Position numbers and translations under genes: made by a program. A model generated the notes under the pieces. That model did no database searches, was not told the origin of the DNA, and saw only the letters and a program-made list of their open reading frames with translations. From Alphaproteobacteria bacterium (GTDB taxonomy: Bacteria; Pseudomonadota; Alphaproteobacteria; UBA828), in the NCBI GenBank assembly GCA_965237415.1, contig CBDEFM010000002.1, forward strand, positions 3,456,001 to 3,520,000: 64,000 nt of DNA, given 5' to 3'. How positions within the stretch are numbered: position 1 is the first letter of the stretch; each line of letters opens with the position of its first letter. This document shows, piece after piece, positions 1-64,000 of this stretch.

Positions 1-129
1 ATGGAGCCGGTGGCCGGCGCGCGCCGCGAGCTCCTCGAGGCCATGATCCAGGTCGCCGAGACCGGGCGGGGGCCCGAGGAGCAGCTGCCGTCCATGGGGT
101 GTTCGATCAAATGGCGCGAGGCCGCCTGA
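1..129 (+). CDS. Thioredoxin/AhpC-TSA family protein, C-terminal fragment (partial at window edge)
   Basis: Frame +1 reads ...RRELLEAMIQVAETGRGPEEQLPSMGCSIKWREAA*; PSMGCSIKW is the typical C-terminus of this family. Confidence 0.75.
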   Translation: MEPVAGARRELLEAMIQVAETGRGPEEQLPSMGCSIKWREAA

Positions 130-186
130 GCCGGGTTCCCGCGCCTCGCGGGACGGCACGGCAACGGCACTGACGGAGACGCAGGC

Positions 187-918
187 GTGGTCGATATCTT
201 CCGAGAGGTCGATGAGGACCTTCGGCACGAACGCTATCTCAAGCTCTGGCGGCGGTGGCGCTATTGGCTGCTGGGCGTGGGCGTGGTGGCGCTCGGCGCT
301 GCGGTCGCCTACGTGGTGATCACCGACGCCAAGGAGAGCGCCCGCCAGGCGGAGGGGCGGCAGTTCGCAGCCGCGATTGCCGGGATCGAGGCCGGCCGCG
401 GGAGCGAGGCCGTGGAACGGCTCGCAATGCTCGCCGCTGATTCGGAGAGCGGCTACGCCGCGCTCGCCCGGCTCGGAGAGGCCGATGCGCGCGCAAGGCG
501 AGGCGACATCACCGGCGCCGTCCTGACGTACGATCTCCTGGCCGGGGACAGCAGTATCGACCCGCTCTATCGCGACTTGGGCGCCCTGCTTGCGGCGCAG
601 CGCTTGGTCGATCGCGCACCTGTGGCGGAGGTCAACCAACGCCTTGCGTCTCTGCTTGCAGGCCATTCGCCGTGGCGGCCGCTCGCGGCAGAGCTTTCGG
701 CCATTGCGGAGATGCGCGCCGGCAACGAGGAAGCGGCGCGTGCGCTCTTCGCAGAGCTCGTGAGCGACCCCGCCGCACCGCTCGGCCTGCGCCAACGGGC
801 GGCCGAGCTGCTGACGAGCCTCGGCGGCGATCTGGAGGCGGCGCTGGCGGGCGGCGCCTCGTCCGTCGCCCGGGACGACGCCGATACGGCCGGCCCGGCC
901 GGGGAGGCGGCGGAATGA
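187..918 (+). CDS. YfgM-like membrane-anchored tetratricopeptide-repeat protein
   Basis: N-terminal DIFREVDEDLR motif, one TM helix, TPR-like helices; directly upstream of bamB-der (conserved synteny). Confidence 0.85.
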   Translation: MVDIFREVDEDLRHERYLKLWRRWRYWLLGVGVVALGAAVAYVVITDAKESARQAEGRQFAAAIAGIEAGRGSEAVERLAMLAADSESGYAALARLGEADARARRGDITGAVLTYDLLAGDSSIDPLYRDLGALLAAQRLVDRAPVAEVNQRLASLLAGHSPWRPLAAELSAIAEMRAGNEEAARALFAELVSDPAAPLGLRQRAAELLTSLGGDLEAALAGGASSVARDDADTAGPAGEAAE

Positions 919-2270
919 CACACGTCTTGCCGAGGGGAATCGAACGGGGCGCCGCCCTGCTCGGACTCTGCCTCGCGCTCGGCCTTGGCGGCTGCGACAC
1001 CGTGTCGGACTTGTTCGACGATTCGGACGAAGCGCCGCTGGCCGGCGATCGGCTCTCGGTGATCTTCCTCGAACGGCAGCTGGAGCCGGACCCCGGCGCC
1101 GATCTGCTCACGGTGCGCCTGCCGCCGCCCTATGTGAACGAGGACTGGCCCCAGGCAGGGGGCTACCCCCACCATGCCATGCACCATCTCGCCGCGGCCG
1201 ATGTCCTCGCGGAGGCTTGGCGCGTCCGCATCGGTCGCGGCACCGACGATGACGGGCCCGCCCTGTCACCGCCCGTCATCGCCGGCGGACGGGTCTTCAC
1301 CATGGATTCGAGGAGCCTGATTTCGGCCTTCGACGCGACCACCGGTGCCAGATTGTGGACTGCCGACACCCGGCCCGAAGACGATGACGAAGGCGCCTTC
1401 GGCGGCGGCCTCGCGCTGGCGGGGGGCTGGCTGTTCGCGGCCACGGGCCTCGGCCACGTGCTCGCGCTGGATGCGGAGACCGGTGCCATGCAGTGGCGGC
1501 AACCCATCGGCGTGCCTGTGCGTGCAGCGCCCGTCATCTCCGGCGGCCGTGTCTTCGCCGTGAGCCATGACAACCGGCTCTGGGCGCTGGATGCCCGCAG
1601 CGGCGCCGTGCAGTGGAGCCATGCCGGGATCGAGGAGAGCGCCGGTTTTCTCGGCGGGGCGAGCCCGGCGGTGGATGGCGGCATCGTCATCGCGCCCTTC
1701 TCGTCCGGAGAGCTGACGGCGCTCCGGGTCGAGAACGGGCGCACCGTCTGGGCCGATATCCTCGCCGTCCAGGGTGTCCGCATCGGCGCCATCGCGACCT
1801 TCAACGACATCGACGGAAGCCCCGTGATGGATCGGGGCCTCGTCTTGGCGATCGGTCATGGCGGACGCATGGTCTCCATCGATGAGCGCAGCGGCCGGCG
1901 CGTCTGGGAGCGGGACATCGCCGGTCTCGATACGCCATGGGTCGCCGGCGAATTCGTGTTCGTGATGACCGCTGATGGCGAGCTCGTCTGCTTGAGCCGG
2001 GAGCGCGGCGCCATTCTTTGGGTCCGGTCGCTGCCGCGCTTCGAGGACCCGGAGGATCGAGAGGATCCGATTTTCTGGTCCGGTCCGGCTCTGGTCGGCG
2101 ATCGGCTGATCGCCGCGGGCTCGGACGGCAGCGTGCTCTCGATCTCGCCCTATGACGGCCGCTATCTGGGTGCGTACGACGCAAGAGGCGCCGTTCGCCT
2201 GCCGCCCGTGGTCGCCGATCGGACGCTCTTCATCCTGACCGACGACGCGGATCTGATCGCACTCCGCTGA
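915..2270 (+). CDS. bamB: Outer-membrane assembly lipoprotein BamB-like (PQQ-like beta-propeller)
   Basis: ATG at 915 overlaps upstream stop (ATGA); lipobox LGLGGC; repeated ALDAxxGxxxW propeller motifs; yfgM-bamB-der synteny. Confidence 0.85.
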   Translation: MTHVLPRGIERGAALLGLCLALGLGGCDTVSDLFDDSDEAPLAGDRLSVIFLERQLEPDPGADLLTVRLPPPYVNEDWPQAGGYPHHAMHHLAAADVLAEAWRVRIGRGTDDDGPALSPPVIAGGRVFTMDSRSLISAFDATTGARLWTADTRPEDDDEGAFGGGLALAGGWLFAATGLGHVLALDAETGAMQWRQPIGVPVRAAPVISGGRVFAVSHDNRLWALDARSGAVQWSHAGIEESAGFLGGASPAVDGGIVIAPFSSGELTALRVENGRTVWADILAVQGVRIGAIATFNDIDGSPVMDRGLVLAIGHGGRMVSIDERSGRRVWERDIAGLDTPWVAGEFVFVMTADGELVCLSRERGAILWVRSLPRFEDPEDREDPIFWSGPALVGDRLIAAGSDGSVLSISPYDGRYLGAYDARGAVRLPPVVADRTLFILTDDADLIALR

Positions 2271-2279
2271 GGCCCGCCT

Positions 2280-3620
2280 GTGGCCTTCACTGTCGCCATC
2301 GTCGGCCGCCCCAACGTCGGCAAGTCGACGCTCTTCAACCGGCTGGTCGGCCGGCGCGCCGCGCTTGTCGCACGGACGCCCGGCGTGACCCGGGACCGGC
2401 GCGAAGGCTGGGCGCGGATCGGCCCCCTCAGGTTCCGCGCCATCGACACGGCGGGGCTCGAGGAGGCGGCGCCGGAGACTCTCGCCGGCCGTATGATGGC
2501 GCAGACGGCGCGCGCGCTGGAGGAGGCCGACGCCGCGCTTCTCCTGATCGACGGCCGGGCAGGGGTGACACCGGCCGACGCGTTCTTCGTGAACCAGCTC
2601 CGGCGGCTGCAGGTCCCCATTATTCTTGCGGTCAACAAGTGCGAGGGCAGCGCTGCCGAGGGCGGGATCGCGGAGAGCCACGCCCTCGGGCTGGGGCAGC
2701 CGATCCCGATCTCGGCGGAGCACGGGGAGGGCCTTGCGGACCTCTACGACGCGCTGAGCCCCTTCGACTCCGAGGCGGCGCAGGGTGCCGCCGCCGCACC
2801 CGGCGCGGACGACGTGCTCCGGCTCGCCATCGTCGGCCGCCCCAATGTCGGCAAGTCGACGCTGCTCAACCGGCTGGTGGGCGAGGCGCGCGTCATCACC
2901 GGCGCCGAGCCGGGGCTCACGCGGGATTCGATCGCGGTGCGCTGGTCCTACGAGGGTCGGGCGGTCGAGCTGGTGGATACCGCGGGCATGCGCCGCCGGG
3001 CCAAGACCGTGAAGGCGCTCGACAAGCTCTCGTCGCGGGACGCCGAGCGCGCCCTTGGCCAGGCGGCGGTGGTGCTCGCCGTGTTCGACGCCACCGACCC
3101 CGCTAGCCGACAGGACATGGCGATTGCCGCCCGTGTGGCGGACGAAGGCCGGGCCCTCGTCATCCTGCTCAACAAGTGGGATCTGGTGCGGGACCGTACC
3201 GCCGCGCGCGCTGCCGTCGAGGATCGGCTGGAGGCGGCGCTCGCCCAGGTGAAAGGGGTTCCGCTGGTGACCTGCTCGGCGCTGACCGGCGCGGGTGCCG
3301 AGAAGATCATGCCGGCGGTGCTCGCCGCCTTCGAGACATGGAACCGCCGCGTGCCCACCGCCGCGCTCAACCGCTGGCTGGAAGGGGCGGTCGACCATCA
3401 TCCGCCGCCGCTCGTGGCCGGCCGAAGGCTGAAGCTCCGCTATATCACCCAGGTCAAGGCGCGGCCGCCGACCTTCGCCCTCTTTGCGAGCAAGCCGACG
3501 GCGCTGCCGGAGAGCTATCGCCGCTATCTGGTGAACGGGATCGGCGCCGAATTCGGCCTCGCCGGCGTGCCGATCCGCCTCATGCTGCGCGCGGGCAAGA
3601 ACCCCTATGCACCAGGGTAG
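2280..3620 (+). CDS. der: Ribosome biogenesis GTPase Der (EngA)
   Basis: Two GRPNVGKS P-loops, DTAG and NKxx motifs, C-terminal KH-like domain ending GKNPY. Confidence 0.97.
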   Translation: MAFTVAIVGRPNVGKSTLFNRLVGRRAALVARTPGVTRDRREGWARIGPLRFRAIDTAGLEEAAPETLAGRMMAQTARALEEADAALLLIDGRAGVTPADAFFVNQLRRLQVPIILAVNKCEGSAAEGGIAESHALGLGQPIPISAEHGEGLADLYDALSPFDSEAAQGAAAAPGADDVLRLAIVGRPNVGKSTLLNRLVGEARVITGAEPGLTRDSIAVRWSYEGRAVELVDTAGMRRRAKTVKALDKLSSRDAERALGQAAVVLAVFDATDPASRQDMAIAARVADEGRALVILLNKWDLVRDRTAARAAVEDRLEAALAQVKGVPLVTCSALTGAGAEKIMPAVLAAFETWNRRVPTAALNRWLEGAVDHHPPPLVAGRRLKLRYITQVKARPPTFALFASKPTALPESYRRYLVNGIGAEFGLAGVPIRLMLRAGKNPYAPG

Positions 3621-3780
3621 GGTGGAATTCTCGCCGCGGCCTCGGTATGCGCTGCCATCTGAGCGAAGAGCGGATAAGGCGCATCGAGCGAGGAAGGGAC
3701 GACAGCGAAAACATGAAATTACAAAACGAAGCCAATTTCACGTAACTCGTTGTTTCATAACACAACTTGACGAATTTCAC

Positions 3781-5313
3781 TCAGCCCTCCGCCTCCAGCT
3801 CTTCGCGGAGGGTGCGCTTCAGCACCTTGCCGTAGTTGTTCTTGGGCAGGCCGTCCACGATGCGGTAGTCCCTCGGCCGCTTGAAGCGGGCGATGCTCTC
3901 CAGGCAGAGCCGGTCGAGCCGCTCACCGGTGACGCTCCGCCCGTCGTGCGGCACGACGAAGGCGACCACCTCTTCGCCCCACTCGGGATGCGCGCGCCCG
4001 ACGACCGCGGCCTCGCGCACCGCCTCGTCCCGCAGCAGGACCTCCTCGATCTCGCGCGGATAGATGTTGGTCCCGCCGGAGATGATCATGTCCTTGGCGC
4101 GGTCGAGCAGGGTGAGGAAGCCGTCCTCGTCGAAGCGGCCGACATCGCCGGTGTGCAGCCAGCCGCCCTTGAGCGCGCTCGCGGTGGCCTCGGGGTTCTC
4201 CCAGTAGCCCGGCATCACCACGTCGCCGCGCACGATGATTTCGCCGCTCTCGCCCGCCGGCAGCGGGCGGTCGTCTTCGCCCACGACGCGCACCTCGACG
4301 TCGGTCCGCGCGATCCCGGCCGAGCCGAGGCGTTCGCCGAAGCGGGGGTGGGCGCCGTCGGCATGATAGGCCTGGGACAGCGCGGTGATGGTCATCGGGG
4401 CCTCGCCCTGGCCATAGATCTGGGCGAGCTTGGGGCCGAAGGCGGCGAGCGCGCGCTCCACGTCCGCGACGTACATCGGGCCGCCGCCATAGATGATGAG
4501 GTCGAGGTTGGTTGTATCGGCGTTGCTGAGCGCCGGGCTATCCAGCAGCCGCACCACCATGGTGGGGGCTGCGAACATGCTGAGCCCAGGGTGGCATTCT
4601 ATCAGGCTCAACACCTCTGCCGGCTCGAAGCCGCCGCTCTCGGGGATCACGTTGTTGGCGCCCTTGGCGATGAAGGGGAGCGCGTAGAGGCCCGAGCCGT
4701 GGGAGAGCGGTGCCGCGTGGAGCACGCAATCGGCGGCCGTGACCGGGTTGAGATCGGCGAAATAGCTCAGTGTCATCACCAGCAGATTGCGATGCGTGAT
4801 GGTGGCGCCCTTGGGTCGGCCGGTGGTGCCGCTGGTGTAGAAGAGCCAGGCGGGGTCGTCCGGCTCAGCCGCCGCGGGGTCTGCCGGATCATGGTCGAGC
4901 ATGGCGCGGTAATCGTCCGAACCAGCGACGAGCGGCGGCGCGAGCCCCGGCGCGTCAGCGCGGACGCTCTCGATCCCCTCCGCGTGGCCCTCGTCGGTGA
5001 TGCAGAGCCGGGATCCCGAATTGCCGAGGATGTAGGCGACCTCGCGCGGGTGCAGCTTGGCATTGACGGGGACCGCGACGAGGCCCGCGTACCAGATGCC
5101 GAACAGCGCTTCGAGGTAGTCCGGCCGGTTCGCCATGACGATGGCCACCCGATCGCCGGCAGCGAGCCCGTGATCGGCCCGGAGCGCACCCGCGATCGCG
5201 CCGGCGCGCCGGTCGAGCTCGCCGTAGCGCGTGGCAACCGCACTGCCGAGGGATACCGCCGGCCGTTCGGGCAGGGTCCGTGCTGACTTCGCCAACAGCG
5301 CTGCGATGTTCAT
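3781..5313 (-). CDS. AMP-dependent acyl-CoA synthetase/ligase
   Basis: [31 protein letters not shown] and GKVLK adenylation motifs. Confidence 0.93.
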
Positions 5314-5398
5314 TGCTAAGCCCCGCTCCCTTTCTCCCGCGTGGCCGTCATCCTATACCGGCGGGGCGGGGGCGAGGCTACATCCGAACCCGTGCGCG

Positions 5399-5425
5399 CT
5401 GACAATCGTCATAGTGCATATTACG
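5399..5425 (+). promoter_or_regulatory. Putative higBA promoter with palindromic autorepression operator
   Basis: CTGACA (-35-like) at 5399-5404, then imperfect palindrome CGTCATA-gtgca-TATTACG (5407-5425) just before higB ATG. Confidence 0.4.
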
Positions 5426-5432
5426 GCCATCC

Positions 5433-5711
5433 ATGATACGGAGCTTCAGAAGCCGCGCGCTTCGGCGCTTCGCAGAACGCGGAGACGAGCGGCGCATCCA
5501 CGCCGAGCATCGGGAGACCGTACGGGACATCCTGGTGCGCCTCAACGCCTCCGCCGCGCCGGAGGACATGGATCTGCCCGGCTTCCGGCTTCACCGGCTG
5601 AAGGGAGACTATGCCGGATTCTGGTCCGTCACGGTGCGCGCCAACTGGCGCGTGATCTTCCGCTTCCAGGACGGTCACGCCGTCGATGTCGACTATCTCG
5701 ACTACCACTAG
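5433..5711 (+). CDS. higB: Type II toxin, HigB/RelE-like (plasmid maintenance killer family)
   Basis: [13 protein letters not shown]...LHRLKGD...[15 protein letters not shown]...DYLDYH signature; toxin-before-antitoxin order. Confidence 0.92.
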
Positions 5712-5723
5712 AGGGGTTCCGCG

Positions 5724-6011
5724 ATGCTGGTGCACAACCCGCCCCACCCCGGCGCCTTCATCAGGCGCCAGTGCCTCGAACCCCTCGGACTGACGGTGAC
5801 CGAAGCAGCCAAGGGTCTCGCGGTGTCGCGCAACACGCTGTCCATGCTGCTCAACGGCCGTATCGGGATTTCTCCCGAGATGGCGATCCGATTGTCCCAA
5901 GCCTTCGGCGGCAGCCCGGAGAGCTGGTTGCAGCAGCAGATGCAATACGATCTCTGGCACGCTCAGCGAAACCGGGAAGACGTCGCAATTCGCAAATTCG
6001 TCGCCGCCTGA
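5724..6011 (+). CDS. higA: HigA family HTH antitoxin
   Basis: NPPHPG start, [12 protein letters not shown]...SPESWL..Q..YDL motif. Confidence 0.92.
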
Positions 6012-6175
6012 GCGCGGCCGGTCGACGCCCGGACATCGGAGCGGGCGTTTCTTCCGAGGTCTGGCTGCCCGGCGGCCGCGCGGGAGCGCGAGAGCGCGGC
6101 ACAAACGCTTTGTCCGCCGTGCCGGTCGCGGTTATTCTTCCAGCGAAACGTGACCAACGGGTCGGGAGGGGCAGC

Positions 6176-6649
6176 GTGGCCCAAGCGCAGGTCAAGATCA
6201 CGGTCAACGGCGAGCAGGTGGCGCGCGAGGTGTCCACCCGCACCCTGCTTGTCGAGTTTCTGCGCTACGATCTCGGCCTCACCGGCACCCATGTCGGCTG
6301 CGACACGAGCCAGTGCGGCGCGTGCAACGTCCATGTCGACGGCCAATGCGTGAAGGCCTGCACGATGCTCGCGGTCCAGGCGGACGGCGCGGACGTGCTG
6401 ACCATCGAGGGTGTGGCCGACGGCGATACGCTCCATCCCATGCAGGCGGCGTTCAAGGAGCACCATGCGCTGCAATGCGGCTTCTGCACGCCCGGCATGG
6501 TGATGAGCGCGCTCGACCTGGTGAAGCGGAACGAGAAGCCGAGCGAGGCAGAGATTCGTACCTATCTGGAGGGCAATTTCTGCCGTTGTACCGGTTACCA
6601 CAATATCGTGAAGGCCATCGCCGCGGGCGCCGAGGCGATGGCGGGCTAG
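6176..6649 (+). CDS. CoxS/CutS-like 2x[2Fe-2S] small subunit of xanthine-oxidase-family enzymes
   Basis: GTG at 6176 after GGAGGG; [18 protein letters not shown] and GNFCRCTGY motifs. Confidence 0.9.
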
Positions 6650-6741
6650 GGAGTGAAGGCGCACATTGCCCGGTGCAAGGCGGGCTTCAAGTAGTGTAGA
6701 GTGTCAGTGAGCGCCTGAGGGGCGCGGCGGAGGTTACGAAC

Positions 6742-7221
6742 GTGCAGAAATCGCTTCATATCGACCCGGACAAATGTACCGGCTGCCTGCAGTGCGAGCT
6801 GGCGTGTTCCCATGTGAACGAAGGGGTGTTCAACCCCGCCAAGTCCCGCATCAAGGTGTTCAACTTCCACGACGAGGGGCGGATGGTCCCCTATACCTGC
6901 ACCCAGTGCGACGAGGCGTGGTGCATGCAGGCCTGCCCGGTCGATGCGATCACGCTCGACGCCGCGACCGGCGCCAAGGTGGTCTCCGATTCGCTCTGCG
7001 TGGGCTGCAAGGTCTGTACCATCGCCTGCCCCTTCGGGACCGTGAATTACAACGCGTCCACCGGCAAGGTGATCAAGTGCGATCTCTGCGGCGGCGACCC
7101 TGAGTGCGCCAAGGCCTGCCCGACGGCGGCGATCACCTATGTGGACGCGAACTGGACCGGCCTCGACAGGATGCGCCAGTGGGCGGCCAAGACCGACGCC
7201 GGCGCGCAGGCCGAGGCTTAG
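6742..7221 (+). CDS. aorA: 4x[4Fe-4S] electron-transfer subunit (AorA-like)
   Basis: Four ferredoxin Cys groups (CTGCLQCELAC, CTQCDEAWCMQACP, CVGCKVCTIACP, CDLCGGDPECAKACP); directly upstream of the AOR catalytic gene. Confidence 0.85.
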   Translation: MQKSLHIDPDKCTGCLQCELACSHVNEGVFNPAKSRIKVFNFHDEGRMVPYTCTQCDEAWCMQACPVDAITLDAATGAKVVSDSLCVGCKVCTIACPFGTVNYNASTGKVIKCDLCGGDPECAKACPTAAITYVDANWTGLDRMRQWAAKTDAGAQAEA

Positions 7222-7233
7222 GGAGGGTTTGTC

Positions 7234-9078
7234 ATGGCGTGGGCAAGGAACATTCTGCGGGTGAACCTCACCGAGGGCACCTGCAAGAACGAGCCGTTGA
7301 ACATGGAATGGGCCCAGAAGTACCTGGGCCAGCGCGGGCTTGCGACCAAGTATCTGGTGGAGGAGACCGACCCGCGAGTCGATCCCCTCTCGCCTGACAA
7401 CAAGATGATCATGACGACCGGCCCGTTGACCGGTACGTGCGCGTCGACGGCGGGGCGCTATTCGGTCGTGACCAAGGGCGCGCTCACCGGCGCGATTGCG
7501 TGCTCGAACTCGGGCGGCTTCTTCGGCAACGAGATGAAGAACGCCGGCTACGACATGATCATCTTCGAGGGCCGGGCGCCGAACCCCGTCTACCTCCTGA
7601 TGGAGAACGACAATATCCAACTGATCGACGCCAGCGAGTTCTGGGGCAAGTCGGTCTGGGATACCGAGGAGGGGATCAAGGCCAAGCATCAGGACCCGCT
7701 GATCCGCGTCGCCTCCATCGGTATCGCCGGCGAGAAGGGCGTCAAGTACGCCTGTGTGGTGAACGACATGCACCGGGCCGCCGGGCGCTCCGGCGTCGGC
7801 ACGGTGATGGGGTCGAAGAACCTCAAGGCGGTGGCGATCCGCGGGACCCTCGGCGTCAAGGTCGAAGATGCCGGTGCCTTCATGCAGGCAACGTCCGAGG
7901 GCAAGAAGATCCTTGCGGACAATGCCGTCACCGGCCAGGGCCTGCCGGCCTACGGCACCCAGGTGCTGATGAACGTCATCAACGAGGTCGGCGCGCTGCC
8001 GACCCACAACCATCGGGACGTGCAGTTCGATGGCGCCAAGAACATCTCGGCCGAGGCGATGGCCGAGCTGCGCGCCGACGGCAAGCCCAACCTGGTGACC
8101 AACGCCGCCTGCTTCGGCTGCACCATCGGCTGCGGGCGCATCTCCACGGTCGAGCGCACCCACTACACGGTGGCCGAGCGGCCGCAGTATCAGATCGCCT
8201 CCGGCGGCCTCGAATACGAGGCGGCCTGGGCGCTGGGCGCTGCCACCGGTGTGGACGATCTCGACGCTCTGACCTTCGCCAACTTCATCTGCAACGAGCA
8301 GGGGATCGACCCGATCTCCTTCGGTGCCACCGTCGGCGCCGCGATGGAGCTCTATGAAGAGGGCGCCATCGGCGACGAGCAGACCGGCGGTCTCGAGGTC
8401 AAGTTCGGTTCCGCCAAGGCGCTGACCGATCTCGCCGAGCTCACCGGTAAGGGCGAGGGCTTCGGTGCCGAGATCGGCCTCGGCTCCAAGCGGCTCTGCG
8501 AGAAGTACGGCAGGCCGGAGCTTTCGATGTCGGTCAAGGGCCAGGAGTTCCCGGCCTACGATTCGCGCGGCATCCAGGGCATGGGCCTCGCCTACGCCAC
8601 GGCGAACCGGGGCGCCTGCCATCTGCGGGCCTACACCGTCTCGTCCGAGATTCTGGGCGTGCCGGAGAAGACCGACCCGCATGTGACCGAGGGCAAGGCC
8701 GGCCTGGTGAAAGCGTTCCAGGACGCGACCTCCGCGGTTGATTCGTCGGGGCTTTGCGTCTTCACGACCTTCGCGTGGTCGCTCGACGACATTGCGCCGC
8801 AGATAAACGCGGCCTGCGAGGGCGAATGGACCGCCGAGCGGCTGCTGGAAGTCGGCGAGCGGATCTGGAACCTGGAGCGGCAGTACAACAATGCGGCGGG
8901 CTTCACGGGCAAGGACGATACTCTGCCTGCGCGCCTCTTGAAGGACGCGGCGAAGACCGGCCCGGCCGAAGGTCTTACCAACGGCCTCGACAAGATGCTG
9001 CCGGAATACTACGAGGTGCGCGGCTGGACCGACGACGGCGTGCCCAGCAACGAAACGGTGGAGCGCCTCGCGCTCTAA
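7234..9078 (+). CDS. aorB: Tungsten-containing aldehyde oxidoreductase, catalytic subunit (AOR family)
   Basis: SNSGG, GRSGVGTVMGSKNLKA, CFGCTIGCGR, GLEYE, RGACH, DSSGLC and EYYEVRGW AOR-family motifs. Confidence 0.93.
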   Translation: MAWARNILRVNLTEGTCKNEPLNMEWAQKYLGQRGLATKYLVEETDPRVDPLSPDNKMIMTTGPLTGTCASTAGRYSVVTKGALTGAIACSNSGGFFGNEMKNAGYDMIIFEGRAPNPVYLLMENDNIQLIDASEFWGKSVWDTEEGIKAKHQDPLIRVASIGIAGEKGVKYACVVNDMHRAAGRSGVGTVMGSKNLKAVAIRGTLGVKVEDAGAFMQATSEGKKILADNAVTGQGLPAYGTQVLMNVINEVGALPTHNHRDVQFDGAKNISAEAMAELRADGKPNLVTNAACFGCTIGCGRISTVERTHYTVAERPQYQIASGGLEYEAAWALGAATGVDDLDALTFANFICNEQGIDPISFGATVGAAMELYEEGAIGDEQTGGLEVKFGSAKALTDLAELTGKGEGFGAEIGLGSKRLCEKYGRPELSMSVKGQEFPAYDSRGIQGMGLAYATANRGACHLRAYTVSSEILGVPEKTDPHVTEGKAGLVKAFQDATSAVDSSGLCVFTTFAWSLDDIAPQINAACEGEWTAERLLEVGERIWNLERQYNNAAGFTGKDDTLPARLLKDAAKTGPAEGLTNGLDKMLPEYYEVRGWTDDGVPSNETVERLAL

Positions 9079-9084
9079 CCCGTA

Positions 9085-9180
9085 TCATTCGTCATTCTCG
9101 TGACGGCGGGGGGCCGCGCGCACCGACAAGGGCGCCGGCCCCCCGGCTTGCATCGGGGGTGGCGGGAATGAACGAGATGA
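9085..9180. repeat. Nested palindromic (REP-like) intercistronic element
   Basis: Outer arms TCATTCGTCATTCTCG (9085-9100) / CGGGAATGAACGAGATGA (9163-9180); perfect inner 10-bp stem CGGGGGGCCG (9107-9116) / CGGCCCCCCG (9136-9145). Confidence 0.7.
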
Positions 9181-9250
9181 AACGAGCCGGGTCGGGCCGC
9201 GCAGGTGCGCGTGCCGCAGGAACGGCGCAAAGAGCCAAGCGGGAGCCAAC

Positions 9251-10498
9251 ATGCAGCATGTGATCGTGGGTGCCGGCCCGGCCGGCGTGGTCGCTGCCGA
9301 AACCTTGCGGAAGGGAGACCGGGCCGCCGACATCGTCCTGATCGGCGACGAGCCGGAGCCGCCCTATTCGCGGATGGCAATTCCCTATGTCCTCGAAGGC
9401 ATGATCGAGCAGAGCGGGACCTACCTGCGCAAGTCAGACGGGCACTATGAGGGGCTCGGCATCCAGTATCGGCAGGGGCGGGTAGAATCCGTGGCGGCAG
9501 GGGACGGCACGCTCACCCTCAGCGGCGGCGACAAGGTCTCCTACGACCGCCTGTTGATCGCCACAGGCGCGACGCCGCTGAGCCCGCCGGTGCCGGGCCG
9601 AGATTTGCCCGGCGTGCACAACTGCTGGACGTTGGCGGACTGCCGCGGGATCGCGGAGCTGCTGAACGCCGAGGCCAACGTCGTGCTCATCGGCGCCGGC
9701 TTCATCGGCTGCATCATTTTGGAGGCGCTCGCCAAGCGCTGCGGCACGCTCACCGTGGTGGAGATGGAAGAGCGCATGGTCTCGCGCATGATGGACGAGA
9801 CCGCAGGCGGCATGCTGGAACGCTGGTGCGCGACCAAGAGCATTCGGGTGCTCACCTCGACGCGGGTCGCCGCAATCGAGGCCGCGACCGGCACGGACGG
9901 CGACAAGGCCGTGGTGCTCGACAGCGGCGAGAAGCTCCAGGCTCATCTGGTCGTGCTCGCCGTCGGCGTCGCGCCGAATATCGGCTTCCTCGAAGGGAGC
10001 GGGATCAAGACCGAACACGGCGTGCTCGTCGATCAGCACCTGGAGACGAGCGCCGAAGGCGTGTTCGCCGCCGGCGATGTGGCCCAGGGCCTCGATTTCT
10101 CCACCGGCGAATACTCGGTGCACGCGATCCAGCCGACCGCGACCGAGCACGGCCGCATCGCGGCGCTCAACATGCTGGGGCGTCATGCCCACTACAAGGG
10201 CAGCCTCAACATGAACGTGCTCGCCACGGTGGGCCTGGTTTCCAGCTCGTTCGGCAGCTGGGACGGCGTTGCCGGCGGCGATAGCGGCGTCGCCGTGGAC
10301 GAGGACGGATACAAGTACCTCCGGCTCGAATTCGACGGCGACCAACTGGTCGGCGCGCTCGGCATCGGGCTTACCGATCATGTCGGCGTGATCCGCGGCC
10401 TGATCCAGAACCAGACGGCGCTTGCCGACTGGAAGGGAAGGCTGCTGGAGAACCCGCACCGCGTGATGGAGGCCTACGTCGCCCACAGCCAGGTTTGA
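9251..10498 (+). CDS. aorC: FAD/NAD(P)-dependent oxidoreductase (AorC-like)
   Basis: GAGPAG and GAGFIG dinucleotide folds, LLIATG, FAAGD; position in aor operon. Confidence 0.85.
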   Translation: MQHVIVGAGPAGVVAAETLRKGDRAADIVLIGDEPEPPYSRMAIPYVLEGMIEQSGTYLRKSDGHYEGLGIQYRQGRVESVAAGDGTLTLSGGDKVSYDRLLIATGATPLSPPVPGRDLPGVHNCWTLADCRGIAELLNAEANVVLIGAGFIGCIILEALAKRCGTLTVVEMEERMVSRMMDETAGGMLERWCATKSIRVLTSTRVAAIEAATGTDGDKAVVLDSGEKLQAHLVVLAVGVAPNIGFLEGSGIKTEHGVLVDQHLETSAEGVFAAGDVAQGLDFSTGEYSVHAIQPTATEHGRIAALNMLGRHAHYKGSLNMNVLATVGLVSSSFGSWDGVAGGDSGVAVDEDGYKYLRLEFDGDQLVGALGIGLTDHVGVIRGLIQNQTALADWKGRLLENPHRVMEAYVAHSQV

Positions 10499-10554
10499 AC
10501 GGCGACGGCAGCGGTGACGGGGGCGATGGCGGCGACGCCAGCCGTGAAGACGCC

Positions 10555-10806
10555 ATGAAGGTGAGCGTCAAGCTCTACGCGCTCTTGAGCGACTATCTCC
10601 CCGCCGGTGCCGTGGACAACCAGGTCGAGCTCGAACTTCCCGAAGGGACGACGCCGGAAGACGTCTTCGCCAAGTTCAATCTGCCCCGCCAGTACTGCTC
10701 CATCGTGCTGGTGAACGGCGTCTACGTGGAGCCGAGCGAGCGCGGCTCCCTCGCGCTGGGCGAGAACGACACGCTGGCGATCTGGCCGCCCGTGGCCGGC
10801 GGCTGA
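10555..10806 (+). CDS. MoaD/ThiS-family sulfur carrier (pterin cofactor maturation)
   Basis: MKVSVKLYA start, IVLVNG, ends IWPPVAGG. Confidence 0.88.
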   Translation: MKVSVKLYALLSDYLPAGAVDNQVELELPEGTTPEDVFAKFNLPRQYCSIVLVNGVYVEPSERGSLALGENDTLAIWPPVAGG

Positions 10807-10861
10807 GCTGCCGACCCGGCGGCGAGCCCCCGGCGCGCACGCCCCAGCGCGAGCCGCATCC

Positions 10862-11161
10862 GTGCCCGAGACGACGACCGAGACGCTCACCGTCGAGAAG
10901 GAGATGGCGATCGAGCGCCACGAGTTCCGGCGCACGCTGCGCCGCGCACTGCCGGAGGCCCGAATCGCCGAGGACGGCGACGCGATCACGGTTCGCGAGG
11001 GCCAGGGTACGCTGGAGATCACGCTCTCGTCCGAGCGCGAGCGCCGCATCGGCCTGCTCGCGTTGCCGGTTATCACGGCGCGGTTCCACTACAGCGGCTA
11101 TGCCGATCCCGCCGGGCACCTCGCCCGGCTCGACATCTCCTTCCAGCGGGGCGGCGGGTAG
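10862..11161 (+). CDS. Small hypothetical protein ending in FQRGGG, aor-operon associated
   Basis: 99-aa ORF co-oriented with moaD-like gene; ERRIGLLALP...FQRGGG C-terminus. Confidence 0.7.
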   Translation: MPETTTETLTVEKEMAIERHEFRRTLRRALPEARIAEDGDAITVREGQGTLEITLSSERERRIGLLALPVITARFHYSGYADPAGHLARLDISFQRGGG

Positions 11162-11239
11162 ACCCATCGCGCGTTGCGCTTGCCGCGCTTTCCGTCCACC
11201 ATTCGGGATCGCCACAAGAAGCGGATGGAGGGACTGGGA

Positions 11240-11683
11240 ATGGCTTACACGCGAGCGAAGGTCGTCGAGGAGATCAGCGCGACGGCTGACCGTGTCTTCG
11301 GCGAGATCGGGGCCTTCAACAATCTGCCCGTGATCATGGCCGGCACCATCACGAGGAGCACGCTCGACAGGAAAGGCGTGGTGCGGACACTCAGGATCAA
11401 GGGGATGAAGGGCTCGCTCGACGAGAGCCTGCTGAAGTACGACACGGCGGCGCGCGTGCAGATCTATACGATCACCGCCGACCCGAACGACTTGGCGCCC
11501 TTCAACGATTACACCGCCACGATCAAGGTGAAGCCGATCACCTCGCGGCGCTCTGGGGTCGAATGGACCAGCCGCTTCGTGCCGAAGAGGGGCAAGACCA
11601 AGGCGGAATGCATCGAGTTCGCGGAGGGCATCTACCGCCTCGGAATCCAGGGCACCAGGGATGTGCTCGGGGTCAAGAAATAG
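11240..11683 (+). CDS. SRPBCC (START/Bet v1-like, polyketide cyclase) family protein
   Basis: ATG at 11240 after GGAGGG; ADRVF..IGAF, VRTL, Y.ATIKV, VEWTSRF and C-terminal helix pattern. Confidence 0.75.
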   Translation: MAYTRAKVVEEISATADRVFGEIGAFNNLPVIMAGTITRSTLDRKGVVRTLRIKGMKGSLDESLLKYDTAARVQIYTITADPNDLAPFNDYTATIKVKPITSRRSGVEWTSRFVPKRGKTKAECIEFAEGIYRLGIQGTRDVLGVKK

Positions 11684-11714
11684 CGCACACCGAGGCGTAC
11701 CGCAGCCGCGCCGG

Positions 11715-12467
11715 TCAACGGCGCGGCGGGGGATAGATCACCGCTTCGAGGTAGAGACCCGAGGCCGGGGCCGTCGGGCCGCTCAGGCTCCGGTCGCGGG
11801 CAGCGAGCGCGGCACCGACATCGGCGGGCGTCCGCCGGCCTTCGCCGACCTCGACCAGGGTCCCCACCATCGCGCGCACCTGGTGGTGGAGGAAGGACCG
11901 CGCCCAGGCACGGATCGCGATCTCCTCTCCGCTGCGGGTGACGGCGAGGCTCTGCAGGGTACGGACCGGCGAGGCCGCCTGACACTGGGCGGCGCGAAAG
12001 GTCGTGAAGTCGTGGGTGCCTTCGAGCAGACGCGCGGCCTCGGCCATGGCATGGAAGTCGAGCGGGCGGGGCAGGTGCCAGGCGCGCTTGTGCGCGAGTG
12101 CGAGCGGCGCCTTGCGATTGACGATCCGGTAGAGATAGACGCGCGCCGTGGCATCGCGCCTCGCATCGAAGGTGGGCGGTGCCTCCGCGGCGTCGAGGAC
12201 GGTGACCCGCGCTGGTCTCAAGTGCGCGTTGAGCGCGTCGCGCAGCACCTCGGGCGCGGCCTGCTTGGCGAGGTCCAGGTGGCAGCATTGGCCGAGCGCG
12301 TGAACGCCGGAATCGGTGCGCCCTGCGCCATGCACCCTGACCCGCTCGCCGCAGAAGCGCTCGACCGCGCGTTCCAGCGCCTCTTGCACCGACCGCCCGT
12401 CGCCCTGGTACTGCCAGCCGACGAAGCCGGTGCCGTCGTATTCGAGGGTCAGCTTGTAGCGGGGCAT
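11715..12467 (-). CDS. truA: tRNA pseudouridine(38-40) synthase
   Basis: YDGTGFVGWQ, GAGRTDSGVHA, SFLHHQVRAMVG. Confidence 0.96.
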   Translation of the reverse strand: MPRYKLTLEYDGTGFVGWQYQGDGRSVQEALERAVERFCGERVRVHGAGRTDSGVHALGQCCHLDLAKQAAPEVLRDALNAHLRPARVTVLDAAEAPPTFDARRDATARVYLYRIVNRKAPLALAHKRAWHLPRPLDFHAMAEAARLLEGTHDFTTFRAAQCQAASPVRTLQSLAVTRSGEEIAIRAWARSFLHHQVRAMVGTLVEVGEGRRTPADVGAALAARDRSLSGPTAPASGLYLEAVIYPPPRR

Positions 12468-13396
12468 GGGAGTTGCGTGCCGGCCTCGATCGGCCGACCC
12501 CGGAGGAAGGCGTCCGTCCCCATCGGCGTCTTGCCGGCGCGCTGCAGGCGTGTCGGGCGCAGTGCCGAATCACCGCCGCAGGCAATGGTGAGTGCCTCGT
12601 CGATGACTGTTCCCGGCGGCGCCTCCACAACCGGGCTCGCCTCCGTCGCGGCCAGAACCTTGATGCGCTCGCCGCCATGGCTGAACCAGGCGCCGGGAGC
12701 CGGCGCGAGCGCGCGAACCGTGCGCTCGATGTGCCTTGCCGGCGCGCGCCAGTCGATGGCGGCCTCGTGTTTCTCCAACTTAGCCGCGTAGGTCGCCCCG
12801 CCGCTCGGCTGCGGCGTTTCCGCGAGCGTTCCCGCCGCAAGGGCGTCGATTGCGTCCACCACCAGCCGGGCTGAAAGGGCGGCGAGCGTGTCGTGGAGCA
12901 TACCGCCGGTGGTCTCAGGTCCAATGGGCACCGCCTCCGCGGCCAGGATGGGGCCGGTGTCGAGACCTTCGTCCATTCGCATGATGGTGACGCCCGACTC
13001 TTCGTCGCCCGCCATGATCGCACGCTGGATCGGCGCGGCGCCGCGCCAGCGCGGCAGCAGCGAAGCATGGGCATTGATGCAGCCGAGCCTCGGCGCGGCA
13101 AGCACGGCCGGCGGCAGGATCAGGCCGTAGGCGACCGTGACCGCGAGGTCCGCACCGAGCGCCGCGAACGCCGTCTGCGCCTCCTCGCGCTTCAAGCTCG
13201 GCGGAGTCCTGACCGGAAACCCCGCAGCCTCGGCGCGCACCGCCACCGGCGTCGGCCGCACCTTGCGGCCGCGCTCCGCTGCGCGCGGCGGCTGGGTGTA
13301 GACAGCGGCGATGGAATGGCCGCTCGCGCAGAGCGCGTCGAGGGTAGGAACCGCATAGGCCGGCGTTCCCATGAACACCAGCCTGAGCGGCTTCAT
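12449..13396 (-). CDS. fmt: Methionyl-tRNA formyltransferase
   Basis: FMGTP, HASLLPRWRGAAPIQ, MDEGLDTG; def-fmt-truA order. Confidence 0.97.
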   Translation of the reverse strand: MKPLRLVFMGTPAYAVPTLDALCASGHSIAAVYTQPPRAAERGRKVRPTPVAVRAEAAGFPVRTPPSLKREEAQTAFAALGADLAVTVAYGLILPPAVLAAPRLGCINAHASLLPRWRGAAPIQRAIMAGDEESGVTIMRMDEGLDTGPILAAEAVPIGPETTGGMLHDTLAALSARLVVDAIDALAAGTLAETPQPSGGATYAAKLEKHEAAIDWRAPARHIERTVRALAPAPGAWFSHGGERIKVLAATEASPVVEAPPGTVIDEALTIACGGDSALRPTRLQRAGKTPMGTDAFLRGRPIEAGTQLPCPATS

Positions 13397-13436
13397 GACC
13401 TTCCGCGCAGGCGGGGACCGGCTCGCGACGGAAACC

Positions 13437-13955
13437 TCAGGCGCCGGCAGCGGTGCGGCGCGCCTTGGTCAACTTGCGCAGGATGATGCTGCGCTTGACC
13501 AGCGACAGGTAGTCCACGAAGAGCACCCCCTCCAGATGGTCGATCTCGTGCTGGAGGCAAACGGCGAGCGTGCCGACGGCCGTCAGCTCCTGAGAGGCCC
13601 CGGTTTCGTCCTGGTAGGCCACCGTCACCGACGCCGGCCGCTCCACTTCCGCATAGTGTTCGGGGAAGGAGAGGCAGCCTTCCTCGAGGCTCACGCGCTC
13701 GTCCGAACGCCATACGATCTCTGGATTGACCAGCTTGAGCGGTGCCGGCGGCTCGTCCGCCATGTGCACATCGGTCACGATGCAGCGCCTGGGCTCGCCG
13801 ATCTGGATGGCGGCGAGGCCGATGCCGTCTGAGGCGCACATCGTCTCCAGCATGTCGTCGAGGAGCGCGCGCACCTCATCGTCGACGACGTCGACTGGCG
13901 CGGAGCGCGCCTTCAGCCGCTTGTCGGGCGCGGTGATGATCGGGCGTTTGGCCAT
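13437..13955 (-). CDS. def: Peptide deformylase
   Basis: GIGLAAIQ, EGCLS, QHEIDHLEG motifs. Confidence 0.97.
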   Translation of the reverse strand: MAKRPIITAPDKRLKARSAPVDVVDDEVRALLDDMLETMCASDGIGLAAIQIGEPRRCIVTDVHMADEPPAPLKLVNPEIVWRSDERVSLEEGCLSFPEHYAEVERPASVTVAYQDETGASQELTAVGTLAVCLQHEIDHLEGVLFVDYLSLVKRSIILRKLTKARRTAAGA

Positions 13956-13956
13956 C

Positions 13957-14003
13957 GCTGTGCGCGTAAGCAGAGCCGTTGCTTAGCTAAGACCGCGCAC
14001 AGC
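13957..14003. terminator. Hairpin between the LLM gene and def (possible terminator or RBS-sequestering stem)
   Basis: Perfect 10-bp inverted repeat GCTGTGCGCG (13957-13966) / CGCGCACAGC (13994-14003); no clear U-tract. Confidence 0.35.
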
Positions 14004-14022
14004 CGAGGTCAAGTGGCCGCAC

Positions 14023-14991
14023 TCACCCGTCGGCCTTGGGGCGCACCTCCTCGGCGAACTCCGTGATGGCGTCGAGCGTCTCCTCGATGGTCGCGCGCAG
14101 GAACTGGAGCAGCAGGTGGCGGCAGCCGAGCTCGCGGAGCGCCTGGATGTCGCTCGCGATGTCGTCGGCCGAGCCGGAGAGCAGCATCCGCTCGCCCGTA
14201 TCGGTCATGATCGGCTCCTGATCGGCGCCGTACCAGACGGCCCAGAACGCGAGGTCGATACTGGCCGGGTCGCGGCCCTCCGCCTCCGCCATGGCGCGAA
14301 GGTCGCCGAGGGAGGCGGCGAAGCGGCCCAGCGTGTCCAGCGGGAAGCGCGGGTTGCAGCCGATCGGGAACCAGGCATCGCCGTAGCGCGCGGTGCGGCG
14401 CTTGGCCGGTTTGCTCTCGCCGCCCACCCAGATGGGCGGGTGCGGCTTCTGCACCGGTTTGGGGTGGAACAGTATGTTGTCGAAGGAGGTGAACTCCCCC
14501 TCATACTTCGGTGCGTCGGCGGTCCAGAGCTCCTTGTAGATGCGGAGGTACTCGTCGGTCGCCCGGCCGCGGGCGTCGAACGGCGGTGCGCCGACGGGCG
14601 GGAACTCTTCTGCCATCCAGCCGGCGCCCACACCGACGATCACGCGTCCGCCCGACAGCAGATCGATGGTGGAGAGCAGCTTCGCGGTCAGCACCGGCTG
14701 GCGATAGGGAACCACCATCACCGAGGTGAGCAGCCGCATCTCCTGCGTGATACCGGCAAGGTAGGCCATGAGCGCGATCGGCTCCAGGCACTCGCCGGCG
14801 AGCAGGGTGGGGAAGTTCAGCGTGCCGTCGGGCGAATAGGGGTAGGGCGAATCGATGCCCTTGGGCACCACGATGTGGTCCGGGATGGCGAGAATGCGGT
14901 AGCCCAGCTTTTCGCCGTGCTGGGCGATGGTTCCGATGTGCTCCGGCACGGCCAGCGGCCCGCCGTTGGGTACGTTGAAGCCGTATTCCAT
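14023..14991 (-). CDS. LLM-class oxidoreductase, probable F420-dependent (Rv2161c-like) subfamily
   Basis: PDHIVVP, YPYS, GVGAGWMAEEF, PKPVQKPHPPIWVGGES motifs. Confidence 0.8.
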   Translation of the reverse strand: MEYGFNVPNGGPLAVPEHIGTIAQHGEKLGYRILAIPDHIVVPKGIDSPYPYSPDGTLNFPTLLAGECLEPIALMAYLAGITQEMRLLTSVMVVPYRQPVLTAKLLSTIDLLSGGRVIVGVGAGWMAEEFPPVGAPPFDARGRATDEYLRIYKELWTADAPKYEGEFTSFDNILFHPKPVQKPHPPIWVGGESKPAKRRTARYGDAWFPIGCNPRFPLDTLGRFAASLGDLRAMAEAEGRDPASIDLAFWAVWYGADQEPIMTDTGERMLLSGSADDIASDIQALRELGCRHLLLQFLRATIEETLDAITEFAEEVRPKADG

Positions 14992-15040
14992 TCCCCTATC
15001 CCATCAGTTCGAATGTTCACCGTTGGCTGCCGCCCAGTCG

Positions 15041-15070
15041 GGCGATGGCGCTCGTTCTAGCGCCATCGTC
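15041..15070. terminator. GC-rich hairpin downstream of hpnA
   Basis: CGATGGCGCT-cgttct-AGCGCCATCG perfect 10-bp stem. Confidence 0.4.
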
Positions 15071-15130
15071 GGAAGCGCGGCAAGGATCAATCCCGGCGAT
15101 CGGCCGCCTCGGCGTTCGCGCCCGGGCCGT

Positions 15131-16117
15131 TTACACGTAGCCGTTGGCCTGAAACCAGCGCATCGCATCGGCCAGCGCTTGGCTTGCGGGGCGGGCGGTG
15201 TAGCCGAGTTCGCGCTCGGCCTTGGCGGAGGAGAAGAACATCATCTTGCGCGCCATGCGCAGGCTGTCGCGGGTTAGTCTGGGCTCGCCGCCCGCGACAC
15301 GCGCCCAGGCTTCGCCGGCGGCGGCCACCGGCGCGAGCAGGCGGTGGGAGAGCCGGATTCGCGGGGCCCGGCGCCCCGTGAGCTGCGCCAGGCATTCGAG
15401 AATTTCGCGCAAGGACATGTTCTCGCCGCCGAGGATATAGCGCTCGCCGATGGCGCCTTGCGCGAGCGCCTGCAGATGGCCGGCGGCACAGTCGTCGACA
15501 TGGACCACGTTGAGGCCGGTATCGACGTAGGCCGGCATGCGCCCGGTCGCGAAATCGACGATGATTCGCCCGGTCGGCGTCGGTTTGATGTCGCGCGGGC
15601 CGATGGGCGCGGAGGGGTTGACGATGACCGCCGGCACCCCTTCGTCGCGGACGAGCGTACGCACCGCCTCCTCCGCCAGGAACTTCGAGCGCTTGTAATG
15701 GCCGATCATGGCGGCCTCGGTTACGGGGGTCTCCTCGTCGGCGGGCGAGTGGTCGGCGTTGAGGCCCAAAGTGGCGACGCTCGACGTGTAGACGATGCGT
15801 GTGGCCCCCGCAGATGCGGCGGCGCGCAGCAGGTCGCGGGAGCCATCCACGTTGGTGCGGTAGACCGTCGGCGGATCGGGAATCCAGAGCCGATAGTCGG
15901 CCGCCACGTGAAAGAGCGTGTCGCAGCCGCGCGCAGCCTCCTCCAGCGAGGGACGATGGGTCAGGTCGCCGGTTGCGCGTTCCACATCGAGGCCGTCGAT
16001 GTTGCGCGTATCGGCGCCGGGTCGCATCAGCACGCGCACCGCGTGGCCGGCGTCGAGCAACGCGCGGGCGACGGCCGAGCCGAGAAATCCGGTGGCACCT
16101 GTCACCAGCGTTGTCAT
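15131..16117 (-). CDS. hpnA: Hopanoid-associated NAD-dependent epimerase/dehydratase HpnA
   Basis: TGATGFLG, FHVAADYRLW, YKRSK, GPRDIKPTPTG, PAYVDTGLN. Confidence 0.88.
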   Translation of the reverse strand: MTTLVTGATGFLGSAVARALLDAGHAVRVLMRPGADTRNIDGLDVERATGDLTHRPSLEEAARGCDTLFHVAADYRLWIPDPPTVYRTNVDGSRDLLRAAASAGATRIVYTSSVATLGLNADHSPADEETPVTEAAMIGHYKRSKFLAEEAVRTLVRDEGVPAVIVNPSAPIGPRDIKPTPTGRIIVDFATGRMPAYVDTGLNVVHVDDCAAGHLQALAQGAIGERYILGGENMSLREILECLAQLTGRRAPRIRLSHRLLAPVAAAGEAWARVAGGEPRLTRDSLRMARKMMFFSSAKAERELGYTARPASQALADAMRWFQANGYV

Positions 16118-16797
16118 GGCGCAGTCTCCGGCAACTTGCCGAACAGGAGGCGTCGCTCACGCCAGGCGAGCCAGATCACATAGAGCGGAGTCAGCCCGAC
16201 ACCGGCCAGCAGCAGTATTATCAGGCCGCCGCCCCAGGTGATGGGGCCGATGAAGTACATCGTGTCCTCCAGGTGGAACCCCTTGAACATCGGCTGCCGC
16301 GCCTGGCGCTCGCCGGCGCGCTGCTCGATCCGCCAGAACATGAGAAACAGCGTCGAGACCGAAACCCCGGCGATCAGGCCGAGATAAGGCGCCCAGCCGC
16401 CGATCCAGCTCCCTTGCAGGCCGATGCCGATGCAGACGAAGAGCGCCACATGGATGACGGCGTCGCTGTAGTTGTCGTAGTGATACCCGAATCGGCTGGA
16501 TTTGCCGGAAAGCCTGGCCAGCTCGCCGTCCATGTGATCGACGAAGTTGGACAGCATGAAGAGCCCCGCGGCATAGAGGATCTCCGGCCGCGTACCGGTG
16601 GCGAAGAGGCCGCAGGCCGCGAGCCCGAGGATAAGCCTGACCGTGGTGATGTGGTTCGGCGTGACCGGAGTGTGCACCAGCGGCCGCGCCGTCCAGCCGG
16701 CGAGCCGCTGGTCCCAAGCCCTGCGCGGCTTTGTTGGTTTGGGTTCGGCGTTCTCGTCGCCAGCCCCATCGCTTGTGTCCATCTTGTGTTCGACCAT
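16114..16797 (-). CDS. CDP-alcohol phosphatidyltransferase family membrane protein
   Basis: TPNHIT and DHMDGELARLSGKSSRFGYHYDNYSD match the DxxDGxxAR...GxxxDxxxD signature; stop overlaps hpnA start. Confidence 0.9.
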   Translation of the reverse strand: MVEHKMDTSDGAGDENAEPKPTKPRRAWDQRLAGWTARPLVHTPVTPNHITTVRLILGLAACGLFATGTRPEILYAAGLFMLSNFVDHMDGELARLSGKSSRFGYHYDNYSDAVIHVALFVCIGIGLQGSWIGGWAPYLGLIAGVSVSTLFLMFWRIEQRAGERQARQPMFKGFHLEDTMYFIGPITWGGGLIILLLAGVGLTPLYVIWLAWRERRLLFGKLPETAP

Positions 16798-16848
16798 GGG
16801 GCGTCATATAGCCCGAAACGGGGTCGTGACAACGCCGGACATTCCGCT

Positions 16849-17583
16849 ATGCGCGCCGTCATGCTTGCCGCCGGCGTTGGCCGGCGCCTGGCAATCGAGG
16901 AACCCAAGGTGCTGCTGCGCTTCGGCGGCCGCACCCTGCTGGAACGCCACCTCGCTATTCTCGCCGCGCTCGGCGTTCGCGACGTGGCGATCGGCATCGG
17001 CTACGAGGCCCTCACCATCGAGCGTGCGTTGACGTCGCTCGGGCAGACGGAGGTCTCCACCGTCTACAACCCCGACTACGAGCAGGGCAGCATCCTGACG
17101 CTCTGGTCGGTGCGCGAGGCGCTCACGGCGGGCGGATCGGTGCTCCTGATGGATGGGGACGTACTCTACGACCGCCGCGTGCTTGCGCCTTTGGTTGAGA
17201 CGCGCCACGCCGATTGCCTGCTGGTCGATCGCGCCTACGAACCGGGCGATGAGCCCGTCAAGGTCGGCGTCGTGGACGGCGTGCCCACCGACTTCGGCAA
17301 GACCATCGACCCTGCGGTCGAGGCCTACGGCGAATCGGTGGGTTTCTTCCGCCTCAGCGAGGAGATGGCGAAAGCGCTGGTCGAAACAGCCGGGCAGATG
17401 ATCGACGACGGCGGCACCGAGCGCCCCATGGAGGACGCCATCGCCGTCGTCCTCCGCGCCGCGAGCCCGCCCTTCGGCTTCGAGGACGTGACCGGCCTGC
17501 CCTGGATCGAGATCGATTTGCCCGAGGACGTGGAGCGCGCCGAGACAGTTGTCCTGCCGGGGCTCGCGGATGAAGATCGTTGA
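16849..17583 (+). CDS. LicC/IPCT-like nucleotidyltransferase (phosphocholine/sugar-phosphate cytidylyltransferase family)
   Basis: LAAGVGRRL...PKVLL, MDGDVLY, GESVGFF, WIEIDLPED. Confidence 0.85.
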   Translation: MRAVMLAAGVGRRLAIEEPKVLLRFGGRTLLERHLAILAALGVRDVAIGIGYEALTIERALTSLGQTEVSTVYNPDYEQGSILTLWSVREALTAGGSVLLMDGDVLYDRRVLAPLVETRHADCLLVDRAYEPGDEPVKVGVVDGVPTDFGKTIDPAVEAYGESVGFFRLSEEMAKALVETAGQMIDDGGTERPMEDAIAVVLRAASPPFGFEDVTGLPWIEIDLPEDVERAETVVLPGLADEDR

Positions 17584-17617
17584 GGCGCAGCCCCGACTAA
17601 TGGAGGCCTGTCCGGCC

Positions 17618-17851
17618 ATGGTCGTTGTGAATGTCAGTCGAGCGAAGAGCCAGCTCTCCCGACTGCTGGCGCGAGTCGAGGCCGGGGAGGAGGTCACGAT
17701 CACCCGCCGAGGCAAGCCGGTCGCGCGGCTTATCGCCTGTAAGCCCCGGAAGGAGCGGCGTCCGGATCGTCTCAAGGGCAAAGCGGTCATTCCCGACGAT
17801 TTCTTCGACCCGCTGCCGGAAGAGGAGCTTAAACTCTGGGAAGGCCGATAG
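17618..17851 (+). CDS. Phd/YefM-family antitoxin (no adjacent toxin)
   Basis: VNVSRAKSQLSRLLARVEAGEEVTITRRGKPVARL...DDFFDPLP; GGAGG RBS. Confidence 0.85.
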   Translation: MVVVNVSRAKSQLSRLLARVEAGEEVTITRRGKPVARLIACKPRKERRPDRLKGKAVIPDDFFDPLPEEELKLWEGR

Positions 17852-17989
17852 GCGGCGCGTAAGTCGCTCAGCGCCTATCCGTGTTTGTGGTGAGGAGAGC
17901 TCTTCCCCGCCCTGCGCCGATTCGACGCAGGCGCGCCGCCTCACCATAATGGCCGCCACCAAGAGAAATCGCTGCCCAGGAGATGCGCG

Positions 17990-19093
17990 ATGAAACTCGG
18001 CATGTTCATGCACCCGATCCAGGACTTTCGCCGGGGATATCACACGCTCCTCAAGGAAGACTTCGAGATCATCAAGTGCGCCGACGCGATCGGTTTCGAC
18101 GAGGTCTGGCTCGGCGAGCACTTCGCGCTTCCCTCGGAGCCGATTCAGTCGCCGCTCATGCTGTTCGCCGCGCTGGTGCCCCAGACGGAGCGGATCAAGT
18201 TCGGCTCAGGCGTCCTCTGCCTGCCTTATCAGCATCCGGCCATCGTTGCCGGCCAGGCGGCGCAGTTCGACCATATCTCCGAGGGCCGCTTCCTCATGGG
18301 GATCGGGCCGGGCGCCACGCCGCCCGACTTCGAGATGTTCAAGATCACCGACCTCGACCGCATGGAGATGCTGGTCGAATCGATCGACATGATCCACGGC
18401 ATCTGGGCGTCGGACCCGCCCTATGAGTTCCACGGCAAGTACTGGGACTTCGAGATCAAGGACAACGTGCTGCTCGACATCGGCGTCGGCGGGATGGGCA
18501 AGCCCTACCAGCAGCCCCATCCGCCGGTGATGATCCCGGCGATGAGCCGGGGTTCCGGCAGCATCCGTCTCGCCGCCCAGCGGGACTGGATGTGCATCTC
18601 CGCCAACTTCGTGCCCGATGAGGTGCTCAAGGGCCACTGGCGCGACTATCTCGACGAATGCAAGAAGCTGGGGCGCCAGCCCGACCCCTCGAAGTGGAAG
18701 GCAGGCCGCACCCTGCTGATCACCGAAACCGACGAGGAGGCGCGCCAGTATCTCCGGCGCGAGGACAACGCCTTCCGCTGGTACTTCGAGTACATCATCG
18801 GTATCACCCGCCACGGCGGCTTCGTCCACATGCTGAAGTCGGACCCCGACATGCCTGACGACGAGGTGACGCCGGAGTACTGCATCGACACCATCGTCAC
18901 CGCCGGCAGCCCCAAGACGGTCGCCAAGAAGATCGCAGCCTTCCGCGACGAGGCGGGGCCGTTCGAAACCCTGATCCTCTCGCACCACGACTGGGTTCAT
19001 AAGGATCTCTGGCGGCGCCACATGGAGCTCACGGCGACGGAGCTTATGCCGCGGCTCCGCGCCGAAATCGGCTGGCAGGCGGCGGCCGAATAG
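17990..19093 (+). CDS. LLM-class flavin-dependent oxidoreductase
   Basis: MKLGMF, GFDEVWLGEH, GRFLMGIGPG, PYQQPHPP. Confidence 0.9.
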   Translation: MKLGMFMHPIQDFRRGYHTLLKEDFEIIKCADAIGFDEVWLGEHFALPSEPIQSPLMLFAALVPQTERIKFGSGVLCLPYQHPAIVAGQAAQFDHISEGRFLMGIGPGATPPDFEMFKITDLDRMEMLVESIDMIHGIWASDPPYEFHGKYWDFEIKDNVLLDIGVGGMGKPYQQPHPPVMIPAMSRGSGSIRLAAQRDWMCISANFVPDEVLKGHWRDYLDECKKLGRQPDPSKWKAGRTLLITETDEEARQYLRREDNAFRWYFEYIIGITRHGGFVHMLKSDPDMPDDEVTPEYCIDTIVTAGSPKTVAKKIAAFRDEAGPFETLILSHHDWVHKDLWRRHMELTATELMPRLRAEIGWQAAAE

Positions 19094-19100
19094 GCCGAGC

Positions 19101-20588
19101 TTATTCGGTGACGATCTTGACGAGCTGACCTGGCTGCAGACGATCGCCGGGACGCAGGCCGTTCAACACCCGGAACCGCTCAGTGCGGAAATCATTGAAT
19201 GGCATGCGAGCCGAGAGCGAATCCACGGTATCGTCAGGCGCGACCTCGACAACACGAAGCCTGAGCGGGCGGAGATTGGCGGCCTGCCGCTGACTGAGCC
19301 GCCTGAAGCTGGCCATCATCTGGCGGAAGGGAGCCGCGAACGCCTGCGTCTGTCGCGGCGGGGTTACAAAGAAAAAGCGGTAGATCCGCTTGGGCGCGGC
19401 GCGGATAGCGACCAGCCGCACGTCGCGGACGCCTGACTTGGTCCGGACCCGGGTGCTTGCAGCCACCGCGTCGAGACCGTCGATGGCCAACCTTTCGATC
19501 CTTCGCAGCGGCACCTTTGACGCCCACTCGCCCCGCAAATAGCGCAATGTGCTAATCGCGGGGTCTGGCAGCCTGACTTCGTCGAAGCGCATGGAGGCGC
19601 CGGATTGGTGCGTGCCCACAACCGCTTCCGGGCCGTTGCGCAGGCGGAATCCGCGCGGGGCGGTGAAGGCGATCCGCAAGATCGGATGGGCAAATGCCCG
19701 GCCGCGGACAAATCCCTCTTCGGGGGAATCGCCGTAGATCATGCCGTCGATCTGCCTGAGGTAGATGTCGCGGGCACGCTCGCCACCGAATTCGGCCTGG
19801 GCCGCGGCGGCCGCCTTCCTCACCCGGTCGGCGGTGCGCGGATGGCTCGCGAAGAGGCCCCCCAGCGCTCCCTCGCCGCGCGAGCCGGCCTTCTGGCGTG
19901 CGAGCTCGGATTCGGCCCCCATCGTCTCGAGAAAGCTCGACATCGCTATCGCGTCGAAGCCGCTGCGGCTCAGATAGCGCACACCCAGCATATCGGCCTC
20001 CAACTCCTGGGAGCGCGAATAACCCTTCACGTAGGCACCGGCCGCGAGCTGCGCGATATCCGAGACGGTCCGGTTGTCGATGACCGCGCCGAGCAATGCT
20101 GCGCCGAGACCCGCGACCAGGCCGTGGCTGTAGCGCTCGGCGCTGTGGCGTGCAGTCACGTGGCCGATCTCGTGGGCGATCACGCCTGCGAGCTCCGCCT
20201 CGTCGTTGGCGAGCGCCATCAGGCCGCGCGTGACATGGACGTAACCGCCGGGCAGCGCGAAGGCATTGACCTCGGGGGTGTCGAGGATGACGAAGGTGAA
20301 GGGCGTTTCCGGCTGCTCGGAGGTCAGCTGAAGGAGCCTGCCGAGACTTGCAACGTAGCGCTGAAGCTCTGGGTCCTCATAGAGACCGCCGAAGGCCTTC
20401 ACCAGCTTGGGATGCTCGTGGGCGCCGACACGCCGCTCTTCCTCGGGCGGCATGAAGGCGGTGAACTGCTCCTCGCCGGTCGCCGGATTGACGTTGCATC
20501 CGCTGAGCAGAAGCGGCGCGGTCGTCGCAAGTGCGAGACCCAGCACCAAAGCCACGGGCACGGCCGCCAGGCGTCGGGACCGCATCAT
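19101..20588 (-). CDS. M48-family Zn-metalloprotease lipoprotein with C-terminal LysM-like domain
   Basis: Lipobox LLSGC, VNAFALPGG, HEIGH, ELEAD, ASHP; C-terminal PDDTVDSL...LNGL. Confidence 0.9.
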   Translation of the reverse strand: MMRSRRLAAVPVALVLGLALATTAPLLLSGCNVNPATGEEQFTAFMPPEEERRVGAHEHPKLVKAFGGLYEDPELQRYVASLGRLLQLTSEQPETPFTFVILDTPEVNAFALPGGYVHVTRGLMALANDEAELAGVIAHEIGHVTARHSAERYSHGLVAGLGAALLGAVIDNRTVSDIAQLAAGAYVKGYSRSQELEADMLGVRYLSRSGFDAIAMSSFLETMGAESELARQKAGSRGEGALGGLFASHPRTADRVRKAAAAAQAEFGGERARDIYLRQIDGMIYGDSPEEGFVRGRAFAHPILRIAFTAPRGFRLRNGPEAVVGTHQSGASMRFDEVRLPDPAISTLRYLRGEWASKVPLRRIERLAIDGLDAVAASTRVRTKSGVRDVRLVAIRAAPKRIYRFFFVTPPRQTQAFAAPFRQMMASFRRLSQRQAANLRPLRLRVVEVAPDDTVDSLSARMPFNDFRTERFRVLNGLRPGDRLQPGQLVKIVTE

Positions 20589-21382
20589 TCCAGAAGCTCG
20601 ATCTGCTCGGGATGGGTGGCCTCGATCATGGGGCCGTTGAACGACTCGATCCAGCCGCGCACGCGCACCAGACGGCCTTCGTAGTCTTCGACGGCGATGC
20701 CCGCGGCCTCGAACCGGCGGCGGTCGCGCGGCGCGATGAAGACGGTGAAGTCCTCGCGCCAATCCTCGCCGAAATTGAGATAACCGCGGCCGCGCACGAC
20801 TGCTGCTGACCTGACGCGTCCCTCGACCAGCTGGAAGCTGCGGAGGCCGCCCTCGGCCTCCCCTGCCGCCCGCACCCGGTAGTCGGGCTGGGACCAGATA
20901 CCGAGGCGGCCGGCGCGGGCCTGGCGCTCGAGGGCAAGCATATCGGCAACCGCCATCCGATCGTCGACGAGGCTATGGACCCGGGCGAGTCCCACGGCAA
21001 GCAGCGCGCCCTGTACCCAGGCCCCGTCGTCCGTCCGCACGAGATGGGCGCGCAGGCGGCCGTGCCGGTCCCGCCGGGTGTCGCCCAGTGCCAGGCCGAT
21101 CCGGCGGTCTTGCACCAGCGCTGCCAGCGCCTGTCGTGCGTCCATCGCAAACCGCGCGGCCGGCGAATCGGTCCTGCTACGGGGGACACTCGGTGTCTCG
21201 ATGCCAGCGAGGCGCACCGTCTCTCCGTCGTCGAGCAAGACCGTGCTGCCGTCGATGACTTCGACGACGTGTGCTTCCGCGTCGAGCGTAAGGCCCACCG
21301 GTGGCGGCACTGCCGGCCCGCCCGCGGCGCCCGCCGCCTTCACGGTGAGAACGAGGAGAAAGACCGCGGCGAGTCGAGCCAT
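20585..21382 (-). CDS. Secreted thermonuclease (SNase)-like protein with extra C-terminal domain
   Basis: Signal peptide; VIDGSTV, VRLAGIETP, DRHGR, GLARV, E..AR...LGIW; YLNFGEDWREDFT tail. Confidence 0.85.
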   Translation of the reverse strand: MARLAAVFLLVLTVKAAGAAGGPAVPPPVGLTLDAEAHVVEVIDGSTVLLDDGETVRLAGIETPSVPRSRTDSPAARFAMDARQALAALVQDRRIGLALGDTRRDRHGRLRAHLVRTDDGAWVQGALLAVGLARVHSLVDDRMAVADMLALERQARAGRLGIWSQPDYRVRAAGEAEGGLRSFQLVEGRVRSAAVVRGRGYLNFGEDWREDFTVFIAPRDRRRFEAAGIAVEDYEGRLVRVRGWIESFNGPMIEATHPEQIELLE

Positions 21383-21488
21383 GGCGGGAGTATAGCGCGC
21401 CGCTCTCGCGCGAATGCGCGGCTTCTCAAGTAGACGGCAAGCCCGTAATGTCTTCGCGGCACACAGCCCAACGCGGGGAGGGCGCAGC

Positions 21489-23180
21489 ATGGACATGGTG
21501 ACGATGAACATCATCGATTCGTCGATGGTGTCGATCTGCCGGGAAATGGGAATCACCCTGATGAAGACGTCCTATTCGACGATCTTCAACGAGGGCCTCG
21601 ACTTCACGTGCGCCATTGCCGACACCGACGGCGAGATGGTTTCGGTCGCCGAGTTCTGTCCCGCCCAGATCGGCGGAATGCCGCTGGTCATCAAGACCTG
21701 CGCCGAGGAGATTCCGATCGACCAGATCGATGAAGGCGACGTCATCATCCACAACGACCCCTACCGGGGCGGCCTGCACGTGCCCGAGCACACGCTGTTC
21801 AAGCCCGTCTACGCCGACGGCGAGCTCTTGGCTTTCGTGGTTGCCATCGGTCACATCGCCGAGGTCGGCGGCATGGTGCCCGGCGGCTTCGCCGGTGAGG
21901 CGACGGAGATCTTCCACGAAGGCATGCGGGTGCCGCCGGTGAAGATCATGAAGCGCGGCCGCGATGTCGATGCGGTGTGGAAGCTGATGCTCGCGAACGT
22001 GCGCACGCCGCGATACAATTATGGCGACCTGCGCGCCATGATCGGGTCGCTGGACGTCGGCGAGGCGCGCCTGAAGGAGATGGTAGCGAAATACGGCCGC
22101 GACCTCTGGCGCGAGACCTGCCACGACCTCATGGACTATTCGGAGCGCCGCATGCGCGCCGAGATCGCGCAGTTCCCCGACGGCCGCTACCACTTCGAGG
22201 ACACTGTCGAGAACGACGGGATCGAGGACAAGCCCTATCAACTACGGGTCGACGTATTCGTCCAGGGCGACGAGCTGATCGCCGACTTCTCGGGCACGGA
22301 CGCCCAGGCAAAGGGGCCGATCAACGCCACCCTCGGCGTCACCTGGTCGGCGACCTACAACGCGCTCTTCCACATGACCGACCCGTCGATCCCCAAGAAC
22401 TCGGGGTGCTTCCGCCCGATCAAGATCGTGGCGCGACCCGGCACGGTCGCCAATGTGAATTACCCGGCGCCCGAGGTGGCGGGCAATACGGAGACCCACC
22501 CCAGGCTCGCGCTGATCGTGATCGGTGCGCTGGCCCAGGGCATGCCCGAACGCGCGATGGCGGCGGAGAGCGGCACCGGCGGCAATTTCGTCTTCGGCGG
22601 CCACCACCCCGACCATGACGAGTATTTCGCCTGCTACGATCTGATCTCCGGCGGTTGGGGCGGGCGCGACTACGCCGACGGCAACGACTGCGTGATCGCG
22701 ATCAACGGCAATTGCCGCTTCAACCCAGTCGAGGTGTTCGAGACCCGCTTTCCCTTCCAGGTCGAGGACTTCGCGATGACGCCGGATTCCGGCGGTCCCG
22801 GCCGCCACCGCGGCGGGCTCGGCTACCGCAAGACGCTGCGCACGCTGTCGGCGGAAATCACCGCGAGCCAGTGCACCGACCGGCACCGGATCAAGGCCTG
22901 GGGTCTCTTCGGCGGCAAGGAGGGTGCGGTCGGTGCGACCCTGGTCCGGCTCGAGGGCGCGGACGACTGGCGCCCGGTGACCGAGACCCACGGCAAGGTG
23001 TCGTCCTCCAAGTACGCCAACATCCGCCTTCGTCCCGGCGACCGGGTGCGGCTCATCGTGCCCGGCGGCGGCGGCTACGGCGAGCCCGGTGAGCGTGCGC
23101 CGGAAGCGGTGGCGGAAGACCTGGCGGAGGGCTACATCACGCCCGCGGCCGCGCGCCGCGACTACGGTTACGCCGGCTGA
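21489..23180 (+). CDS. Hydantoinase B/oxoprolinase family protein
   Basis: NDPYRGGLH, H..EVGG.VPG, EIFHEG, PVEVFE, DSGGPG.HRGG, PGGGGYG. Confidence 0.92.
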   Translation: MDMVTMNIIDSSMVSICREMGITLMKTSYSTIFNEGLDFTCAIADTDGEMVSVAEFCPAQIGGMPLVIKTCAEEIPIDQIDEGDVIIHNDPYRGGLHVPEHTLFKPVYADGELLAFVVAIGHIAEVGGMVPGGFAGEATEIFHEGMRVPPVKIMKRGRDVDAVWKLMLANVRTPRYNYGDLRAMIGSLDVGEARLKEMVAKYGRDLWRETCHDLMDYSERRMRAEIAQFPDGRYHFEDTVENDGIEDKPYQLRVDVFVQGDELIADFSGTDAQAKGPINATLGVTWSATYNALFHMTDPSIPKNSGCFRPIKIVARPGTVANVNYPAPEVAGNTETHPRLALIVIGALAQGMPERAMAAESGTGGNFVFGGHHPDHDEYFACYDLISGGWGGRDYADGNDCVIAINGNCRFNPVEVFETRFPFQVEDFAMTPDSGGPGRHRGGLGYRKTLRTLSAEITASQCTDRHRIKAWGLFGGKEGAVGATLVRLEGADDWRPVTETHGKVSSSKYANIRLRPGDRVRLIVPGGGGYGEPGERAPEAVAEDLAEGYITPAAARRDYGYAG

Positions 23181-23282
23181 GCGGCCGCGAAATCGCCCGG
23201 CACGGCACCCGCCGGCAGTAGAGGAGCCTCTGCCGCGGGTGCGCTTGCGCAGCGGGATGTTTCGGCCACAATTGGACAGGCG

Positions 23283-24923
23283 ATGAGCCGGGAATCGATG
23301 GAGTATGACGTGGTGATCGTGGGCGCGGGCCCCGCCGGGCTCGCGGCTGCCATACGCTTGCGTCAGCTCGCCGAGGAGTCCGGCCGCGAGATCAGCGTGA
23401 CCGTGCTGGAGAAGGGTTCGGAGGTAGGCGCCCACATCCTCTCCGGCGCCGTCTTCGAGCCTCTCGCGCTGGACGAGCTGATCCCGGACTGGAAGGAGAA
23501 GGGTGCGCCGCTTAACACGCCGGCAGGCAGCGACGAGTTCCGCTACCTCACCGCCAAGGGCAGCATCAGGATGCCGGGTGCGCTGCTGCCGCCGCAGATG
23601 CGCAACCACGGCAACTACATTATCAGCCTCGGCAATCTCTGCCGCTGGCTGGGTCAGCAGGCGGAGGAGATCGGCGTCGAAATCTACCCCGGCTTCGCCG
23701 CAGCCGAGGTGCTCTATCACGAGGACGGCCGGGTCAAGGGCGTCGCCACCGGCGACATGGGCATCGCCAAGGACGGCAGCCAAAAGGCCGGCTACGAGCC
23801 GGGCATCGAGCTGCATGCAAAGTACACGCTGTTCGCCGAAGGTGTGCGCGGTTCGCTGACAAAGCAGCTGGTCGAGCGTTTCGACCTGCGCGCGCGCTCG
23901 GACCCGCAGACCTACGGTATCGGTCTCAAGGAGGTCTGGGAGATCGAGCCCGACAAGCACCGGCCGGGCCTGATCCAGCACAGCTTCGGCTGGCCGCTTG
24001 ATAGCCGCACTTATGGCGGCTCCTTCCTCTATCACTTCGATGAGAACCTGGTCTCGATCGGCTTCGTGATCGCCCTCGATTACGAGAACCCGCACCTCTC
24101 GCCCTTCGACGAGTTCCAGCGCTTCAAGACCCATCCCTCGATTCGCCCCGTGCTTGAGGGGGGCCAGCGGCTGGCCTACGGCGCACGCGCGATCAACGAG
24201 GGCGGATACCAGTCGATTCCCGAGACCGTCTTCCCAGGAGGCGCGCTGATCGGCTGCGCCGCAGGCTTTCTCAACGTGCCCAAGATCAAGGGCAGCCACA
24301 ACGCGATGAAGAGCGGCGCGTTGGCGGCAGAGGCGGCGTTCGCCGCGCTGGGCGAGGCCGATGACGGCACGAAGCCGCTCGACGCCTACCCGGCGGCACT
24401 TCGTGACTCTTGGGTGGTCAAGGAGCTCAAGCAGGTCAGGAACTGCCGCCCAGCGTTCCGCTGGGGGCTCGCCGTCGGCACCGTGGTCAGCTTCATCGAG
24501 CTTTGGACCGGCGGCGTGCTGCCCTGGACGCTCCGCCATCGGCATGACCACGAAAGCCTGAAGAAGGCAGCCGATGCGCCGAAGATCGCTTACCCGAAGC
24601 CGGACGGCGTCGTCTCCTTCGACAAGCCGAGCTCGGTCTACCTTTCGAACACCAATCACGAGGAGGATCAGCCGGCGCATCTTACGCTCAAGGACCAGGG
24701 CGTGCCGATACGGGTGAATCTCGCGCTCTACGACGCGCCGGAGCAGCGCTATTGCCCGGCCGGCGTCTACGAGATCGTGGAGGACGCCGCAGGCCCGCCG
24801 CGCCTGCAGATCAACGCGCAGAACTGCGTGCACTGCAAGACCTGCGACATCAAGGACCCCACGCAGAACATCGAATGGGTGGTGCCCGAAGGCGGGGGCG
24901 GCCCGAATTATGCCAACATGTAG
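23283..24923 (+). CDS. Electron transfer flavoprotein-ubiquinone oxidoreductase
   Basis: [55 protein letters not shown]. Confidence 0.96.
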
Positions 24924-26715
24924 GGCAGGGGAGGGCGCGACCCAGAGTCGGCGGGGTGCACGCGGCCGCTGTCGCCGCACGGTCGGCTGGTTGAGCGGTG
25001 CGCTCGCCGTCTGTCTGACAGGCGGGATCTGCACGGGCGGTCTGTGGGCCGCCGATGAACAGACTCCGCCCCTGCCGCCGGAGCCCTCGGCCAGCGCCTA
25101 CCGCGACAACGGCTCGCCGATCGGCAGCTATCTCGTCGGGCGCTACGCCCACGCCCGCGGCGACTATGCCGCAGCGGCCAAGCATTTGCAGCGTGTCCTG
25201 AACACGGATCCCGACAATCCCTCGCTGCTGCGCCGTACTGTGTCGTTGCTGGCCGCCGAAGGTCGGATCGAGGCAGCGGCCGCGTTCGCGCGGCGCCTCG
25301 TCGAGGTCGACAACGACGCGCGGCTGGCCCCCTTCGTTCTCGGCTTGCAGGACGCGCGAAACGGCGACTACGAGGGCGCTCTGCAGCGCATCGACGCGAT
25401 CCGCCGCGACGGCGTCTATTCCCTCTTGATCCCTCTCGCCGAGGGGTGGCTGCACACCGGTACCGGGTCGGACGCCGCGGCTCTGGCGGCCCTCTCGCCG
25501 CTCGCCGATCGCGACGCCTACCGACCCTTCTATCTTCTCCATGCCGGCCTGATGCACGATCTCGCAGGTCGCGAGGCGGAGGCCGAGGCTCTCTTGCGGG
25601 AGGCCGTGGCGATTTCCGCCGGCTCCCACCGCCCGGTGGCGGCGCTCGGCAGCGTTCTGTTGCGGGCCGGGCGCACCGTCGAGGCCCGCGCGGTCTACGA
25701 GCAATACCGCGCGCAGAATCCCGAGAATATATGGGTTGAGCGTGTGCTCGCGGCCGCCGATGCCGGCATGTCGGTGCCGCCGCTCGTTGCCGACGCGCGC
25801 GGGGGGCTGGCGGAGGCCCTGCTCGGTGCAGCTGCCGCCCTGCCGCAGCGGGACAATGGCGACGCCGCTGTGATCTATGCGCGCCTTGCCCTCTTCCTCC
25901 GCGACGATCTGGATTCCGTTCGTTTTCTGATCGGAGAGATTCTCGAACAGACGGAGCGGGTGGAAGCTGCAGTAGACGCCTACCGGTCCATCCCCGCCGG
26001 GTCGGACTACGCCTGGGCCGCACAGCTTCGCGCTGCCTCCGGCCTCGCGGACCTCGACCGGCAGGACGAGGCGATCGCTGCGCTGAACGCCATGGCGGAC
26101 GAGCGCCCCGGGCGAATCGACGCCGCCTCTGCTCTCGGCGACGTGTTTAGGGTGGATGAGCGCTACGAGGAAGCCGCAGCCGCTTACGACATGGCGATCG
26201 GGCGGCTCGCGATCGTCGAGGACCGCCACTGGCGCCTCTTCTACGTGCGCGGCATCGCGTTTGAGCGTTTGGGGGAATGGCCCAAGGCCGAGGCCGATTT
26301 CCTGCGCGCGTTGGAGTTGGAGCCGGATCAGCCGCTCGTTCTCAACTACCTCGGCTATTCCTGGGTGGAACAGGGGCGCAATCTCGACGAAGGCAAGACC
26401 ATGATCGAGAAGGCGGTCGAGCTCAGGCCGGACGACGGCTACATCGTCGACAGTCTCGGTTGGGTGGCGTACAGGCTGGGCGACTTCGAGGAGGCGGTCT
26501 ACCAACTCGAGCTGGCGGTCGAGCTGGTGCCAGGCGATCCGATCATCAACGATCACCTGGGTGACGCTTATTGGCAGGTGGGCCGGCTGAACGAGGCGCG
26601 ATTCCAGTGGCGGCGCGTTCTTACCCTTGAGCCGGAGGACGAGCTCGCCGACCAGATCCGGCGCAAGCTCGCGGACAGCCTCTCCGCCGGGGCGGAGGCT
26701 GACGAAGCAGAATAG
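24910..26715 (+). CDS. Periplasmic tetratricopeptide-repeat protein (start codon uncertain)
   Basis: TPR repeats with [28 protein letters not shown]; conserved location between ETF-QO and ispE. Confidence 0.88.
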
Positions 26716-26730
26716 AGTGCCCGCGGTAAT

Positions 26731-26999
26731 TGACCCGCAATTCTCACCACGGTCGTGGCCTGCGTCGCACCCAGGCGTTCGATCCGCCAGGAGCGGGCCG
26801 AAAAGCGTATCGGGGAATACGGTTGAGGCCCGCGACGCCGCGGGCGGGCGCCTAGGTGCGACCCGGAGGGCGGCGGTATCCGGCCGACAGTGTGCGTCAC
26901 TGCGCATGCCCGATGCCCCACATCGCGCTGCGCGCCGTTCCTTCCCTGTCGGCCGGATACCGCCGCGCAGACCATGACCGTGGTGAGAAATGCGGGTTA
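26731..26999. mobile_element. MITE-like, Y-shaped palindromic element inserted at the 5' end of ispE
   Basis: 34-bp terminal inverted repeat (26731-26764 / 26966-26999, 30/34 match); second stem 26764-26781 / 26845-26862; perfect 21-bp third stem 26870-26890 / 26946-26966; no transposase. Confidence 0.75.
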
Positions 27000-27898
27000 G
27001 GGTCGGGGCGCCGGCCAAGCTCAACCTTTACCTCCATGTGACCGGCCGCCGCGCCGACGGCTATCACGAGTTGGACAGCCTCGTCACCTTCACCGGGCTC
27101 GCAGACACGCTGGAGATCGCGCCGGCCGGATCCCTCCGCCTCAGCGTAACCGGCCCGTTCGCCGGCGCCTTGGATGCGGGCGACAATCTGGTCGCGCGGG
27201 CGGCGACGGCGCTGGCGGAGAAGCTTGGCCGCCCCGCTAATGTGCGAATCACGCTCGACAAGCGCATCCCGATTGCGGCCGGCCTCGGCGGCGGCTCGGC
27301 CGATGCGGCTGCGGTCCTTCGCGGCCTCGCCCGGCTGTGGCGGCTCGGCGCCGGGCACGCAGGCGATCTTCGGGAGACCGCGCTCGGTCTCGGTGCCGAC
27401 GTGCCGGTCTGCCTCGACTCGCGCGCCGCCCACATGGCGGGCATCGGCGAGGCGTTGAGCGCACCGCCGCACCTGCCGCCATGCGGCGTGCTGCTGGTTA
27501 ATCCCGGCGTGCCGGTGCCCACCGGGCCCGTCTTCGCGGCGCGGCGCGGGCCGTTCTCGGCCGCGAGCCGCATCGATGAAGCCCCGCAGAATGCGGCGGC
27601 GCTTGCCGCGCTGCTGCGCAGCCGACGCAACGATCTGGAACAGCCTGCGCTCGCTCAAGTGCCCGAGATCGGCCGAGTGCTCGCCCGGCTTGCCGCAGCC
27701 CCCGGTTGCCTGCTGGCCCGCATGTCCGGCTCGGGCGGCACCTGTTTCGGCCTGTTCGAGGACGAGGCGGCGGCAGCCGGCGCAGCGGACGCCATCGCTC
27801 GCGACGATCCGGCCTGGTGGGTGCAGCCGACACGGCTCGTCCACGATGGTGGGATGGCCGAGACGGCGGACGAGGTGGCTACCCTCGGCGGGTCGTGA
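26990..27898 (+). CDS. ispE: 4-diphosphocytidyl-2-C-methyl-D-erythritol kinase
   Basis: APAKLNLYLHV, DGYHEL, KRIPIAAGLGGGSADAA, GADVP, RMSGSGG. Confidence 0.96.
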   Translation: MRVRVGAPAKLNLYLHVTGRRADGYHELDSLVTFTGLADTLEIAPAGSLRLSVTGPFAGALDAGDNLVARAATALAEKLGRPANVRITLDKRIPIAAGLGGGSADAAAVLRGLARLWRLGAGHAGDLRETALGLGADVPVCLDSRAAHMAGIGEALSAPPHLPPCGVLLVNPGVPVPTGPVFAARRGPFSAASRIDEAPQNAAALAALLRSRRNDLEQPALAQVPEIGRVLARLAAAPGCLLARMSGSGGTCFGLFEDEAAAAGAADAIARDDPAWWVQPTRLVHDGGMAETADEVATLGGS

Positions 27899-27938
27899 GC
27901 GCGCGCCGGTTCCAGCGCAAGTTGGCGGGAGCGAGGCG

Positions 27939-28370
27939 ATGGCGAGGATGCAGCAGCCGACGGCGCAGGATGTCCGGGACCTGCTAGCCTTCTTGCCCAA
28001 GCTCTATGTGGACGGTTTCGTGCCGATCAAGCGCGTGCACAGCAAGGACGAGGACGGAGTCGTCGCCTTCCCCTGGCCCGAGTATGAAGGGGTCGTGGAC
28101 GAGTTCATGGACTGCATCCGCCGCGATTGCTGGATCGATTGCGACTATGTTCCTCGGGAGGAGGAAAAGCCGATCGAGAGCGAGGAGGCGATCAGGCGGG
28201 CGACCCTGCGGCAAATACGGGCCATGCTCACCTATGTCTTGCGGGGAGAACGCTTCTGCGATGGCTGGTGGGGCCACATGATCGAGGGCGGCTACGTTCG
28301 CCGAATCCTCGAACGCCTCGCCGAACTCGAAGGGGAACTCGATGAGAGGGGAGGACGCTCAAGGCGGTAG
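27939..28370 (+). CDS. Conserved hypothetical protein, DUF6508-like
   Basis: LLAFLP...W...DY...LTYVLRGERFCDGWW...G...RILERL pattern recalled for DUF6508. Confidence 0.65.
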   Translation: MARMQQPTAQDVRDLLAFLPKLYVDGFVPIKRVHSKDEDGVVAFPWPEYEGVVDEFMDCIRRDCWIDCDYVPREEEKPIESEEAIRRATLRQIRAMLTYVLRGERFCDGWWGHMIEGGYVRRILERLAELEGELDERGGRSRR

Positions 28371-28811
28371 GCGTACTGCCTCCAGCCAGTGCGCCTTCAC
28401 GATCTGCGCGAACGAGACCAATTCGTCGAAGGCCGATGGCTTGACCATATAGGCGTTCGCCCCGAGCGCGTAGCTCGTCGAGATATCCCGTTCCTCATCG
28501 GAGGTCGTGAGGATCACCACGGGGATGCGGCTGAGCTCGGGCTCCTCGCGCAGCCACTCCAGCACTTCGGTGCCATTAATTTTCGGCATGTTGAGGTCGA
28601 GCAGGATCAGGCTCGGGCGGGGCGCCGCCGCCGGATCGGCGTAGTCGCCCTCGCGCTTGAGAAAGTCCATCAGCTCGGCGCCGTCGTGGACGACATAGAG
28701 CGGACACGTGATCTGCGCCTTGCGCAGCGCCTTCTCGGTGAGCAGGCAGTCGGCGGGGTCGTCGTCCGCCATCAGGAGGACAGTGCTCTCGCTGATATCG
28801 GGCCTCGCCAT
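28359..28811 (-). CDS. Single-domain response regulator (Rcp1-like)
   Basis: LMADDD, LILLDLNMP, LTTS, SYALGANAYMVKP. Confidence 0.92.
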   Translation of the reverse strand: MARPDISESTVLLMADDDPADCLLTEKALRKAQITCPLYVVHDGAELMDFLKREGDYADPAAAPRPSLILLDLNMPKINGTEVLEWLREEPELSRIPVVILTTSDEERDISTSYALGANAYMVKPSAFDELVSFAQIVKAHWLEAVRLPP

Positions 28812-28828
28812 CCTCTTCCTCCAGGCGT

Positions 28829-29752
28829 CTACGGGGCGCCGCCAGTACCGGCCGACTCCTCGGCTGCGGTGATAAGGCGTAACGCCAATGACGGAAACGC
28901 CGAGACCGCGCCGGCAAACGCGCCGAAATCGATCGGCTTTGATACGAACACCCGCCCTGCCTCCCCGGCGGGCGGCAGATCGGGAGGGTCCGCCTTGGAC
29001 GCGCTCAACACGATGACCGGCAGGTCATGAAGCGCCGGCGCGTCCGCGATCTCCGCGAGCACCTGGCGCCCGTCGATCTCAGGGCCGTCGAGGTCGATAA
29101 GCACCAAATCCGGCCGCGGTGCGGGCACGTCGCCGCCGAAGACGTGCCGCCCGTGGAGGTGGTCCATCAGCGCAGCGCGGTTCGTGACGTAGGTCAGCGG
29201 GTTGCCGAGGCCCGCGGCTTGCAGTGTCTTGGTCGCCTCCAGGCAGGCCTCGGGGTTGTCGTCCGCCATGACGATGACCGCGGGCCGCGCCGCATCGCCG
29301 GAGTCCGCAGGCACCGAAAGCTCGTAGCTGCAGCTCTTGAGCCGCAGCACGGCCTCGTGCAGCTTGGGGAAGGTGACCGGCTTCACCAGATAGGCATAGG
29401 CGCCGAGATTGTAGCTGCCTGAAATATCGAGGTTGTCCTCCGAGGCTGTCAGGATAACGATCGGTATCTTCCTCAACGCCGGCCTGAGGTTGATCTCCCA
29501 GAGCGAGGCGAGCCCGGCCATGTTGGGCATGTTGAGGTCGAGCAGGATCAGGTCCGGGCGCGGCGAGGAGGCGGGGTTGGCGAACCTTCCTCGCCGCCCG
29601 AGATAGTCGAGCAGCTCCTGGCCGTCCTGCACGAAGCGCAGCTCGTTCGCGAGCCGCGCCTTCTGCAGCGTCTTCTTGGTCAGCAGGCAGTCTTCGGGAT
29701 CGTCGTCCGCCATCAGGAGGAGGACCGGCCGGGTGTTGGGTGCGGTGGTCAT
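28829..29752 (-). CDS. Response regulator with two tandem receiver domains and no output domain
   Basis: Receiver 1: ADDD...LLDLNMP...LVKP; receiver 2: ADDN...LIDLDGP...VSKP. Confidence 0.85.
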   Translation of the reverse strand: MTTAPNTRPVLLLMADDDPEDCLLTKKTLQKARLANELRFVQDGQELLDYLGRRGRFANPASSPRPDLILLDLNMPNMAGLASLWEINLRPALRKIPIVILTASEDNLDISGSYNLGAYAYLVKPVTFPKLHEAVLRLKSCSYELSVPADSGDAARPAVIVMADDNPEACLEATKTLQAAGLGNPLTYVTNRAALMDHLHGRHVFGGDVPAPRPDLVLIDLDGPEIDGRQVLAEIADAPALHDLPVIVLSASKADPPDLPPAGEAGRVFVSKPIDFGAFAGAVSAFPSLALRLITAAEESAGTGGAP

Positions 29753-29759
29753 TGGCCGC

Positions 29760-31400
29760 TCACCGGGGCTGCCGGCGCGGCAGGGTCACCGTGAAGGTGG
29801 CGCCCGCGCCCGGTGTGCCGGACGCGGTGATCCTGCCGTGATGGCGCAAGACGATCTTCTCGCAGATTGCGAGGCCGATCCCGGCGCCCTCGTACTGGTG
29901 GCGAGCGTGCAGACGCTTGAAGGGCTGGAACAGCTTGCTGCCTTGCGACAATTCGAAACCGATTCCGTTGTCTGTCACCACGATGGTGTGCGCGGGCCCC
30001 GGGACCGCATCGATCGGCTGCGCTTGGGCCGCCACCTCGACCGTTACGTGCGGTGGCACGCCAGGCCTGCAGAATTTGAGCGCGTTGCCGATGAGGTTGC
30101 GGAAGAGCTGCTCCATCTGAGTGCGGTCCGCCTCTATGGTGGGTGTGGCGCTGACCTCCACTTGGCCCCCGGCCTCCTCAAGCCTGACGGAAAGGTCGGA
30201 GAGCACGGTGTCGAAGACCTCCGCGAGTGAGAGATCCTCGAAGGGATGCGCCGCCGTGGTGACGCGGGAGAGCGCCAGCAAGTCGCTCACGAGCGTCTGC
30301 ATCCGCGCCGCAGCGTCGGTCATGAAGTCGATATATCGCTGTCCTTCGTCGTCGAGGCTCTCGCGCTTCTCGTCCGCGAGGAGCGCGCCGAAGGCTCTGA
30401 TCTTGCGCAGCGGTTCCTGAAGGTCGTGGGAGGCCACGTAGGCGAACTGCTCGAGCTCCTCGTTGGAACGGGCGAGGTCGCGGGCGTGGCGCTCCAGCGC
30501 TTCCTTCGCCTGCTTCTGCTCGGTGATGTCGCGCACGATCCCCATGATCCGCACCGGCGCCCCCGTCTCGTCGCGCACCAGGATGGCGCGGACGGCGACG
30601 GGGAAGACCGATCCGTCATTGCGGATATATTCCTTCTCGTATTCGTCGGTATAGCCGCGCTGAAGAAGCTGCTCCGCAACGATGTCGGCTTCCATCTTTG
30701 CCCAGCGGGGCGGCGTGAGCTGCTGGTAGGTCATGCCGACGAGCTCATCGAGCTCGTAGCCCAGCATATCGAGATAAGCGGGGTTCGCCTCTTCCACGGG
30801 GCCATCCAGGCCGACGAAGACCACGCCGTCGTGGCTGAGGTCGAAGAGGCTCCGATAGCGCCGCTCCGAGGCCTTGAGCGCCTCTTCCTTCTCCTTCAGC
30901 TCGGCGATGTCGCGCACGATGCCCATGAAGCGGATCGGCCGCCCCTCCAGGTCCCGCACCAGGATGGTGCGCAGGCTGATGGGGGCGATCGAGCCGTCCT
31001 TGCGCACGTATTCCTTCTCGTATTCGTCCGAGAAGCCGCGCTGCATGACCTGGGTCTCGATGATCTCTGCCTCGATGGCACGCCACTTCTCGGGCGTAAG
31101 GTCCTGATAGGTGTGCGTGGTAATCTCGTCGCGGCCGTAGCCGACAAGGTCGAGATAGGCTTGGTTCATCTCCTCGATATGGCCATCGAGGTCGACGAAG
31201 ACGATCCCGTCCCGGCTCATGTCGAAGAGGGCGCGGAACCTGTCCTCCGAGGTGCGGCCTGCGTCGCGGGCGCGCCCGGCTTCGGCCAGGGCCTGCTCCA
31301 GCGCCGCCACCTGCTGCCTGAGCGCCTGCGCGCCGTCGTCGGGATCGCCGTCCAAGTCGGTTCGGCTGGCGGCGCGCACCTCAGCCGTCTCAGCCGTCAT
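29760..31400 (-). CDS. Cytoplasmic PAS-PAS sensor histidine kinase
   Basis: Two near-duplicate PAS/PAC units (EYEKEYxRxDGS); H-box ASHDLQEPLRKI; NLIGNA, DNGIG, GAGIGL; no TM segment. Confidence 0.93.
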   Translation of the reverse strand: MTAETAEVRAASRTDLDGDPDDGAQALRQQVAALEQALAEAGRARDAGRTSEDRFRALFDMSRDGIVFVDLDGHIEEMNQAYLDLVGYGRDEITTHTYQDLTPEKWRAIEAEIIETQVMQRGFSDEYEKEYVRKDGSIAPISLRTILVRDLEGRPIRFMGIVRDIAELKEKEEALKASERRYRSLFDLSHDGVVFVGLDGPVEEANPAYLDMLGYELDELVGMTYQQLTPPRWAKMEADIVAEQLLQRGYTDEYEKEYIRNDGSVFPVAVRAILVRDETGAPVRIMGIVRDITEQKQAKEALERHARDLARSNEELEQFAYVASHDLQEPLRKIRAFGALLADEKRESLDDEGQRYIDFMTDAAARMQTLVSDLLALSRVTTAAHPFEDLSLAEVFDTVLSDLSVRLEEAGGQVEVSATPTIEADRTQMEQLFRNLIGNALKFCRPGVPPHVTVEVAAQAQPIDAVPGPAHTIVVTDNGIGFELSQGSKLFQPFKRLHARHQYEGAGIGLAICEKIVLRHHGRITASGTPGAGATFTVTLPRRQPR

Positions 31401-32445
31401 CGATCAGGTCCTCGGCGTAGGCGAAGAGCGCCGGCATGCCGCCGGTATGGACGAAGACGACCGTGTCGCCCGCGCCGACGGTGCCGCGCTTCACATGATC
31501 GATAAGGCCGGCCATGGCCTTCCCTGAGTAGACGGGGTCGAGAAAGATGCCTTCCGTCTCGGCCACGAGCTTGATGGCGGCCCGAGCCTCCGCCGAGAGC
31601 ACGCCGTAGTCCTCGCCGACATGATCTTCGTCGGCGACGAAGTCGCCCGGCTGGATCGCGAGGTTCAGGTCGAGCGCACGCGCCGTCGCGGTGGCGACGC
31701 GTGCGATGTCGAGCTCCCGCGCCTCTTTCCAGCGGATCGGGCTGATCGCCGTCACCCGCGCCTCGCGGCCCAGTGCGCGCAGGCCTGTGATGAGCCCTGC
31801 CGGCGTGTTGTTGGCGCCGCAGATGAAGACCTGGGCGGGATCGATCCCGACGTCCTCGAACTGGGCGTCGAGCTCGATCGCGGTGCCGACGTAGCCGAGC
31901 GCCGCGAGGACCTGCTGGTCGAGGGCGAAGGGGGCGATCACGAAGGGGCGCCGGCCCGCCGCCTCGAGAGCGCTGGCCTTCTTGTCGAGCAGCGGCTGGA
32001 TCTTCTCCATGCTGTCGATATCGACCACGGTCACGTCCGCGCCCATCAGGCGGTCGAGCAGAAGATTGCCTTGCACCCTCGGACCCTTGACGCCGTGAAT
32101 GAGCACCAGCGAGACCGCGAGGCCGTGTTTGCACGCCGCCGCCGTGATCTGCCGGCACCAGTTGGACTGCGTGTAGGCGCCCGCGACCACGGTGTCTGCG
32201 CCCGACTGCAGGATTTCGGCGAAGGTGAACTCCAGGTGGCGCGTCTTGTTGCCGCCGAAGGCCAGTCCCGTGAGGTCGTCCCGCTTGATGTAGAGGGCGC
32301 GCACGCCGATCGCGTCTGCGAGCCGGGGGCAGGGGTCGAGCGGCGTCGGCAGATGCGCGAGCCGGATGCGAGGGTGGGCTGCGAGCCGGGCGGCGAGATC
32401 GTCCCGCGTCACCGCTGCTTCCGTACGTTCCGCTGCCACCGCCAT
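31390..32445 (-). CDS. PLP-dependent D-cysteine desulfhydrase / ACC-deaminase family protein
   Basis: KRDD..GLAFGGNKTR, QSNWCR, DPVYSGKA, HTGG (Ser/Thr pattern of the desulfhydrase rather than the ACC-deaminase branch). Confidence 0.88.
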   Translation of the reverse strand: MAVAAERTEAAVTRDDLAARLAAHPRIRLAHLPTPLDPCPRLADAIGVRALYIKRDDLTGLAFGGNKTRHLEFTFAEILQSGADTVVAGAYTQSNWCRQITAAACKHGLAVSLVLIHGVKGPRVQGNLLLDRLMGADVTVVDIDSMEKIQPLLDKKASALEAAGRRPFVIAPFALDQQVLAALGYVGTAIELDAQFEDVGIDPAQVFICGANNTPAGLITGLRALGREARVTAISPIRWKEARELDIARVATATARALDLNLAIQPGDFVADEDHVGEDYGVLSAEARAAIKLVAETEGIFLDPVYSGKAMAGLIDHVKRGTVGAGDTVVFVHTGGMPALFAYAEDLIDDG

Positions 32446-32507
32446 GCCACTCCCCCGCCTGCCTCTCGGCCATCCTATCGCCGGCGGGAAGCGCCGGGCA
32501 ACCGACG

Positions 32508-33119
32508 GTGGGGCAGCTCTCCTCGGTGAAGTTCGGCTACACCGACACCATCCCCGGCTCGCCGGAATACAACCCCGAGCGCTGCCAGGAGCTGTTGGCC
32601 GAGGCCGGCTACCCGGGCGGCGACGGCCTGCCGCCGATCGAGTACCTTACCTCCCAGGGCTTCTATCCGAAGACCAAGGAGTACGGCGAGGTCATCACCG
32701 CGCTCCTCCAGGAGCAGGGCTTCCCGGTACAGCTCACGGTGATGGAGGTCGCGTCGTGGATCGAGCGGGTGCTGACCCGCGACGAGACCGCACCCCAGCT
32801 CGCCGACACCGGCTGGATGACCGGCTCGCCCGAGCCCAACCTGGTGCTCAGGCCGATGTGGCATTCGGACGGGCTGATCCTGACCAACTGCGGCAGTGAC
32901 GACGTCGATGCGGCGATCGAGAAGCAGCAGCTGATCACCGACGTCGATGCCAGGCGTGCGTCGATTCAGAACGAGCTGATGCCGGCGTTGGCCGCGCATC
33001 TGCCGAGCTTCGGGCTCTTCACCTCGGTGCTGATCCACGCCCATCATCCGGCCATCGAGGGGATCTACTTCCTTCCCAACGGGCCGGTCGACAAGGTCAA
33101 GGCGACACTCAAGTCCTGA
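32508..33119 (+). pseudogene. C-terminal fragment of a family-5 (peptide/nickel) ABC substrate-binding protein
   Basis: YNPERCQELLAEAGYPGG motif, normally ~330 residues into such proteins, occurs at residue ~21; no signal peptide; only 62 bp from the divergent gene. Confidence 0.7.
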
Positions 33120-33128
33120 CCCGCCGTT

Positions 33129-33156
33129 CGGGGGCTCCGCCCGCGCGGAGCCCCCG
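33129..33156 (+). other. Intercistronic stem-loop after the binding-protein gene
   Basis: Perfect 12-bp stem CGGGGGCTCCGC-ccgc-GCGGAGCCCCCG, typical of ABC operons. Confidence 0.7.
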
Positions 33157-33186
33157 CCTCGCTTCACCCCTCCGCACGGTCCGCGC

Positions 33187-34206
33187 ATGGCATTCGTCCT
33201 CACGTTCCTGATCCGCCGCCTTGCCCAGGGCGTGGTCATCGTGCTGCTGGTCACGTTCCTGATTTTCACTCTGTTGCGAGTCATTCCGGGCGATCCGGTG
33301 CGTATCATGCTCGGCCCCAGCACGACCCAGGCGGTGGTCGAGGCCCGCGCGCAGGAGCTTGGCCTGCGCGATTCCATCCCCGAGCAGTTCGTCCGTTACA
33401 TCGCCAAAGCGGTGCAGGGCGACTTCGGCGACTCCTACTTCATCGGCGAGACCGGCATCGCGCTCACGGTGCAGAACGTGTCCGGCGGCAAAGGGCAGGA
33501 CACCGTCACCGAACAGCGCAAGGCGAAGATGACCCGCGCCGGGGTGCTCAAGGTCATAGGGGATGGTCTGCCCTATACGCTGATTCTGGCGGGCTTGGGC
33601 TTGCTATTTACGTTCGTATTGGCGGTGCCGCTTGGAATTGCGGCCGGCCTCAATCCGGAGAAGTGGCAGGATAGGCTCGCCTTCTTCATAGGCTCCGTCT
33701 TCATATCGTTACCCAACTTCTGGCTGGCGCTGGTGCTGATCCTGCTGGTCACGGCACGCGCCGGCCTGTTGCCGTCCATTGGCTACAAGAACTTTGCCTA
33801 CGCCATCCTGCCGGCCATCGTGCTTGCCGTGGAGCTCGCGCCGATCATCATCCGCGGGCTCTCGATGTCGATCGCCCAGGCGCTCCAGGCCGGCTATGTC
33901 TCCAGCGGCGTCGTGCGCGGCCTTCCCTGGCGGCAGATCATCGTCAAGCACGTGCTGCGCAACTCGTCGATCCCCATGCTGAACCTGTTCGGCGTGCAGA
34001 TCGGCGGCCTGTTGCTTGGCGGTGTCTTCGTCACCGAGTTCGTGTTCGACTATCCCGGCATCGGGCGGACGACCGTGCAGGCGGTGCTGCAACGTGACTT
34101 CCCGGTGATCCAGGGCGTCGCCATCCTGGCCGCGAGCATTCTCGTTCTCGCCAACATCATGGTCGACCTCGCGTCGACCTTCGTCGACCGCAGGCTCAAG
34201 TTCTGA
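33187..34206 (+). CDS. Peptide/nickel ABC transporter permease (DppB-like)
   Basis: IPGDPV, GDFGDS, LPNFWL, KHVLRN, F.YPGIG, QRDFPVIQG. Confidence 0.92.
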   Translation: MAFVLTFLIRRLAQGVVIVLLVTFLIFTLLRVIPGDPVRIMLGPSTTQAVVEARAQELGLRDSIPEQFVRYIAKAVQGDFGDSYFIGETGIALTVQNVSGGKGQDTVTEQRKAKMTRAGVLKVIGDGLPYTLILAGLGLLFTFVLAVPLGIAAGLNPEKWQDRLAFFIGSVFISLPNFWLALVLILLVTARAGLLPSIGYKNFAYAILPAIVLAVELAPIIIRGLSMSIAQALQAGYVSSGVVRGLPWRQIIVKHVLRNSSIPMLNLFGVQIGGLLLGGVFVTEFVFDYPGIGRTTVQAVLQRDFPVIQGVAILAASILVLANIMVDLASTFVDRRLKF

Positions 34207-35114
34207 TGACGGCCGAGACCGCAACAGGCACCAAGGTGCGGGGACGCGGCGAATCCGTCACCCGGCGGATGTTCCGCCTCGCCTGGGAGATGGCGAGCTT
34301 CAAGATCGGCCTCGGGGTCTTCACCGTGTTCGTGGGCGCGGCGATCATCTGGCCGGAGCTCTCGCCTTTCGATCCCATGAAGATCAGCGTGCGAGAGCGC
34401 TTCCTGCCGCCCGTCTTCCTGGAAGGCGGCTCCTGGGTCCATCTCGCCGGCACCGACCAGCTCGGCCGCGACCTCTTCGTGCGCTCGTTGATGGGGCTGC
34501 GCAATGGGCTCGGCATCGCCGTGGCGGCGGTCGCGGTCATGTTCGTCGTCGGCTGCACGCTCGGCGTGATCTCGGGCTACTGGGGCCGCTGGGTCGACAT
34601 CATCCTGATGCGTATCACCGACGCCCAGCTCTCGATCCCGGTGATCGTGCTGGCGATCACGATCCTGAGCGTGAGCCGGCCAAACCCCTTCACGGTGGCC
34701 GCCGTGCTGGTACTGGCGGGGTGGCCTGTCTACGCCCGCGTGGTGCGAAGCATCGCGCTCGCCGAGCGCGAGCGCGAATATGTAAGGGGGGCGAAGATTC
34801 TGGGAGCGAGCGACCTCAGGATCGTCGCACTGATGATCTCGCCCAACATCTTGCCGCCCATCGCCTTCGTCGCGGTGCTCGACATCGCGCGCATGATGAT
34901 CTTCGAGGCGCTGTTCGGCTTCCTCGGCATCGGCATCCAGCCGCCGACGCCCACCTTCGGCAACATCATCGCCGACGGCTACAAGTATTTGGTGAACAGT
35001 TGGTGGATTCCGACCATGCCCGGAGTCTTCCTCATCATCACACTCATCAGCATCAATCTTATGGGTGCTTCGCTGGAGCGCGCCCGCAACAAGCTCTTCA
35101 AGGGGATCGTCTAG
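34206..35114 (+). CDS. Peptide/nickel ABC transporter permease (DppC-like)
   Basis: HLAGTDQLGRD, EYV.GAKILGA, FLGIGIQPP.P.FG. Confidence 0.92.
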   Translation: MTAETATGTKVRGRGESVTRRMFRLAWEMASFKIGLGVFTVFVGAAIIWPELSPFDPMKISVRERFLPPVFLEGGSWVHLAGTDQLGRDLFVRSLMGLRNGLGIAVAAVAVMFVVGCTLGVISGYWGRWVDIILMRITDAQLSIPVIVLAITILSVSRPNPFTVAAVLVLAGWPVYARVVRSIALAEREREYVRGAKILGASDLRIVALMISPNILPPIAFVAVLDIARMMIFEALFGFLGIGIQPPTPTFGNIIADGYKYLVNSWWIPTMPGVFLIITLISINLMGASLERARNKLFKGIV

Positions 35115-35117
35115 CCC

Positions 35118-36992
35118 ATGTCGGCTCCGCCGCTCCTCGACGTGCAGGGCATCTCGGTCGATCTCGTCCGCCGCGGCGTAAGCGAGCCGATCCTGCGGGA
35201 CGTGAGCTTCGAGCTGCGCGAGCGCCAAGTGCTCGGCATCATCGGCGAGAGCGGCTCGGGCAAGACCGTGTTGAGCCACGTGCTCTGCAACGCGATCACG
35301 GAGCCGCTCAAGATCACCGCCGGCAGCGTCGGCTATCACGGGCGGGACCTGCTCACCATCCCCGCCGCCGAGATGCAGAAGTTGCGCGGCAGCGAGATCG
35401 GCTATATCGGCTCCGACCCCGGTAACGCGCTGGACCCGACAATCCCCGTTGGCCGTCAGATCGTGGAGAAGCTGCGCGCGGTCCAGCCCGAAATGTCCAA
35501 GAAGGATGCTCGGAAACGCGCCTTGGAGGTGCTGAGCGCGGTCCGCATGCCGAGGCCCGAGCACCGCTTCGACGAGTTCCCGTTCCAGTATTCCGGCGGC
35601 ATGATGCAGCGGGCGCTGATCGTCGACGCGCTGGTCAGCAATCCCGCCTTTCTCATCGCGGACAACGTCACCCAGCAGCTCGACGTCACCATCGCAGCCC
35701 AGATCATCCGCCTGATGCACGATCTTCGCGACCAGCTGGACACGGCGATCATCTTCATCTCATCGTCGCTCGCCATGGTGCGTGAGATTGCGGACGAAAT
35801 CATCGTCCTGCAGGAAGGGCGGATCATCGAACGCTCGACGCCGGAGGCCATCGTCGCCCGGCCCGAGCACGACTACTCCAAGCGGTTGCTGGAGCGTATC
35901 CCGCGCATCTGGGCAGTGGAGGAGCGCGCGCAGCCCGCGACGGAAGACGAGAGCCCGCTCCTCGCGGTGGACGACGTCTACAAGACCTACCGGGTCAATG
36001 ACCCGACTCGATTCTTCGGCCACAACGACGTGGAGGCGGTACGCGGCGTTACCTTCGACGTGAAGGCGGGGGAGAACTTCGGCATCGTGGGCGAGTCCGG
36101 CTGCGGCAAGTCTACGCTCTCGCGTCTCTTGAGCTGGATCGAGGCCCCCGACAAGGGCTCGATCTTCTTCGAGGGCGACAGCATCGCCAAGATGAACCGC
36201 CGCCGCTTGCTCGGGCTCCGGCACCGCTTCCAGCTCCTGCTTCAGGACCCTTACAACGCCATGCCGCCGCACATGCCGGTCGGCCGCACCATTCTGGAGC
36301 CCCTGCTCATCCACGGCGGCATGGGGCGCCGCGCGATGCGGGACCGTGTGCGCGAGGTGATGAGCGAAGTCGGCCTGCCGGCCGATATGTACGATCATCT
36401 GCAGATCGGGCTGAGCGCCGGCCAGCGTCAGCGCATCAATCTCGCCCGCGCGCTGGTACTGGAGCCTCGCCTGCTGATCCTGGACGAGACGCTGTCTGCG
36501 CTCGATCAGGTGGAGCAGTCGCGGTTGCTGGAGATTTTCGACAAGCTGCAGGCCGAGCACGGCTTCACCTACATCTTCATCTCCCACGATCTCGCCATGG
36601 TGCGCCGCGCCTGCACCCGCATCGCCGTGATGTATCTCGGCAAGATCGTCGAGCTCGCGGACAACCACACGGTCTTCTTCGACCCCGGCCATCCCTACAC
36701 CAAGGCGCTCTTGAGTGCGGTGCCCACCATCGAGGAGCGCCGCTACGACGCCGAGGAAAACCTGCTGGAGGGTGAGCCGCCGAGCCCCATCGGCATTCCG
36801 CCCGGATGCAGCTTCAATTCGCGCTGCCCGCTTGCCTTCGACCGCTGCACGCATGAAGAGCCGGCCCTTGAGGGCCGGGGCGACGGCCGCATCAGCGCCT
36901 GTTACTGGGCCAATGCAAGCGAGGACGAGCTCGCCGCCGCCGCCGAAGCGAACCGCGCCCGCCGCGCCGCTCTGGAGGCTCAGGTCTCTTAG
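35118..36992 (+). CDS. Fused DppD/DppF-like ABC ATPase (two nucleotide-binding domains, first degenerate)
   Basis: GESGSGKT and GESGCGKS Walker A motifs; HPYT and C-terminal GCSFNSRC...C...ACY. Confidence 0.92.
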   Translation: MSAPPLLDVQGISVDLVRRGVSEPILRDVSFELRERQVLGIIGESGSGKTVLSHVLCNAITEPLKITAGSVGYHGRDLLTIPAAEMQKLRGSEIGYIGSDPGNALDPTIPVGRQIVEKLRAVQPEMSKKDARKRALEVLSAVRMPRPEHRFDEFPFQYSGGMMQRALIVDALVSNPAFLIADNVTQQLDVTIAAQIIRLMHDLRDQLDTAIIFISSSLAMVREIADEIIVLQEGRIIERSTPEAIVARPEHDYSKRLLERIPRIWAVEERAQPATEDESPLLAVDDVYKTYRVNDPTRFFGHNDVEAVRGVTFDVKAGENFGIVGESGCGKSTLSRLLSWIEAPDKGSIFFEGDSIAKMNRRRLLGLRHRFQLLLQDPYNAMPPHMPVGRTILEPLLIHGGMGRRAMRDRVREVMSEVGLPADMYDHLQIGLSAGQRQRINLARALVLEPRLLILDETLSALDQVEQSRLLEIFDKLQAEHGFTYIFISHDLAMVRRACTRIAVMYLGKIVELADNHTVFFDPGHPYTKALLSAVPTIEERRYDAEENLLEGEPPSPIGIPPGCSFNSRCPLAFDRCTHEEPALEGRGDGRISACYWANASEDELAAAAEANRARRAALEAQVS

Positions 36993-37111
36993 CCCCGCCA
37001 GATCGGCTCGGTGAAGCCTTGCCCTCCTGTCCTGCCCCTGAAGGACGGAAGGAACGTGGGCGCCGCCCGTTACTTCCTGCCTGAACCGGAAGGGCCGGGG
37101 AAAGCAGACGA

Positions 37112-37325
37112 CCCCGGACCATGGTGCGGTGCCCGGCAGCGCCGGCCTGCGCCAGGATCGCGCCATGCAGTGCACGAACGAACGGGCCGAGCCGGGTGCG
37201 ACAGCTCGCAACTTCTACCGGGTCGCGCGCCATGCCCGGGCCGCGCGTCCCGCGAAATCCCACTTATCCCAATTAATCCCACTTAATCCCGGACAAGAAA
37301 TGTTCGCGTATCTCGTCCCAGTCCC
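37112..37325 (+). repeat. Dispersed intergenic element, copy A (hairpin plus 10-bp-phased TCCC array)
   Basis: Shares CCCCGGACCATGGTGCG and ATCGCGCCATGCAG (same 45-bp offset) and GTCCCGCGRAATCCCAC with copy B at 43459. Confidence 0.75.
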
Positions 37326-37415
37326 ACGCTCACCTCCCGCTTGCCTACGCGGATATGCGCATCGTGCGCCCGCGCAGGCGGCCGTCGGGCCTGGTGGCCC
37401 GGTCGCAACGGGCAC

Positions 37416-38444
37416 TCACCCCGCTTGCTCCGCCTCCTGCGCTGCCGAGCCGCCAGCCAACGCGGCGCCGACCTCGGCCGTGATCTCGTATGAACGCAAC
37501 CGCGCGGCGTGGTCGTGGATGTTGGATGTCACCATGATCTCGTCCACGCCGGTCTGCTCGGCAAACGCCCCGAGCCGCTCTGCCACCGTCTCCCGCGTGC
37601 CCGAGGCCGAACAGGTGAACCAGCGTGCGAGAATGGAGCGCTCCTGCGCACCCAGGGTAGCCTCGAACCCGCGCACCGGGCGGGGCAGGGGGCCGGGGGC
37701 GTTCTGATGCAGGTTCAGCACCGATTGCTGGGCCGAGCTCCGCACATAGGCGGCTTCCTCCTCGCTGTCGGCGGCGAAGACGTTGAATCCCGCCATCACA
37801 TAGGGAGCGGCGCACTGTTCCGAGGGGCGGAACTGCTCGCGATAGACCTGGATCGCCTGCATCAGCGCCGCGGGCGCAAAGTGCGAGGCGAAGGCGTAGG
37901 GGAGCCCGAGCGCGGCCGCGAGCTGCGCGCCGAAGAGGCTGGAGCCAAGAATCCAGATCGGCACGTTGAGGCCGGCGCCCGGCACCGCGCGCACGCGCCT
38001 GCCCGGCGGTGTCGGCTGGAAGTAGCTTTGCAGCTCCACCACGTCGCGGGGGAAGTCGTTGACGTCGCCGGTGAGCGTGCGCCTGAGCGCGTGCGAGGTC
38101 ATCTGGTCGGTCCCCGGCGCGCGCCCGATGCCGAGGTCGATGCGCCCCGGATAGAGCGATTCGAGGGTGCCGAACTGCTCGGCGATTACCAGCGGCGCAT
38201 GGTTCGGCAGCATGATACCGCCGGCGCCGACGCGGATGGTCGCGGTTGCGCCCGCGACGTGACCGATCAGCACCGCCGTCGCGGCGCTGCCGATACCCGC
38301 CATGTTGTGATGCTCGGCCAGCCAATAGCGGCGGAAACCCAGGCGCTCGACATGGCGGGCGAGCTCCACCGTGTTGCGGAAGGCCTGCGCCGCATCCGCG
38401 CCTTCAGGGATCGGGGAGAGGTCGAGGATCGAGAGTGCGACCAT
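37416..38444 (-). CDS. LLM-class flavin-dependent oxidoreductase (YhbW-like)
   Basis: [59 protein letters not shown]. Confidence 0.92.
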
Positions 38445-38466
38445 GGGCCGGGCGTGGAGTCTCGCG

Positions 38467-40641
38467 TCAGCCGAATGCGCTGCGGCGGCGGGCGCCTTTG
38501 CCCTTGCCTTTGGCCTTGCTGCGCTTTCGGGCCGAGGTGCCGGGCGCACCCTTGCTGCTCCGCCCCCGGCTTCCGGTGTCTCCCGGGCCGCCTCCGCGCC
38601 TGGCACCCTTCAGCTCGAGGTCCTTGTCGTTGAGCCGGCGGATTTCGTCCCGAAGCCGCGCCGCCTCCTCGAACTCCAGATCGGCCGCCGCCGCCTTCAT
38701 GCGCGTTTCCAGGTCCTTGAGATGGGCCTCCAGATTGTGCCCGATGAGGTGCGGGGCCGCCTCGTCGCCGGTCTCGACGGTGACGTGATCGCCGCCGTAC
38801 ACGCTCTCCAGAATGTCGGTGATCGACTTTCGCACGCTCTCCGGCGTGATGCCGTTGGCGACGTTGTAGGCCTGCTGGCGGCTTCGCCGGCGCTCCGTCT
38901 CCGCCAGCGCGTTGCTGAGCGAGTTGGTCATGTGGTCGGCATAGAGGATCACCCGCCCATCGATGTTGCGCGCGGCGCGGCCGATGGTCTGGATCAGCGA
39001 GGTCTGGGAACGCAGGAAGCCCTCCTTGTCGGCGTCCAGGATCGCAACCAGCCCGCATTCCGGGATGTCGAGCCCCTCGCGCAGGAGGTTGATGCCGACC
39101 AGCACGTCGAAGGCGCCGAGGCGCAAATCGCGGATAATCTCGATGCGCTCGATGGTATCGATGTCGGAGTGCAGGTAGCGCACGCGGACGCCCGCTTCGT
39201 GGAGGTATTCGGTCAGGTCCTCGGCCATGCGCTTGGTGAGCGTCGTGACAAGTACCCTGAGCCCCCGGGCGGCGCAGTCCTTGCACTCGGCGATCAGGTC
39301 GTCGACCTGTTGCTCCACCGGACGGACCACGCAGACGGGATCGATCAACCCCGTCGGGCGGATGACCTGCTCGACAAAGGCCCCGCCGGTGCGCTCCAGC
39401 TCCCACGGCCCCGGCGTCGCCGAGACGAAGATGGTCTCCGGCCGCATGGCGTCCCATTCCTCGAACTTGAGCGGCCTGTTGTCGACGCAGGACGGCAGGC
39501 GAAAGCCGAACTCGGCGAGCGTCGATTTGCGCTTGAAATCGCCGCGGAACATGCCGCCCAGCTGGGGCACGGTGACGTGGGATTCGTCGACGATCAGGAG
39601 CGCGTTCTCCGGCAGATACTCCAAGAGGGTCGGCGGCGGCTCGCCCGGATTGCGGCCGGTCAGATAGCGCGAGTAGTTCTCGATCCCGGCGCAGCTGCCG
39701 GTGGCTTCCATCATCTCCAGGTCGAAGAGGGTGCGCTGCTCCAGCCGCTGCGCCTCCAGCAGCTGGCCCTGCGCATTGAATTCCTCCAGCCGCTGGGCAA
39801 GCTCGATCCTGACCTGCTTGATCGCCTGGCGCACGGTCGGGCGCGGCGTGACGTAATGGCTGTTGGGGTAAATGCGCACGCGCACGAGCTTGTCGGTCTT
39901 GGCGCCGGTGAGCGGATCGAACTCGATGATCTCCTCGATCTCGTCGCCAAAGAGCGAGATACGCCAGGCGCGATCCTCGGAATGCGCCGGGAAGATCTCG
40001 ATCACGTCGCCGCGCACGCGGAAGCTGCCGCGCTCCAGCGTCTGGCTGGTGCGGCGGTACTGCAGGTCGATCAGCTTGCGGATGAGCGCTCGCTGGTCGA
40101 CACGCCCCTCCAGCGCCAACGAGACGGCCATCGACGAATAGGTCTCGACCGCGCCGATACCGTAGATGCACGAGACCGAGGCCACGATCACCACGTCGTC
40201 GCGCTCGAGCAACGCCCGTGTCGCGCTGTGGCGCATGCGGTCGATATGTTCGTTGATGGAGGCGTCCTTCTCGATATAAGTATCCGAGCGGGGAACGTAC
40301 GCCTCCGGCTGATAGTAATCGTAGTAGGACACGAAATATTCGACAGAGTTATTCGGGAAGAACTCCTTCATTTCTCCGTAGAGCTGGGCGGCAAGCGTCT
40401 TGTTGTGCGCAAGGATCAGCGTGGGCCGGCCCAGTGCCCGGATCACATGGGTCATAGTGAAGGTCTTTCCCGACCCGGTGACCCCCAGCAATACCTGGTC
40501 GCGCTCACCTTCGCGTATGCCCGCGATCAGCTCCGCGATCGCCTCGGGCTGGTCGCCCGCGGGCTCGAACGCCGAGACGATCTCGAAGGCGCCGCCCCCC
40601 GCTGACCTCCCCTGGTCCGCCGCTTCCGCCGAATGAGCCAT
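38467..40641 (-). CDS. uvrB: Excinuclease ABC subunit B
   Basis: [55 protein letters not shown]. Confidence 0.98.
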
Positions 40642-40762
40642 GGGCGCACTATAGGGGGGCGCCGAGGACGGACGCCAGTGGTCGCGTCAGGGTCCGGTGC
40701 GGTTCTGGACAAACGCCTGCGCCGGGCCGATAGTGCGAGCCGTTTGTTCGTGGAGGATGTGG

Positions 40763-41155
40763 ATGTATCAGAAGGAAACGCGGGCGATCGAGATTACGGT
40801 CAAGCCATTCTATCTGGAGGAGCAGTCCGAGCCCGACGATAGCCATTTCGTGTTCGCCTACCACATCCGGATACAGAACAACGGCCGGGACGTGGTCCAG
40901 CTCCTGAACCGCCACTGGCAGATCACCGACGGCCGCGGCCGCATTCAGGAGGTGCGGGGGCCGGGAGTCGTCGGCGAGCAGCCGGTGCTGCGGCCGGGAG
41001 AGGCATTCGAATACACGAGCGGCTGCCCGCTCAACACCGCGACCGGGATCATGGTCGGCACTTATCAGATGGAAACGCTGGACGGCGAGCGCTTTGATGT
41101 GGATATTCCGGCATTCTCGCTCGACACGCCGGATGCGCCCGTACAGCTTAACTGA
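40763..41155 (+). CDS. apaG: ApaG protein
   Basis: [37 protein letters not shown]. Confidence 0.95.
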
Positions 41156-41223
41156 GGCCGCGCAGCCGCCGGCACGCTGACCAGACAACCGACGACGCCC
41201 GGACCGCCCCGCGGCGGCCCCGC

Positions 41224-41266
41224 GGCACCGTACAACCGGCCTGGGGCCGGAGAAGGGAGACCACCC
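41224..41266 (+). promoter_or_regulatory. Candidate divergent THF-II (folE-motif) riboswitch
   Basis: ACCGTACAAC-CGGCC-tgg-GGCCG-...-GGGAG (SD) immediately 5' of folE; resembles the remembered CCGUUCAAC...hairpin...GGGAG layout but imperfectly. Confidence 0.4.
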
Positions 41267-41917
41267 GTGGACGACAGCCAGCTCGCGCCCGTAGCCGGCG
41301 CCGATGACAACGCGCCCCAGGGAGCCGGCGGGCGACCGACGAGGGAAGAGGCCGAGCAGGCGGTGCGCGTGCTGCTCCGTTGGGCCGGCGACAACCCCGA
41401 GCGCGAGGGGCTGCTCGATACGCCCAAGCGGGTCGCGCGCGCCTACGAGGAGTATTTTGTGGGCTACGGCCAGGACCCCTATGCGATCCTGCGTCGCACG
41501 TTCGAGGAGACAAACGGCTACGACGAGATGGTCGTTCTCCGCGACATCGATTTCCGGTCGCATTGTGAGCACCATGTGGCGCCGATCGTCGGCCGTGCCC
41601 ACATCGGCTATCTGCCGGACCACCGCGTGGTCGGGATCAGCAAGCTCGCTCGCGTGGTCGATGTGTTCGCCCGGCGCCTGCAGATTCAGGAGAAGCTGAC
41701 CGCCGAGATCGCCGATTCCATCGAGTCGGTCCTGCAGCCGCGCGGCGTCGGGGTCGTGATCGAGGCGGCGCACCACTGCATGACGACGCGCGGCGTCTCC
41801 AAGGAGGGAGTCCTCATGGTGACGAGCCGGATGCTCGGCGCGTTTCGCACGGATTCGAAGACCCGCCGCGAGTTTCTCAGCATGATCGGGAACCCGGCGG
41901 CCTCGGTGCCGCGTTAG
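41267..41917 (+). CDS. folE: GTP cyclohydrolase I
   Basis: [38 protein letters not shown]. Confidence 0.97.
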
Positions 41918-41966
41918 GCCGCCCGGCCCGGCCGCATCGCCGGGCTAAGGCTTCGAACGCCGTTCG

Positions 41967-43424
41967 ATGGGCTCGGTCAGGGATTTTCGGCCAGTTCTCT
42001 TCGTCGTCGGCATTCTGCTGATTACGCTCTCGCTCGCGATGGTGCTGCCCGCCATCGCCGACGGGGTGACCGCGAACCCGCACTGGCGGGTGTTTCTCGT
42101 TGCGAGCGTCTTTACCCTCTTCATCGGCACCTGCCTGGTGCTCTCCAACAAAATGCGGGAGCCGCGACTGACGGTGCGTCAGGCCTTCGTGCTCACCACC
42201 GTGAGCTGGATCGTCGTCGCCGCCTTCGCCGCCCTGCCGTTCGCCTTTTCCGACCTCAACTTGAGTTATACCGACGCCTATTTCGAGGCGATGTCGGGGC
42301 TCACCACGACGGGATCTACGGTCATCGTCGGGCTCGACGAGGCGCCGCCCGGCATCCTCCTGTGGCGCGCGCTGCTGCAATGGCTCGGCGGCATCGGCAT
42401 CATCGTCACAGCCATCGCGATCCTGCCGATGCTTAGGGTCGGCGGCATGCAGCTCTTCCACACCGAATCGTCCGACAGCTCCGAGAAGGTGCTGCCCCGC
42501 GCGGCCCAGCTCGCCGGGGCCATCGGGATGATCTACCTCGGGCTCACGATCAGCAACGGAATCGCCTACTGGGCCGCCGGCATGACGCCGTTCGAAGCGG
42601 TGTGCCATTCGATGACGACCATCGCCACCGGCGGCTTCTCCACCTCGGACGATTCGCTCGGCCACTTCGGCAACGATGCAATCGAAGGCATCGCCACCGT
42701 CTACATGGTGCTGGGTTCGCTGCCCTTCGTGCTCTATCTCCAGGCCGCGCGCGGCGGCTGGGGCGCATTGGCGCGCGACACGCAGGTGCGCTGGTTCTTC
42801 GGGCTGATCCTGTTCGCCCTGCTTTCTCTCGCGGGCTGGCAGATGGTGGCTAACGAGGCCGCTGTAACCGACGCCTTCCGCGAGGCTGCCTTCAACGGCA
42901 TCTCGATATTGACAGGAACCGGCTATTCCACGGCCGATTTCTCGGCCTGGGGCACGTTCGCGCTGCCCGTCTTCACGCTCCTCATGTTCATCGGCGGCTG
43001 CACCGGCGCCACCACGGGCGGCGTGAAGGTCTTCCGAATCCAGGTCCTGGCATCGACGTCCCTGCTTCAGATCCGTCAACTCATCCAACCCCACGGCGTC
43101 TTCATCAGCAAGTTCAACCGACGGCCGATTCCTGAAAGCGTGCCGCCGGCGGTGATGGGGTTCTTCTTCCTGTTCGTGGTGAGCTTTGGGCTGATCGCCA
43201 TGGGGTTGGCGCTGATGGGCCTCGACTATGTAACCAGCATCAGCGGCGCGGCCACGGCAATCGCCAACGTCGGCCCCGGCCTCGGCGAGACCATTGGCCC
43301 CTCCGGCACCTTCCAGCCTTTGCCGAAGCCGGCGAAATGGCTGCTGTCGGCCGCCATGCTGCTCGGCCGGCTCGAGCTCTTCACAGTGCTGGTGCTGTTC
43401 GTCCCCCGCTTCTGGCGGGACTGA
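41967..43424 (+). CDS. trkH: TrkH potassium uptake membrane protein
   Basis: FEAMSGLTTTG, QWLGGIG, ATGGFST, TGTGY, GGCTGATTGG.K, ANVGPG, GRLEL. Confidence 0.95.
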   Translation: MGSVRDFRPVLFVVGILLITLSLAMVLPAIADGVTANPHWRVFLVASVFTLFIGTCLVLSNKMREPRLTVRQAFVLTTVSWIVVAAFAALPFAFSDLNLSYTDAYFEAMSGLTTTGSTVIVGLDEAPPGILLWRALLQWLGGIGIIVTAIAILPMLRVGGMQLFHTESSDSSEKVLPRAAQLAGAIGMIYLGLTISNGIAYWAAGMTPFEAVCHSMTTIATGGFSTSDDSLGHFGNDAIEGIATVYMVLGSLPFVLYLQAARGGWGALARDTQVRWFFGLILFALLSLAGWQMVANEAAVTDAFREAAFNGISILTGTGYSTADFSAWGTFALPVFTLLMFIGGCTGATTGGVKVFRIQVLASTSLLQIRQLIQPHGVFISKFNRRPIPESVPPAVMGFFFLFVVSFGLIAMGLALMGLDYVTSISGAATAIANVGPGLGETIGPSGTFQPLPKPAKWLLSAAMLLGRLELFTVLVLFVPRFWRD

Positions 43425-43458
43425 GAAGGGCAAGGGGGCCGGGTCAGCCCGCTCAAGG

Positions 43459-43660
43459 CCCCGGACCATGGTGCGCTGCTCGGCGCGCGCCGGCTGCGCC
43501 GGTATCGCGCCATGCAGCGCAATACCGAACAGGCCTCGGCAGGCGGAGGCAAGATGAGTGGGCGCTTCTCGGCTGGGCAGCCGCCGCCCGTCCCGCGGAA
43601 TCCCACCGAATCCCACCGAATCCCGCTTCGAATTAAAGAATGTGGCAGCGTCCCGCGTTC
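43459..43660 (+). repeat. Dispersed intergenic element, copy B (hairpin plus 10-bp-phased TCCC array)
   Basis: Homologous to 37112-37325; TCCC at 43591, 43601, 43611, 43621 (GAATCCCACC tandem unit). Confidence 0.75.
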
Positions 43661-43751
43661 CCGCGCGACATGTTCCCGCGCGCGAACGCGCCGCATGTAC
43701 CCGCGCGCGGGAGCGCGCGACGCAGGCCGTGGCCGAGGTGAGAGTTTCGGG

Positions 43752-44504
43752 TCAGCCCTTCTCCGCCAACATGCCGCCGTCCACCGGCAGCACGTGGCCG
43801 GTGACGAAGCTCGCCTTGTCCGAGAGCAGCCAGACCACCGCGTCGGCGACCTCCTCGGGCCGGCCGATCCGCCCCATCGGCACGCGGCCCGATGCTTTGG
43901 AGGGATCGTTGTCCCAGCCGCGCAGCAGGAGCGGCGTCAGGATCGGCCCCGGTGCCACCGCGTTCACCCGGATGCCGTCCTTCGCATAATCGAGCGCCGC
44001 CGCTCTGGTCATGCCGGAGACCGCGTGCTTCGCGGTCATGTACGGCGACCAGAGCGGGTAGGCGGCAAGCCCCCACATGGAGCCGGCATTGACGATCGAC
44101 CCGCCGCCCGACTCCAGCATCGCCGGGATCTCCGCCTGCATGCAGAGGTAGACGCCCTCGATCATGACCGCGAAGACGTGCTGGACGGCGGCCATGTCCT
44201 GCTCCGCCAGCAGAGCCTGGGGGCCTTCGATGCCGGCGTTGTTGTAGGCAAGGTCGAGCCGGCCGAATTCGCTGAGCGTCTTGTCGACGAGGGCCTCGAC
44301 CTGATCCGCCTCGGCGACGTCGGTGCGCAGGAAGGCCGCCTGGCCGCCGGCTTCGCGGACCTCGGCGGCCACGGCCTCGCCGCCGGACTCGTCGATATCG
44401 GCGACCAGCACCGCCGCGCCCTCGGCGGCCAGCGCCCGCACCGTCGCCTGCCCAATGCCCGAGCCGCCGCCGGTCACGATCGCTACGCGCTCCGACAACA
44501 TCAT
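43752..44504 (-). CDS. Short-chain dehydrogenase/reductase (SDR)
   Basis: TGGGSGIG, NNAG, YMTAK, VNAVAPG, VDGG. Confidence 0.93.
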   Translation of the reverse strand: MMLSERVAIVTGGGSGIGQATVRALAAEGAAVLVADIDESGGEAVAAEVREAGGQAAFLRTDVAEADQVEALVDKTLSEFGRLDLAYNNAGIEGPQALLAEQDMAAVQHVFAVMIEGVYLCMQAEIPAMLESGGGSIVNAGSMWGLAAYPLWSPYMTAKHAVSGMTRAAALDYAKDGIRVNAVAPGPILTPLLLRGWDNDPSKASGRVPMGRIGRPEEVADAVVWLLSDKASFVTGHVLPVDGGMLAEKG

Positions 44505-44533
44505 CGCTGTGTCCTCCCCATCAGAGCCTCCCG

Positions 44534-45523
44534 TCAGCCCGCCGGATCGATGACCCGGTCGGGCGGATTGTGCCCGTCGGCAAACGTCTGAATATTGATC
44601 AGCACCTTCTCGCCCATATCGCGGCGCCCTTCGATCGTGGCCGAGCCGATGTGAGGGAGCGCCACCACATTGTCGAGCGTGAGCAGCTTCGGCGTAACGA
44701 CGGGCTCGTTCTCGTACACGTCGAGGCCGGCGCCCCCGATCCTGCCGGCGTCGAGCAGGCGCACCAGTGCTGCCTCGTCGATGGCGTGGCCGCGCGAGGT
44801 GTTGATGACGTAGGCTTGCGGGCGCAGCAGGCTGAGCCGCCGGGCCGACAGCAGGTGATAGGTGGCCGGCGTGCTCGGGCAGTGAATCGAGACAAAATCC
44901 ATATGCGCCAGCATCTGGTCCAGGCTCTGCCACCACGTCGCCTCGAGCTCGGCCTCGGTCTCGCCGTCGAGACGGTTCCGGTTGTGGTAGTGGATGGAGA
45001 GGCCGAAGCCCCGCGCCCGGCGGGCGACCGCCTGGCCGATCCGCCCCATGCCGATGATGCCGAGGCGCTTGCCCCAGATCCGGTGGCCCAGCATGGTGGT
45101 CGGCGCCCATCCCTGCCAGTCGCCGCCGCGCAGCAGCCGTTCGCCCTCGGAAAGCCGGCGCGGCACCGCGAGGATCAGCGCCATCGTCATGTCCGCCGTG
45201 TCCTCGGTCAGCACGCCCGGCGTGTTGGTCACCAGGATTCCGCGCTCTCTGGCCGCGGCGAGGTCGATATGATCGACGCCGGTTCCGAAGCTCGCGATCA
45301 GCTTCAGGTCAGGGCCGGCCTGGCCGATGAGGTCGCCATCGATCGTGTCCGTCACCGTCGGCACGAACACGTCGGCCTCCGCCACGGCTTGCGCCAGGGC
45401 CTCACGGTCCAGCGGCCGATCGTCCTCATTGAGTCGGGTGTCGAAAAGCTCCATCATGCGCGCCTCGATCTCCCGGGGGAGACGCCGCGTCACGATCACC
45501 TTGAGCTTTCTGCCAGGCCTCAT
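44534..45523 (-). CDS. D-glycerate/glyoxylate reductase (D-2-hydroxyacid dehydrogenase family)
   Basis: VTNTPGVLTEDTAD, GIIGMGRIG, INTSRG, GLDVYENEP, LPHIGSAT. Confidence 0.93.
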   Translation of the reverse strand: MRPGRKLKVIVTRRLPREIEARMMELFDTRLNEDDRPLDREALAQAVAEADVFVPTVTDTIDGDLIGQAGPDLKLIASFGTGVDHIDLAAARERGILVTNTPGVLTEDTADMTMALILAVPRRLSEGERLLRGGDWQGWAPTTMLGHRIWGKRLGIIGMGRIGQAVARRARGFGLSIHYHNRNRLDGETEAELEATWWQSLDQMLAHMDFVSIHCPSTPATYHLLSARRLSLLRPQAYVINTSRGHAIDEAALVRLLDAGRIGGAGLDVYENEPVVTPKLLTLDNVVALPHIGSATIEGRRDMGEKVLINIQTFADGHNPPDRVIDPAG

Positions 45524-45591
45524 CGACCCTCCGCGCACGGTTCGGCGGGCTCGACCCGACCGCAACAGGCAGCCTGTTTAGCAAACGCCCC

Positions 45592-46194
45592 ATGGCGACT
45601 CAATCTGCCGCGCGGGCTCCGAGGCCCACCATGACCGCCCGTCGATACCGCCACCGCGAAAATATGCCGCCGGGGTTTGGCCCTCGTGTGTCGGCGCGCT
45701 TCTTCGCGGCCGCCCGCGCGGCCGCCCTTGTCGCGGCGCTGGCGATGCTTCTCGGCGCAGTCGCCGCGCTTGCGGGACCCGAGGCTCGCGCCCAAGACGG
45801 CGAGCGCTTCGTCTCTCTCAAGGCGGAGCGCGCCAATCTCCGGGTCGGCCCCGGCCGGCGTTATCCCATCGAATGGGTCTACACGCGCCCGGGCCTGCCG
45901 CTGCTCGTGATCGCGCACTTCGATCAATGGCGCTGGGTGCGCGATCACGAAGGGACGAAGGGCTGGATGCACAAGTCGCTGCTGTCGACGCACCGTACGG
46001 CCCTGATCATGGGCGGAGTGCAGACCATACGGGAGCGCCCGTTGAACGGCTCGCCGGCGGTGCTGCGGGCCGAGGCAGGCGTCATCGCCGATCTGCTCGG
46101 CTGCGAGGACGGCTGGTGCCGCATCGCGCTCGCCGGCGAGGAGGGTTGGGTACCCGAGAACGCCCTCTGGGGCGTGCGTCCGCCGGCACCCTGA
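45592..46194 (+). CDS. Periplasmic tandem SH3-domain protein (start may be downstream)
   Basis: RFVSLK...NLRVGPG..YPIEWVY, WRWVRD..G..GW, GWCRI...EGWV...LWGV; divergent from the glycerate dehydrogenase as in other alphaproteobacteria. Confidence 0.85.
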   Translation: MATQSAARAPRPTMTARRYRHRENMPPGFGPRVSARFFAAARAAALVAALAMLLGAVAALAGPEARAQDGERFVSLKAERANLRVGPGRRYPIEWVYTRPGLPLLVIAHFDQWRWVRDHEGTKGWMHKSLLSTHRTALIMGGVQTIRERPLNGSPAVLRAEAGVIADLLGCEDGWCRIALAGEEGWVPENALWGVRPPAP

Positions 46195-46218
46195 CGGCGG
46201 GGAACGGGGGAGCGGCGC

Positions 46219-46827
46219 TCAGCCGGTCCCCTCGTCCAGGTCTTCGGCCAAGACGGTGCGGGTCTCCTCCGGCATGATGGCGAGGTGGCCGTAAGCGGGG
46301 TGATCGATACCCAACAGGACGCGCGCGCCCGGCGTGCGGAACGCTGCGGCCACCGCCGGCGGGAAGGGGAAGCGGAGAAAATGAATCGAGGAAGTCTTGC
46401 CGTCCTCGCTCGTCCGCGCGACCTCGTCCTCGATCGGCTGTGCCGCGACGGCGGTACCGCCGACCTCGAGCCTGATGGTGTCCTCGATCCCGGCCAGTCG
46501 ATAGAGCTCGCGCTCCCGGCGCGTGGGGTCGTCGATCTCCAGCATGAGCGTCGCGATCAGCGCGTCGCCGCGCGGGATCAACGGATTGTAGGCCTCGAGC
46601 TCACCCGCGACCTGCTCCTCGCCGCCGCGCTCGATGTGGAGCATCTCGTGTACCTGCATCCACATGGTCTCGTAGCACTCGAAATGGAATGTCGCGAAGG
46701 GGCCGACGGCGAGCCTGCGGTGGCGCTTCAGCGCCGCGATGGCGGCGCGCTTCGCCGCCCGGACCTTGGCATAGTCCGCCATGTCCATGATGTCGGCGCG
46801 GGTGAGCGCGCGGCGCGGGCTGGTCAT
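46219..46827 (-). CDS. DUF3501 family protein
   Basis: VGPFATFHFE, QVHEML.IERGG, ELEAYNPLIP, TSSIHFLRF, IDHPAYGH. Confidence 0.88.
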   Translation of the reverse strand: MTSPRRALTRADIMDMADYAKVRAAKRAAIAALKRHRRLAVGPFATFHFECYETMWMQVHEMLHIERGGEEQVAGELEAYNPLIPRGDALIATLMLEIDDPTRRERELYRLAGIEDTIRLEVGGTAVAAQPIEDEVARTSEDGKTSSIHFLRFPFPPAVAAAFRTPGARVLLGIDHPAYGHLAIMPEETRTVLAEDLDEGTG

Positions 46828-46828
46828 T

Positions 46829-48187
46829 TCAGGCGAGGCCGTAGGCGCGGGCCAGCAGCTCGATCGGGTGGTGGGCGCGGCCGGCAGCAGGGGCACCGTC
46901 GGTCGGATCGCCGTCCTTGGCTGCCTGGCGGGCTATCCCGTTCACGATATGCGCGCCGGCGAGCGGGCACTCCGAAGCGAGATAGGGTTTCGCTGCCTCT
47001 CGTGCCCGTCGTGCCGTCGTCCGGCCGACCTTCAGCGCGGTCTCGTGGAAGCCCTTGGTGACGCCGATGGAACCGCCGTGGCCGGAGCAGCGCTCGATGA
47101 TGGAGACCTCGGTCTCCGGCACGAGCGCCAGCATGTCCGCCGACTTGCGCCCCACATTCTGGGCCCGCTCGTGGCACGGGAGATGGAGCGTGATGCCGCC
47201 GTCGATGGGGGCGAGCCCCGGCGCCAGCCCCTCCGAGCGAGCGATGCCGACGACATACTCGCAGATGTCATGGCTGTGCTCGGCGAGACGCTTGACCGCA
47301 GGGTCGTCCGGCAGGATCAGCGGCCATTCGAGCTTGAGCATGAGCGCGCAGCTCGCCACCAGGGCGATGACGTCGTAGCCTCGGTCGATCCACTCGCTGA
47401 GCGCCGCCGCCGTGTGCCGCGCGCCCTCCGCGACGCGCTCGATATCCCCCTCCTCGAGCTGTGGCATGCCGCAGCAGCGGGGGTAGACGACCGCGGTCTC
47501 GACACCATTGTGCGCCAATACCTTGCGGGCCGCCGCGCCGACCTCCGGCTGGTTGTAGTTGGCGAAACAGGTCGCATAGAGAACCACCTTGCGCCCGGCC
47601 GCAGGCGCCTGCCGATTGACCGCAGGCGAGGCCTTGGTCGCGCGGTCGAGCAGGGTGCGGCGGTGGTAGCGCGGCAGCGGCGCCTCCTTGTGAACGCCCG
47701 CGACGGCCTCCAGCAACGGCCGGGTGAGGCCGTTACCTTGGGCGGAGGCCCAGTTCATCACCGGCGCCAGCGTGCGGGCGAGGCGGCCGTTCTTGTCGGT
47801 CTCGGCGAGCCGCTTGGATGCGGTGGTATGGCGCCGGCCCGCGCGGCGGTCGGCGGCGCGGTGGCGCAGCATGAGATGGGGAAAGTCGACGTTCCACTCG
47901 TGCGGCGGCGTATAGGGGCACATGGTCATGAAACACATGTCGCAGAGCGTGCAGGCGTCCACGACCGACTTGAAGCCGGAGGAATCGACCGAATCCATCT
48001 CGCCCGTCTCGGACTCGTCGATCAGGTCGAACAGGCGCGGAAAGGAATCGCAGAGGCTGAAGCAGCGCCGGCAGCCGTGGCAGATGTCGAAGACCCGGCG
48101 CGTTTCCCGCTCAAGCGCCGCGCTGTCGTAGAATTCGGGGTTTCGCCAGTCTATCGGATGGCGGAAGGGCGCGCCCTCGTCGGCCAT
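46829..48187 (-). CDS. Fe-S oxidoreductase (GlpC/HdrD-like, CCG domains; rubrerythrin-associated type)
   Basis: RHPIDW, DICHGCRRCFSLC, CTLCDMCF..CPY, CCGMP, CSGHGG, SECPLA. Confidence 0.88.
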   Translation of the reverse strand: MADEGAPFRHPIDWRNPEFYDSAALERETRRVFDICHGCRRCFSLCDSFPRLFDLIDESETGEMDSVDSSGFKSVVDACTLCDMCFMTMCPYTPPHEWNVDFPHLMLRHRAADRRAGRRHTTASKRLAETDKNGRLARTLAPVMNWASAQGNGLTRPLLEAVAGVHKEAPLPRYHRRTLLDRATKASPAVNRQAPAAGRKVVLYATCFANYNQPEVGAAARKVLAHNGVETAVVYPRCCGMPQLEEGDIERVAEGARHTAAALSEWIDRGYDVIALVASCALMLKLEWPLILPDDPAVKRLAEHSHDICEYVVGIARSEGLAPGLAPIDGGITLHLPCHERAQNVGRKSADMLALVPETEVSIIERCSGHGGSIGVTKGFHETALKVGRTTARRAREAAKPYLASECPLAGAHIVNGIARQAAKDGDPTDGAPAAGRAHHPIELLARAYGLA

Positions 48188-48200
48188 CGAGACGGCAGTG

Positions 48201-48416
48201 TTACCGGCAGGAACCGCAGAGTCGGTTACCCGGCCCCGCACTATCGAAGAGGCGGCCGCAGCGGAGGCAGCGGCGCTGACTCTCCTGCGCCTCCAGGCGA
48301 TCGAGCTCCGCGAGTTCGTCGGAGAGCGAGATCATCCCCGGTCCGCGATCCACATTCCTGGCGGCTTCACGCCGCGCATCCCATTTGGTCCGTCGTTGAG
48401 GCGCGAGCGACATCAT
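48201..48416 (-). CDS. Small C4 zinc-ribbon-like protein
   Basis: C-terminal RRCLRCGRLFDSAGPGNRLCGSC (CxxC...CxxC); start inferred at ATG 48416. Confidence 0.7.
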   Translation of the reverse strand: MMSLAPQRRTKWDARREAARNVDRGPGMISLSDELAELDRLEAQESQRRCLRCGRLFDSAGPGNRLCGSCR

Positions 48417-48546
48417 TTGGCGCGAATTCCCTGGTGAAGTCGTCTGGTGAGCGTCCGGTAGGACCATTGTACCGAATCGCGGGGCCTGATCTAAGCCAAA
48501 TCTTCATACCGACAGCCAAAATTCAGTACGAAATCGCCTCCCGGGG

Positions 48547-49626
48547 CTATTCGGCCGCCTCGGTGCTGCCTGCAGGCGTACTAAAGGCCGGCATGACGGT
48601 CTCGGCGAAAAGCCGCAGGCTCTTCAGCAGGTTCGCCTCGCCGTAATAGGGTGGGTAATGGAGCAGCAGAGAGTCAAGGCCGGTGGCGGCGCGCAGCGCC
48701 CTGATGCGGGCGATTACGGTGTCGGGCGACCCGTGGATCAGGGTGCTCTCCAGCAGCGTGTCGTAGTCGAACGCCGCGGCGCTTTCCTTCTCCGAGACGT
48801 TGCCGAGATAGCCCGCGGTCTTCTTGCCCAGGAACGCTTCGAGGTGGCGGATGATGCCGGCCTCGCTCTCCTCCCTGGCCGCCGCATCGGTCTCGGCCAC
48901 ATAGACCCAGCGGGCGATGTTGATGGAGCCGAAGGCGGGGTTGGCATTCCACGGCGCCGGCGCGTGCGCCATTGCCTCGCGGTAAAGGGCGATCTGCCCG
49001 GCAAGGGTGTCGAACGAGGGCAGCGTGGAGAGCATCAGGCCGAACCCATGGCGAGCCGCGATCCCGATCGAGCGGTTCGTGCCCGCCGCCATGTAGAACG
49101 GCGGATGCGGCTCCTGCACGCTCGCGGGATAGATCTCGTAGTCGCCCTCGATCCGATGCTGAAAGTGGGTGCCCTCGTGGTTCGCCTTGCGCGTATGGAA
49201 GGCGTCGAGGATCAACGGGATGGCCTCTTCCTGGATGTCGTGGCGGGCGTCGAACGGAATCCCGAAGCCCTCGTACTCGTAGGGCCGGTAGCCGGAGCCG
49301 AGGCCGAGGCTCAGCCGCCCTTCGCTCAGGATGTCGACGAAGGCCGCGTTTTCGACGATTCGCATCGGGTTGTGGAGCGGGAGCGTCATCACCGCCGTGC
49401 CGAGCCCGATACGGGTGGTCTTGGGCGCCAAATACGCCAGATAGACGAAGGGGTCCGGCAGCACGCCGTATTGGTTGGAAAAGTGGTGCTCCGCGATCCA
49501 GGCCGTGTCGTAGCCGAGCCGATCCGCCTCCACGATCTCCCGCGTGACCCGTGCGTGCACGGCGCGGTGCGGATAGGGCTCCACGTCGAGATTGGGCTGC
49601 GAAGTCACCAGAACGCCAAACTGCAT
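48547..49626 (-). CDS. LLM-class flavin-dependent oxidoreductase (LuxA-like)
   Basis: GYDTAWIAEHHF, LPLHNPMRIVE, GRLSLGLGSGYRPYEYEGFG. Confidence 0.9.
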   Translation of the reverse strand: MQFGVLVTSQPNLDVEPYPHRAVHARVTREIVEADRLGYDTAWIAEHHFSNQYGVLPDPFVYLAYLAPKTTRIGLGTAVMTLPLHNPMRIVENAAFVDILSEGRLSLGLGSGYRPYEYEGFGIPFDARHDIQEEAIPLILDAFHTRKANHEGTHFQHRIEGDYEIYPASVQEPHPPFYMAAGTNRSIGIAARHGFGLMLSTLPSFDTLAGQIALYREAMAHAPAPWNANPAFGSINIARWVYVAETDAAAREESEAGIIRHLEAFLGKKTAGYLGNVSEKESAAAFDYDTLLESTLIHGSPDTVIARIRALRAATGLDSLLLHYPPYYGEANLLKSLRLFAETVMPAFSTPAGSTEAAE

Positions 49627-49664
49627 CGTATCCCTCGCCGGTTGCCTGCCCCGCTCGCGTGGGT

Positions 49665-49904
49665 TCACGCCAGGGCGGCGGCTAGTTGTCCCCGATAGAT
49701 CTCCCACTCGCCGTCCTCGCCGGTGAGCAGGCCTTCGCCCTCCGGAATTTCGTCCGGCGAGGTCTTCCACTTGCTCGGGTGGAGCGGCTCGCCGCAGGCC
49801 GAAAGCCAAAGAACAGACGCGGCGGCCAGGACCGGGCCGAGCAACGCACAGGCGCGGCAAAGGCGTACGACCGCCCGCGACAGAGGACGCAAACTCGTCA
49901 TCAT
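49665..49904 (-). CDS. Small hypothetical lipoprotein
   Basis: Signal peptide with lipobox WLSAC; acidic tail EIPEGEGLLTGEDGEWEIY; 6 bp downstream of mlaC. Confidence 0.7.
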   Translation of the reverse strand: MMTSLRPLSRAVVRLCRACALLGPVLAAASVLWLSACGEPLHPSKWKTSPDEIPEGEGLLTGEDGEWEIYRGQLAAALA

Positions 49905-49910
49905 GCCGGG

Positions 49911-50552
49911 CTATTCGGTCTCGGAGTCTACCGGCGCCTCGACGCGCGCCCGGAGGTCGCTCAGCAACCCGTCGATGCCCTTGCGGTTGACAACCGAGGC
50001 GAACTCGACCCGGTGGGTGTGTAGCATGCTGATCCCTTCGACGGTCACGTCGATGACCTTGTAGCCCTCGTCCCGCATTCGTACGCGGAAATCGACTGCG
50101 ATCGGATCGCCGCCTGAAGGCCGCACGATCTGCGCGCGCACGATCTTGTCGCCGCTCTCGTCATCGATCACCGAGCGCGCCGTGAACAGTTCGCCGCCAT
50201 AGGAATCGAACCGGCTGGCATACACGCGGACGATGAAGTCGACGAAGACCGCCATATAGTCCTTGCGCTGCTCCTTGCTCGCCGTCCTCCAGTGCCGCCC
50301 GAGCACGAAGCGGCCCATGATCGGAATGTCGAAGCCCCTCACCATGACTTCGCGGAACGCGGCCTCCCGCTCCTCGAAGCTGCTGTTGACGTTGTCGCGG
50401 AGGGCTTCCACGGCCTGGTCGCCGAGACTCTGGATGAACGTCAGCGCCGGGTCGTCGCCTGAACGGGCCTGCGGCCCGTTGGTCGCCGAGAGCAAGACGG
50501 CCAATCCGATGACGGCGGCCATGAAGATGCGTCTGGAGATGAGAATGTTCAT
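49911..50552 (-). CDS. mlaC: MlaC/Ttg2D phospholipid-binding periplasmic protein
   Basis: FD...GRFVLGRHW, VDFRV, KVIDVTVEGIS....RVEF. Confidence 0.9.
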   Translation of the reverse strand: MNILISRRIFMAAVIGLAVLLSATNGPQARSGDDPALTFIQSLGDQAVEALRDNVNSSFEEREAAFREVMVRGFDIPIMGRFVLGRHWRTASKEQRKDYMAVFVDFIVRVYASRFDSYGGELFTARSVIDDESGDKIVRAQIVRPSGGDPIAVDFRVRMRDEGYKVIDVTVEGISMLHTHRVEFASVVNRKGIDGLLSDLRARVEAPVDSETE

Positions 50553-50595
50553 GGGACCTCAGCTCTGCCTCATCCGGGGGGCGCCGAGCGGCGGG

Positions 50596-51405
50596 CTATT
50601 CCTCGAACCACTCATCATCGAAATCCTCGTCGAAGTCGAAGTCAGGAATCTCCATGACTGTCGGAGGCGCACCGTCCCTGATCTCCGTCGCGCGATACTG
50701 CCGGTAGAGTTCGCGCAATGCAGCATAAAAGTCGACCGAGGTTCTTTCCACTGATTCCAATTCGTCCAGATACGCGGCGCGCTGCGAGACACCGCTCGTG
50801 ATGCTGCGGGCCAAGCCGGCTTCGTCCGTCAGGAGAAAGCCCATGGGATCCGTCACCAATTCGACGCCGAAGCCGACCGCGTCGCGCGGATTGGACGGGC
50901 CCAGCAGCGGCAGCATGAGGAACGGCCCCTCGCCGAGGCCCCAGGACGCGAGAGTCTGCCCGAAGTCCTCAGGTGTGCGCTCGTAACCCCAGTCCGTGGC
51001 CGCATCGAAGATGCCCCCCACGCCGATGGTGGAGTTGATCGCAAAGCGCGTGAGTGTCGAGCCGGCTCGTTCAAACTTGCCCTGGGCCAGATTATTCACA
51101 AGGTTGAGCGGCTCGCCGAGATTCTTCAGGATGTTTGCGATGCGGTGGCGCGCCTCCTCCGGCAGCACGAACACGTAGAGTTCGGCCACCGGCTTCAGGA
51201 TGATGCTGTCGATCACCTGGTTGAATTCGAACACCGCCCGGTTGACGTCCTCGAGCGGGTCGTTGACGTCGTACGCGTCTTGGGCCCGGCCGTCGGCGGC
51301 GAAGCTGAGCAGCGCAGCGGCGAGAAACACGAGCGCCAAGTGACGCCGCAAGGCGGCAATGGCGCCTCCCGGCCGCGGCCACCCTAAGCGCCTGCGCCGC
51401 GCCAG
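50596..51405 (-). CDS. mlaA: MlaA/VacJ family protein (start codon uncertain, no in-frame ATG nearby)
   Basis: DPLE.VNRA.F.FN, RFAINSTIGVGG, EDFGQTL, LPLLGPSNPRD, D.YAALR..Y.Q.R. Confidence 0.88.
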   Translation of the reverse strand: MARRRRLGWPRPGGAIAALRRHLALVFLAAALLSFAADGRAQDAYDVNDPLEDVNRAVFEFNQVIDSIILKPVAELYVFVLPEEARHRIANILKNLGEPLNLVNNLAQGKFERAGSTLTRFAINSTIGVGGIFDAATDWGYERTPEDFGQTLASWGLGEGPFLMLPLLGPSNPRDAVGFGVELVTDPMGFLLTDEAGLARSITSGVSQRAAYLDELESVERTSVDFYAALRELYRQYRATEIRDGAPPTVMEIPDFDFDEDFDDEWFEE

Positions 51406-51425
51406 GCTCTCCCATATGCCAGGCG

Positions 51426-53453
51426 TTAGTCGTCCTCCTTCGCAGCGGCGAGCACATCGTCGGCGAGCCGCCCGGTGAGCTCCTGAAGGCGATCGAACTG
51501 CGATTCGAAGGTGCCGACGCCTAGGGTGATCGAGCGGAGCTCGATGATCAGATCGTGCATTTCGGCCTGGGGCATCTGGCTGGTGATCTCGTCCCACCCG
51601 GACCAGTCCTCGCGCGCCCGGTAGCCGAGCACCTGGGCGCGCCGGCCCGTCACCAGCCGCTGGACGTTCGGCGTGAACTCGCTCGGCACCGAAATCTTGA
51701 CCTCGTAGATGGGCTCCAGCAGCACCGGGTTGCACTTGGGCAGCGCCTCGGCCATCGCCATGCGGCCGGCGGTCTTGAAGGCCATCTCCGAGCTGTCCAC
51801 CGAGTGGTGCTTGCCGTCGGTCAGCGTCACGGAGACGTCGACGACCGGGAAGCCGAGCGGCCCGCTGGTGAGGAATTCGCGCACGCCAGCTTCAACCGCG
51901 GGAATGTACTGGCGTGGCACGGAGCCGCCGACGACCTTTCCCTGGAACTCGAAGCCGCTACCGCGCGGCAACGGCTTAACCTCGATATGCACGTCGCCGA
52001 ACTGGCCGTGGCCGCCAGTCTGTTTCTTGAAGCGCGCGTGCTGGGCGACCGGCTTCCGGATTGCTTCCTTGTAAGCGACCTTGGGCTTCTCGGTCTGCAT
52101 GGTGAGCCCGTACTTGCCGGCCAGCCGGTCGAGCGCGACCTTCAAGTGCATCTCGCCCTGGCCCCAGAGCACCGCTTCCTGGGTGTCGGGATTGGGCGCG
52201 AAGCTCAACGACGGGTCCTCCTGGGCGAGGCGGCTCATCGCGCCCGACACCTTGACCTCGTCCTCGCGCCGGCTCGCCCGCACGGCATAGGCATAGACCG
52301 ACGAGGGTAGCTCCGCGCGCGGGAGCGGCTCTATCTCGGGCCCGTCGGCGGGAGCGACGGTATCGCCGGTGGCGATGGATTCGAGCCGCCCGAGACCGAC
52401 GATCTCGCCGGCTCCCGCCTTGTCGATCTTGTTCTGCTGCTGGCCCTGCATGCGGTACATCCCGCCGATACGCTGTCCGTCGTTCAGAACCATGCCGTCT
52501 TCGATGGTCCCTGCCCATACGCGCGCGAGCGAGACCTTGCCGCCATGCTGGGTGATGTAAGTCTTGACGATCTGCCCGACCGTGGCGCCGTCGGCGCCCG
52601 CCGGCAGTCGCCGTGCTGCGAGAGCGTCGCCGGGTGCGAAGTCGATCAACGATTCCAGCAGGCGGCGGACGCCCCAATCCCGCTCGGCCGAGCCCATCAG
52701 CACCGGCACCACACTCGCATCAGCGAGCACGCCGCGCAGATAGGCCTGAATCTCTTCGGGCTTGGGAATCTCGTCTTCGAGCAGGCTCTCCAGGAGGGTA
52801 TCGTCGAAGTCCGCCAGGCTCTCGAGGAGTTGCGTCCGCGCGTCCTCCCGGCGCTCCGAGACCGTTTCGGGCGCGTCGACTCCGACGGCGCCTTCCTGGT
52901 CGCGGTATTCGTAGGCCTTGCCGGTGATCAGATCGACGTAACCCGAGACGTTGTCGCCATCGCGGATCGCAACCTGGCAGGGCACCAGGGGACGGTCGCT
53001 GACCGGCTGCATCGCCTCGATCAGTTCGGCGATCCGGATCGCCGTCTCGTCCATCCTGTTGGTGAACAGGAGGTGAGGAATATCGTGCTGCGCCAAGAAA
53101 TTGAGCAGCCGCCCCATGGTCCAGACCCGATTCAGATCCGGGGAGCAGACGATGACGGCGAGATCGACACCCATGAGCGCATTGGCGGTCTCGGCGAAGA
53201 ACTCGATCGATCCCGGACAATCCAGGACCGTGAAAAGGTGGTCCCGATACGAGAACGAGGCGGCGTTGACCTCCACGCTCGACTGGCGCGCCCGTGCCTC
53301 GTCGGACCAGTCGCCCACCGTGTTCCCGTCCGTGACCTTGCCCTTGCGGCCAATCGTCTCGGACACGAACAACATGCTTTCGAGGAGTGTGGTCTTGCCG
53401 CTCGTATAGGGGCCGACAAGCGCAATGTTCAGCGCCCCGGTCGAATCGCTCAT
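51426..53453 (-). CDS. Elongation factor G-like protein (EF-G II-type paralog)
   Basis: GPYTSGKT, DCPGS, NRMD, GQGEMHL, KKQTGGHGQF, VDSSEMAF, LLEP. Confidence 0.92.
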   Translation of the reverse strand: MSDSTGALNIALVGPYTSGKTTLLESMLFVSETIGRKGKVTDGNTVGDWSDEARARQSSVEVNAASFSYRDHLFTVLDCPGSIEFFAETANALMGVDLAVIVCSPDLNRVWTMGRLLNFLAQHDIPHLLFTNRMDETAIRIAELIEAMQPVSDRPLVPCQVAIRDGDNVSGYVDLITGKAYEYRDQEGAVGVDAPETVSERREDARTQLLESLADFDDTLLESLLEDEIPKPEEIQAYLRGVLADASVVPVLMGSAERDWGVRRLLESLIDFAPGDALAARRLPAGADGATVGQIVKTYITQHGGKVSLARVWAGTIEDGMVLNDGQRIGGMYRMQGQQQNKIDKAGAGEIVGLGRLESIATGDTVAPADGPEIEPLPRAELPSSVYAYAVRASRREDEVKVSGAMSRLAQEDPSLSFAPNPDTQEAVLWGQGEMHLKVALDRLAGKYGLTMQTEKPKVAYKEAIRKPVAQHARFKKQTGGHGQFGDVHIEVKPLPRGSGFEFQGKVVGGSVPRQYIPAVEAGVREFLTSGPLGFPVVDVSVTLTDGKHHSVDSSEMAFKTAGRMAMAEALPKCNPVLLEPIYEVKISVPSEFTPNVQRLVTGRRAQVLGYRAREDWSGWDEITSQMPQAEMHDLIIELRSITLGVGTFESQFDRLQELTGRLADDVLAAAKEDD

Positions 53454-53653
53454 GCTATCTCCCTTTACCCAGAGCCGCGCCGGCGGGCTTCGCCCCGCGG
53501 TCACGGGGCCGGCATGTTTCCAGCGCCTAGGCCGGATTGCAACAGCGATTACTGCCAAACCGGCGACATGCCAAGCCTCGAACCGCCCAGTCTGGCGCAG
53601 GTTGGGTGGGGCGGCTATGGTGCCTGGGGACAGGATTCAGAGGCGCGCGTCGG

Positions 53654-54400
53654 TTGAGCATCTGGGGCAAGGTGATCGGGGGCGCCGCGGGTTTCGCGCT
53701 CGGCGGCCCCATCGGCGCGATCCTGGGCGTGGCGGCCGGCCACTTCGTGGACCGCATGGCCGGCGGCGGCCGCCGTGTCCGGCGCATCGGCGCAGGGGAT
53801 CAGGAGACCAAGCAGGCTGCAGTCTCCATCGCCTTGGTCGTGCTCGCGGCCAAGATGGCGAAGGCGGACGGCCACGTCACCCGCGAGGAGATCAACGCGT
53901 TCAAGCGGGTCTTCCGCGTTCCCGACGCCCACGCCGCTGCGGTGGGGCGGATCTGGGACGAGGCTCGGCGCGAGGCGGAAGGCTTCGAGCCTTATGCTGA
54001 GCAAATCGTCCAAATCTTTCCGCACGACACCACGATGCGGGAAGAACTTCTGGGCGCGCTCTTCCAGATCGCCATGGCCGATGGCGAGTTGCACGACGGG
54101 GAACGCGCTTTTCTCACCCGTGTCGCCCAGATTTTCGGCTTCGATGAGCGCGGTTTCGCGCAGATCATGTCGCGCCACATGGGTGGCGGCGAGAGCGACC
54201 CCTACCAGGTGCTCGGCGTCGAGCCCGCCGCCTCGGACGAGCAGATCAAGCAGACCTACCGCAGACTCATCAGGGAACATCACCCCGACAAGCTCATCGC
54301 CGAGGGCATGCCGGAGGAGATGGTCCAGGTCGCGAACGAGCAGATGGCTGCGATCAACGCGGCCTACGACAGGATCGCCAAGCTTCGCGGGCTGCGCTGA
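53654..54400 (+). CDS. djlA: DjlA-like co-chaperone (TerB-like domain plus C-terminal J domain)
   Basis: TTG start, SIWGKVIGG, AKMAKADG.V, DPYQVLG, HHPDK, INAAYD. Confidence 0.9.
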   Translation: MSIWGKVIGGAAGFALGGPIGAILGVAAGHFVDRMAGGGRRVRRIGAGDQETKQAAVSIALVVLAAKMAKADGHVTREEINAFKRVFRVPDAHAAAVGRIWDEARREAEGFEPYAEQIVQIFPHDTTMREELLGALFQIAMADGELHDGERAFLTRVAQIFGFDERGFAQIMSRHMGGGESDPYQVLGVEPAASDEQIKQTYRRLIREHHPDKLIAEGMPEEMVQVANEQMAAINAAYDRIAKLRGLR

Positions 54401-54450
54401 CCGCGCGCTAACCGCGCCTTCGCCGCCCCTCCCGCCCCTCCCGCCGCTTC

Positions 54451-55323
54451 ATGCAGCCGAGTCACATCCCGATCGCGGTCGGCACGGCCCTGCTCTGGGG
54501 CTTCGGGTTCGTGACCAGCAAGTACGGCGCGGACCACATGCCGCCGCTGTTCTTTCTGGCGCTGCGCTTCACGCTGATGGCGCTGATGCTGGTCTGGTTC
54601 GTGCGCCCGCCCAGCGGCCGCTGGCTTGCCGTGAGCCTCTTCGCGCTGACCATGGGTGCCGGCCACTTCGGACTCTTCTACATCGCGCTAAGTATCGGCG
54701 TGGAGGCCTCGACCGCGGCGATCATCTGGATCACGCAGGTGCCGCTCAGCGCCCTGTTGGCGGGGCTTGTCCTGCACGAGCGCCCTGGCTGGCTGGCCAT
54801 CGTCGGCATCGCCATTGCCTTCGGCGGTGCCGTGGTGCTGGTGGGGGAACCACGCCATACCGGCAATGCGGTGGGTATCGGGCTCATGTTCGGCTCCAGC
54901 ATTGCGTGGGCCGTCGCCAACGTGCAGGTCAAGCGCCTCACCGATATTTCCCCGCTGGCATTGAATGCCTGGATGTCGGCGGTCTCCGCGCTGATCCTGT
55001 TCCCGCTTTCCTTCGCGCTGGAGGAGGGGCATCTCGCGAGCCTCCTGCAGCCCGATTGGCGCCTGCACGGCTCGCTTCTTTACCAAGTGTTCGGCTCGAC
55101 CCTGCTCGCCTATTGGGCCTGGTACTATCTGCTCGCGCACAACCGGGTGGCGACGGTTGCCGGCTTCATGCTGCTCGTGCCGGTTGTGGGCGTGATCTTC
55201 GGCCTCTTCATCCTGGGCGAGCCGCTCACCTGGCAGACGTTCGTGGGCGGTGCGATCATCGTCTCGGGCGTGGCCCTCATCGTGCTCCGGCGCAAGAGGG
55301 AGCCTGCTGTGAAGATCCGCTAA
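54451..55323 (+). CDS. EamA/DMT family transporter
   Basis: About 10 TM segments; LWGFGF, ALRF, LLVPV.G, LGEPL. Confidence 0.9.
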   Translation: MQPSHIPIAVGTALLWGFGFVTSKYGADHMPPLFFLALRFTLMALMLVWFVRPPSGRWLAVSLFALTMGAGHFGLFYIALSIGVEASTAAIIWITQVPLSALLAGLVLHERPGWLAIVGIAIAFGGAVVLVGEPRHTGNAVGIGLMFGSSIAWAVANVQVKRLTDISPLALNAWMSAVSALILFPLSFALEEGHLASLLQPDWRLHGSLLYQVFGSTLLAYWAWYYLLAHNRVATVAGFMLLVPVVGVIFGLFILGEPLTWQTFVGGAIIVSGVALIVLRRKREPAVKIR

Positions 55324-55373
55324 CACCACGTGCGGGCTACGATGTGCCGCGATAGGCGGAATCGGAGCAGAGC

Positions 55374-56144
55374 GTGACGAATGAGAGCGTCGCCGGGCAA
55401 GCGGCGATCGACTTGCCATCGCCCAATCGGGACGACCGGCCTGCGGACGCCGGCCCGGTCGACACGCTGGTTCTGCACTATACCGGCATGGTCTCGGCCG
55501 AGGCTGCGCTTGAGCGCCTGACCGCGCCCGAAGCCAAGGTCAGCGCGCACTGGTGCATCGGCGAGGACGGCACCCTCTGGCGGCTGGTGCCCGAGGAGCA
55601 ACGCGCCTGGCATGCGGGGCTCAGCGAATGGCGCGCCCGCCGCTCGATAAACGACGTCTCGATCGGTATCGAGCTGGTCAATCCCGGCCACGAGCATGGT
55701 TACCGCCCGTTCCCCCCTGCCCAGATGGATGCCTTGCTTGACCTTGCTCGCGCGATCGTCGAGCGGCACGCCATCGACCCCTGCAACGTGGTGGCGCATT
55801 CCGACATTGCGCCCGAGCGTCGGCAGGATCCCGGCGAGCTCTTCGACTGGGCGCGCCTCGCCGAGGCGGGCATCGGTCTCTGGCCGGAGAGCGTCCCCGA
55901 GCCTGTGGGGGAGGGCCGTGCACTGCGCCAGGGCAATCGTGGCGCTGCCGTCCGGCGGCGACAGGAGCGGCTGCGCGCGGTCGGCTACGGGCTGGCAACC
56001 GACGCCGACTTCGGCACTTCTACGGCGGCCGTCGTGCGCGCCTTTCAGCGGCATTTCCGTCAGGCGCGCGTTGATGGGGTCATCGATGCCGGCACGGACG
56101 CCGTGCTCGACCGGATATGTGCGCTTGCTGCCACGGCAAGTTGA
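55374..56144 (+). CDS. N-acetylmuramoyl-L-alanine amidase (AmpD/AmiD, Amidase_2) with peptidoglycan-binding domain
   Basis: SPN, VLHYTGM, VSAHW, RAWHAG, SIGIE, HSDIAP..QDPG, AFQRHFR. Confidence 0.93.
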   Translation: MTNESVAGQAAIDLPSPNRDDRPADAGPVDTLVLHYTGMVSAEAALERLTAPEAKVSAHWCIGEDGTLWRLVPEEQRAWHAGLSEWRARRSINDVSIGIELVNPGHEHGYRPFPPAQMDALLDLARAIVERHAIDPCNVVAHSDIAPERRQDPGELFDWARLAEAGIGLWPESVPEPVGEGRALRQGNRGAAVRRRQERLRAVGYGLATDADFGTSTAAVVRAFQRHFRQARVDGVIDAGTDAVLDRICALAATAS

Positions 56145-56186
56145 GAGTGGCTTGACCGAGTCCGAGCGCAGGCGTAGTCAGGATCG

Positions 56187-56588
56187 GCCAGACGGCCGGA
56201 TGGCCGCCGTCGCCGCCTGAGGCGCGCGGCGGAGGAAAGTCCGGGCTCCACGGAAGCACGGAGCCGGGTAACACCCGGCGGGGGCGACCCCAGGGAAAGT
56301 GCCACAGAGAGCAGACCGCTCGCTCAGGGTCGCAAGGCCGGCGAGCACGGGTGAAAGGGTGCGGTAAGAGCGCACCGCGCACCCGGCAACGGGTGCGGCA
56401 TGGCAAACCCCTCCGGGAGCAAGACCAAGTAGGGGCGGCGCGGGGCGGTCGCAGGATCGCACCAAGTCGGTTTCCGGACCTGCCGCCCGGGTCGGTCGCG
56501 CGAGGCGTCCGGTGACGGGCGTCCCAGATGAATGGCCATCGCGTGGGCGGACGCCCACGGACAGAACCCGGCTTACAGGCCGTCTGGC
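56187..56588 (+). ncRNA. rnpB: RNase P RNA, class A
   Basis: GAGGAAAGTCCGGGCTCC, GGAAAGTGCCACAGA, GGGTGCGGTAAGAGCGCACCG, ACAGAACCCGGCTTA; P1 pairing GCCAGACGGCC / GGCCGTCTGGC. Confidence 0.97.
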
Positions 56589-56629
56589 ACCTGTCCCCGC
56601 CTGCGTCCCAGGAACGACCATCTCAAGAT

Positions 56630-56653
56630 GTTGAGGGGAGATGATCCCTCAAC
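56630..56653 (+). terminator. Hairpin downstream of rnpB, possible terminator
   Basis: GTTGAGGG-gagatgat-CCCTCAAC followed by an AT-rich tract. Confidence 0.4.
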
Positions 56654-56713
56654 CGCAATATATTCCGATATCGATATGGACTCCCCGTAGCCGCCGCCAG
56701 TAACGGGCAAAGA

Positions 56714-56728
56714 GAACATTTGCGGAAC
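56714..56728. promoter_or_regulatory. Alphaproteobacterial LexA (SOS) box
   Basis: GAAC-atttgcg-GAAC is an exact GAAC-N7-GAAC in AT-rich intergenic DNA, followed by -10-like TATAGT. Confidence 0.6.
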
Positions 56729-56876
56729 ATATAGTTGATCTCCGCCGGGACTATGTCCGCACCGGCTGTGACTGGCGTTCTAATCATCCTCTCCGATCTC
56801 GCTCCGCCATGAGTTTCGAGTCGTCGGATCGCTGCACTTGCGCGACCGCCTGAACACTTGAATTTTTGTCTTGCGA

Positions 56877-56943
56877 CCATCATGTCCCATGAAGTACCAT
56901 GCTATCCCATGAAAGCCCGGGATGAGTCCGGGAACAGATTGGA
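56877..56943. promoter_or_regulatory. Putative MraZ operator (10-bp-phased repeats)
   Basis: CCAT at 56877, 56887, 56897, 56907 (TGGGA/TGGTA-like on minus strand), then CGGGA/CGGGA/TTGGA at 56918, 56929, 56939. Confidence 0.7.
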
Positions 56944-56995
56944 GCGGTTACGAGCGACGGCACGGCGATCAGGGCTCGCGCCCAAGGAGCAAGCG

Positions 56996-57466
56996 GTGGC
57001 TCTCTTCACTTACACGTTCGTCAACAAGGTGGATCGAAAGGGGCGGGTCTCCGTCCCCGCCTCCTTCCGCAATGAGCTGGCCCGGCAATCCTTTAACGGA
57101 ATCGCGGTCTACCCCTCGATCGATGGCAGCAAGTCCCTGACCGGCTGTGAGGAAGATGTCCTCAGGCAGTGGAGCGACACGTACCGTGCGGACGATCCCT
57201 TTGACACCGTTTCCACCAGAAAGCGAATGAGGCTCTTCTCGGCCGTTCAGCGTCTCCCCTTAGACGCCGACGGTCGCGTGCTGCTGCCGGGCGAGCTGCT
57301 TGCCCATGCGGGGATTGCCACCCACGCCGCATTCGTCGGTCTGGGCCACGAGTTTCAGATCTGGGACCCCGCGATCCTCGAAGCCGCCCGGAAAGCAGAG
57401 CAGGGGCAATCCTCCGAGGACGCCGCCGAGCCGGAACTGCCGCCGGCGCCGGGAGGGGATCGGTGA
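56996..57466 (+). CDS. mraZ: dcw cluster transcriptional repressor MraZ
   Basis: GTG after AAGGAG; VDRKGRVSVP and LDADGRVLLP motifs; FVGLG..FQIW. Confidence 0.93.
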   Translation: MALFTYTFVNKVDRKGRVSVPASFRNELARQSFNGIAVYPSIDGSKSLTGCEEDVLRQWSDTYRADDPFDTVSTRKRMRLFSAVQRLPLDADGRVLLPGELLAHAGIATHAAFVGLGHEFQIWDPAILEAARKAEQGQSSEDAAEPELPPAPGGDR

Positions 57467-58434
57467 GCGCCGCCTCCGGCCATGTCCCGGTAATGAAGGA
57501 GGCGATGCTCTCCCTCATCGCCCCCAAGGACGGCGGCATCTATGTGGACGGCACCTTCGGCGGCGGCGGCCACAGCCGGGCCCTGCTCGAGGCGGCCTCC
57601 TGCGTGGTGTACGGGATCGATCGCGATGCGGCCGCGCTCGGCGCGGGCGGTGCGCTGTCTACGCGGTTCGACGGCAGGCTGATCCTGCTCCACGGTCGCT
57701 TCGCCGAAATGGCGTCCCTGCTCGCGCCCCACGGCGTGCACGCGGTGGACGGGATCGTCCTCGATCTCGGCCTCTCCTCGCGCCAGCTCGATGACGCCTC
57801 GCGGGGCTTCTCGTTCCGTCTCGACGGACCTCTGGACATGCGCATGAATCAGGCCGATCCGGGACCGACCGCAGCCGACCTCGTCAATGGCGGGACGGAA
57901 GCCGAACTGGCCACGATCATTGCCGGCTTCGGCGAGGAGCGCCGGGCACGCGCCATCGCGCGGGCCATCGTCGCGGCCCGTGCCGAGGCTCCGATCACCC
58001 GCACCGGCCAACTCGCCGAAATCGTGCGACGGGCCGCGGCGCGGCGGCCTCAAGGCAGGATCGACCCGGCGACGCGCACCTTCCAGGCGCTCCGCATCCG
58101 CGTCAACGACGAGATCGGCGAGATCGAGCGGGGGCTTCAGCAGGTCGAGCGGCTTCTGCGGCCGGGGGGGCGCGCCATCGTCGTGTCCTTCCACTCGCTT
58201 GAGGACCGGCCCGTGAAGCGCTTCTTCCGCGAGCGGAGCGGGCAGCGGCAGCCCAATCGCCACGAGCCGCACGCTGCCACGAAATTGCCCGATCCGACCT
58301 TCAGGCTGCTGACCCGCCGGGCGCTCAAGCCGGACGGATCGGAGATCTCGGCGAACCCGCGGGCACGCTCGGCGCGGCTGCGTGCGGCCGAGCGCACCGG
58401 CGCGCCGCCGTGGCACGAGAGGCTCGTCGCATGA
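57463..58434 (+). CDS. rsmH: 16S rRNA C1402 N4-methyltransferase
   Basis: HVPVM, DGTFGGGGHS, DLGLSS.QLD, GPLDMRM, TRTFQALRI, SFHSLEDR, NPRARSARLR. Confidence 0.97.
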   Translation: MSAASGHVPVMKEAMLSLIAPKDGGIYVDGTFGGGGHSRALLEAASCVVYGIDRDAAALGAGGALSTRFDGRLILLHGRFAEMASLLAPHGVHAVDGIVLDLGLSSRQLDDASRGFSFRLDGPLDMRMNQADPGPTAADLVNGGTEAELATIIAGFGEERRARAIARAIVAARAEAPITRTGQLAEIVRRAAARRPQGRIDPATRTFQALRIRVNDEIGEIERGLQQVERLLRPGGRAIVVSFHSLEDRPVKRFFRERSGQRQPNRHEPHAATKLPDPTFRLLTRRALKPDGSEISANPRARSARLRAAERTGAPPWHERLVA

Positions 58435-58748
58435 TGCGGCACCTGGTTCTCATATCGATCGCAGCGTTCGTGCTCTCGATGCTCGCGCTCTTCCTCGTGA
58501 AGCACGAGGTGAGGGGGCTCGAGCGCGAGCTTGCCGCGCTCGAGCTCGACCGTCAGCGCCATGTCGAAGCGATCCGGGTGCTCCGCTCCGAGTGGAGCTA
58601 CCTCACCCGTCCGTCAAGAATTGCGTCTCTAGCCGCGCGCCACCTGCCGCTAGAGCAGGTGCGGCCCTCGCAGGTCCGCTGGTTGCCTGGGCGGGCCGCC
58701 GGGCCCTCTGCGTTGGTCATCCCGATCGGCGCGGAGGTTGAGCGGTGA
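58431..58748 (+). CDS. ftsL: Cell division protein FtsL
   Basis: TM helix plus coiled coil, LRSEWSYLTRPSRI; between rsmH and ftsI. Confidence 0.88.
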   Translation: MMRHLVLISIAAFVLSMLALFLVKHEVRGLERELAALELDRQRHVEAIRVLRSEWSYLTRPSRIASLAARHLPLEQVRPSQVRWLPGRAAGPSALVIPIGAEVER

Positions 58749-60487
58749 GGGACCTGGCGATACGGCGCTGGTGGCGCCGCGATCGCTCGCCGCTGCCTCC
58801 GGGTGCGACGGAAGCGCCGGCGCCGGCGCTTCTGGAGCGCGCGCGCGGCCGCCTGCTGGCCACCGGAGTGGTCTTCCTTCTCTGCTTCGGTGCGCTGATC
58901 GTGCGCACCCTCGATGTGGCGGTGATTGGCGCCCCAGTCGGCACGACGGGCGCCGGTGGAGTGGCCGCCTTCAATCCGGCCGGGCGAGCGGACATCGTGG
59001 ACCGCAACGGTGTTCTCCTGGCCTCCAACCTGCCGACCCACACGCTTTACGTGGAGCCCAGAAAGATCTTCGATCGCGAGGAGGCCCTCGCCGCGCTGGG
59101 TCGCGTGTTCCCCGATCTCGACCTGGAGCGCGCGGCCTCTCTCATCGCGTCCGGCAGAAAGACCGCGCTGCTGCGGCACAACCTGACGCCGGAGCAGTCG
59201 CACGCCATCAACCGGCTCGGTGTTCCCGGTCTCTGGTTGGAGCGCCAGGAACAGCGCCTCTATCCCCAGGGCCGCCTCTTCGCACACGCCGTCGGTTTCA
59301 CGGACGTGGACAATCGCGGCCTCGCCGGCGTCGAGAAGGCGGTCGACGAGGAGCTGCGACGGCGCGCCGAGGCCCACCAGGGCCCGCTCGCACTCTCGCT
59401 CGACATCCGGGTCCAACACGTTCTCGCCGAGGCGCTCGCCGAAACCATGAACGCTCATCGGGCGGTCGGTGCCGCCGGCATGGTGATGGATGTGGAGAGC
59501 GGCGAGTTGCTGGCCCTGGTCAGCCTACCCTCGTTCGACCCGAAGGGGCCGGACCGGAGCGGCGCGGACGCTCTCTTCAACCGCGCCACTCTCGGCACCT
59601 ACGAGCTGGGCTCGACCTTCAAGCCCTTCACCATCGCCATGGCGCTCGATCACGGCATCACCGGGATCGAGGACAGTTTCGATGCCACTGAACCGATCAA
59701 GGTCTCGCGCTACCTCATCCGCGACCACCACCCGGAAAACCGCTGGCTGACGGTGCCGGAGATACTCATCCACTCTTCCAACATCGGTGCAGCGCGGCTG
59801 GCGATGGAAGTGGGCGCGAAGCGGCAGCGGGCCTTTCTCGACGCGCTCGGCATGTTCGAGCGGATGCCGCTGGAGTCGCCGGAGCGCGGCTGGCCGATCG
59901 CGCCCCGGCGCTGGTCCGATCACACCACGATGACGGTCGGCTTCGGCCACGGGCTCGCGGTGACTCCGCTGCACCTGATCGCGAGCTATGCCGTGCTCGT
60001 CAACGGCGGCATCGCAGTGACGCCGACGCTGCTGAAGCGCGAGCCGGGCGCAAACCTGGTGCAACGGCGGGTCATCAGTGCCGAGACCTCCGCCATCATG
60101 CGCATGCTGCTCTACGCCGTGGTGGCCGAGGGCACCGGCAGGAAGGCGGCGGTTCCCGGCTACCTGGTGGGTGGGAAGACCGGCACGGCCGAAAAGGCCA
60201 TCGGCGGCGCCTACAAGCGCGACAGCATGATCACCAACTTCGTCGGCGTCTTCCCCATCGACCGGCCTCGCTATGCGGTGCTCACGCTGATGGACGAGCC
60301 CAAGGGCACCGAGGAGACCTTCGGCTTCGCCACGGCGGGCTGGACCGCGGCGCCCGTGGCCGGCACGGTCATCGAGCGCATCGCACCGCTTCTCGGAATC
60401 CCGTCCGCAATCGAGCCTGGCGAGACCGAAGAAGTGCCGTCGATCGTTTGGGAGAGCGTTGAAGGGGGGCGTCATGCGTCTCTCTGA
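58745..60487 (+). CDS. ftsI: Septal peptidoglycan transpeptidase FtsI (PBP3)
   Basis: RADIVDRNG, R.YPQG, GSTFK, SSN, KTGT. Confidence 0.95.
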   Translation: MRDLAIRRWWRRDRSPLPPGATEAPAPALLERARGRLLATGVVFLLCFGALIVRTLDVAVIGAPVGTTGAGGVAAFNPAGRADIVDRNGVLLASNLPTHTLYVEPRKIFDREEALAALGRVFPDLDLERAASLIASGRKTALLRHNLTPEQSHAINRLGVPGLWLERQEQRLYPQGRLFAHAVGFTDVDNRGLAGVEKAVDEELRRRAEAHQGPLALSLDIRVQHVLAEALAETMNAHRAVGAAGMVMDVESGELLALVSLPSFDPKGPDRSGADALFNRATLGTYELGSTFKPFTIAMALDHGITGIEDSFDATEPIKVSRYLIRDHHPENRWLTVPEILIHSSNIGAARLAMEVGAKRQRAFLDALGMFERMPLESPERGWPIAPRRWSDHTTMTVGFGHGLAVTPLHLIASYAVLVNGGIAVTPTLLKREPGANLVQRRVISAETSAIMRMLLYAVVAEGTGRKAAVPGYLVGGKTGTAEKAIGGAYKRDSMITNFVGVFPIDRPRYAVLTLMDEPKGTEETFGFATAGWTAAPVAGTVIERIAPLLGIPSAIEPGETEEVPSIVWESVEGGRHASL

Positions 60488-61928
60488 ACTGATCCCCCGG
60501 TCGGCGGCGGACGACGTGGAGGTCACGGGGCTCGCGTCCGATTCGCGCGCTGTGCGTCCCGGCTACCTGTTCGCGGCGCTCCCCGGCACGCGTGTCTCGG
60601 GCGTCGACTTCATCCCCGATGCCGTGGCCCGCGGCGCGGTCGCGGTGCTCGCCCCAGATGGGACCGACCCGGGCCTGGCGCGCGGAGTCAGCCTCGTGAC
60701 CGATGCCAACCCGCGGCACCGGCTCGCGGTCGCGGCCGCGCGCTACTACGGGGCTCAGCCCTCAGTAGTGGCCTGCGTCACCGGGACCAACGGCAAGACT
60801 TCGGTGGCCGACTTCACCCGCCAGATCTGGCGGGCCTCGGGCCGCAAGGCAGCGTCCCTCGGGACTCTCGGCGCCCGTATGGACGGCGGGCGGCGTCCTC
60901 TGCAGCACACGACGCCCGATCCCATCGCCCTGCATCGCGTGCTGGCCGAGCTTGCCGCAGACGGCATCGACCATCTGGCACTAGAGGCGTCGAGCCACGG
61001 GCTTGCCCAGCACCGTCTGGATGGCGTCTGCGTCGAGGCGGCGGCATTCACGACCTTCTCGCGCGATCACATGGATTACCACGCCGACCCTGACGCCTAC
61101 TTCGCGACGAAGGCGCGCCTCTTCGAGCAGGTCATGGCGGCGGACGGCACTGCAGTTCTCAACGCCGACGACGCGCGCGTGGCGAGGCTCGCCGGGCGCT
61201 GCCGCGCTCGGGGGCAGCAGGTGCTCATCTATGGCGCCGCCGGCTCGGACCTGCGGCTGTTGGCTCGCCACGACTCCGAGGTCGGCCAGGACCTGAGCGT
61301 CGCGATCCTGGGTGCCTTGCACGACGTCGCTCTGCCGTTCCCCGGCGCGTTCCAGGCACACAATGCGTTGGCTGCTGTCGGCCTCGCGCTGGCGACGGGC
61401 GTGGATGCCGCGGACGCCGTCCAAGCGCTCCGCGCTCTGGATGGCGTGCCGGGCAGGCTGCAACGGGTTGCCGGCCATCCGGCCGGTGCTGCCGTCTTCG
61501 TGGATTACGCACACACTCCCGACGCGCTGGCGGCGGCCTTGCGTGCCGTGCGCCCGCTGGTGCCGCGCACGCTCGTAGTGGTCTTCGGCTGCGGCGGCGA
61601 GCGGGATGTCGGCAAACGGCGCGAGATGGGCGAGGTCGCGGCGCGGCTCGCCGACCGGGTCGTCGTCACCGACGACAATCCCCGCCGCGAAGACCCGGCA
61701 TCGATCCGGCGGGCGATCCTCGACGCCTGTCCCGGCGCGGTGGAGATCGGCGACCGTGGCCGGGCCATTCGCACCGCGGTCGAGGGGCTGGGCGCTGGCG
61801 ACGGTCTGCTCATCGCCGGCAAGGGCCATGAGCGGGAGCAGATCGTGGGTGATCGCGAGATCGCGTTCGACGATGCCGACGTCGCACGGTCTGCCATGAC
61901 CGTGAGCGCGGGCGGATGGGCGGCATGA
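60474..61928 (+). CDS. murE: UDP-MurNAc-Ala-Glu:meso-DAP ligase
   Basis: TGTNGKTS, TTPD, EASSHG, DYAHTPD, DNPR (DAP specificity), GKGHE. Confidence 0.96.
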   Translation: MRLSELIPRSAADDVEVTGLASDSRAVRPGYLFAALPGTRVSGVDFIPDAVARGAVAVLAPDGTDPGLARGVSLVTDANPRHRLAVAAARYYGAQPSVVACVTGTNGKTSVADFTRQIWRASGRKAASLGTLGARMDGGRRPLQHTTPDPIALHRVLAELAADGIDHLALEASSHGLAQHRLDGVCVEAAAFTTFSRDHMDYHADPDAYFATKARLFEQVMAADGTAVLNADDARVARLAGRCRARGQQVLIYGAAGSDLRLLARHDSEVGQDLSVAILGALHDVALPFPGAFQAHNALAAVGLALATGVDAADAVQALRALDGVPGRLQRVAGHPAGAAVFVDYAHTPDALAAALRAVRPLVPRTLVVVFGCGGERDVGKRREMGEVAARLADRVVVTDDNPRREDPASIRRAILDACPGAVEIGDRGRAIRTAVEGLGAGDGLLIAGKGHEREQIVGDREIAFDDADVARSAMTVSAGGWAA

Positions 61929-63355
61929 GCCGGTCTTGTCACAACGTCCCGCTGTGGACCTCGACGGAAGCCGTTGCCGCGACCGGCGGGCGGGCGCCCG
62001 AGCCCTGGAGCGCAACCGGCGTCTCCATCGACAGCCGCAGCGTCGAGGCGGGCGATCTGTTCGTCGCGCTCGCCGGCCCCAATCATGACGGCCACGACTT
62101 CGTGCAGGCCGCGTTCGAGCGCGCGGCGGCGGCGGCGATGGTAAGCCGTCAACCCGAAGCGCGAGCCGAGGGCGTGCCGCTGCTGCTTGTGGTGGATACC
62201 TTCGAGGGTCTGCGCACCCTGGCCGGCCGGGCCCGTGAGCGGAGCGCCGCCCACATCGTCGCGATCACCGGCAGTGTCGGCAAGACCGGGACCAAGGAGA
62301 TGCTTGCAAGTGCGCTCGCGAGCTGCGGCGCCACGCTCCCCAGCGCAGGCAATCTCAACAACCATATCGGCGTGCCGCTCAGCCTCGCCCGTCTGCCGCA
62401 GGGCGCCGCCTACGGCGTGTTCGAGGTCGGGATGAATCATCCCGGCGAGATCGGCCCGCTCTCCCGTCTGGCCCGTCCGCATACCGTGTTGATTACCACA
62501 ATCGCCGCGACTCACACCGAATTCTTCACCAGCCTCGACGCTGTCGCCGACGCCAAGGCCGAGATTTTCGAAGGTCTCGAGCCGGGCGGCACGGCCGTGT
62601 TGAACCGGGACAACGACTATTTCGATCGGCTGGCCGCCGCCGCGCGCAGCGCAGGCGCGGGACGCATCGTGTCGTTCGGCGAGAACGCGCGCGCGGATGC
62701 GCGGCTCCTCGCATGGCAACCCACCGCCACCGGCGGCACCGTGACCGCTGCGATCGACGGCGCCGTACTTCACTACGAAATCGCGTTCTCCGGCCGGCAC
62801 TGGGCGTTGAACAGTGTGGCCGTGCTGGCCTGTGTCCGCGCCGCCGGCGCACCGGTCGAGCATGCAGCCCGCGCGCTCCGCACGGTTGCGCCGGGTGCGG
62901 GCCGGGGCGTGCGCCACCGCATTCCGGTTGCGGGCGGTCTCTGCGAGTTGATCGATGAGAGCTACAACGCGAGCCCGGCGGCCGTTCGCGCGGCAATCGC
63001 AACGCTTGCCGAGATAGCTCCGCTCGCGCCGGGCGGACGGCGGCTCGCCGTGCTCGGCGACATGCTGGAGCTCGGCGAGGCGGCAGAGCGCTGGCACGCC
63101 GAACTCGCCGGCGATCTCGAAGCCGCCGGGATCGATCTCGTCTTCACCGTGGGCCCGCTGATGGCCCACCTCCATCGCGCTCTCGACCCTGCCCGACGCG
63201 GCGCCCACGCACCGGACTCGGAAGATCTGACCGACATTCTGCGCGCGGAACTCCGTTCGGGCGACGTGGTTCTGGTCAAGGGCTCGCTCGGCAGCCGCAT
63301 GGGGCCGATCGTGCGGAGTCTCGCCGCCGATGCGACGGCCGCTCGACGGTCATGA
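61925..63355 (+). CDS. murF: UDP-MurNAc-tripeptide:D-Ala-D-Ala ligase
   Basis: SIDSR, TGSVGKT, NNHIGVP, GMNHPGEI, DESYNASP, LGDMLELG, VKGS. Confidence 0.96.
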   Translation: MSRSCHNVPLWTSTEAVAATGGRAPEPWSATGVSIDSRSVEAGDLFVALAGPNHDGHDFVQAAFERAAAAAMVSRQPEARAEGVPLLLVVDTFEGLRTLAGRARERSAAHIVAITGSVGKTGTKEMLASALASCGATLPSAGNLNNHIGVPLSLARLPQGAAYGVFEVGMNHPGEIGPLSRLARPHTVLITTIAATHTEFFTSLDAVADAKAEIFEGLEPGGTAVLNRDNDYFDRLAAAARSAGAGRIVSFGENARADARLLAWQPTATGGTVTAAIDGAVLHYEIAFSGRHWALNSVAVLACVRAAGAPVEHAARALRTVAPGAGRGVRHRIPVAGGLCELIDESYNASPAAVRAAIATLAEIAPLAPGGRRLAVLGDMLELGEAAERWHAELAGDLEAAGIDLVFTVGPLMAHLHRALDPARRGAHAPDSEDLTDILRAELRSGDVVLVKGSLGSRMGPIVRSLAADATAARRS

Positions 63356-63376
63356 CTGAGAAGGGCTCGCCGCGCC

Positions 63377-64000
63377 ATGTTCTTCAACCTGCTGTATCCG
63401 CTCTCGGACTCGATCGGCATCTTCAACGTCTTCCAGTACCTGACGTTTCGCACCGGCGCGGCGGTGGTGACCGGTCTGCTCATCAGCTTCGCCTTCGGGC
63501 CGGCGCTGATACGTGCGCTGCGCGCGCGTCAAACGCTGGGCCAGCCCATCCGTGCCGACGGGCCCGAGACCCACGCGGCCAAGGCGGGGACGCCGACCAT
63601 GGGCGGGGTGTTGATCCTGCTTGCCGTCACCGTGGCGACGCTGCTCTGGGCCGACATGACCAATCCGCTCATCTGGGCGCTGCTGGTGGTCACGATCGGG
63701 TTCGGTGCCATCGGCTTCACCGACGACGCGATGAAACTTCTGAATCGCAGCCACCGAGGCCTGAACATCCGCATCAAGGTCGCCGCCGAGCTGGTGCTTG
63801 CGCTGGGAGTCGTCTTCTGGGTCACGATGATTCTGGAGGCGCCGCTCGATCACGGCCTCGCGTTGCCCTTCGTGAAGTCGCTGCTGATCGACATCGGCTG
63901 GTTCTCGGTGCCCTTCGCCGTCTTCGTCGTCATCGGCTCGTCCAATGCCGTCAACCTGACCGACGGCCTCGACGGCCTGGCGATCGTGCCGATCATGATC
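63377..64000 (+). CDS. mraY: Phospho-MurNAc-pentapeptide transferase (partial, runs off the window)
   Basis: NVFQYLTFR, GQPIRADGP, KAGTPTMGG, SNAVNLTDGLDGLA. Confidence 0.96.
   Translation, partial: MFFNLLYPLSDSIGIFNVFQYLTFRTGAAVVTGLLISFAFGPALIRALRARQTLGQPIRADGPETHAAKAGTPTMGGVLILLAVTVATLLWADMTNPLIWALLVVTIGFGAIGFTDDAMKLLNRSHRGLNIRIKVAAELVLALGVVFWVTMILEAPLDHGLALPFVKSLLIDIGWFSVPFAVFVVIGSSNAVNLTDGLDGLAIVPIMI

Follow-up and report, generated by a model that had tools for sequence, protein, structure and literature searches.

The ispE gene of G000, the genome holding the window (the whole 64,000-nucleotide stretch analysed here; its coordinates are used throughout and other G numbers denote sister species), very probably starts inside a mobile element: a MITE has inserted into its first codons, and a terminal inverted repeat (TIR) of the MITE supplies the start codon from which the gene is now read. 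ispE is an essential gene. The best explanation overall, to which we give a probability of roughly 0.55, is that of a MITE insertion, a new start at the ATG of the repeat, and coupling of translation from this ATG through the relic of the old reading frame. In an ancestor of G000 and G004, or in a donor to them, the MITE would have entered ispE at a TA that lies five codons into the gene, severing the native GTG and the first five codons from it. Translation of ispE would now proceed from the right-repeat ATG (GGTGAG-AA-ATG), with MRV replacing MPAVI. The element and its duplication together amount to 267 nt (89 codons, in frame), so a reading frame continues to run from the old GTG. Ribosomes coming from the TPR gene or from the old GTG would translate this relic ORF, thereby melting the stem over the SD and ATG, and the ATG would come into use at or after termination, through re-initiation or through a new 30S subunit binding at the opened site. 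The family would be pre-adapted to such use, since each end of the element reads outward as stop-SD-ATG, and in-frame insertions in the first codons may therefore survive, even in essential genes.

The features of the locus are listed in Table 1. The TPR gene gave TPR-type NCBIfam matches, every one under its curated cut-off, and its synteny with ispE was kept in 30 of the 30 loci examined. The original prediction had placed a GTG in the ispE frame one base past the TPR stop, two in-frame TGA codons at the right end of the element and a GGTGAG-AA-ATG in the ispE frame; the ORF coordinates agree and all of these sequence statements hold. The element provides the ispE start ATG, the Arg codon and codon 3 up to its second base, giving the N-terminus MRVRVGAPAK. 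This ATG is the only canonical start between the in-frame TGAs and the conserved APAK motif, and no other ATG, GTG or TTG was found between TGA 26984 and the APAK lysine codon. The relic ORF is 86 codons long, its native part being the ispE GTG and five codons (26717-26731), and 12 nt separate its end from the new ATG. The 86-aa relic peptide, from the sole long frame of the element, had no NCBIfam family match, and the element itself is short and without a transposase gene.

Table 1. Features of the TPR-ispE locus, in window coordinates.
Feature	Position	Strand	Remarks
TPR-repeat protein gene	24910..26715	+	ORF; stop TAG 26713-26715; conserved upstream neighbour of ispE
Relic upstream ORF	26717..26977	+	GTG start; 81 codons through the element; TGA 26975-26977
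Left target duplication copy	26731..26732	.	TG now, a degenerate TA
MITE copy	26733..26997	+	265 nt, non-coding; Y-shaped (three-way junction) fold
Left terminal inverted repeat	26733..26764	+	5' side of the terminal stem
Arm 2 of the fold	26764..26862	+	Stem pairing; covariation helices 2-4
Arm 3 of the fold	26870..26966	+	Closed by a perfect 21-bp stem; covariation helices 6-7
Right terminal inverted repeat	26966..26997	+	TGA 26975; TGA 26984; SD-like GGTGAG 26982-26987; ATG 26990
Right TA target duplication copy	26998..26999	.	Within ispE codons 3 and 4
ispE as now read	26990..27898	+	302-aa ORF; 4-diphosphocytidyl-2-C-methyl-D-erythritol kinase

Comparison with relatives of the same genus revealed that the ispE site is empty in 18 of 20, where the TPR stop is followed by the ispE start with no element between them. 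The native start at the empty sites is a GTG that a single base separates from the TPR stop (in G007, TAG-a-GTG, MPAGIRVGAPAK), just as predicted, and in G020 the empty site reads MPAETRVGAPAK, with TA exactly at the insertion point. It had been proposed that deleting 267 bp would restore a normal IspE N-terminus, and the relatives indeed show that N-terminus. Two species are occupied: G004 shares the insertion of G000, and G018 has a separate insertion 13 nt upstream of its GTG.

The element belongs to a multicopy mobile MITE family that is spread through the genus, and the genome-wide search for further copies suggested by the original prediction found them together with their TA flanks. In G000 there were 77 matches to the element, among them 19 full-length copies of 264-292 nt with 78-91% identity, and the repeat ends matched with no more than 2 mismatches numbered 111; the family was present in 18 of the 20 other species. 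TA stood on both sides of 11 of the 19 full-length copies in G000, and among 96 copies genus-wide it was found on both sides in 46, on one side in 43 and on neither in 7. These flanks agree with the TA duplication that had been read from the TG and TA bordering the ispE copy, whose left duplication has decayed from TA to TG. The target was YTAR, with Y at -3 in 91/96 and R at +3 in 92/96 copies. For a possible 4-bp YTAR duplication, the outer positions matched in 68 and 66 of the 96, against about 52-54% expected from base composition. Thus TA may be the minimal duplication, and YTAR the most that it may comprise; no 5-bp duplication was seen among the 96 copies. Copies between co-directional genes lay forward in 28 cases and reverse in 18, which was not significant. 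A search of Rfam with the element gave no family at threshold, and its best hit, a plant miRNA model that scored 23 bits where the gathering score is 168, was a chance match.

The supply of a start codon by the repeat is not confined to ispE. Within G000, tpiA, lptD and the genes for a MetE-like protein and a LivH-like permease take their start from the same repeat end, and in other species so do aroA, hpaB and transporter genes. The ORFs beginning at a repeat ATG were real genes in 8/8 cases tested in G000 and 13/13 in other species. Native starts were checked against relatives for four genes, ispE, tpiA, the MetE-like gene and lptD. The tpiA site was empty in 18/19 relatives and occupied in one, the MetE-like site was empty in 13/13 and the lptD site was empty in 11/12 and occupied in one; at all three the native start had been displaced by insertion, 2-4 codons into the gene. 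The multicopy TA-flanked family, the empty sites and the other genes started in the same manner support the first of three options offered by the original prediction, namely a MITE with an outward in-frame start that makes its insertions self-rescuing.

The near-complete self-pairing of the element had been predicted from the ispE copy, as a Y with a perfect 21-bp third stem, and these stems were confirmed. The terminal arms (32 nt) are 91% complementary and form a near-perfect terminal stem of 31 bp, the third stem (26870-26890 with 26946-26966) is 100% complementary over 21 nt, and the second-arm stem is 93% complementary over 14 nt. The RNA from 26717 to 27010 folded at -204.4 kcal/mol, as compared to -140.8 ± 4.9 for shuffled sequences (n = 200; z = -13), and none of the 200 shuffles was as good. 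In an alignment of 40 copies 98% of cells were paired, so that the Y shape is family-wide, and the terminal inverted repeats were conserved across all 40. Both sides had changed in 24 of 94 pairs, against 8.9 ± 2.0 in shuffled alignments, of which 0/500 reached 24, and against 4-8 in slid controls; in helix 6 (arm 3) both sides changed in 10 of 23 pairs. Folding and covariation thus both support the proposed structure.

Coupling of ispE to the relic ORF was assessed from the anatomy of the insertions and from folding calculations. At ispE, tpiA and the LivH-like and amidase genes the native frame crosses the element as far as a stop 12 nt short of the new ATG; at the MetE-like gene this distance is 3 nt. 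In the 266-nt copies (L125, L140, L137 and the tpiA copy of G004) the frame stops at a TAA/TGA of the right boundary, overlapping the new ATG, with an overlap of 11 nt. Opening of 26981-26995 in the folded RNA was computed to cost 32.3 kcal/mol, which in silico agrees with the claim that the SD and ATG would be buried in the terminal stem. The computed cost was 6.6 kcal/mol when 26960-26989 was held open, as by a terminating ribosome, and that of opening the native GTG region was 7.2 kcal/mol. Coupling through the old GTG, the second option of the original prediction, would fit both the anatomy and the folding calculation. The dependence of ispE expression on coupling to the relic ORF is put at odds that are even or just fall short of even.

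The orientation of the copies also bears on coupling. We scored a fusion as sole-start, by a rule of our own, when a Pfam domain or signal peptide begins before the first alternative start. Such fusions occurred at 10 of 53 ATG-bearing forward ends as compared to 1 of 60 reverse ends (Fisher p = 0.003; post hoc). The native frame was open in 90/96 copies in the forward and 40/96 in the reverse sense. By our estimate a stop-free frame of about 81 codons is expected about once per six frames in such GC-rich DNA, and an open frame through the element is by itself unremarkable. No clear sole-start fusion was found among 28 reverse ends having both an ATG and an open frame, so orientation would seem to matter by a cause other than frame openness.

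The alternative that survives best, itself unlikely, has the same MITE and the same start in use, with the repeat ATG acting independently of the relic ORF. A cut by a double-strand-specific RNase, breathing of the duplex, or a transcription start inside the element would then give access to the ATG. The long duplex of the Correia elements of Neisseria is reported to be cut by a double-strand-specific RNase, and the near-perfect terminal stem of the present element is, from general knowledge, the type of duplex that such enzymes cut. Two loci use the repeat ATG with no relic ORF ending nearby: the ABC ATPase gene at L317, in reverse orientation, relies on the repeat ATG despite closure of its native frame 156 nt upstream, and at lptD the native frame ends away from the repeat ATG. 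Frame openness was also no significant predictor of sole-start fusions (10/78 open vs 1/35 closed, p = 0.17, post hoc). Finally, re-initiation in reporter work declines sharply as the distance grows, with hardly any left at about 20 nt, as given in the accessible part of the report (PMC10666635), which would make the 12-nt gap marginal for pure termination-reinitiation. Against independent use of the ATG, unaided opening of the SD-ATG costs 32 kcal/mol, and a simple consensus scan for one promoter type, which is weak evidence, found 0 sigma-70-like promoters in 26400-27200 (0.1 expected); a terminator consensus scan at the locus likewise returned 0. Symmetric cleavage, moreover, does not predict the orientation bias, and the two transcripts fold equally, with mean MFE of -189.3 kcal/mol for the forward and -191.3 kcal/mol for the reverse. 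Of the 96 copies, only 35 had the forward transcript as the more stable one, and the idea that G-U pairs favour its fold was dropped.

A further alternative, compatible either with coupling through the relic ORF or with an independent repeat ATG, is that the element is kept by selection as a structured RNA or DNA signal, which sets the ratio of TPR to ispE expression or stabilises the message; we consider this improbable. It draws support from the divergence between G000 and G004. The element with its junction differed at 2 of 265 positions, neither of them within a stem, and there were no differences at 26701-26865 or 26907-27070, while the TPR gene differed at 52/1216 and ispE at 37/861 positions, with third codon positions about 9-10% divergent. 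No 284-nt window outside the element had fewer than 5 differences (mean 12.9). The part of the lptD copy shared by the two species differed at 2 of 150 positions, as against 3.8-4.5% in its flanks, and the family-wide covariation supports the fold. However, the orthologous tpiA copy had 24 differences in 265 nt, with 3.1-3.3% in its flanks, and has diverged at the neutral rate. Arm 3 is deleted in the lptD copy of G004 and so is dispensable there. A metagenome strain very close to G000 (4 mismatches in 349 flank bases) carries the empty allele, whereas the more distant G004 (13 in the same flanks) is occupied. Recent allelic transfer of a tract of about 370 bp, which takes in the two stretches without differences, would explain the low divergence equally well, and binding by a transposase or the formation of DNA hairpins would also be expected to make repeat arms covary.

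That the element is removed or bypassed in RNA, or that the GTG is read through, so that the native IspE N-terminus is still made, was the third option of the original prediction, and we now regard it as very improbable. In its favour, the insertion keeps the frame, at exactly 89 codons, and a joined form without 26731-26999 occurs in two RNA libraries, as contigs that possibly derive from RNA or from contaminating DNA. In the joined form, however, CC replaces the 269 bases to give ATC CGG, as at the empty sites of most relatives. It carries flank variants at 26658, 27071, 27127 and 27192, while those of the occupied contigs in the same runs lie at 26677 and 26700, and it also occurs in run X3, the kind of which is not on record; given these different flank haplotypes, the joined form, the sole one found, is the empty DNA allele of a close second strain. 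Read-through would need the decoding of two in-frame TGAs, and the absence of an Rfam family at threshold for the element also speaks against removal in RNA. The four public runs consist of contigs, which are unable to show transcript ends or levels; contig depth over the element is inflated by its other copies, and uncovered parts of ispE in the RNA runs are uninformative.

The ispE gene as now read appears to be functional. Its product matched the NF011202 equivalog at 351 bits (cut-off 204) over residues 3-284, the gene is single-copy in G000, and 25 of its 37 differences from G004 fall at third codon positions. Dxr is present in G000, and HMG-CoA reductase, a marker of the mevalonate route, was not found in this genome, which is estimated to be 96% complete with 6% contamination. 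An assembly artefact or a dead ispE, the former being conceivable for a repeated element open to misjoins in a genome of this completeness and contamination, is hence a very improbable reading, because G004, an independent genome, has the same junctions (2359 nt ungapped, 96.1% identity), metagenome contigs from three studies bridge both the TPR-element and the element-ispE junction, the gene is a full-length equivalog with mostly third-position changes and the MEP pathway is present.

Hairpin MITEs that duplicate TA, are co-transcribed and affect the expression of neighbouring genes are known as Correia elements or NEMIS in Neisseria and as ERIC and YPAL in enterobacteria. Their known features are promoters, cleavage by RNase III and an influence on mRNA stability, and we know of no routine replacement of essential-gene start codons by them. 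Translational coupling between adjacent genes was reportedly described by Huber et al. in 2019. As in the coupling between adjacent genes covered in the accessible part of Huber et al. 2023 (PMC10666635), the relic stop lies beside the new start and the downstream site is buried in structure, which translation from upstream would open. The usual spacing between coupled genes is -4 or -1, in contrast to the +12 nt gap at ispE and the 11-nt overlap of the 266-nt copies, and the upstream ORF at ispE is a transposon-made relic, unlike the gene found in that position in adjacent-gene coupling.

Repeats that supply start codons are a known phenomenon, of which this element family is a variant; the expectation of an undescribed system was therefore too strong. 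The accessible part of Adams and Brown 2019 (PMC6382973) describes MITEAba12 of Acinetobacter, the TIR of which supplies the first codons (MQQS) in three records and the parent insertion sequence of which was identified by matching TIRs. MITEAba12 resembles the ispE element in being non-autonomous, with terminal repeats and start codons at its termini. It is 113 bp long, with 9-bp duplications, about -24 to -27 kcal/mol of folding energy and an active outward promoter, whereas the ispE element has 265 bp, about -190 kcal/mol, TA/YTAR targets and no consensus promoter seen. Its fusions, in that part of the report, were noted from annotation without empty-site proof, while the starts of the ispE element were verified against relatives; these starts displace those of housekeeping genes, while the old start persists in an ORF ending beside the new ATG. 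The REP2 repeats of Neisseria likewise carry a ribosome binding site together with an ATG (Delihas 2011, PMC3184786). According to the accessible part of the same paper, REP2 also comprises a promoter with a 5' UTR, differs from a transposon in lacking TIR boundaries and a target duplication, and is not described as displacing a native start by insertion within a CDS. Among the literature matches listed, there was no account that combined MITE insertion, start codon and translational coupling.

The insertions show how a transposable element can occupy essential genes (ispE, tpiA, lptD, aroA) without killing the host, and starts inside the repeat are easily mis-annotated by gene calling in these genomes. 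About a dozen natural loci bear on coupling across a 200 kcal/mol hairpin lying between the old and the new start. Tentatively, the terminal repeat can be viewed as a portable stop-SD-start cassette (TGA-N6-TGA-GAA-ATG, with a TA target): after insertion into the first codons of a gene, given a suitable frame and orientation, ribosomes from the displaced start would cross the hairpin of about 265 nt, terminate within the cassette and hand over to the new ATG, making insertions in essential genes self-rescuing and fixable. Were this so, the element could colonise gene starts in the TA-poor genomes of the genus, and the host would gain a structure-gated point of translational control.

The MITE family could also be linked to a class of insertion sequences by its ends. 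The outermost 17 nt of the repeats are the ends of 1.7-kb elements in one Acidobacteriota genome and one Candidatus Versatilivorator genome (paired hits L179/L180 and L183/L184, with identical 17-nt ends). Both elements encode a 420-aa PF13701 transposase (E = 5e-144 and 1.5e-139), and both share the TA/YTAR flanks of the MITE. Since a single 16-mer is expected by chance about 280 times in 596 Gb by our estimate, the match draws its weight from the paired, TA-flanked hits enclosing a transposase. At the ispE copy, the first 17 nt of the left repeat equal the IS1380-family termini except at position 8, which is A here and T in the consensus. By this match the termini would tie the family to the IS1380-family insertion sequences (PF13701, DDE_Tnp_1_4), from which the MITE differs in being without a transposase. 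Duplications of the IS1380 family range from 4 to 5 bp, per ISfinder. IS1247, a member of that family, is 1672 bp long with IR 16/13 and a duplication of 5 bp (PMC3281130, accessible part), where that of the MITE is TA, at most YTAR. The autonomous transposase with matching ends, for which the original prediction had suggested a search, may have counterparts in other phyla, but no matching ends lie near the three PF13701 genes of G000 (best, 4 mismatches in 16). Nor did G000 yield convincing paired repeat ends enclosing a transposase; a 3.6-kb interval (C2:1635619-1639195) showed no clear transposase-like ORF by eye, and a search with PF13359 (DDE_Tnp_4) gave no match. In the open literature, as covered by titles and abstract openings, with subscription journals outside the scope, no description of an IS1380-derived MITE was found. 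If the repeat does act as a portable start, the arrangement may be widespread, as IS1380-family elements of distant phyla carry the identical terminal 16-mer. A parent of the IS630/Tc1-mariner type would fit the TA duplication but was rejected, as the ends of the resident IS630-type element are quite different; that element is 1190 bp long and present in 5 copies, and DDE_3 matches number 11 in all.

Re-reading of the sequence bore out exactly the original description of the junction between the TPR-protein gene and ispE, where a non-autonomous, Y-shaped MITE lies in frame inside the start of ispE. The terminal arms pair over 32 nt (91%), the third arm is closed by a perfect 21-bp stem, and the RNA fold of the element region lies 13 standard deviations below shuffled sequence. 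The ORF opened by the outward-reading terminal repeat was identified as IspE (NF011202 equivalog, 351 bits; cut-off 204), and the repeat ATG is the only ATG, GTG or TTG downstream of the last in-frame TGA and ahead of the conserved APAK. The gene is evidently in use, because it is single-copy in this genome (G000, estimated to be 96% complete), where Dxr was found and HMG-CoA reductase was not, and because 25 of its 37 differences from ispE of G004, another species of the genus, fall at third codon positions.

Features of the ispE junction (window positions) and further loci in this genome (contigs C1 and C2), other species of the genus and distant phyla
Feature	Position or locus	Strand	Remarks
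TPR-protein ORF stop, TAG	26713-26715	+	
Native-type GTG	26717	+	one base past TPR stop
Element, 265 nt	26733-26997		flanks TG (left), TA (right)
Two TGAs	26975, 26984	+	ispE frame
SD-like GGTGAG	26982-26987	+	within right arm
ATG	26990	+	within right arm; start of 302-aa ORF
tpiA copy	L002:1501-1765		start-supplying; C2, outside window
lptD copy	L008:1503-1766		start-supplying; C2, outside window
MetE-like copy	L017:1504-1795		start-supplying; C2, outside window
LivH-like copy	L009:1503-1767		start-supplying; C2, outside window
LivM-type permease	L125		forward fusion dependent on repeat ATG
Oligopeptide ABC ATPase	L140		forward fusion dependent on repeat ATG
Sensor kinase, G012	L295		forward fusion dependent on repeat ATG
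HpaB	L331		forward fusion dependent on repeat ATG
AroA	L319		forward fusion dependent on repeat ATG
Sensor kinase, G000	L341:771-2150 (C2:2579070-2580449)		
Sensor kinase, G004	L343		
Sensor kinase, G012	L359, L295		
IS630-type copies, G000	C2:3623890, 3662495, 3755729, 1591157; C1:409831		DDE_3 domain coordinates
Exact 16-nt repeat end	L179/L180, L183/L184, L187, L194, L216, L217, L228, L229		distant phyla

The TPR-ispE gene pair was kept in all 30 loci examined, and an empty junction, as had been anticipated, was found in 18 of 20 same-genus relatives; G004, whose IspE is 96% identical, carries the same insertion as this genome. In the nearest empty sites the stop is followed by one base, GTG and then MPAGIRVGAPAK (G007) or MPAETRVGAPAK (G020), the latter with TA exactly at the insertion point, and the empty site MPAVIRVGAPAK reconstructed beforehand is therefore sound. 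In G018 a related copy has inserted independently, at the TA belonging to the TPR stop codon and 13 nt ahead of the ispE GTG. This copy is a longer relative of the element (~322 nt, L044:1164-1487) whose first base, a G, rebuilds the TAG of the TPR gene; any element whose terminal base is G or A restores a stop on its left when it enters the TA of a TAG or TAA stop codon. In G018 the repeat ATG opens a 7-codon frame whose terminal TGA overlaps the ispE GTG.

Every full-length copy in this genome was read outward from the repeat ATG. Besides ispE, all eight long ORFs so opened had Pfam matches beginning near the N-terminus, namely TpiA (domain from residue 10), squalene/phytoene synthase, a glycosyltransferase, CtaA, LptD, a LivH-type permease, an amidase and a MetE-like protein. 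No alternative start precedes the conserved N-terminal features in tpiA, the MetE-like gene, lptD, the permease and a sensor kinase gene. Empty sites in relatives prove that native starts were displaced in the first three of these. TpiA begins MAPES... in relatives and MRAKF... here, where the native ATG, three codons and TA are stranded across the element, an insertion common to this genome and G004. The MetE-like gene was empty in all 13 relatives inspected, including G004, and reads MKLSTERIL... there versus MRVSTERIL... here, while lptD was empty in 11 of 12 relatives (MIRTLAPL...), with MRVKALAPL... in this genome and G004. Four of the start-supplying copies outside the window, in which the right repeat opens a housekeeping gene, have the native start exactly 10 nt ahead of the element (ATG-NNN-NNT-A), so that the new protein is unchanged in length and altered at residues 2-3 alone. 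In the other species (77 copies), 13 ends were in frame with real genes. By our own rule for a sole start, that a domain or signal peptide begins ahead of any alternative start, the repeat ATG is required by five fusions in forward orientation and by one in reverse (ABC ATPase, L317). Start codons donated by a repeat to the adjacent gene have been published before: the TIR of MITEAba12 is described as supplying MQQS to three CDSs (PMC6382973), Neisseria REP2 repeats as carrying a ribosome binding site together with an ATG, and BOX, RUP and BRE repeats as extending genes 5' (the last two in a review, PMC3184786). What is new is the empty-site proof of displaced native starts in essential genes, and the recurrence at about a dozen genes across one genus.

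The sensor kinase gene lies downstream of an OmpR-type regulator and takes its ATG from a diverged repeat end in this genome and G004, and an intact 265-nt copy is present at this gene in the distant G012. The insertion target was the TA of the regulator's TAG stop. In G009 the start without element reads GTG-CGG-GCT, resembling the repeat end, which may be a footprint or a coincidence.

As the element and its duplication together measure 267 nt, the old GTG at ispE is still in frame and opens an 86-codon relic ORF through the hairpin, terminating at a TGA 12 nt ahead of the repeat ATG. The same layout was seen in tpiA, the permease, the amidase and the MetE-like gene (gap of 3 nt in the last); in 266-nt copies the relic ORF stops at a TAA or TGA formed at the right boundary, with an 11-nt overlap with the ATG. 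Folding calculations gave a cost of 32.3 kcal/mol for freeing 26981-26995 in the folded RNA, 6.6 kcal/mol when 26960-26989 is kept unpaired, as it would be by a ribosome on the stop codon, and 7.2 kcal/mol for opening the old GTG region. The relic ORF would deliver ribosomes to the new start across the hairpin, an arrangement that would itself be new. The locus anatomy is what translational coupling would need, and coupling, proposed earlier as a switch, is taken here as the likeliest mechanism. Besides the anatomy and folding energies, indirect support comes from a strong orientation bias: sole-start fusions were found at 10/53 ATG-bearing ends in forward versus 1/60 in reverse orientation (p = 0.003), and an open native frame in 90/96 copies read forward versus 40/96 in reverse. 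Frame openness, however, was not a significant predictor of sole-start fusion (10/78 open versus 1/35 closed, p = 0.17), and the 28 reverse ends with both ATG and open frame included no clear sole-start case. L317 and lptD depart from the coupling model, and re-initiation in published reporters is described as nearly gone at ~20 nt (PMC10666635); all these points count against coupling. Initiation independent of the relic ORF, after RNA processing, is a serious rival.

A contig joining 26730 to 27000 through CC, which replaces 26731-26999, was found in three public sequencing runs (X3, X8, X13). Excision at the RNA level, also proposed originally, is contradicted, because this joined form, with its CC and its own flank variants unlike those of occupied contigs in the same runs, is the empty allele of a close strain and has the ATC-CGG seen at the empty site in most relatives. 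Compared with this genome, the flanks of the joined form carry 4 differences in 349 bases (~99% identical), and since it sits beside occupied contigs in the same metagenomes, the ispE insertion is polymorphic among very close strains; the more distant G004 is occupied. Between this genome and G004 the ispE copy differs at 2/265 positions, both outside stems, and the flanking genes at 4.3% in both (~9-10% of third codon positions). This low divergence of the copy may reflect selection or recent allelic transfer. The tpiA copies have diverged at roughly the neutral rate (24/265 positions), and the lptD copies show 2 differences over the shared 150 nt. The G004 lptD copy (L104) has lost the whole third arm (~100 nt) and kept both terminal repeats and the ATG, thus the third arm is not needed for supplying a start.

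The expectation of further copies was borne out genome-wide by 77 matches, 19 of them full-length (78-91% identity); repeat ends with at most two mismatches numbered 111, many being solitary or from shorter derivatives. Of 20 other species in the genus, 18 carry the family; it was not found in G015 or G016. TA flanks were scored in 96 copies, 19 of this genome and 77 of fifteen other genomes, and were present on both sides in 46, on one side in 43 and on neither in 7. The target is YTAR, since the next outward base was a pyrimidine on the left in 91/96 and a purine on the right in 92/96. Alignment of 40 copies, leaving out four 283-292-nt variants and two near-duplicates from the 46 then assembled, gave a Y-shaped fold common to all, with 98% of cells paired. 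Both-sided changes occurred in 24/94 pairs, against 8.9 ± 2.0 in shuffles (a count as high was reached in 0/500) and 4-8 in slid controls. Transposase binding would also give covariation between repeat arms; helix 6, however, which lies within the third arm, had both-sided changes in 10/23 pairs.

The 16-nt repeat end was scanned for exact matches in one genome per species, yielding at least 122 stretches. Single matches carry no weight, because we estimate ~280 by chance for a 16-mer in this collection; paired matches do. An Acidobacteriota genome and a Candidatus Versatilivorator genome each hold two inverted, TA-flanked copies 1.7 kb apart, like the MITE in their flanks, enclosing a 420-aa PF13701 (IS1380 family) transposase (E = 5e-144 and 1.5e-139). 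Several other phyla have short TA-flanked pairs (176-262 bp) whose interiors are unrelated. Since paired ends enclose such transposases, the element ends are those of an IS1380-type element, which is also new here; and since the exact end is shared with distant phyla, the repeat end with its outward stop-SD-ATG is, by this distribution, much older than the genus. The duplication here is TA at a minimal reading and may be 4-bp YTAR, whereas IS1247, of the IS1380 family, is described with 5-bp duplications (PMC3281130). No matching ends were found alongside the three PF13701 genes of this genome. An IS630-type parent was rejected, as the resident IS630-type elements duplicate TA, yet have ends that differ from those of the element. 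A 1190-bp IS630-type element is present in five copies (96-99.9% identical) with TA and CTAG flanks, and two MITE copies (right ends C2:3149045 and C2:2072361) share a TA with an adjoining sequence that has IS630-type ends. Two inverted, near-identical ~450-nt copies of another sequence flank an IS1380-family transposase gene at C2:2314927-2317397 (L277), an arrangement that looks like insertion into, or rearrangement of, a duplicated gene end.
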